Origin: Mycoplasmatota bacterium
Lineage (GTDB): Bacteria; Bacillota_I; Bacilli_A; Izemoplasmatales; Izemoplasmataceae
Reading direction: 5' to 3'
DNA: 25,051 nucleotides
Assembly (NCBI GenBank): GCA_030641535.1
Contig: DAOWHG010000052.1
Coordinates: 1 to 25,051 of the forward strand
A model generated the notes under the pieces. It saw only the letters and a program-made list of their open reading frames with translations, was not told the DNA's origin and did not search any database. The translations under genes and the position numbers were made by a program. Shown here piece after piece: positions 1 through 25,051 of the stretch (positions are counted from its first letter, which is position 1; each line of letters opens with the position of its first letter).

Positions 1-600
1 TTCTTCTTGGTCATGAGTTACGAATATTGTTGTGATTCCTGTTTCTCTTTGAATACGTTTAATTTCTTCACGCGTCTGAAGTCTTAAACGTGCATCTAAG
101 TTACTTAAAGGTTCATCTAATAATAAAACACGAGGCTTTTTAACAAGTGCGCGTGCAATAGCAACACGTTGTTGTTGTCCCCCCGATAATTCTTTTGGTT
201 TACGATTCATCAATTCCCCGATACCTACTAAATCAGCCATTTCCTGAGCTCTTACTAATGCTTCAGCCTTAGGCACTTTGATATTTTCAAGCGGGAACAT
301 GATGTTTTGTCTAACGGTCATATGTGGATATAATGCATAATTTTGAAACACTAATCCTATCCCTCTATCTTCAGGTGCTGTATCAGTTACATTTTCGTCT
401 CCAAAGAATATACTCCCATCATTTGGTTTTAATAACCCAGCAATCATATATAATGTTGTAGATTTCCCACAACCACTAGGTCCTAAAAGTCCAATCAATT
501 TTCCAGTAGGTATTACAATGTCTAAAGACTTAACTGCATAAACCTCTGATTTGTCCTTTTGAATAAAGATTTTGGTAATGTTTTTTAATTTGATTTCCAT
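1..600 (-). CDS. ABC transporter ATP-binding protein, sugar-uptake (MalK/MsmX/UgpC-like) family; runs off the window edge (3' part missing)
   Basis: Not in the ORF track; translated by hand from ATG at 600: MEIKLKNITK..., Walker A GPSGCGKST, Q-loop FQNYALYPHMTV, signature LSGGQQQRVAIARAL, Walker B LLLDEPLSNLD, H-loop FVTHDQEE at the edge; SD AGGAGA upstream. Confidence 0.93.
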   Translation of the reverse strand, partial: MEIKLKNITKIFIQKDKSEVYAVKSLDIVIPTGKLIGLLGPSGCGKSTTLYMIAGLLKPNDGSIFFGDENVTDTAPEDRGIGLVFQNYALYPHMTVRQNIMFPLENIKVPKAEALVRAQEMADLVGIGELMNRKPKELSGGQQQRVAIARALVKKPRVLLLDEPLSNLDARLRLQTREEIKRIQRETGITTIFVTHDQEE

Positions 601-636
601 TTTATCTCTCCTAAATCATAATGTTTTTAACACTAT

Positions 637-642
637 ATTATA
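637..642 (-). promoter_or_regulatory. Candidate sigma-A -10 box (TATAAT) for the ABC ATPase gene
   Basis: Plus-strand ATTATA at 637-642, 36 nt upstream of the start codon; no convincing -35. Confidence 0.45.
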
Positions 643-737
643 CTACAAAAGTAGTTGATTTAAAATATATTTTTATAAAATTATAAAATGTAAATTCTTA
701 CATTGTAAATAACGAAATAAGTGTAAAAATTATAAAT

Positions 738-764
738 AAAAAAGACGAATTTTCTCGTCTTTTT
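738..764 (-). terminator. Intrinsic terminator downstream of the small membrane protein gene
   Basis: Inverted repeat AAAAAGACGA / TCGTCTTTTT directly after the stop codon, with a U-tract on the minus strand. Confidence 0.8.
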
Positions 765-1017
765 ATCCTCCAATTATTCCGTCTAAAAATCCACCGCTAT
801 ACAAGAACCATAGTCCTCCTAGGATTAAAACAACAATAATTATTTTAGATAATTTCTTAACCAGTTCAAAAGTACCTAAGATTACGATTATCCCACCTAC
901 TAATAATCCAATAATTTGTTCTATAACGCCTAAATTATTGACAAAATCAAATGCAGAATCAATAATTCCTTGAATAGGAATAAGATTTTCAATTGTTTCT
1001 ATAATTGTATCAAACAT
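763..1017 (-). CDS. Small membrane protein (about 84 aa, two hydrophobic segments), function unknown
   Basis: ORF track 763..1026 (GTG). ATG at 1017 preferred because SD GAGGTG lies 6 nt upstream. Hydrophobic IIGLLVGGIIVILG and IIIVVLILGGLWFL are separated by basic KKLSK; has its own TGtTATAAT upstream and a terminator. Confidence 0.75.
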   Translation of the reverse strand: MFDTIIETIENLIPIQGIIDSAFDFVNNLGVIEQIIGLLVGGIIVILGTFELVKKLSKIIIVVLILGGLWFLYSGGFLDGIIGG

Positions 1018-1111
1018 AATGCCCACCTCTCCATACTTATTAATTTATGTAATACCGATTACTTCCATTATAACAAAAAACATGTGAATAATTTATGAAT
1101 TTCTCAAAACT

Positions 1112-1711
1112 TTATAATTTTCTTCTTCCTTCTAGTGCTTTTGCAATAGTAATCTCATCTGCATACTCAATATTTCCACCAGCTGGTATACCATGTGCAA
1201 TCCTTGTTACTAATATGGTAGAATCCTCTAGCAGTCTGCTTATATACCTTGCAGTTGTTTCACCTTCATTACTCAAATTAGTAGCTAAAACAACTTCTTT
1301 TATTGTTTCATCTTTTAGTCTTTCTAATAAACCTTTTATGTTAATATCTTCTGGACCAATTCCATCACTTGGAGAAATTGCACCATTTAAAACATGGTAT
1401 AACCCATGATATTTGTTTGTTTTTTCCATTACAATTAAATCTTTTGCTTCTTCAATTACAATTATTATACTTTTATCTCTTGATTGATCTTTACAAATAT
1501 AACAAGGATCTGTATCCGTAATATTTCCACAAATAGGACATTTAAATATGTCTTCTTTTATTTTTAAATAAGCATCAACTATTTCGTCAATTGCTTCTTC
1601 ATTTAAACGATTAATTGTATATAAAGCATATCGTTCAGCTGTTTTTTTACCAACACCTGGATATTTTCTTAACGCTTCTATAAGTTTATCTACTGCATCT
1701 GGATATCTCAA
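1112..1711 (-). CDS. recR: Recombination mediator RecR
   Basis: LIEALRKYPGVGKKTAER HhH, C4 zinc finger CPIC...CYIC, Toprim with YHVLNGAISP and EVVLATN, C-terminal ADEITIAKALEGRR; TTG start; follows dnaX-ebfC. Confidence 0.97.
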   Translation of the reverse strand: MRYPDAVDKLIEALRKYPGVGKKTAERYALYTINRLNEEAIDEIVDAYLKIKEDIFKCPICGNITDTDPCYICKDQSRDKSIIIVIEEAKDLIVMEKTNKYHGLYHVLNGAISPSDGIGPEDINIKGLLERLKDETIKEVVLATNLSNEGETTARYISRLLEDSTILVTRIAHGIPAGGNIEYADEITIAKALEGRRKL

Positions 1712-1724
1712 TTAAATCACTTCC

Positions 1725-2030
1725 TTAAAATAACCCAGGCATACCTCCGCCTGTAAATTTGGACATAACTCTTTCTGTCTCATCATCAATTTTCTTTATA
1801 CAGTCATTTACTGCTGCAACAATAGTATCTTGAAGCATTTCTAAGTCTTCAGCAGATTCAATTAGTTCAGGATTAATAGCTATTTCTCTCATTTTACGAT
1901 CACCGGTAAATTCAACTTTTACTGTTTGTCCTCCCGCACTTCCATAAAAAGTAGAGGCTTCTAGTTCTTGTTGGGCTCTTACCATGTCTTGTTGCATTTT
2001 TTGAAGTTTTTTTATCATTCCTGGATTCAT
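1725..2030 (-). CDS. ebfC: YbaB/EbfC family nucleoid-associated protein
   Basis: MMxKLQKMQQDM-type N-terminus, GSAGGQTVKVEFTG, DLEMLQDTIVAAVND, C-terminal GGGMPGLF; canonical position between dnaX and recR; TAATG overlap with the dnaX stop. Confidence 0.93.
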   Translation of the reverse strand: MNPGMIKKLQKMQQDMVRAQQELEASTFYGSAGGQTVKVEFTGDRKMREIAINPELIESAEDLEMLQDTIVAAVNDCIKKIDDETERVMSKFTGGGMPGLF

Positions 2031-3997
2031 TATTTATCTCCTTTCTTAACTTTTACCAAGTCAGACCCAAACATATTAATTGCTTCTTTAACGCTGTCAG
2101 GAGTCATATCTTCTACACTGTGGTTAATAGTAGGCATCCCTTTTAAATCAGGATGATTAATTGGAGAAAGTTTTATGTTTGTTTCTCCTAACTTCCATTT
2201 TTGAATGAATTCTTGAGATTTTTCCTCCCAAACAACTTTAGGAAGAGCTAGATAATCAAGTTCCTTATTATAAAAATCACATAAGATTTTAACTATTTGG
2301 TTTTTAATTTCAGGTTTCATCATTCTATTACATATTGAAGGTGTTAAATATTCAATAATAATCATTTTAGAATCCGTTGCCACTAAACGACCCTCTGTAA
2401 TCATTCTTGCGTATGATAAATTGCTGTGAGTAGCTTCTCTTTCTATATCGAACCATCTCATATTCATTGAAATTTTAATTTCTCTATTCGCATTATTTAA
2501 TACATCTTCAATATATCTTATATCAAAAGTAGAATACGGTTCTTTTTTCTCTACAATTTCCTCAACAACAGTATTAAATAGATTTGCTTCTTCGGTCTCT
2601 TCTTCAACATCTGCCTTTTTATCCTCTATATCATCTTTAGAATATAGGGGACTATCATCCACGACATGTTCATCTAATTTTACTTCTTCAATTTCTACTT
2701 TTTCTTCTTTTTCTTCCTTTTTCTCTGAAGATATTGGATCATTTGTTGGAATATTTATAAAATCGTGTGCTATTTCTTCTTGTATTTCTACTTTTTCTTC
2801 AACTTTTGTCTCCTCTTTTGGAGGTATATATTCTAAATTATCTATTTTTTCTTGTAAATGATTTATTTTATCTCTTAAATTTTCAAATTCATCAATAATT
2901 ACTATTTCTTGTTTTTCAACTTTATCAACCATCTTAATCAATGCTAATTCCATATATAATTTAGAATTAGTAGTCCATTTCATATCGTTTTTAGCTTTAT
3001 TTAAAGCGTCAATATAGAAGAAAATCAAATTATTGCTTAATTTTTTTGATAATTCAATGAATGATGGTTCACTATAAATTAATTGATCTTTGTCATCTGT
3101 ATTTACATTCTTAAATATAAGAAGATCACGGTAAAATTTAATCAAGTTTTCTACTAATCTTGGAGCTTCTTTTCCTAATAAAACAAGATCTTCAAGCTGT
3201 TTTATAGCTTCAATTGAATTGTTTTTATAAATAGCATCAGCAATATTTAATAGCTTATCATTTGAAACTGTTCCTTTTATAGCATGAACATCATTTATTT
3301 TTACTTTTTGGTCTGTATAAGATACGACTTGATCTAATAAGCTAATTGCATCCCTCATACCACCTTCGGCACTTTCTGCGATAACTTTTATTGCTTCTTT
3401 CTCAATAGCTATATTTTCTTCATCAACAATTGTGTTAAGTCTTCCAATCATTTCAGGTATGCTTACACCTCTAAAATCAAACCTTTGGCAGCGAGAATGA
3501 ATTGTCGCTGGAATTTTATGAGGTTCAGTTGTAGCTAAAATAAAAATGACATGTTTTGGAGGTTCTTCTAATGTTTTTAACAAGGCATTAAAAGCTCCAA
3601 TACTTAGCATGTGAACTTCATCTATGATATAAACTTTATATTTACCTACACCTGGTAAGTATTTTACTTTATCTCTAATTTCTCTTATTTCATCAACACC
3701 GTTATTACTTGCTGCATCTATTTCTATAACATCAGTTATTGAATTATCTTCTATTCCACGACAAATATCACATTCATTACATGGATTCTCAACAGGAGCG
3801 TGTTCACAGTTTACAGCTTTTGCGATAATTTTCGCAATTGATGTTTTTCCAGTTCCTCTTGGTCCACTAAATAAATATGCATGTGCAATCTTATCATTTT
3901 TTAAAGCATTTCTAAATGTTTTAGTAATATGTTCTTGTCCCGCAATTTCATCAAAAGTAGCAGGTCTATAGGTACGATATAATGCCTTGTAAGCCAT
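2030..3997 (-). CDS. dnaX: DNA polymerase III subunit gamma/tau
   Basis: YKALYRTYRPATF, Walker A GPRGTGKT, zinc module C..C..C, EIDAASNNGVDEIR, DEVHML, TLEEPP, SRC motif; long E/K-rich linker and C-terminal domain. Confidence 0.97.
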   Translation of the reverse strand: MAYKALYRTYRPATFDEIAGQEHITKTFRNALKNDKIAHAYLFSGPRGTGKTSIAKIIAKAVNCEHAPVENPCNECDICRGIEDNSITDVIEIDAASNNGVDEIREIRDKVKYLPGVGKYKVYIIDEVHMLSIGAFNALLKTLEEPPKHVIFILATTEPHKIPATIHSRCQRFDFRGVSIPEMIGRLNTIVDEENIAIEKEAIKVIAESAEGGMRDAISLLDQVVSYTDQKVKINDVHAIKGTVSNDKLLNIADAIYKNNSIEAIKQLEDLVLLGKEAPRLVENLIKFYRDLLIFKNVNTDDKDQLIYSEPSFIELSKKLSNNLIFFYIDALNKAKNDMKWTTNSKLYMELALIKMVDKVEKQEIVIIDEFENLRDKINHLQEKIDNLEYIPPKEETKVEEKVEIQEEIAHDFINIPTNDPISSEKKEEKEEKVEIEEVKLDEHVVDDSPLYSKDDIEDKKADVEEETEEANLFNTVVEEIVEKKEPYSTFDIRYIEDVLNNANREIKISMNMRWFDIEREATHSNLSYARMITEGRLVATDSKMIIIEYLTPSICNRMMKPEIKNQIVKILCDFYNKELDYLALPKVVWEEKSQEFIQKWKLGETNIKLSPINHPDLKGMPTINHSVEDMTPDSVKEAINMFGSDLVKVKKGDK

Positions 3998-4045
3998 AAT
4001 TTGTCACCTCATTTAAGAATTTTGATGGTAATTTCATTATAAAAC

Positions 4046-4072
4046 AAAAAGACTGTTTTTAATAGTCTTTTT
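4046..4072 (-). terminator. Intrinsic terminator between the 159-aa hypothetical gene and dnaX
   Basis: AAAAAGACT / AGTCTTTTT inverted repeat overlapping the stop codon, with a U-tract on the minus strand. Confidence 0.7.
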
Positions 4073-4550
4073 AAGAATTTTCCATCATTTTTTTAACTTC
4101 TTCAAGAACAACTAATAATGCAATATTTTCATTAGTATCTTTCTTGAATTTCTTTTCCATAAACTGATAAGTTAAATCCTCTGTCTCACCATTTATTAAG
4201 ATCCGATATGCTTGTTCTAATGACTTCTGAAAACTCGTGTTTCCTCTTAATCTTCTGTAACCTTCGATACTAAAATCACATTGTTCTGTAATGGCTTCGC
4301 CAACCCGTTTTAAATAGTTTGTAAATTGATCATCTTGCTTTGATTCCTTATTTGGAAAGATCCATTCAAACACTTTATCAAACACAAATAGAAAGATAGT
4401 AAACATAAAAGGTACTGATATTAATGAAGTAACCAATACATAATCAATGCTTCCTTCTCTAATAGCTAAATATCCTACATAAACAGCAAGTGCAATTACT
4501 GAAAATAAGAATACAATTCCGTAGTACTTAAATCCTTTTTTTGATTTCAT
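4071..4550 (-). CDS. Hypothetical membrane protein (two N-terminal TM segments plus a soluble C-terminal domain)
   Basis: 159-aa ORF with SD AGGTGA; hydrophobic residues about 9-29 and 37-57; basic N-terminus; no family recognised. Confidence 0.75.
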   Translation of the reverse strand: MKSKKGFKYYGIVFLFSVIALAVYVGYLAIREGSIDYVLVTSLISVPFMFTIFLFVFDKVFEWIFPNKESKQDDQFTNYLKRVGEAITEQCDFSIEGYRRLRGNTSFQKSLEQAYRILINGETEDLTYQFMEKKFKKDTNENIALLVVLEEVKKMMENS

Positions 4551-4592
4551 ATATTATCACCTAGAAGTATTATACTATAAAAATTCAGATTG

Positions 4593-4601
4593 TGATATAA
4601 T
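4593..4601 (+). promoter_or_regulatory. Extended -10 promoter (TGaTATAAT) for mnmE
   Basis: TG 4593-4594 and TATAAT 4596-4601 just upstream of SD GGGTGA. Confidence 0.6.
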
Positions 4602-4617
4602 AAATTGGGTGATATTT

Positions 4618-5967
4618 ATGATGAACGACACAATTGCTCAAATATCTTCTGCTTTAGGACAAGGTGCAATAAGCATTGTTAGAATGAGTGGTAAAGATGC
4701 TATTTCAATAGCTAATAGAATATTTGATGGAACCAATTTAGAGAAAGTCCCAACACATACAGTACACTATGGGCATATTGTTTATAAAAACAAAAATATT
4801 GATGAAGTTTTAATCACTATTTTTAAAGCTCCTAAAACCTTCACAGTAGAAGATATTGTGGAGATAAATTGTCATGGTGGAGTTTTTGTTGCAAATAAAA
4901 TATTAGAAACACTATTATTAGAAGGTGCTAGAAGCGCTAATCCAGGCGAGTTTACAGAAAGAGCTTTTTTGAACGGAAGAATTGATTTAACACAAGCTGA
5001 AGCCGTGATGGATATAATTGAGGCTAAATCTGATTTAAGTCTTTCTTTAGCCAATAAAGGATTAGATGGAGAAATTTATAAACTTATCGTTGATTTAAGA
5101 TCAGATTTATTAAATATAATTGCTCATATAGAAGTTAATATTGATTATCCTGAGTATGATGATGTTATCGAACTATCAAATAAGATTATAAAGCCAAAAA
5201 TCATTGATTTGTTGTCCAAAATTAATAAATTATTAGAACAAGCTAGTTATGGAAAAGTCATAAAAGATGGCGTTAAAACAGCGATTATTGGTAAACCAAA
5301 TGTAGGAAAGTCTAGTTTATTAAATGCTTTATTACGTGAAGATAAAGCTATTGTAACCGAAATACAAGGTACAACAAGAGATATTGTTGAGGGAAGCATT
5401 AACATTGGTGGAATTATCTTAAATTTAATAGACACTGCCGGAATACGTGAATCTGAGGATCTAATTGAAAAGATTGGTATTAATAAGGCAAAAGCCATAA
5501 TCTACGAAGCAGAACTTATCTTATTCGTTTTAGATAATAATCAAGTGTTATCTGAAGATGATGAAAAACTACTTGAATTAACTAAACACAAAAAGAGAAT
5601 AATAATCATTAATAAAACAGATTTAAACAAAGAACTATATCATTCTTTTGAAAATAGTATAGCAGTTAGTGCCCTTCATAAAACAGGAATTAATGAATTA
5701 GAAACAATGATAAAACAAATGTTTCTTAGTGGTGAAGTAAATATAACTGATCAAACATATGTTTCAAATGCTAGACATATCGCAAAACTAAACGAAACAA
5801 AAGAATCGCTTAACGACAGTATTACAGCCATAAAAAATGAATTGCCAATAGATATGGTAGAAATAGATTTGAAAGCTGCATGGAATGTATTGGGTGAGAT
5901 AATTGGAGACACATCTTCAACGAGTCTTTTAGATGAACTGTTCTCAAAATTCTGTCTAGGTAAGTAA
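4618..5967 (+). CDS. mnmE: tRNA uridine-34 modification GTPase MnmE (TrmE)
   Basis: DTIAQISSALGQGAISIVRMSG, EINCHGG, GEFTERAFLNGRIDLTQAEA, G1 GKPNVGKSS, G2 GTTRD, G3 DTAG, G4 NKTD, C-terminal FCLGK; start moved to ATG 4618 by SD spacing. Confidence 0.97.
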   Translation: MMNDTIAQISSALGQGAISIVRMSGKDAISIANRIFDGTNLEKVPTHTVHYGHIVYKNKNIDEVLITIFKAPKTFTVEDIVEINCHGGVFVANKILETLLLEGARSANPGEFTERAFLNGRIDLTQAEAVMDIIEAKSDLSLSLANKGLDGEIYKLIVDLRSDLLNIIAHIEVNIDYPEYDDVIELSNKIIKPKIIDLLSKINKLLEQASYGKVIKDGVKTAIIGKPNVGKSSLLNALLREDKAIVTEIQGTTRDIVEGSINIGGIILNLIDTAGIRESEDLIEKIGINKAKAIIYEAELILFVLDNNQVLSEDDEKLLELTKHKKRIIIINKTDLNKELYHSFENSIAVSALHKTGINELETMIKQMFLSGEVNITDQTYVSNARHIAKLNETKESLNDSITAIKNELPIDMVEIDLKAAWNVLGEIIGDTSSTSLLDELFSKFCLGK

Positions 5968-6035
5968 AAAGAATTTCATATAAAAATTAATTGTTCATAA
6001 CTTCAAAGAAATATAAATAATTTTTAATAATTTTC

Positions 6036-6064
6036 TTGTATTTTTACATATTTTTACATATAAT
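6036..6064 (+). promoter_or_regulatory. Sigma-A-type promoter of the hyp-nfeD-RDD-SPFH operon (TTGTAT-17-TATAAT) with tandem TTTTTACATA repeats
   Basis: TTGTAT 6036-6041, 17-bp spacer, TATAAT 6059-6064; TTTTTACATA at 6041-6050 and 6051-6060. Confidence 0.65.
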
Positions 6065-6106
6065 AGGGTTATAACGAATATAAAAAACTTTATAGGAGGT
6101 GAATTT

Positions 6107-6487
6107 ATGTCGTTTGTATGGGCATCAAAGAAGCCAAAAGATGGCGTTGCCACAATGTATGAGTCAAATATAACACTTAATAAATCTGCGAGTTCTCACT
6201 TTGATCATGCATTCAGTGTACTACTAGGATTAGATTTGGAATCTAAAAGAATTGCAGTGAAACCTATTTCAAAGGAAGAACATGAATTAGGAGCAATTCC
6301 AGAAGAAAAGAGACATAAAATTACAGTGAAACCTAGTTATGCTAGAGTTTGTAACAAAAAATTTATGAAAGAGATTGCCAATTTAGTTGGAGTTGATTTA
6401 TCAAACAATAAATCGTTTAAATTTAAGACTAAATGGAGCAAAGAAGATTCAGCACTAGTAATTGATCTGAATCAACCGGAGGTGTAG
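6107..6487 (+). CDS. Hypothetical soluble basic protein, 126 aa; possible tandem swapped-hairpin (AbrB/MraZ-like) fold
   Basis: Strong SD AGGAGGTGA; first gene of the operon; its last codons carry the SD of nfeD; fold call is from the strand/helix pattern only. Confidence 0.8.
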   Translation: MSFVWASKKPKDGVATMYESNITLNKSASSHFDHAFSVLLGLDLESKRIAVKPISKEEHELGAIPEEKRHKITVKPSYARVCNKKFMKEIANLVGVDLSNNKSFKFKTKWSKEDSALVIDLNQPEV

Positions 6488-6489
6488 AT

Positions 6490-6924
6490 ATGGGAGATAT
6501 AATGATTATCATTTGGTTTTCTATTATCATTTTAGCTGCTTTAATCGAAATTAATACAATGGATTTAGCCAGTATTTGGTTTAGTGCTGGAGCATTAATC
6601 GCCTTCATTTTAGCTCTTGTAGGGTTTAATGCATTTGGGCAAGTTGTAGTATTCTTAGTTGTATCGTTAGTATTACTTGTTAGTATTCGTCCAATTGTTA
6701 AGAATTACCTAAAAACTAATGTAATCAGTACAAATACTGATAGATTAGTTGGAAAAGTTGCAGTTTGTACTAAAGATATCAATGTGGGTGAAAGAGGAGA
6801 AGTAAAAATTGATGGTAAATATTGGTTAGCAATTTCATCAGGAGAAGAAGATATAATAATTGATGAAAAAGTTGAAGTACTTGCTATTGAAGGCGTAAAA
6901 CTTATTGTTGATAGGATTTCATGA
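6490..6924 (+). CDS. Short NfeD-family (YbbJ-like) membrane protein with C-terminal OB fold
   Basis: N-terminal TM block (WFSIIILAALIEI...SIWFSAGALIAF...QVVVFLVVSLVLL), then LVGKVAV, GEVKIDGKYWLA, VEVLAIEGVKLIV; lies upstream of an SPFH gene. Confidence 0.9.
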   Translation: MGDIMIIIWFSIIILAALIEINTMDLASIWFSAGALIAFILALVGFNAFGQVVVFLVVSLVLLVSIRPIVKNYLKTNVISTNTDRLVGKVAVCTKDINVGERGEVKIDGKYWLAISSGEEDIIIDEKVEVLAIEGVKLIVDRIS

Positions 6925-7529
6925 GAATAGGTGTTTTTAGAAGATCCGCCGCATTTTTACTAGATGCAATGCCAATAATATTGATTTTAAGCTTATTACT
7001 TAGCTTATTTGTAGGGGATATATTAAAATCACAATATTCTGATTTTGATGAAAAAATAACCACTTATCAGGAGAATATGGATGATTACTATGCTACTCTT
7101 GATGTATATAAAGAACAGCTAGAAGAAGAGGAGATTACTCTTGAAGATTATGAAGAATTATCTTTAGATTTACAAGTTACTTTTGTAAATGATAATGAAG
7201 AATATAGAAATGTAGTCTTCGGGTACTATTCAAACGTAGTATTATTCTATTTATTAAGTTTTACAGTGGTAAATTATTTCTATCACTTAATCCTTAAAGG
7301 ACAAACATATGGCCGTAAACTAATGAAAATTGAGTTATATGGAAATATCACTTGGTATACTTTACTATTAAGAGAAGTTCTATGGAAAAGTGCATTTTGG
7401 GTATTTACATTCTCAATAGGTATTCTAATAGATGTACTATTAGTTGCGTTTACTACCAAAAAGAAGACAATAAGAGATTTATTAACAGAAACGGAATTAA
7501 GATATAGCGGAACAAGTTATCCATTTTAA
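6921..7529 (+). CDS. RDD family membrane protein with a long acidic loop
   Basis: FRRSAAFLLD (R, D), GQTYGRKLMKI, LLLRE, TKKKTIRDLLTET pattern; ATGA overlap with the nfeD stop. Confidence 0.85.
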   Translation: MRIGVFRRSAAFLLDAMPIILILSLLLSLFVGDILKSQYSDFDEKITTYQENMDDYYATLDVYKEQLEEEEITLEDYEELSLDLQVTFVNDNEEYRNVVFGYYSNVVLFYLLSFTVVNYFYHLILKGQTYGRKLMKIELYGNITWYTLLLREVLWKSAFWVFTFSIGILIDVLLVAFTTKKKTIRDLLTETELRYSGTSYPF

Positions 7530-7575
7530 AAACAAAATATGTAAAGAGATAAAAAATTAAAAGGAGGATTTTATT

Positions 7576-8481
7576 ATGACTACATTTGGAATTATCTTAT
7601 TAATAGTCTTAGCAATCGTTGCATTGGCTGTAGTAGGAGCAGCATTTACGATAGTACAACAAGCTAATCGTTACGTTGTTGAAAGATTAGGAGCTTATCA
7701 TCAAACTTTATCTGTTGGATTACACTTTATTATTCCATTTATTGACAGAATTACTAAAAAAGTATCAATTAAAGAACAAGTGGTGGATTTCCCTCCACAA
7801 CCAGTAATCACGAAAGATAACGTTACAATGCAAATTGATACAGTAGTATTTTATCAAGTAACAGACCCAAAATTGTTCACTTATGGAGTTCATAATCCAT
7901 TAAGAGCAATTGAAAATTTAACAGCTACTACATTACGTAATATTATTGGGGAATTAGAATTAGATGAATCACTTACTTCAAGAGATTTAATCAACAGTAG
8001 AATGAGAATCATCTTAGATGAAGCAACAGATCCATGGGGAATCAAAATTCACCGTGTAGAAGTTAAAAACATCATTCCACCAAAAGACATTCGTGAAGCA
8101 ATGGAAAAACAAATGCGTGCAGAACGTGAACGTCGTCAATCAATTCTTATTGCAGAAGGTGAGAAAAGAGCTGCTATCTTAAATGCAGAAGGTGACAAAG
8201 AATCTGCAATTCTTAGAGCAGAAGCAGAAAAAGAAGTTAGAATTAAAGAAGCAGAAGGTCGTGCAAAAGCGATTATCGAAGTTCAAGATGCAACTGCAAA
8301 AGGTATTCAAATGATCAAAAAAGCAGGAGCAGATGAAGCATTCTTACGTTTAGAAGCTTACAAAGCTATGGTTCAAGTAGCTAATGGACAATCTACAACA
8401 TTAATAGTTCCATCTGATTTGCAAGGTATCACTGGATTAACAGCTACAATTGCGGAAACAATGAAAGCTACTAAAAAATAA
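7576..8481 (+). CDS. SPFH/band 7 (stomatin/prohibitin, QmcA-like) protein
   Basis: N-terminal TM, VVERLG, GLHFIIPFID, QPVITKDNV, NLTATTLRNIIGELELD, WGIKIHRVEVKNI, AMEKQMRAERERR plus AEG repeats; SD AAGGAGG. Confidence 0.95.
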   Translation: MTTFGIILLIVLAIVALAVVGAAFTIVQQANRYVVERLGAYHQTLSVGLHFIIPFIDRITKKVSIKEQVVDFPPQPVITKDNVTMQIDTVVFYQVTDPKLFTYGVHNPLRAIENLTATTLRNIIGELELDESLTSRDLINSRMRIILDEATDPWGIKIHRVEVKNIIPPKDIREAMEKQMRAERERRQSILIAEGEKRAAILNAEGDKESAILRAEAEKEVRIKEAEGRAKAIIEVQDATAKGIQMIKKAGADEAFLRLEAYKAMVQVANGQSTTLIVPSDLQGITGLTATIAETMKATKK

Positions 8482-8492
8482 TAAAAGAACTG

Positions 8493-8525
8493 AAAAGAGA
8501 ATCTCAATTTGAGATTCTCTTTTTT
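8493..8525. terminator. Bidirectional intrinsic terminator between convergent SPFH and asnS genes
   Basis: Perfect inverted repeat AAAAGAGAATCTCAA (8493-8507) / TTGAGATTCTCTTTT (8509-8523) with A- and T-tracts. Confidence 0.9.
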
Positions 8526-8528
8526 ATA

Positions 8529-9916
8529 TTAAAATTCACAATTTCTCGGTGTTCTTGGAAAAGGAATGACGTCTCTAATGTTTTCAACACCTGTAAGGTA
8601 CATTAACATACGATCGAATCCAAGTCCAAAGCCAGCGTGCTTACATCCTCCGTACTTACGAAGGTCTAAATACCACCATAAATCCTCTTTTGGAACATTC
8701 ATTTCTTCCATTCTTTTTTCTAAGTATTCCAAACGTTCTTCTCTTTGGCTTCCACCAATTAATTCTCCACTACCAGGAACAAGTAAATCCATTGCTGCAA
8801 CTGTTTCTCCATCATCATTTAAACGCATGTAAAATGCTTTTATATCTTTCGGCCAATCAATTACAAATACTGGACCATCAAAATGAGAAACAAGATATTT
8901 TTCGTGTTCTGTAGCTAAATCTCTTCCAAATTCAGGCTTGTTTTCAAACTTCACAGAAGCATTCAACAATACTTCAATCGCTTGTTTGTGCGTTATTCTG
9001 TTGAATTTTCCCGTCAAGACTTTGTCTAGTTTATCAAATAACCCTTTTTGAACAAATTTATTGAAAAACTCCATTTCATTAGGTGCTTTATCCATTACAT
9101 ATTTAACAATATATTTAACCATATCTTCGGCTAAATCCATATCGTCATGGATATCAGCAAATGCAATTTCAGGCTCAATCATCCAAAACTCACTTGCATG
9201 TGTTGTTGTATTTGAATTTTCCGCCCTAAATGTAGGCCCAAATGTATATACGTCTTTGAATGCAAGAGCAAAAGCTTCAGCCTGTAGTTGTCCAGACACT
9301 GTTAAGTTAGCCTTTTTTTGAAAGAAGTCTTTTTTATAGTTAATTTCTCATCCTCATTCTGAGGAACGTTTTCTAAATCAAGAGTAGTAACTTTAAATGT
9401 TTCTCCCGCACCTTCAGCATCACTTGCAGTGATTATAGGAGTTGCAACGTTGATGAAATTTCTCTCTTGAAAGAAAGTATGAATAGCATGAGTTAATAAA
9501 CTTCTAACTCTAAATACCGCAGTAAATAAATTAGTTCTAGGTCTTAGATGAGCGTTTTCCCGTAAAAATTCACGAGTATGTCTTTTCGGCTGAATAGGAT
9601 AATCTTCCAATGAATCACCAAGCAGTTCAACAACTCTTGATTTAATTTCAAATGGCTGTTTCATATTAGGAGTATTTACTAATATTCCAGTAACTCTCAT
9701 AGCACTTCCAACACGATATTTTTGAACATCTTTAAAATTATCAAGAAATTCATTTTCATAAACTACCTGAATTGTCTCAAAGAAAGTTCCATCATTTAAA
9801 TTTATGAATCCGAATTCTTTTTGAGCTCGATTATTTCTAATCCACCCAAACAAGGTTACTTCTTGTTGATCCAAATCTTTAAAACTTCGATATAGTTCTC
9901 TAACTGACGTTTTCAT
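8529..9916 (-). CDS. asnS: Asparagine--tRNA ligase, split into two frames (9302..9916 and 8529..9299) by a 1-nt deficit between 9349 and 9302
   Basis: 5' part: OB fold [21 protein letters not shown], motif 1 TPII, EGAGETF. 3' part: [58 protein letters not shown]. Upstream T-box carries an Asn (AAC) specifier. Confidence 0.93.
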
Positions 9917-9937
9917 TTACATCACTCCTTTTATAAT

Positions 9938-10148
9938 AAAAAACGCCCTTAAACAAACGTTTAAGGACGAAAATATTTCCGCGGTACCACCTTAATTCAA
10001 AAAGCACTCAATCCTTTAACGCAGGAATACGAATGGGTCTACTTAATTCTTCCATCACTCATGGTGTTATTCATACTTATCTTATAATCTAGCTTTCACC
10101 ATCCTAGAATCGCTTAATACAGTTTTAAGTATTACTTGTCCAATCATC
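9938..10148 (-). promoter_or_regulatory. T-box riboswitch leader (Asn specifier AAC) with terminator
   Basis: Minus strand: GA motif GATTGGACAAGTA, AGCGA/GGATGGTGAAAGC stem I apex, specifier loop GAAT-AAC-ACC (AAC at 10068-10066), T-box AATTAAGGTGGTACCGCG, terminator CGTCCTTAAAC...GTTTAAGGGCG plus U-tract. Confidence 0.92.
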
Positions 10149-10160
10149 GTTTATAAACAT

Positions 10161-10188
10161 ATAATAACAAAATTACCTAAATTGTCAA
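10161..10188 (-). promoter_or_regulatory. Sigma-A promoter of the asnS leader
   Basis: TTGACA (10188-10183), 16-bp spacer, TGtTATTAT (-10 at 10166-10161). Confidence 0.75.
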
Positions 10189-10197
10189 TATATAAAA

Positions 10198-11379
10198 TTA
10201 CTCTTTATCCTCAATTTGAGGGGCTTCAGCAATCTTGACATTAGATATTTCCTCAAATCTCTTTCCGATTTTACTACTTGTTGTATGAATATCTTTGACG
10301 CTTTTATTAACTGTATCAATACTTCTCGATAATTTATTCCATCTCTCTTGATATCTCTTAAATTCATCACCTAATCTAATTAATTCTTCTTGAATTACCT
10401 TAGAATATTTATCTCTTTCAACATTTCTAAGTAATACTTGTACTGTGGTTAATAAACTCATTAACGTCGTAGGTGAAGCAATCCAGACTCTTTTTCTTTG
10501 AGCATAGTCAATAATATCTTGATGATAAGCATTCAATTCAGCAAAAATAGCCTCAGCCGGAATAAACATCACTGCCTGATCACTTGTTTCGGTCGGAATT
10601 ATATATTTTGTAGCTATATCATCAACATGTTTTTTAAGATCTGATTTGAATTTTCTAGTTGCTTCGTTTCTTAATACATCACTGGAATCTTTATCTACCA
10701 TTCTTCGATAATTTTCTAATGGGAATTTAGAATCAATAGCTAAATCTCCCATTGGATCAGGAACATGTAATAACGCATCTACAATTTTCCCATTAGACAA
10801 GGTAGCTTGTGTTTTAAATACTTTCTTATTGTTCTCCCCAAAGATAGATGTAAGGATGTGGTTTAGTTGGACTTCACCGAAAGTACCTCTTGTTTTTTTA
10901 TCAGTTAAAACATGTTGTAATGAAACAACATCTGTTGATAATTTTTCAATGTTTTTCTGTGCTTCATCGATTTTTGTAAGTCTCTCAACGATATTTGTGA
11001 AGGTTTTATTTGTTTTATCAAATCCCTCATTTAAGCGATATTCCACCTTTTTGTTAATTCTTTCCATCTGTTCTTCAATCTTAACATTTAAAGATTGGAA
11101 ACTATCTAAAATATCTTTATTTAATCCTTCTTTAAATTCATTTAAATCTTTGACATTTTCCTTACTTCCCTTACCAATTGATGTTGCTATTTCAACTTTT
11201 AAGTCTCCATATTCTTTAACAATCGTGTTTGATAACTTATAGTTTTCTTCTCTTAAATTGTCTTTAATTTCATCAACCAGATTACCATCTTCTTGCTCAT
11301 GTTTTCTTAAAAGAATTATTAAATTAACTATTAAAATAATTACAACAACTGCGAGTAGCGATATTATAAAAATATCCAC
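10198..11379 (-). CDS. rmuC: DNA recombination protein RmuC family
   Basis: N-terminal TM plus coiled coil; RGTFGEVQL, VDALL, IDSKFP nuclease-like motif, AVMFIPAEAIF, WIASPTTL. Start moved to GTG 11379 (SD GGAGGTGG); the ORF-track ATG at 11400 lies inside a TGaTATAAT promoter box (11399-11407). Confidence 0.93.
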   Translation of the reverse strand: MDIFIISLLAVVVIILIVNLIILLRKHEQEDGNLVDEIKDNLREENYKLSNTIVKEYGDLKVEIATSIGKGSKENVKDLNEFKEGLNKDILDSFQSLNVKIEEQMERINKKVEYRLNEGFDKTNKTFTNIVERLTKIDEAQKNIEKLSTDVVSLQHVLTDKKTRGTFGEVQLNHILTSIFGENNKKVFKTQATLSNGKIVDALLHVPDPMGDLAIDSKFPLENYRRMVDKDSSDVLRNEATRKFKSDLKKHVDDIATKYIIPTETSDQAVMFIPAEAIFAELNAYHQDIIDYAQRKRVWIASPTTLMSLLTTVQVLLRNVERDKYSKVIQEELIRLGDEFKRYQERWNKLSRSIDTVNKSVKDIHTTSSKIGKRFEEISNVKIAEAPQIEDKE

Positions 11380-11418
11380 TATACCACCTCCTTCATACAT
11401 TATATCATTTTCTGTATT

Positions 11419-11450
11419 AAAAAAGTAGATACTATCAAAAGTATCTACTT
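11419..11450 (-). terminator. Intrinsic terminator after prs
   Basis: AAGTAGATAC / GTATCTACTT stem with a U-tract on the minus strand. Confidence 0.8.
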
Positions 11451-11457
11451 AATGTTA

Positions 11458-12432
11458 TTATTTAATATTTTTACCTTGATACTCAAACAAACTGCTCAAT
11501 GGCTTATCATAAATTATGTTTAAAATACCCTGAGAAATTATATTAGCAATACTTAATTGAACAATCTTAGGAGATTTTTTGCTTAAGGGCAATTGTATTG
11601 TATTTGTACAAACAACTTCCTCCAAAACAGAATTGTTTATTCTATCAATTGCAGGTTTTGAGAATAGAGGGTGTGTACAGCATGCAAAGACTTTCTTCGC
11701 TCCAGCATCAACTAATGCTTGAGCAGCGGCAGTAATAGTTCCAGCTGTATCAATCATATCATCTACTATTATGGCTATTTTCCCGTCTACATCTCCGACG
11801 ATTCCCATAATTTCAGCAACATTTGGCTTAGGTCTTCTTTTGTCGATAATAGCTATCGGAGCATCCATGCTTTCTCCCATATTACGGGCTCTTACAGCCC
11901 CACCGTGATCTGGAGATACTATAACTAATTCTTCATTAAAATTCTTTTCCTTAAAATACTCCACTAATAAAGGCATTGCTCTAAAATTATCAATTGGAAT
12001 GTCGAAAAATCCCTGGATTTGTGCTGCATGTAAATCCATTGCAAGAACTCGAGTTGCTCCAGCAACTTCAATTAAATTAGCCACTAGTTTTGCAGATATT
12101 GGTTGTCTAGATTTTGATTTTCGATCTTGTCTAGAATATCCATAATATGGCATTACAATATTAATATTCTTAGCAGAAGCTCTTTTCATTGCATCAATCG
12201 TAATTAATAGTTCCATTATGTTTTCATTTACAGGACTACTAGTTGGCTGAACTAAAAACACGTGATGTCCTCTAACTGTCTCCTCTAAGTTAACTCCAAT
12301 TTCTCCATCAGCAAAACGGCTTAAATCAATTTTACTAAGAGGAATTCCAGAAATTCCAGAAATTTCTTTAGCTAATTTCTTATTAGCACTCAAACTAAAT
12401 AATTTTACTTTTACACCATCTAAAATTGCCAT
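11458..12432 (-). CDS. prs: Ribose-phosphate pyrophosphokinase
   Basis: FADGEI, VMPYYGYSRQDRK, DLHAAQIQGFFDIP, VSPDHGG, PRPP-binding VDDMIDTAGT. Confidence 0.97.
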   Translation of the reverse strand: MAILDGVKVKLFSLSANKKLAKEISGISGIPLSKIDLSRFADGEIGVNLEETVRGHHVFLVQPTSSPVNENIMELLITIDAMKRASAKNINIVMPYYGYSRQDRKSKSRQPISAKLVANLIEVAGATRVLAMDLHAAQIQGFFDIPIDNFRAMPLLVEYFKEKNFNEELVIVSPDHGGAVRARNMGESMDAPIAIIDKRRPKPNVAEIMGIVGDVDGKIAIIVDDMIDTAGTITAAAQALVDAGAKKVFACCTHPLFSKPAIDRINNSVLEEVVCTNTIQLPLSKKSPKIVQLSIANIISQGILNIIYDKPLSSLFEYQGKNIK

Positions 12433-12503
12433 TTATAAGCCCTCCAAATAATATATATTATCTATTCCGATATTACATTAACATTTTACTTATGAAATTG
12501 CAA

Positions 12504-12540
12504 AAATAAAATGCAACTTATAGAAAAAAGTTGCATTTTT
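12504..12540 (-). terminator. Intrinsic terminator after spoVG
   Basis: AAAATGCAACTT (12508-12519) / AAGTTGCATTTT (12528-12539) stem. Confidence 0.8.
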
Positions 12541-12548
12541 ATGTTCTC

Positions 12549-12809
12549 TTATTCATCTTCTAATAGATTATAGGCCTCAATTACAGCAGCTTCGATAGTA
12601 TTTCGAGTTTCTTGATTAATCGGATGTGCGACATCTTTGAACTCTCCATTAGGCATTTTTCTGCTAGGCATAGCAACAAATAATCCTGCTTTTCCATCGA
12701 TTATGCGTAATTCATGAACAACAAAACATTCGTCAATAGTAATCGCAGCAATGGCTTTCAGGCGATTTTGTCCATTAAACTTCTTCACTCTAACGTCTGT
12801 TATATTCAT
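12549..12809 (-). CDS. spoVG: SpoVG family nucleic-acid-binding regulator
   Basis: MNITDVRV...LKAIAAITIDECFVVHELRIIDGKAGLFVAMPSRK...FKDVAHPIN; start ATG 12809 after SD GAGGTGG. Confidence 0.95.
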   Translation of the reverse strand: MNITDVRVKKFNGQNRLKAIAAITIDECFVVHELRIIDGKAGLFVAMPSRKMPNGEFKDVAHPINQETRNTIEAAVIEAYNLLEDE

Positions 12810-12846
12810 AGTACCACCTCGCATTCTCTATTATTTCTACACAATA

Positions 12847-12875
12847 ATTATAGCACACCTAGAAAATGGTTACAA
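12847..12875 (-). promoter_or_regulatory. Sigma-A promoter of spoVG
   Basis: TTGTAA (12875-12870), 17 bp, TGcTATAAT (-10 at 12852-12847). Confidence 0.7.
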
Positions 12876-12900
12876 ACACTATTTTTTAGGTAACTTACGG

Positions 12901-13743
12901 TTATCTAATTTTAGTAATAAGCTTAAAATAATCATCTTTCATTATTTCGTACACATATTTTAATTTGGATTTATCCTTGCAAATTCCAAATACCGAAGCT
13001 CCTGATCCGCTCATTAAAGCTCCGTCCAATCCTAAATCAATCATTTGATGCTTTATTTCTTTAATCTTTGGTTCTATTTCAAATGCAATTAATTCAAGAG
13101 AATTATGTAATTCTCGCGCCATTAACTCATGATTATGATTATATATTGCTGAAGTCATATTACTTATTTTCTTCTCTATTATTTCTTCTTTTTTTACCTT
13201 AGAAAAAACATCCTTAGTACTAATTTTTACATTAGGATTTACAAGTAAAATTGGTGTTTTTAATTTGTTATTTAAGAAAAATAAATCTTCTCCTTTTCCT
13301 TTTGCAACACACAGCTTATTATAAATGCAAAATGGAATGTCCGCACCAAAATCAGCCCCTAATTTAGCCATTTCATCTAGAGATAGTTTTAATTTCCATA
13401 ACTTATTCAGCCCTCTTAAAGCAGCAGCAGCATCCGCGCTACCACCCGCTAATCCAGCGGCAACAGGAATATTTTTTTGAATATTGATATCAACGCCTTG
13501 TTTGATTTCAAATTCTTCCTTTAAGAACTTTGCAATTTTATAAACTATATTGTCTTTATAATCCTTAGTAATTGAAACATCAGATGTAATTACTATTTCA
13601 CCTGTAGGGTTTTCCTTGAATGTAAGTAAATCAAACAATTCAATGTTAGCCATAACCATTTCTAAATCATGATAGCCATCAAATCTCTTATTCACAACAT
13701 TCAAAAACAAGTTAATCTTTGCATATGCTTTTTCCTTAACCAA
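12901..13743 (-). CDS. ispE: 4-(cytidine 5'-diphospho)-2-C-methyl-D-erythritol kinase (GHMP family)
   Basis: AYAKINLFL, DGYHDLEMV, IQKNIPVAAGLAGGSADAA, GADIPFC, MSGSGASVFG; start moved to TTG 13743 after SD GAGGTGAG. Confidence 0.93.
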   Translation of the reverse strand: MVKEKAYAKINLFLNVVNKRFDGYHDLEMVMANIELFDLLTFKENPTGEIVITSDVSITKDYKDNIVYKIAKFLKEEFEIKQGVDINIQKNIPVAAGLAGGSADAAAALRGLNKLWKLKLSLDEMAKLGADFGADIPFCIYNKLCVAKGKGEDLFFLNNKLKTPILLVNPNVKISTKDVFSKVKKEEIIEKKISNMTSAIYNHNHELMARELHNSLELIAFEIEPKIKEIKHQMIDLGLDGALMSGSGASVFGICKDKSKLKYVYEIMKDDYFKLITKIR

Positions 13744-13802
13744 TGAACTCACCTCATATCGTAAAAACAACTATATATCCCTATTTTACCACAATATAGT
13801 AA

Positions 13803-13834
13803 TAAACAAAAAAACAAAGAAAATTCTTTGTTTT
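13803..13834 (-). terminator. Intrinsic terminator after rsmA
   Basis: AAAACAAAGAA / TTCTTTGTTTT stem followed by a U-tract on the minus strand; AT-rich, so weak. Confidence 0.55.
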
Positions 13835-13842
13835 AATTGTTT

Positions 13843-14703
13843 TTAAATAGTCTTATATAGAATGTCGGATAATCTAATAAAATCACTTACACTTAAATTT
13901 TCAGCTCTTATTCTTGAATCTAGATTTAGGTCGTTAAGTAAATTTATAAGTACCTCTTTTTCAATGCCATATTTATTAAATAAATTATTAACAAGAGTCT
14001 TTCTCCTTTGAGCAAAGGAAGCTCTAACTATTTCATAAAAAAGTTCTTCTGATATAGGCTTTTGTTCAATGTTTTCAATAACACTTAACTTGACAATAGA
14101 GCTATCAACGTTAGGTGACGGTATAAAAACAGTCCTTGGAACTTTGAGTGCAATAACTGCCTTTGTTTTATATTGAATTGCAATACTTAAAGAGTTGTAA
14201 TCTTTAGTACTTGGTTTAGATGTTAGCCTTTGAGCAACTTCTTGTTGGGTCATTAAAACCATCTCTTTTACAAGCATAGATTCTTCAATAATTTTAAGTA
14301 TTATCGGTGTAGTTATGTAGTAAGGTAAATTTGCAACTACAATAACCTTGTCGTAAGTAATATTTAACTCAACTATGTCTGAATCTATATCACATTTTAG
14401 GAAATCTCTGTTAAGTACTGTTAATTTATCAGTGCTAAATACTTCTTTTAAGATTTGTACTAATTCTGCATCAATTTCGTAAGCTAAAACATGTTTAGCT
14501 TTATCCAATAAATGCTCTGTCAAACTACCTAGTCCTGGTCCAATTTCAACAACTAATGTTTCGCTAGTTATTGATGGTATTTGGACAATTTTATTTAAGA
14601 TATTCTGATCAATCAAGAAGTTTTGTCCATACTTCTTTTTTATATGAAAATCATGTTTATCAATAATGTTTTTTGTTCTTGAAACAGTTCCTACTTTTGA
14701 CAT
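13843..14703 (-). CDS. rsmA: 16S rRNA m6,2A1518/1519 dimethyltransferase RsmA/KsgA
   Basis: KKYGQNFL, EIGPGLGSLT, YEID, VANLPYYITTPI, FIPSPNVDS, FAQRRKTL. Confidence 0.97.
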   Translation of the reverse strand: MSKVGTVSRTKNIIDKHDFHIKKKYGQNFLIDQNILNKIVQIPSITSETLVVEIGPGLGSLTEHLLDKAKHVLAYEIDAELVQILKEVFSTDKLTVLNRDFLKCDIDSDIVELNITYDKVIVVANLPYYITTPIILKIIEESMLVKEMVLMTQQEVAQRLTSKPSTKDYNSLSIAIQYKTKAVIALKVPRTVFIPSPNVDSSIVKLSVIENIEQKPISEELFYEIVRASFAQRRKTLVNNLFNKYGIEKEVLINLLNDLNLDSRIRAENLSVSDFIRLSDILYKTI

Positions 14704-14707
14704 AATA

Positions 14708-15253
14708 TCACTTCCCTAAAATCTCATTAATTTCATCTATTGTTATACCAAACATATTCAATTTATTTAGTAGTGTTTTCCCATTATTTAAGCCAATTCC
14801 CAGCTTTTCACCCAGTTCTAATCTAAGGCGCTTTGAGTTAAGTTTTCCCATAAGATTTAAACTATACAAATCACCTAGTTCTATCATCTTTTTATTATCT
14901 GTTTTTGTAGAATAAAATGATGATAATGCTTCAATAATTTTATCTCTATTTGCGTGTTCAATTCCAACTTTAGTTCCATTTTTATTTATACAATCTTTTT
15001 TGTTCATAAATGCATGTTTTGTAATACCAACTCTGTTATTAATAATTCTTCTTATTCTCTCCCCTTGATAATCAGGGTCTAACAGTAATATCAGTCCTCT
15101 AGACTCATTTAAACTCTTTAATTCAAGGAGTGTACTTTCACTAATTTCACTCCCATTTGTAATATATACATCCATATTTGGATATATAGCTTTTATTTTT
15201 GCAAGGTCATGGTATCCTTCGACCACCACGACCTCTTTAATTTCATTATTCAA
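14708..15253 (-). CDS. rnmV: Ribonuclease M5 (5S rRNA maturation, Toprim)
   Basis: IKEVVVVEGYHD, ILLLDPDYQGERIR, GIEHA, GKTLLNKLNMFGIT; canonical position before rsmA; probable TTG start at 15253 (ORF track ATG 15262). Confidence 0.92.
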   Translation of the reverse strand: MNNEIKEVVVVEGYHDLAKIKAIYPNMDVYITNGSEISESTLLELKSLNESRGLILLLDPDYQGERIRRIINNRVGITKHAFMNKKDCINKNGTKVGIEHANRDKIIEALSSFYSTKTDNKKMIELGDLYSLNLMGKLNSKRLRLELGEKLGIGLNNGKTLLNKLNMFGITIDEINEILGK

Positions 15254-16379
15254 TGATACCATTCTCCTTAAAATATGATACTTGGTTTCTTAATTCTTCT
15301 GGAATATCTATTTGTTGGGGACATTTTGGGATACATTCTCCACAATCAGTACAAAATTCTGAGGTTTTATCATCTTTTTTTAAGGTGCCGAATGCCCATT
15401 TTATGTGATTAGTATTTTTATACATTGAAAACGAGTTAAATAGTCTAAAATTCGCCGGAATATCTACCCCGTTAGGACAAGTCATACAATAATTACAACT
15501 TGTACAATCTACTTTCGATAAATCCAAAATTTCTTTTCTAACTAACTTAATAATCCCTTGTTCTTCATCATTTAATGGTGCAAAATTGGAAAAAGTCTTA
15601 ATATTATCTTTAACTTGTTCCATTGTTGTCATACCACTAAGAATTACTTTTACGTTAGGCAGTGATCCTACCCATCTAAAAGCCCAAGAAGCAATAGATG
15701 CCTCCTTGTCTATATTATTAAATATTTTTTCAATCTTATCGTTAAATTTAACTAATCCTCCACCTTTAACTGGCTCCATTACAATAACTGGTATTCCTTT
15801 TTCAGTTAAGATATGATAACCTTCAATACCTTGTTGATGATCTATATCCATATAGTTAAGTTGAATTTGAACAAAATCCCAAGGGTATAAATCTGCCCAT
15901 AGCTTAAATGCAGCAAGATCATCATGAAAACTAAACCCAATTCTATGTAATTTTCCCTCTTTTTTGAATTTCTCTAATTGTTCAAAAACCTTAAATTCTT
16001 CAATTTGCTTAATTCTGTCTTTATTGACAGCATGAATTAAATAGAAATCGAAATAATCTACTCCACATTTTTCAAGTTGTTCATGAAAAATCCTACTAAT
16101 ATCCTCTTCATTTTTACATTCCCAAAGAGGCAATTTATCAGCTAGATAAAAGGTTTCCCGTTTATATCCTTTAATAATCTCTCCAACAACTAGTTCGCTT
16201 TTTCCACCATGATAAGGATATGCAGTATCAAAATAATTTACACCCTTAGAATATGCATAATCCATCATTCTTTTTGCTTCTAATTTATCAATTTCTCCAT
16301 CGATAGTAGGAAGTCTCATACATCCAAACCCTAATAATGATGCATCAATATCCAAATTCTTCATTTTTCTTTTTTCCAT
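15246..16379 (-). CDS. Aldo/keto reductase with C-terminal 4Fe-4S dicluster domain
   Basis: SLLGFGCMRLP, GVNYFDTAYPY, LADKLP, YFDFYLIH, IGFSFH, VMEPVKGG; Fe-S motifs CTSCNYCMTCP and CTDCGECIPKCP; start 16379 or 16385. Confidence 0.92.
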   Translation of the reverse strand: MEKRKMKNLDIDASLLGFGCMRLPTIDGEIDKLEAKRMMDYAYSKGVNYFDTAYPYHGGKSELVVGEIIKGYKRETFYLADKLPLWECKNEEDISRIFHEQLEKCGVDYFDFYLIHAVNKDRIKQIEEFKVFEQLEKFKKEGKLHRIGFSFHDDLAAFKLWADLYPWDFVQIQLNYMDIDHQQGIEGYHILTEKGIPVIVMEPVKGGGLVKFNDKIEKIFNNIDKEASIASWAFRWVGSLPNVKVILSGMTTMEQVKDNIKTFSNFAPLNDEEQGIIKLVRKEILDLSKVDCTSCNYCMTCPNGVDIPANFRLFNSFSMYKNTNHIKWAFGTLKKDDKTSEFCTDCGECIPKCPQQIDIPEELRNQVSYFKENGIIE

Positions 16380-16384
16380 AATCA

Positions 16385-17290
16385 TTATCCTTTAAAATAC
16401 TTGGATTTTATATTCGGTTTTACAATTATTTCTATTGCTTGCTTAATTACTTCAATATTTAAGTTCCCTGAATTAGCTTCTTCTCCATCCATATTCCATT
16501 TATGATGATGATCAGTATATATTTTCAATCTTGAAGTTCTAAAACGATGTACAAAAGGTAACATTCTCGGACCTAGAGCTACAGATAAAAAGTATAGTAA
16601 ATTGTTAAAGAAAGGGATATACCTGTATAATATTACATCCACATACCCATCATCTAATACGGGTCTATTTACGAAATCAAACCCAGCTATTTTTTGCGAA
16701 TTTACAACTAAAATCAAAGAAAAATATCCTCTAAATGTTCCTTGATCATGGACTATCTTTGTTTTAATCATTGGGATAGTAAAGAATTCTTTGATTCCTG
16801 TAATTAAATATGCAAAATATCCAAAATATTTCTTTAATCTAGAATCAGTAACATAAGATATATCAACATATGTCCCGATTGCTGTTACATATAGGAAATA
16901 TCCATTATTACTTTTTGCTATATCCATTTTAACCGGTACACCTTCCAGTATAATATCAACTGCTTTGCTTACTTTTTTAGGTATTTTCAATGTTGCAGCT
17001 AAGTCACAAGCAGTTCCAGAAGGAATATAACCTATTCTGGGTTTATACTTTGAGACAGCCATTCCATTAATACATTCATGTATAGTTCCATCTCCACCTG
17101 AAATAACAAGAAGATCATATTTATCTTCACAGACTTGTTTTGCTAAAGAAATAGCATGTTTTGATCTTTTTGTAGCAACTACGTCTACTTCATATCCAGC
17201 TTCAGTTAATCTAGAAATGACATAATCTAGATGATTAATAAAATCCTTTTTTCCACTTTCTGGATTATAAATAATCTTACATCTTTGCAT
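16385..17290 (-). CDS. Diacylglycerol/lipid kinase family protein (DgkB/YegS-like)
   Basis: IYNPESGK, GGDGTIHECING, IPSGTACD, NMDGE; start moved to ATG 17290 after SD AAGGTGA. Confidence 0.92.
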   Translation of the reverse strand: MQRCKIIYNPESGKKDFINHLDYVISRLTEAGYEVDVVATKRSKHAISLAKQVCEDKYDLLVISGGDGTIHECINGMAVSKYKPRIGYIPSGTACDLAATLKIPKKVSKAVDIILEGVPVKMDIAKSNNGYFLYVTAIGTYVDISYVTDSRLKKYFGYFAYLITGIKEFFTIPMIKTKIVHDQGTFRGYFSLILVVNSQKIAGFDFVNRPVLDDGYVDVILYRYIPFFNNLLYFLSVALGPRMLPFVHRFRTSRLKIYTDHHHKWNMDGEEANSGNLNIEVIKQAIEIIVKPNIKSKYFKG

Positions 17291-17315
17291 AATATCACCT
17301 TCTTCAGTTAATAAC

Positions 17316-17324
17316 ATTATAACA
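17316..17324 (-). promoter_or_regulatory. Extended -10 promoter (TGtTATAAT) for the lipid kinase operon
   Basis: Plus-strand ATTATA 17316-17321 with TG at 17324-17323 on the minus strand, downstream of the pta terminator. Confidence 0.6.
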
Positions 17325-17360
17325 TAATTGTATACATAATTGTTAAATACTAATTTAATA

Positions 17361-17397
17361 AAGAAAAGACTGTGAAATCGCTATTTCATAGTCTTTT
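17361..17397 (-). terminator. Intrinsic terminator after pta
   Basis: AAAAGACTGTGAAAT (17364-17378) / ATTTCATAGTCTTTT (17383-17397) stem with one non-Watson-Crick position. Confidence 0.8.
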
Positions 17398-17417
17398 TAG
17401 TTATAATATTAATGAAT

Positions 17418-18380
17418 TCAATCTATCAATGCTTGAGCAGCAGTTATAATAGCAGTTTTATATACATCTTCAGCATTGCACCCTCTAGATAAATCGTTTA
17501 CTGGACTATTTAATCCTGCCAAAATAGGTCCTATTGCTTCGAAATTACCTAATCGTTGCGCAATCTTATATCCTATATTACCAGAATTTAAATCTGGGAA
17601 AATGAATGTATTTGCATTTCCTGCAACTTTACTGCTAGGATATTTCTTTAATCCAACACTTGGAACAAACGCGGCATCAAATTGCATTTCCCCATCTATT
17701 TCATATCCTGAATTGCTTTCTTTAGCTATTTTTGTAGCCAAAGCCACTTTTTTGCTTTCATCTGTTTCTGCACTACCGTTAGTTGAGAACGATAACAAAG
17801 ATACTTTTGGTACAATTCCAAACATTTCGGCTGCTTTAGCCGATTCTATCGCAAACTCTGCTAATTGTTCTGCTGTAGGATTGGGATTAATAGCACAATC
17901 AGCAAAAATATACTTTTCTTCACCTTTAACCATTAAGAAATATCCAAATGTTCTTGATATTCCTGGTTTTGTTTTAATGATTTGTAATGCAGGTCTTACT
18001 GTTTCACCTGTTGAGCGAGTAGCTCCACTAACTAGTCCATCTACTTTATTCATATAAACTAACATAGTTCCAAAATAGTTTTCATTTAACAAGATTTTTC
18101 TTGCTTCATCAGTTGTTACTTTGCCTTTTCTGCGTAAAACAAAACTATCTACCATCTTATCAAAATCTTTATATGTTAATGGATCAATTATTTCACAAAG
18201 AGAAACATCAAACTTTTTAGGAATGTCATTTGCATTTCCAATTAAAATTGGCTTAAGCAAATCTTCCTTAGATAGTTTAATTGCAGCACTTAATATTCTT
18301 TCATCATGTGTTTCAGGAAACACTATTTTAAGCCCTTTTCCAGTGATTTGTTGTTTTAATTTATCAATTATATTAGCCAT
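17418..18380 (-). CDS. pta: Phosphate acetyltransferase
   Basis: KIVFPE, DGLVSGA, GETVRPALQIIK, FADCAIN, SFSTNGS, DGEMQFDAA, FPDLNSGNIGYK, NDLSRGC. Confidence 0.96.
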   Translation of the reverse strand: MANIIDKLKQQITGKGLKIVFPETHDERILSAAIKLSKEDLLKPILIGNANDIPKKFDVSLCEIIDPLTYKDFDKMVDSFVLRRKGKVTTDEARKILLNENYFGTMLVYMNKVDGLVSGATRSTGETVRPALQIIKTKPGISRTFGYFLMVKGEEKYIFADCAINPNPTAEQLAEFAIESAKAAEMFGIVPKVSLLSFSTNGSAETDESKKVALATKIAKESNSGYEIDGEMQFDAAFVPSVGLKKYPSSKVAGNANTFIFPDLNSGNIGYKIAQRLGNFEAIGPILAGLNSPVNDLSRGCNAEDVYKTAIITAAQALID

Positions 18381-18489
18381 TTAATCACTCCTAACTCATT
18401 TAGTTTACACCATTTATGTTTTTTTTCAATTCTTTTTATATAGATTTTATTTTTTTCTAGTTTATGATAAAATAGTTTTAGGTGATTTT

Positions 18490-19149
18490 ATGAAAAAACT
18501 AGACACAATTTTATTTGATTTAGATGGTACATTAATAGATACGAACGAAATAATTATTCAGAGTTTTATTTCATCTTTTAAAAGACATTTTCCCGATTTG
18601 TCTTTAACTAGAGAGAAAATTTCAACATTTATTGGTCCAACTTTGCATGATACTTATGGTAATTATACAAATAACCCAAAACTAATACAGGAAATGATTG
18701 ATTCTTACCGTGAATTCTATGTCAAATATGAGATTGGTAATTTCAAAATCTATCCTCAAGTAGAAGATGTTGTTAAAAAATTGTATAATCAAGGATATAA
18801 TTTAGGAATAGTTACATCAAAGTTTAAGGTTGCTGCATGGCCTAGCTTTACTTACTATGGATTGGAAAAGTATTTTAGTGTCTTTGTAGCATTAGAAGAT
18901 GTTGAAAATCCTAAACCAGATAAGGAACCAATTGTTGCTGCATTAAGCCGTTTCCCTTCGGTTAACAGAGCAATTATGGTAGGTGATAATCAAGGTGACA
19001 TACAAGCTGGTAGAAATGCAGGAATTTACTGTGCAGGAGTTGAGTGGAGTTTCAAAGGAAAAGATCATTTAATGAAGGTAAACCCTGATTTTATGTTGTC
19101 AGATATGAAAGATATCTTTAGAATTATTAAAATAATAGATGAGGAGTGA
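18490..19149 (+). CDS. HAD-IA family hydrolase, PpaX-like pyrophosphatase/phosphatase
   Basis: Motif I FDLDGTLIDT, motif II IVTSK, KPDKEP, motif IV MVGDNQGDI; extended -10 TGaTAAAAT at 18465-18473. Confidence 0.88.
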   Translation: MKKLDTILFDLDGTLIDTNEIIIQSFISSFKRHFPDLSLTREKISTFIGPTLHDTYGNYTNNPKLIQEMIDSYREFYVKYEIGNFKIYPQVEDVVKKLYNQGYNLGIVTSKFKVAAWPSFTYYGLEKYFSVFVALEDVENPKPDKEPIVAALSRFPSVNRAIMVGDNQGDIQAGRNAGIYCAGVEWSFKGKDHLMKVNPDFMLSDMKDIFRIIKIIDEE

Positions 19150-19153
19150 GAAA

Positions 19154-19564
19154 ATGGATTGTATTTTTTGTAAAATTGTAAATGGTGAGATTCCATCACA
19201 TAAAATTTATGAGGATAAGAATGTCCTTGCTTTTTTGGATATAACTCACGGAACTAAAGGGCATACCCTTGTTATACCAAAAAAACATGTGAAAAATATC
19301 TATGAGTTGGATGAAGAAACAATACACAATGTATTTAAGGTTGTTCCAAAAATTGCAAATGCTCTGAAAAAGGCTTTTAACCCTATTGGATTAAATATGA
19401 TAAATAATAACGATAGACCACATCAGAGTGTTTTTCACTTCCATATTCATTTAATTCCTAGGTACGAAAATGATGGTATGGAGCTATCTACAGTTAATAA
19501 CTATGGTAAATTTGAACCAGAATACTATAAATCATTAACTGAACTTATAATAAAAGAAATGTAA
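19154..19564 (+). CDS. HIT family nucleotide hydrolase
   Basis: MDCIFCKIV, GHTLVIPKKH, histidine triad HFHIHLIPR; ATG 19154 with SD GAGGAG overlapping the end of the HAD gene. Confidence 0.94.
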   Translation: MDCIFCKIVNGEIPSHKIYEDKNVLAFLDITHGTKGHTLVIPKKHVKNIYELDEETIHNVFKVVPKIANALKKAFNPIGLNMINNNDRPHQSVFHFHIHLIPRYENDGMELSTVNNYGKFEPEYYKSLTELIIKEM

Positions 19565-19590
19565 AAAGGATTCCAAATTGGAATCCTTTT
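19564..19590. terminator. Bidirectional intrinsic terminator between convergent HIT and aminopeptidase genes
   Basis: Perfect inverted repeat AAAAGGATTCCAA / TTGGAATCCTTTT. Confidence 0.88.
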
Positions 19591-19592
19591 AT

Positions 19593-20984
19593 TTAGCAAA
19601 ATAATTCTGTAAATGTTTTAACCATAACGCCTGTTGCTCCACCTTTTGCTGTAGAAGCAGTTCCGGCTATATCCAAGTGAATCCATTTTGTATCTTTTTT
19701 AATAAATTCTTCAATAAACGCAGCAGCAGTACTTGCCCCGGCAAGAGGTCCTCCGGTGTTTTTAATGTCTGCAACCTTGCTTTCAATCAATTTTCTATAT
19801 CCGCTAGAAATAGGCATTTCCCATACTTTTTCTTTAGTTTTTACACTCGCATTCATAAACTCTTTTAAGAAATCTTTATCATTTGTGAACGCACCAGTAA
19901 ATTCGTGTCCAAGAGCAGCAACCATTGCCCCAGTTAATGTTGCAGTATCGATAACTTTTTTTGCTCCTTCTTTTTGAGCAAACCATACTGCATCAGCTAA
20001 AGTAAGTCTTCCTTCTGCATCTGTTGAGATAATTTCGATTGTTTTTCCACTTGCTGCAGTTAAAATATCATCAGGCACAATTGCTCCGTCTCCGATTCTA
20101 TTATCTGTTGCTGCAACAATTGCCATTACATTAGCTTTTAGCTCTAATCGAGCAATTGCTTCAATAGCTCCTAATACAGCAGCTGATCCAGCCATATCCA
20201 CTTTCATTCCAGGCATACTTTTAGATGTTTTTAATGAATATCCTCCAGTATCATACATAACGCCCTTACCTACTAAAGCAGTTGGATCATCAAATTTGTC
20301 TTTTCCTTGGTAATTAACAAAAATTAATTTAGGTTCGTCTAAACTTCCTTTGTTTACCCCTAGGTAAGCTCCCATATTCATATCTTCAATCTCTTTTTTA
20401 TTATAAATTTTAACAGAAAGATTATCATATTTTTCTAGTTTCAAAGCATAATTAGCTAAATCAGAAGCATTAAGATAATTATAAGGTGTATTAACTAAAT
20501 CACGTGCATGATTTATACAATCTCCATATATATAGCCTTTTTTCACTACTTCGTAAATGTTTGTTTCTCCATAATAGAAGAAGTTTTTATCTTTATCTTC
20601 TTTTTTTGATTTAAATTTTGTGAAATTATAGTTTTCAGTTAATATCTTTTCTGACAACTCTTGCATAATTTCTAAATATGCGCCATTTTGAAAAGAATCA
20701 ACAATTATACAATTATCTTCTTTTAATTTCGCAATATTAGTAAATATTTTTTTCCTTTTTTTCGTATCTTCTAAAGCTTTTAAATTTACAACATGAAGCC
20801 TCTTTGATTTCAATTTTCCCAGAGTATATATAGTGGTAAATGGCTCAGTTGTTAATTCTTCTAGTTTATTATCTATCATTTTATTAATTGCTTTTACAAC
20901 ATCATTTTCTAAATTATTAGTTATTACAATATCATTTATTTCTTCTGCTAAATTAAATTCCTTTTGTTCTTTAATGTCTGTCAT
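19593..20984 (-). CDS. pepA: M17 leucyl aminopeptidase
   Basis: ALVGKGVMYDTGGYSLK, MKVDMAGSA, STDAEGRLTLAD (variant of NTDAEGRL), IDTATLTGA, WIHLDIAG; divergent N-terminal domain. Confidence 0.93.
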   Translation of the reverse strand: MTDIKEQKEFNLAEEINDIVITNNLENDVVKAINKMIDNKLEELTTEPFTTIYTLGKLKSKRLHVVNLKALEDTKKRKKIFTNIAKLKEDNCIIVDSFQNGAYLEIMQELSEKILTENYNFTKFKSKKEDKDKNFFYYGETNIYEVVKKGYIYGDCINHARDLVNTPYNYLNASDLANYALKLEKYDNLSVKIYNKKEIEDMNMGAYLGVNKGSLDEPKLIFVNYQGKDKFDDPTALVGKGVMYDTGGYSLKTSKSMPGMKVDMAGSAAVLGAIEAIARLELKANVMAIVAATDNRIGDGAIVPDDILTAASGKTIEIISTDAEGRLTLADAVWFAQKEGAKKVIDTATLTGAMVAALGHEFTGAFTNDKDFLKEFMNASVKTKEKVWEMPISSGYRKLIESKVADIKNTGGPLAGASTAAAFIEEFIKKDTKWIHLDIAGTASTAKGGATGVMVKTFTELFC

Positions 20985-20992
20985 AATTCCTC

Positions 20993-22270
20993 CTATTTTA
21001 TGATATCTGTTTTCATGTAAGGTATTAATACTTTTGGTATTACAATTGTACCATCTTCTTGTTGGAAGTTTTCTAATATTGCAACAACAGTTCTCCCAAC
21101 AGCTAGCGCTGAACCGTTTAATGTGTGAACATATTCGGGTTTTTCGGTCTTGCTTCTTTTAAACTTAATATTTCCTCTTCTTGCTTGGTAATCTTCAGCA
21201 TTTGAGATACTTCCTATTTCACGATAAGTGTTATAAGAAGGTAACCATACTTCTATATCATATGTTTTTCTCATTGAAAAACCTAAATCTCCAGTGCATA
21301 ACTTAACTACTCTATATGGTATGTTAAGTAATTTTAATACTTTTTCACTATTTTCAAGCATTTTATCTAGTTCAGTATTTGAATCTTCTGGAGTGGTGAA
21401 TTTAATTAATTCAACTTTATTAAATTGATGGACCCTAATAATTCCTCTAGTATCCCTTCCTGCACTACCTGATTCTTGTCTAAAGGCAGTAGTAAAAGCA
21501 CAATACTTAATCGGCAATTCATCAACTTCTAATATTTCATCTCGATGATAATTAATTGTCGGAACTTCTGCGGTAGAATTTAGATATAAATCTCTTTTAT
21601 CAACCACTTTAAATGCATCGTCTTCAAACTTAGGAAATTGTCCAGAAGCCACCATTGATGCTTTATTTATTATATATGGAGGAATTGTTTCAATATATCC
21701 GTGTTCTAATACATGCAAATCAATCATAAAATTGATTAGTGCTCTTTCAAGTCTTGCCCCTAATCCTTTATAGATAACAAAGCGACTTCCTGATATTTTA
21801 CTTGCTCTCTCAAAATCTAATATATCCAGTCTTGTAGCCAAATCCCAGTGAGGAAGTGGTTTAAAATCAAAAGTTGGTACATCTCCAACAGTCTTCATTA
21901 ATTGGTTATCCTCTTCATCATTTCCAATAGGAACATCCTCATTAGGTATATTTGGAGTTCTTAATAACTCTGAATGAATAAATGTTTCAATGTTACGTAA
22001 TTCATCCTCAAAGTTTTTTATTTCTTCACCGATGTTATCAACTTTTTTCAATATTTCTGAAACATCTTTACCTTCGCGTTTATATAACCCGATTTTTTTA
22101 CTTGTTTCATTTCTTAAAGCCTTAATTTTTTCTACTTGAGCAATAATTTCTCTTCTTCGCTCGTCTTTCTTAACTAAGTCATACAAATATGAGAAATCAC
22201 CATTTCTTCTGTTTAATAAATTTACATAATAATCTGTCTTTTCTCTAATTAATTTTAAATCTAGCATCAC
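20993..22270 (-). CDS. serS: Serine--tRNA ligase
   Basis: MLDLKLIRE coiled-coil arm, [66 protein letters not shown]; Ser T-box upstream. Confidence 0.97.
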
Positions 22271-22283
22271 TGTAACCTCCTCT

Positions 22284-22492
22284 AAAAAAAATAAAAATCA
22301 CCCTTAATTTAAGGGCGACTTATTTTCGCGGTACCACCTTATTTAGGGGTTTCCCCCTATCTTGAGTGTTTTTTAACGGGAACAACCCGGGGAATATTAA
22401 TCCCACTCAGAGGTAGATTTCATACGTATATCTTTATTAGCTCTCACCATTGCTAACTCTCTTAAAAAGATAGTTGTATTACTTAGCCTCAT
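22284..22492 (-). promoter_or_regulatory. T-box riboswitch leader (Ser specifier UCU) with terminator
   Basis: GATGAGGCTAAGTA GA motif, AGAGA/GCAATGGTGAGAGC apex, specifier loop GAAA-TCT-ACC (22417-22415), T-box AAATAAGGTGGTACCGCG, terminator GTCGCCCTTAA/TTAAGGGTGAT plus a long U-tract. Confidence 0.92.
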
Positions 22493-22511
22493 CAGCGTAT
22501 TTCTTGTCTTG

Positions 22512-22540
22512 ATAATAACAAAATATCACAATTTTGTCAA
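22512..22540 (-). promoter_or_regulatory. Sigma-A promoter of the serS leader
   Basis: TTGACA (22540-22535), 17 bp, TGtTATTAT (-10 at 22517-22512). Confidence 0.8.
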
Positions 22541-22578
22541 TCAATTGATTACCTATTTAAAGCGATTTTTATAGTTAA

Positions 22579-22608
22579 CAAAAACAGACACTAATTTAGT
22601 GTCTGTTT
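22579..22608 (-). terminator. Intrinsic terminator after gyrA
   Basis: Perfect inverted repeat AAACAGACACTAA / TTAGTGTCTGTTT with a U-tract on the minus strand. Confidence 0.85.
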
Positions 22609-22617
22609 AAATGTTGG

Positions 22618-25051
22618 TTATTCTTTAGAATCAACCTCAATTGGTGCTTCTTGAGTGTTTACTTCTTCTAAATCAGTTTCTTCATCTTCATGTTTAGGAA
22701 CAACGGCTATTGTAGCCACTTTATGTCCTTCATTTAATTTAATTAAACGAACTCCTTGAGTAGATCTTTTAGATGTAGCAATTTGTTCTATTGGTAATCT
22801 AATAATCATTCCTTTAGTAGTTGTTATAATTAAATCTTCATCTCCTGAAACACTCTTAAGTTTAGTAAGTTGTCCATTCTTTTCGGTAATATTCAGTGTT
22901 TTAACACCTTTTCCACCACGGTTTTGTTGTCTATATTCATCTACAATAGTTCTCTTACCATAGCCATTTTCCGTTACTACAAGTATTTGATTTTCATCAT
23001 CTGTAACTATTGTGAATCCAATTACTTCAACTGGTTCACTAATTAAGATTCCTCTAACTCCACTAGCAACTCTTCCCATATGACGAACTGTAGTTTCACT
23101 AAATCTTATTGCTTTACCATTTGAGGCCCCTATAATCACGTCTCTAGTGCCATCAGTTAATCTAACTGCGAGCAATTCATCACCCTCACGAAGATTAATA
23201 GCTTTGATACCCGATGTTCTTATGTTTTTAAAATCCGATACTGGAGTTCTTTTTACTACTCCTCGTTTTGTTGCAAAGAATAAATAATTTTCACTTTCAA
23301 AATCATCTATTTTAGCCACTGCAGCTAACGTTTCTCCATCATCTAAATTCAACAAGTTAACAATTGGTAATCCTTTTGATGTTCGTCCATAATTAGGAAT
23401 TTTGTATCCTTTCATTTTATAAACTCTACCCTTGTTAGTAAAGAATAGTATAAAGTCATGAGTTGATGAATTGATAATATGCTCAACAACATCATCTTCA
23501 TTTGTTTTAATTCCTGTCATTCCTTTACCACCACGGTTTTGTGATTTATATACATCTGTATTCATTCTTTTACAATATCCACTCGATGTGATTGTAATCA
23601 TGATGTCTTCTACAGGAATTAAATCTTCATCTTCAATATCTAAATCAATTGATAAGCTTATAATTGATCTTCTTGGGTCTGAAAATCTTTCTTTAATATC
23701 TATTAATTGTTCCTTAATTATTTCATATTTTTTCTCTTCATGAGCTAATATATATTCTAAGCTCTCAATTGTGCTTGTTAATTCTTTTAATTCTTTTTCT
23801 AATCTTTCTCCCTCAAGCCCTGATAATCTTCTTAAACGCATTTCTAAGATAGCTTTAGCTTGTTCTGAAGACAATTCAAAGCGACTGATTAACTGAATTT
23901 CAGCGTCATCATATGACTCTCTTATTGTTTTAATAACTTCATCAATTTGTTTTAAAGCTTTTAATAATCCTACTAAAATATGAGCTCTAGATTTAGCTTT
24001 TCTTAACTCAAAAGCCGTTTTTCTAGTTAAAACTACTATTTGGTGATTTACGTAGTGAACTAAAGATTCTTTAATAGGTAATACTTTAGGTTGATTATTA
24101 ACCAAAGCTAACATATTAATACCAAAAGTTGTTTGAAGAGGAGTATATTTATATAAATTATTTAATGTAACATCTGCATTAATATCTCTTCTTAATTCAA
24201 TAACTACTCTAATCCCTTTACGGTTAGATTCATCTCGTAAATCAGTAATTCCTTCAATTCTTTTTTCTTTTGCTAGTTCTGCAATCTTTTCTATTAAGCG
24301 AGATTTATTTACTTGATATGGTATTTCTGTGATAATTATCGACTTTTTACCACTTCTAGTTTCAATTATTTCAGTTTTAGCTCTCACCTTAATAGAGCCA
24401 TTTCCTGTCTCATAAGCTTTTCTTAATCCTGTCATTCCCATAATTGTTCCACCGGTTGGGAAATCTGGACCTTTAATATATTGCATAAGCTCATCAGTAG
24501 TTATATCATTATTTTCAATATATGCTAAGATTCCATCAATTACTTCTCCTAAATTATGAGGAGGAATATTAGTTGCCATCCCAACAGCTATTCCTGTTGA
24601 TCCGTTAACTAATAAATTCGGGAATTTAGATGGAAGTACTGAAGGTTCACTTTCAGATCCATCATAATTATCAACAAAATCAATTGTATCTTTTTTAAGA
24701 TCAGCTAACATCTCAGATGTTATTTTATGCATTTTAGCTTCTGTATAACGCATTGCAGCTGCGCCATCTCCGTCTATTGATCCAAAGTTTCCGTGCCCAT
24801 TTACTAAAGGATATCTATAGCTAAATGTTTGTGCCATTCGTACCATAGCGTCATAAATTGCTGTATCACCATGAGGATGATATTTCCCCATAACGTCTCC
24901 GACAATACGAGCTGATTTCTTATATGTTTTTTCTGGATAAACACCTAATTCTTCCATTCCATATAATATTCTTCTATGAACAGGCTTCAACCCATCTCTA
25001 ACGTCTGGCAAGGCTCTTGCTACAATTACACTCATTGCGTAACTTAAAAAA
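22618..25051 (-). CDS. gyrA: DNA gyrase subunit A (5' end outside the window)
   Basis: Frame stays open to the edge ([16 protein letters not shown]); [17 protein letters not shown], catalytic AAMRYTE, GyrA-box QNRGGKG in the CTD (argues against parC), acidic C-terminal tail. Confidence 0.96.

Follow-up and report, generated by a model that had tools for sequence, protein, structure and literature searches.

A conserved small protein, possibly an MraZ-style autoregulator, heads the NfeD-SPFH operon of Izemoplasmatales

The DNA analyzed here (the window, 25,051 nucleotides in all) comes from an Izemoplasma genome and contains four packed genes between positions 6107 and 8481, with one sigma-70-type promoter on the 5′ side and a strong hairpin terminator on the 3′ side (Table 1). 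The first gene, here called g1, codes for a small soluble protein and is followed by genes for NfeD, RDD, and SPFH proteins. The junctions are tight: GGAGGTG (6478-6484), within the 3′ end of g1, lies 5 nt upstream of the nfeD ATG; nfeD and RDD overlap by ATGA (6921-6924); and a 46-nt gap separates RDD from SPFH, with AAAGGAGGA at 7560-7568 upstream of the SPFH ATG. The hairpin has a T-run and an A-run on opposite sides and is located between the stop codon of SPFH and that of the convergent asnS gene. The single promoter, the tight junctions, and the bidirectional terminator had been read from the sequence in the first-pass annotation, and all three are present where it had placed them.

Table 1 Features of the g1-nfeD-RDD-SPFH locus, with positions in the window
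Feature	Position	Strand	Details and basis
g1	6107..6487	+	126 aa; ORF list; SD AGGAGG 6094-6099
nfeD	6490..6924	+	144 aa; PF01957
RDD	6921..7529	+	202 aa; PF06271
SPFH (QmcA-type)	7576..8481	+	301 aa; PF01145
Promoter	6036-6041 TTGTAT (-35), 17 nt, 6059-6064 TATAAT (-10)	+	Sequence
Promoter with five 10-bp-phased decamers	6016..6065	+	Sequence, PWM
Bidirectional intrinsic-terminator hairpin	8493..8523	Both strands	14-bp stem, 3-nt loop

From the gene order and these signals, the locus is predicted to be one transcription unit. A scan of the region found no terminator-like site on the + strand inside the operon. Promoter-like matches in the region (15) do not exceed the level in shuffles (18.4), so an internal promoter is neither supported nor ruled out; the internal matches at 7169 and 7918 were dropped for this reason. 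Contigs from one marine-sediment metatranscriptome, which may include DNA carry-over, are 90-99% like parts of g1 and SPFH; these contigs of relatives cover parts of the two genes, and none bridges one gene and the next. An alternative genetic code is not needed, as table 11 leaves all four frames open.

The NfeD protein matches PF01957 over residues 84-141 (E 6.6e-15, 55.5 bits against a cut-off of 29.1) and the PDB sequences 2k5h and 3cp0, and combines an N-terminal hydrophobic membrane part with a C-terminal OB-type NfeD domain. This C-terminal domain is the sole Pfam match in the 144 residues, with no ClpP-like protease domain found, and the protein is of the short YbbJ type. The SPFH protein has an N-terminal membrane anchor, an SPFH domain, and a coiled-coil tail, and covers the whole Band_7 profile (PF01145, E 1.3e-44, 152.7 bits against a cut-off of 23.6). 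It matches Escherichia coli QmcA (8z5g_A) over its full length (residues 7-298, E 2.2e-66), the next-best matches being stomatins (about 1e-33 to 1e-35), HflK (1e-18), and prohibitin (1e-12). With the HflK and FloT models of NCBIfam it scored below the cut-off (for FloT, 15.7 bits against 700). These scores point to a protein of the QmcA/stomatin type, not a flotillin. The solved QmcA complex (PDB 8z5g) holds 26 copies, and QmcA-YbbJ is an SPFH-NfeD pair (PMC12624060).

The RDD protein matches PF06271 over profile positions 3-136 of 137 (E 3.6e-11, 43.9 bits against a cut-off of 24.1), in agreement with the genome scan. It is a polytopic membrane protein whose first hydrophobic segment is followed by a long acidic loop; by eye only, we also read Arg 7/8 and Asp 15 close to the N-terminus, plus an Arg-Asp pair close to the C-terminus. 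A word-index search returned 44 close homologs only. Orthologs range from 163 to 327 aa and are 24-68% identical, compared with 44-90% for g1, and thus diverge faster.

The order g1-nfeD-RDD-SPFH was kept in 76/76 informative named Izemoplasmatales loci (67 complete, 7 reaching a contig end, and 2 containing an additional SPFH-like ORF; 4 further loci broken off earlier are outside this count), and the 20 loci of the order that were read individually have the same arrangement. It is far beyond chance, with the reservation that related genomes are not independent, so that the statistics are overstated. Outside Izemoplasmatales, g1 lies directly 5′ of nfeD in every g1-bearing genome checked, a check made on 20 loci by eye and on 52 coordinate pairs, the two sets overlapping. 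In the 20 loci, which belong to nine other families, nfeD comes directly after g1, often with an overlap of 1-4 nt, despite deep divergence and amid unrelated flanks. In the 52 pairs, the NfeD domain is found on the same strand about 250-270 nt downstream of g1, and in the per-family counts g1 is nowhere more frequent than NfeD. The cassette in these organisms is g1-nfeD-SPFH or, in the slot between nfeD and SPFH, has an unrelated small membrane ORF, as in family f5, where a different small membrane protein occupies this slot. In all loci read, nfeD is upstream of SPFH in the same operon, and RDD stands between them only in Izemoplasmatales. One genus of the order (G026, G028) has nfeD-SPFH without g1 and without RDD. 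A related-locus search with the g1 alignment A1 returned Izemoplasmatales loci only, and at least one cultured relative, Liberiplasma polymorphum, carries the cassette.

The widely conserved core is thus a triad of g1, a short NfeD, and a QmcA-type SPFH protein, not four genes. The four-gene cassette put forward in the first-pass annotation holds within the order, because RDD and the 126-aa gene adjoin nfeD-SPFH in all informative loci, but RDD is absent from the more widely conserved unit. The same annotation had suggested a particular importance in a wall-less cell; this link is weak, g1 being present also in records labeled Erysipelotrichaceae.

The g1 protein is Lys-rich (pI 9.3) and has no match in Pfam (E up to 0.1), including the sequence profiles of MraZ (PF02381) and AbrB/SpoVT/MazE (PF04014), or in NCBIfam. 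It had been called an orphan, which is wrong, as its family comprises 269 representatives at 50% identity. W5, N25, G41, R80, and K105 are conserved, and 9/68 family members are acidic (pI <6). The longer members (P0219, P0223, P0227, P0235, and P0253) have no informative fused domain, and a search of the language-model atlas with g1 led only to its own unnamed clusters.

The AF2 model of g1 (pLDDT 93.3, pTM 0.83) has two tandem beta-beta-alpha-beta-beta units. In unit 1, strands 13-17 and 21-24 are followed by helix 26-32 and strands 37-43 and 48-54; unit 2 repeats this order (69-74, 79-82, 84-94, 104-111, and 116-125). Among 48,161 chains, the best structural match is MraZ 1n0e (Z 5.4, rmsd 3.2, 87 aa). 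The B3 DNA-binding domains come about 2 Z units lower (Z 3.0-3.3), and SpoVT and the AbrB N-domain match the second repeat only (Z 2.4 each). In Foldseek against the PDB, only MraZ chains reach a probability of 0.44-0.66, and neither g1 model found anything at E <=0.001. The modeled resemblance to MraZ is modest (Z 5.4, Foldseek E 0.36, TM 0.45). The g1 family profile (alignment A2) had no match among PDB sequences at E up to 10. Reading all 126 residues, we found no Asp with an Arg four residues on, i.e., no DXXXR motif of MraZ, the nearest case being D43 with K47 and R48. Phage large serine recombinases contain a domain of similar shape (TM 0.68). A search of 31 Izemoplasmatales genomes did not find MraZ itself.

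The promoter of g1 carries 10-bp-phased AAATAATTTT repeats. Its decamers are, in order, AATAATTTTT, AATAATTTTC, TTGTATTTTT, ACATATTTTT, and ACATATAATA, the third containing the -35 and the fifth the -10 element. The conserved portion consists of two upstream AATAAT units and the -35, and a position weight matrix (PWM) from 66 upstream regions gave the consensus AAATAATTTTAAATAATTTTCTTG. In the genome, only two sites score strongly with this matrix, the g1 promoter with 27.0 bits and a second site with 28.8, compared with 17.9 for the next best. The same two sites rank first and second in the genome for 10-bp periodicity, the g1 promoter being first for 10-bp self-similarity (29/40, z ~5.8). 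The 66 upstream regions contain 55 instances of an ATAAT-to-ATAAT spacing of 10, versus at most 10 of any nearby spacing, and genome-wide there is no preference for a spacing of 10.

This array tracks g1 and is absent in nfeD-SPFH lineages without it. The mean period-10 score is 20.4 at the g1 promoters of Izemoplasmatales, 17.8 in other g1 families, and 15.5 upstream of nfeD in 20 g1-less lineages, compared with 14.5 (sd 2.0) in AT-rich control windows. Among the g1-bearing families, f5, f16, and part of f6 and f23 show a weak or unclear array, and in some families the repeats are inside the spacer or over the -10. Repeat units of AATAAT, TTGAAT, AATACA, and AAAATTC types were seen. The first-pass annotation had called the first gene regulator-like, a description that gains support from the two-repeat model with MraZ as its best match and from the association of the array with g1. 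An UP element would occupy about -55 to -36, which is where the two conserved upstream repeats are found, and phased T-tracts bend DNA; for both reasons the array could function without any factor.

The second site lies 5′ of an ABC/FtsX operon whose last gene is the one further RDD gene of the genome, so that both RDD genes are in the two array-bearing operons. The two RDD proteins have only a GQTxGKK region in common. Full-length orthologs of the ABC/FtsX-RDD operon were found in 3/40 relatives. A shifted copy of the repeats is kept at this operon in a genome of the same genus (G003), and the orthologs of the ABC operon in G018 and G024, which belong to two other genera, have no recognizable array. 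A conserved two-operon regulon, which we had considered, was narrowed on this basis, the second array site being kept only within the genus.

Taken together, we propose, at about even confidence, that g1 is an MraZ-style autoregulator of a cage operon, with the promoter array as its candidate site. QmcA and NfeD would build a membrane-anchored SPFH cage in which NfeD is the partner, by homology with E. coli QmcA-YbbJ. The two-unit fold of g1 would resemble the single-chain AbrB-type pseudo-dimer of MraZ, and g1 would bind the 10-bp-phased AAATAATT direct repeats that abut and enter the -35 of its own promoter. By binding there it would determine how strongly the entire operon is expressed, in the way that MraZ acts at its own promoter, and the array at the ABC/FtsX-RDD operon would make this a two-operon regulon in this genome. 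RDD is a lineage-specific insertion in the nfeD/SPFH slot, most simply taken as a membrane protein produced together with the cage and maybe its partner or client. DNA binding by g1, the sign of the regulation, the formation of a cage here, and contact with RDD are steps that we infer. MraZ offers the precedent: its gene is the first of the operon, and the protein autoregulates and binds direct repeats arranged in series; the mraZ promoter is the only place in Mycoplasma genitalium where the MraZ motif is found (PMC8475190).

A different emphasis falls on RDD. It is possible, but on the unlikely side, that the locus is, as proposed in the first-pass annotation, a self-regulated membrane-stress or microdomain system whose SPFH cage encloses or scaffolds RDD as a client or sensor. 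The position of RDD between nfeD and SPFH, with the ATGA overlap, in all informative Izemoplasmatales loci would fit such a role, as would the other small membrane protein in the slot of family f5 and the presence of both genomic RDD genes in array-bearing operons. There are precedents as well: the protease SppA is inhibited by the RDD protein SppI, with which it forms a complex in the membrane (PMC7568657), and FloA-NfeD stabilizes unfolded membrane-associated proteins (PMC11222466). However, the cassettes of the nine other g1-bearing families and the 20 g1-less lineages have no RDD, so the cage does not need it, and RDD evolves much faster than its cassette neighbors.

The cassette RDD is specific to Izemoplasmatales and fills a variable slot, and it could also be a passenger in a permissive position of an old nfeD-qmcA operon, sharing its transcription with no tie to the cage. 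The narrow distribution, the fast divergence with its wide length range, and a slot that elsewhere is empty or holds an unrelated ORF all agree with this. We nevertheless find it rather unlikely, as not one loss was seen in the 76 informative loci, which span at least three families of the order, and the RDD start overlaps the nfeD stop. In addition, the genus without g1 (G026, G028) is also without RDD, a hint that the parts are kept or lost together.

As for g1 itself, it might bind no DNA and instead be a cytoplasmic subunit, cap, or adaptor of NfeD-QmcA, its ratio fixed by translational coupling and the array being factor-independent (an UP-like alpha-CTD site or bent DNA). In many lineages, g1 and nfeD are directly adjoining reading frames or share 1-4 nt, as is typical of complex subunits, and g1 was never seen without an adjacent nfeD. 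The upstream repeats in UP-element position, the acidic family members, and the only modest fold match to DNA binders point the same way. A complex prediction of NfeD, SPFH, and g1 (alignments A3, of 38 sequences, A4, and A2) gave an ipSAE of 0.00 in two runs (mark 0.32), which speaks neither for nor against binding. What makes us doubt the subunit role is that the array is confined essentially to two promoters in the genome and is not a general trait of strong promoters, that it falls to control level 5′ of nfeD in the 20 g1-less lineages, and that the repeats of some families occupy the spacer or cover the -10, positions from which an UP element cannot work. In addition, a repeat-binding autoregulator provides the nearest solved fold. 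Finally, it seems improbable that g1 represents a new single-chain MraZ-like transcription factor family dedicated to SPFH-NfeD cages and coupling membrane state to transcription, partitioning between cage and phased operator: held by the cytoplasmic NfeD domain or the QmcA dome, it would be released to or removed from the operator under membrane stress. If true, such a factor would provide a minimal envelope-stress circuit for Mollicutes-related bacteria, reaching RDD-containing transporter operons.

From a biological perspective, the locus bears on both the regulation and the targets of bacterial SPFH-NfeD cages. The NfeD-SPFH core pair is already known and ordinary, and the autoregulatory mechanism of g1 is an unproven proposal. 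What is added is an unannotated, conserved third partner, always first in the operon and with a plausible operator. Because Mollicutes-like genomes have few transcription factors, it would be useful to add a new family whose binding site is nearly unique. The different lineage-specific membrane proteins in the nfeD/SPFH slot may in turn point to cage clients.

Among known systems, the closest in its core is E. coli QmcA-YbbJ (PDB 8z5g; Tan et al. 2024, Structure, as cited in PMC12624060), of which the SPFH protein is a full-length QmcA match. The short, YbbJ-type NfeD and the position of nfeD upstream of SPFH in one operon are also shared. It differs in that a 126-aa gene for a putatively MraZ-like protein is always 5′ of nfeD here, and that in Izemoplasmatales RDD splits nfeD from SPFH. 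Our literature search found neither a g1-like nor an RDD partner described for the E. coli pair, and no paper joining NfeD, SPFH, and RDD.

Flotillin operons with NfeD include yqeZ-floA and yuaF-floT of Bacillus subtilis. In these, the SPFH protein is a flotillin, whereas the one described here is of the QmcA/stomatin type; no sigma-W-type promoter was seen at the g1 operon, and control here is apparently exerted by an operon-encoded small protein and a repeat array. Similar to our locus, the FloA-NfeD system of Staphylococcus aureus couples nfeD to an SPFH scaffold, with a proposed role in membrane-protein stabilization under stress (PMC11222466). B. subtilis SppA-SppI (PMC7568657) resembles the cassette in having a bona fide RDD gene beside a membrane quality-control partner. 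However, the partners here are NfeD and QmcA rather than SppA, and this NfeD is without the ClpP/SppA-like protease domain of long NfeDs. The long acidic loop sets the cassette RDD apart from SppI and from the RDD protein of Halobacillus andaensis, a Na+(Li+,K+)/H+ antiporter (PMC5996927).

The closest parallel for g1 is MraZ, the autoregulator of the dcw operon. As modeled, g1 too would have two tandem AbrB-like units per chain; it is likewise the first gene of the operon that it would control, and both have helically phased direct repeats at their own promoter, with a motif that is nearly unique in the genome (PMC8475190). On the other hand, g1 has no sequence relationship detectable by PF02381 or by a profile search of the PDB, has no DXXXR, and is shorter (126 aa versus 141 residues in the 1n0e chain). 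The repeat unit is AAATAATT here, as opposed to AAAGTG[T/G] or the E. coli MraZ boxes, and the targets of g1 would be membrane-scaffold genes, whereas those of MraZ are cell-division genes.

Four tightly packed genes, g1, nfeD, an RDD gene and an SPFH gene, run head to tail on the forward strand of the window, which derives from an Izemoplasmatales genome. The open reading frames, promoter and junctions described in the first-pass annotation were all confirmed: GGAGGTG lies within the final codons of g1, nfeD and the RDD gene share an ATGA overlap, and a 46-nt gap containing AAAGGAGGA precedes the SPFH gene.

Features of the cassette, its surroundings and the second array site (window coordinates unless a locus is named)
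Feature	Position	Strand	Description
Conserved membrane protein	4071-4550	-	159 aa; no Pfam match; divergent from mnmE; syntenic across Izemoplasmatales
Promoter	6036-6064	+	TTGTAT-17-TATAAT, in the sequence upstream of g1
g1	6107-6487	+	ORF, 126 aa; no Pfam or NCBIfam match
nfeD	6490-6924	+	ORF, 144 aa; Pfam NfeD 6.6e-15
RDD gene	6921-7529	+	ORF, 202 aa; Pfam RDD 3.6e-11
SPFH gene	7576-8481	+	ORF, 301 aa; Pfam Band_7 1.3e-44
14-bp hairpin	8493-8523		Between the operon and convergent asnS
T-box leader	9960-10156	-	108.9 bits, above Rfam gathering score; upstream of asnS
T-box leader	22308-22504	-	124.1 bits, above Rfam gathering score
Second phased AAATAATT array and operon	L083 (contig C55 of the same assembly) 1410-6520	-	-35 TTGTAT, 28.8 bits

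The window's asnS (8529-9916, reverse strand) is split across two reading frames (9302-9916, 204 aa; 8529-9299, 256 aa), and relatives carry one intact gene of 461-477 aa; the split reflects a frameshift or, alternatively, a misassembly of this MAG. In most other Izemoplasmatales, mnmE and g1 are separated by a divergent PP-loop gene (TtcA-like, PF01171; for example, locus L014, 5167-5976). It is absent from the window (5968-6106) and from three same-genus loci (G003, G004 and G006), where the gap is 0.1-0.2 kb, and other loci called same-genus (G002, G005, G007 and G009) retain a mnmE-g1 gap of about 1 kb.

A search of relatives' genomes found g1 in 34 of 41, and the order g1, nfeD, RDD, SPFH, then convergent asnS held in 20/20 regions fetched from three families of Izemoplasmatales, including two whose divergent RDD had been missed by tblastn. 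Among species-representative genomes, a scan picked up 80 named loci of Izemoplasmatales, including those of Izimaplasma HR2 and ZiA1, Liberiplasma polymorphum and Xianfuyuplasma; the four-gene order was kept in all 76 that had enough sequence. The sources of g1 homologues are named Candidatus Izimaplasma or Izemoplasma. In two genomes of one Izemoplasmatales genus (G026, locus L194; G028, locus L195), nfeD-SPFH stands without g1, RDD or a clear array, and g1 and RDD seem to have been lost together there.

Judging from gene order beyond Izemoplasmatales, the conserved core is the triad of g1, nfeD and SPFH. The g1 family is small: searching 1.8 billion representatives exhaustively with its profile yielded 269. 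Nearly all of them stand alone, at about 120-130 aa, and the named ones are called 'hypothetical'. Across the window's GTDB phylum and class, g1 occurs in 161 of 399 sampled genomes and 17 of 33 sampled families; NfeD is more widespread (259/399), and in no family does the g1 count exceed that of NfeD. In all 20 loci read from nine families outside Izemoplasmatales, g1 is followed directly by nfeD and then SPFH, the g1 stop often overlapping the nfeD start and the flanks being otherwise unrelated. Coordinate comparison showed g1 and the NfeD domain on one strand, the latter some 250-270 nt further downstream, in 52/52 genomes outside Izemoplasmatales for which both were listed. Twenty lineages without g1, among them the Izemoplasmatales genus of G026 and G028, carry a plain nfeD-SPFH pair. 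Family f15 loci carry, immediately before g1 and separated from it by the repeat array, a truncated SPFH paralogue (about 150 aa; Band_7 2.2e-8; L075 6541-6999, reverse; L077 5562-6011, forward).

On the same comparison, RDD is a lineage-specific addition to the cassette: it was absent from all 20 loci read in the nine outside families, one of which (f5) fills the nfeD/SPFH slot with a small membrane ORF whose SHOCT match is sub-threshold. RDD diverges far more rapidly than the adjacent genes: Izemoplasmatales orthologues share 24-68% identity with the window's RDD, but 44-90% with its g1 and 63-96% with its SPFH protein. RDD lengths vary between 163 and 327 aa. One RDD protein is a cation/proton antiporter (PMC5996927); another, SppI of B. 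subtilis, forms a complex with SppA, a membrane protease, and inhibits it (PMC7568657). S. aureus FloA-NfeD stabilises unfolded proteins (PMC11222466). The first-pass annotation had proposed a self-regulated membrane-stress or microdomain system in which an SPFH cage scaffolds RDD as a client or sensor; we consider the client role doubtful and a passenger role for RDD in the cassette likewise doubtful, with little to choose between the two.

In assembly G000, which contains the window and is 66% complete, only two RDD genes were detected, the second in an operon on contig C55 encoding a fused ABC ATPase-FtsX, a second ATPase, a second FtsX permease and the RDD protein. A phased array lies 165 nt upstream, and a possible attenuator, a GC-rich hairpin with a T-run behind it, is present in the leader. 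Same-genus G003 retains this array shifted by 2 nt, and none was recognisable in two other genera with the orthologous transporter operon (G018 and G024). In these two (loci L086 and L087) the ABC/FtsX-RDD operon adjoins the g1 cassette with only asnS and its T-box between, which suggests an old neighbourhood broken up in the window's genus.

At g1 itself, AAATAATT units at 10-bp spacing abut the -35 and are common to the g1 upstream regions of 66 non-identical loci (consensus AAATAATTTTAAATAATTTTCTTG), the window's family having two such units and family f2 three. In the window (6016-6065) both the -35 and the spacer continue the phasing; close relatives do not share the spacer portion. A genome-wide matrix scan of G000 gave two standout sites, C55 (28.8 bits) and the g1 promoter (27.0), the next best scoring 17.9. 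In a motif-free ranking of about 1 million positions by 10-bp self-similarity, the top position was the g1 promoter (29 of 40, against a mean of 11.4 with sd 3.0), followed by the C55 site. In the 150 nt upstream, the mean period-10 score was 20.4 for Izemoplasmatales g1 promoters (14-16 at periods 8, 9, 11 and 12), 17.8 for other g1-bearing families, 15.5 upstream of nfeD in the 20 g1-less lineages and 14.5 (sd 2.0) in AT-rich control windows. Compared with the g1-less set by rank test, g1 promoters as a whole differed at p = 7e-7 and those of g1 families outside Izemoplasmatales at p = 0.011, values that are overstated because the genomes are related.

The main rival to an autoregulator role for g1, which we consider unlikely, makes g1 a subunit or adaptor that does not bind DNA and the array a bent-DNA or UP-like feature of the promoter. 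The upstream repeats are indeed placed at about -55 to -36, as an UP-like element would be. In some distant families the unit is of another type (TTGAAT, AATACA or AAAATTC); in others the repeat falls inside the spacer or overlaps the -10, a pattern better suited to an operator than to an UP element.

The AlphaFold2 model of g1 (68 diverse input sequences; pLDDT 93.3, pTM 0.83) consists of two tandem beta-beta-alpha-beta-beta units. Aligned to each of 48,161 PDB representatives, it matched MraZ best (1n0e; Z 5.4, rmsd 3.2 A, 87 residues), followed by plant B3 DNA-binding domains (Z 3.0-3.3); SpoVT matched the second unit (Z 2.4). With Foldseek, only MraZ chains reached a probability of 0.44-0.66. 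In predicted-structure libraries, the uncharacterised Gp105 of Lactococcus phage KSY1 (E 1.3e-5, TM 0.68) and further uncharacterised phage proteins share the fold, and in the ESM Atlas phage large serine recombinases contain a g1-shaped domain (TM 0.68). Most members of the family are basic (median pI 8.6; window g1 9.3), nine of 68 being acidic, and conserved positions include W5, N25, G41, R80 and K105. As the MraZ sequence profile did not match g1 and its sequence has no DXXXR motif, g1 is not a member of the MraZ family, though in its model the architecture resembles MraZ. MraZ (PF02381) was not found in any of 31 Izemoplasmatales genomes searched, while control genomes gave matches.

The NfeD-SPFH pair is textbook. 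The window's NfeD is of the short type. For its SPFH protein the match to E. coli QmcA is full-length (8z5g, E 2.2e-66), far closer than those to stomatins, HflK and prohibitins; the solved QmcA particle, from the SPFH-NfeD pair QmcA-YbbJ, has 26 copies. Our literature search found no published description of NfeD, SPFH and RDD together, and as far as we found, the g1 partner, the array and the RDD insertion are undescribed. The reading with the best support, which we consider about as likely as not, is that g1 is an MraZ-style autoregulator that would control its own operon; downstream, NfeD and QmcA would form their usual cage. MraZ provides the precedent for autoregulation (PMC8475190). Like MraZ, g1 is the first gene of its operon, combines, in its model, a double AbrB-like architecture in a single chain, and has helically phased direct repeats at its own promoter, at a site near-unique in the genome.
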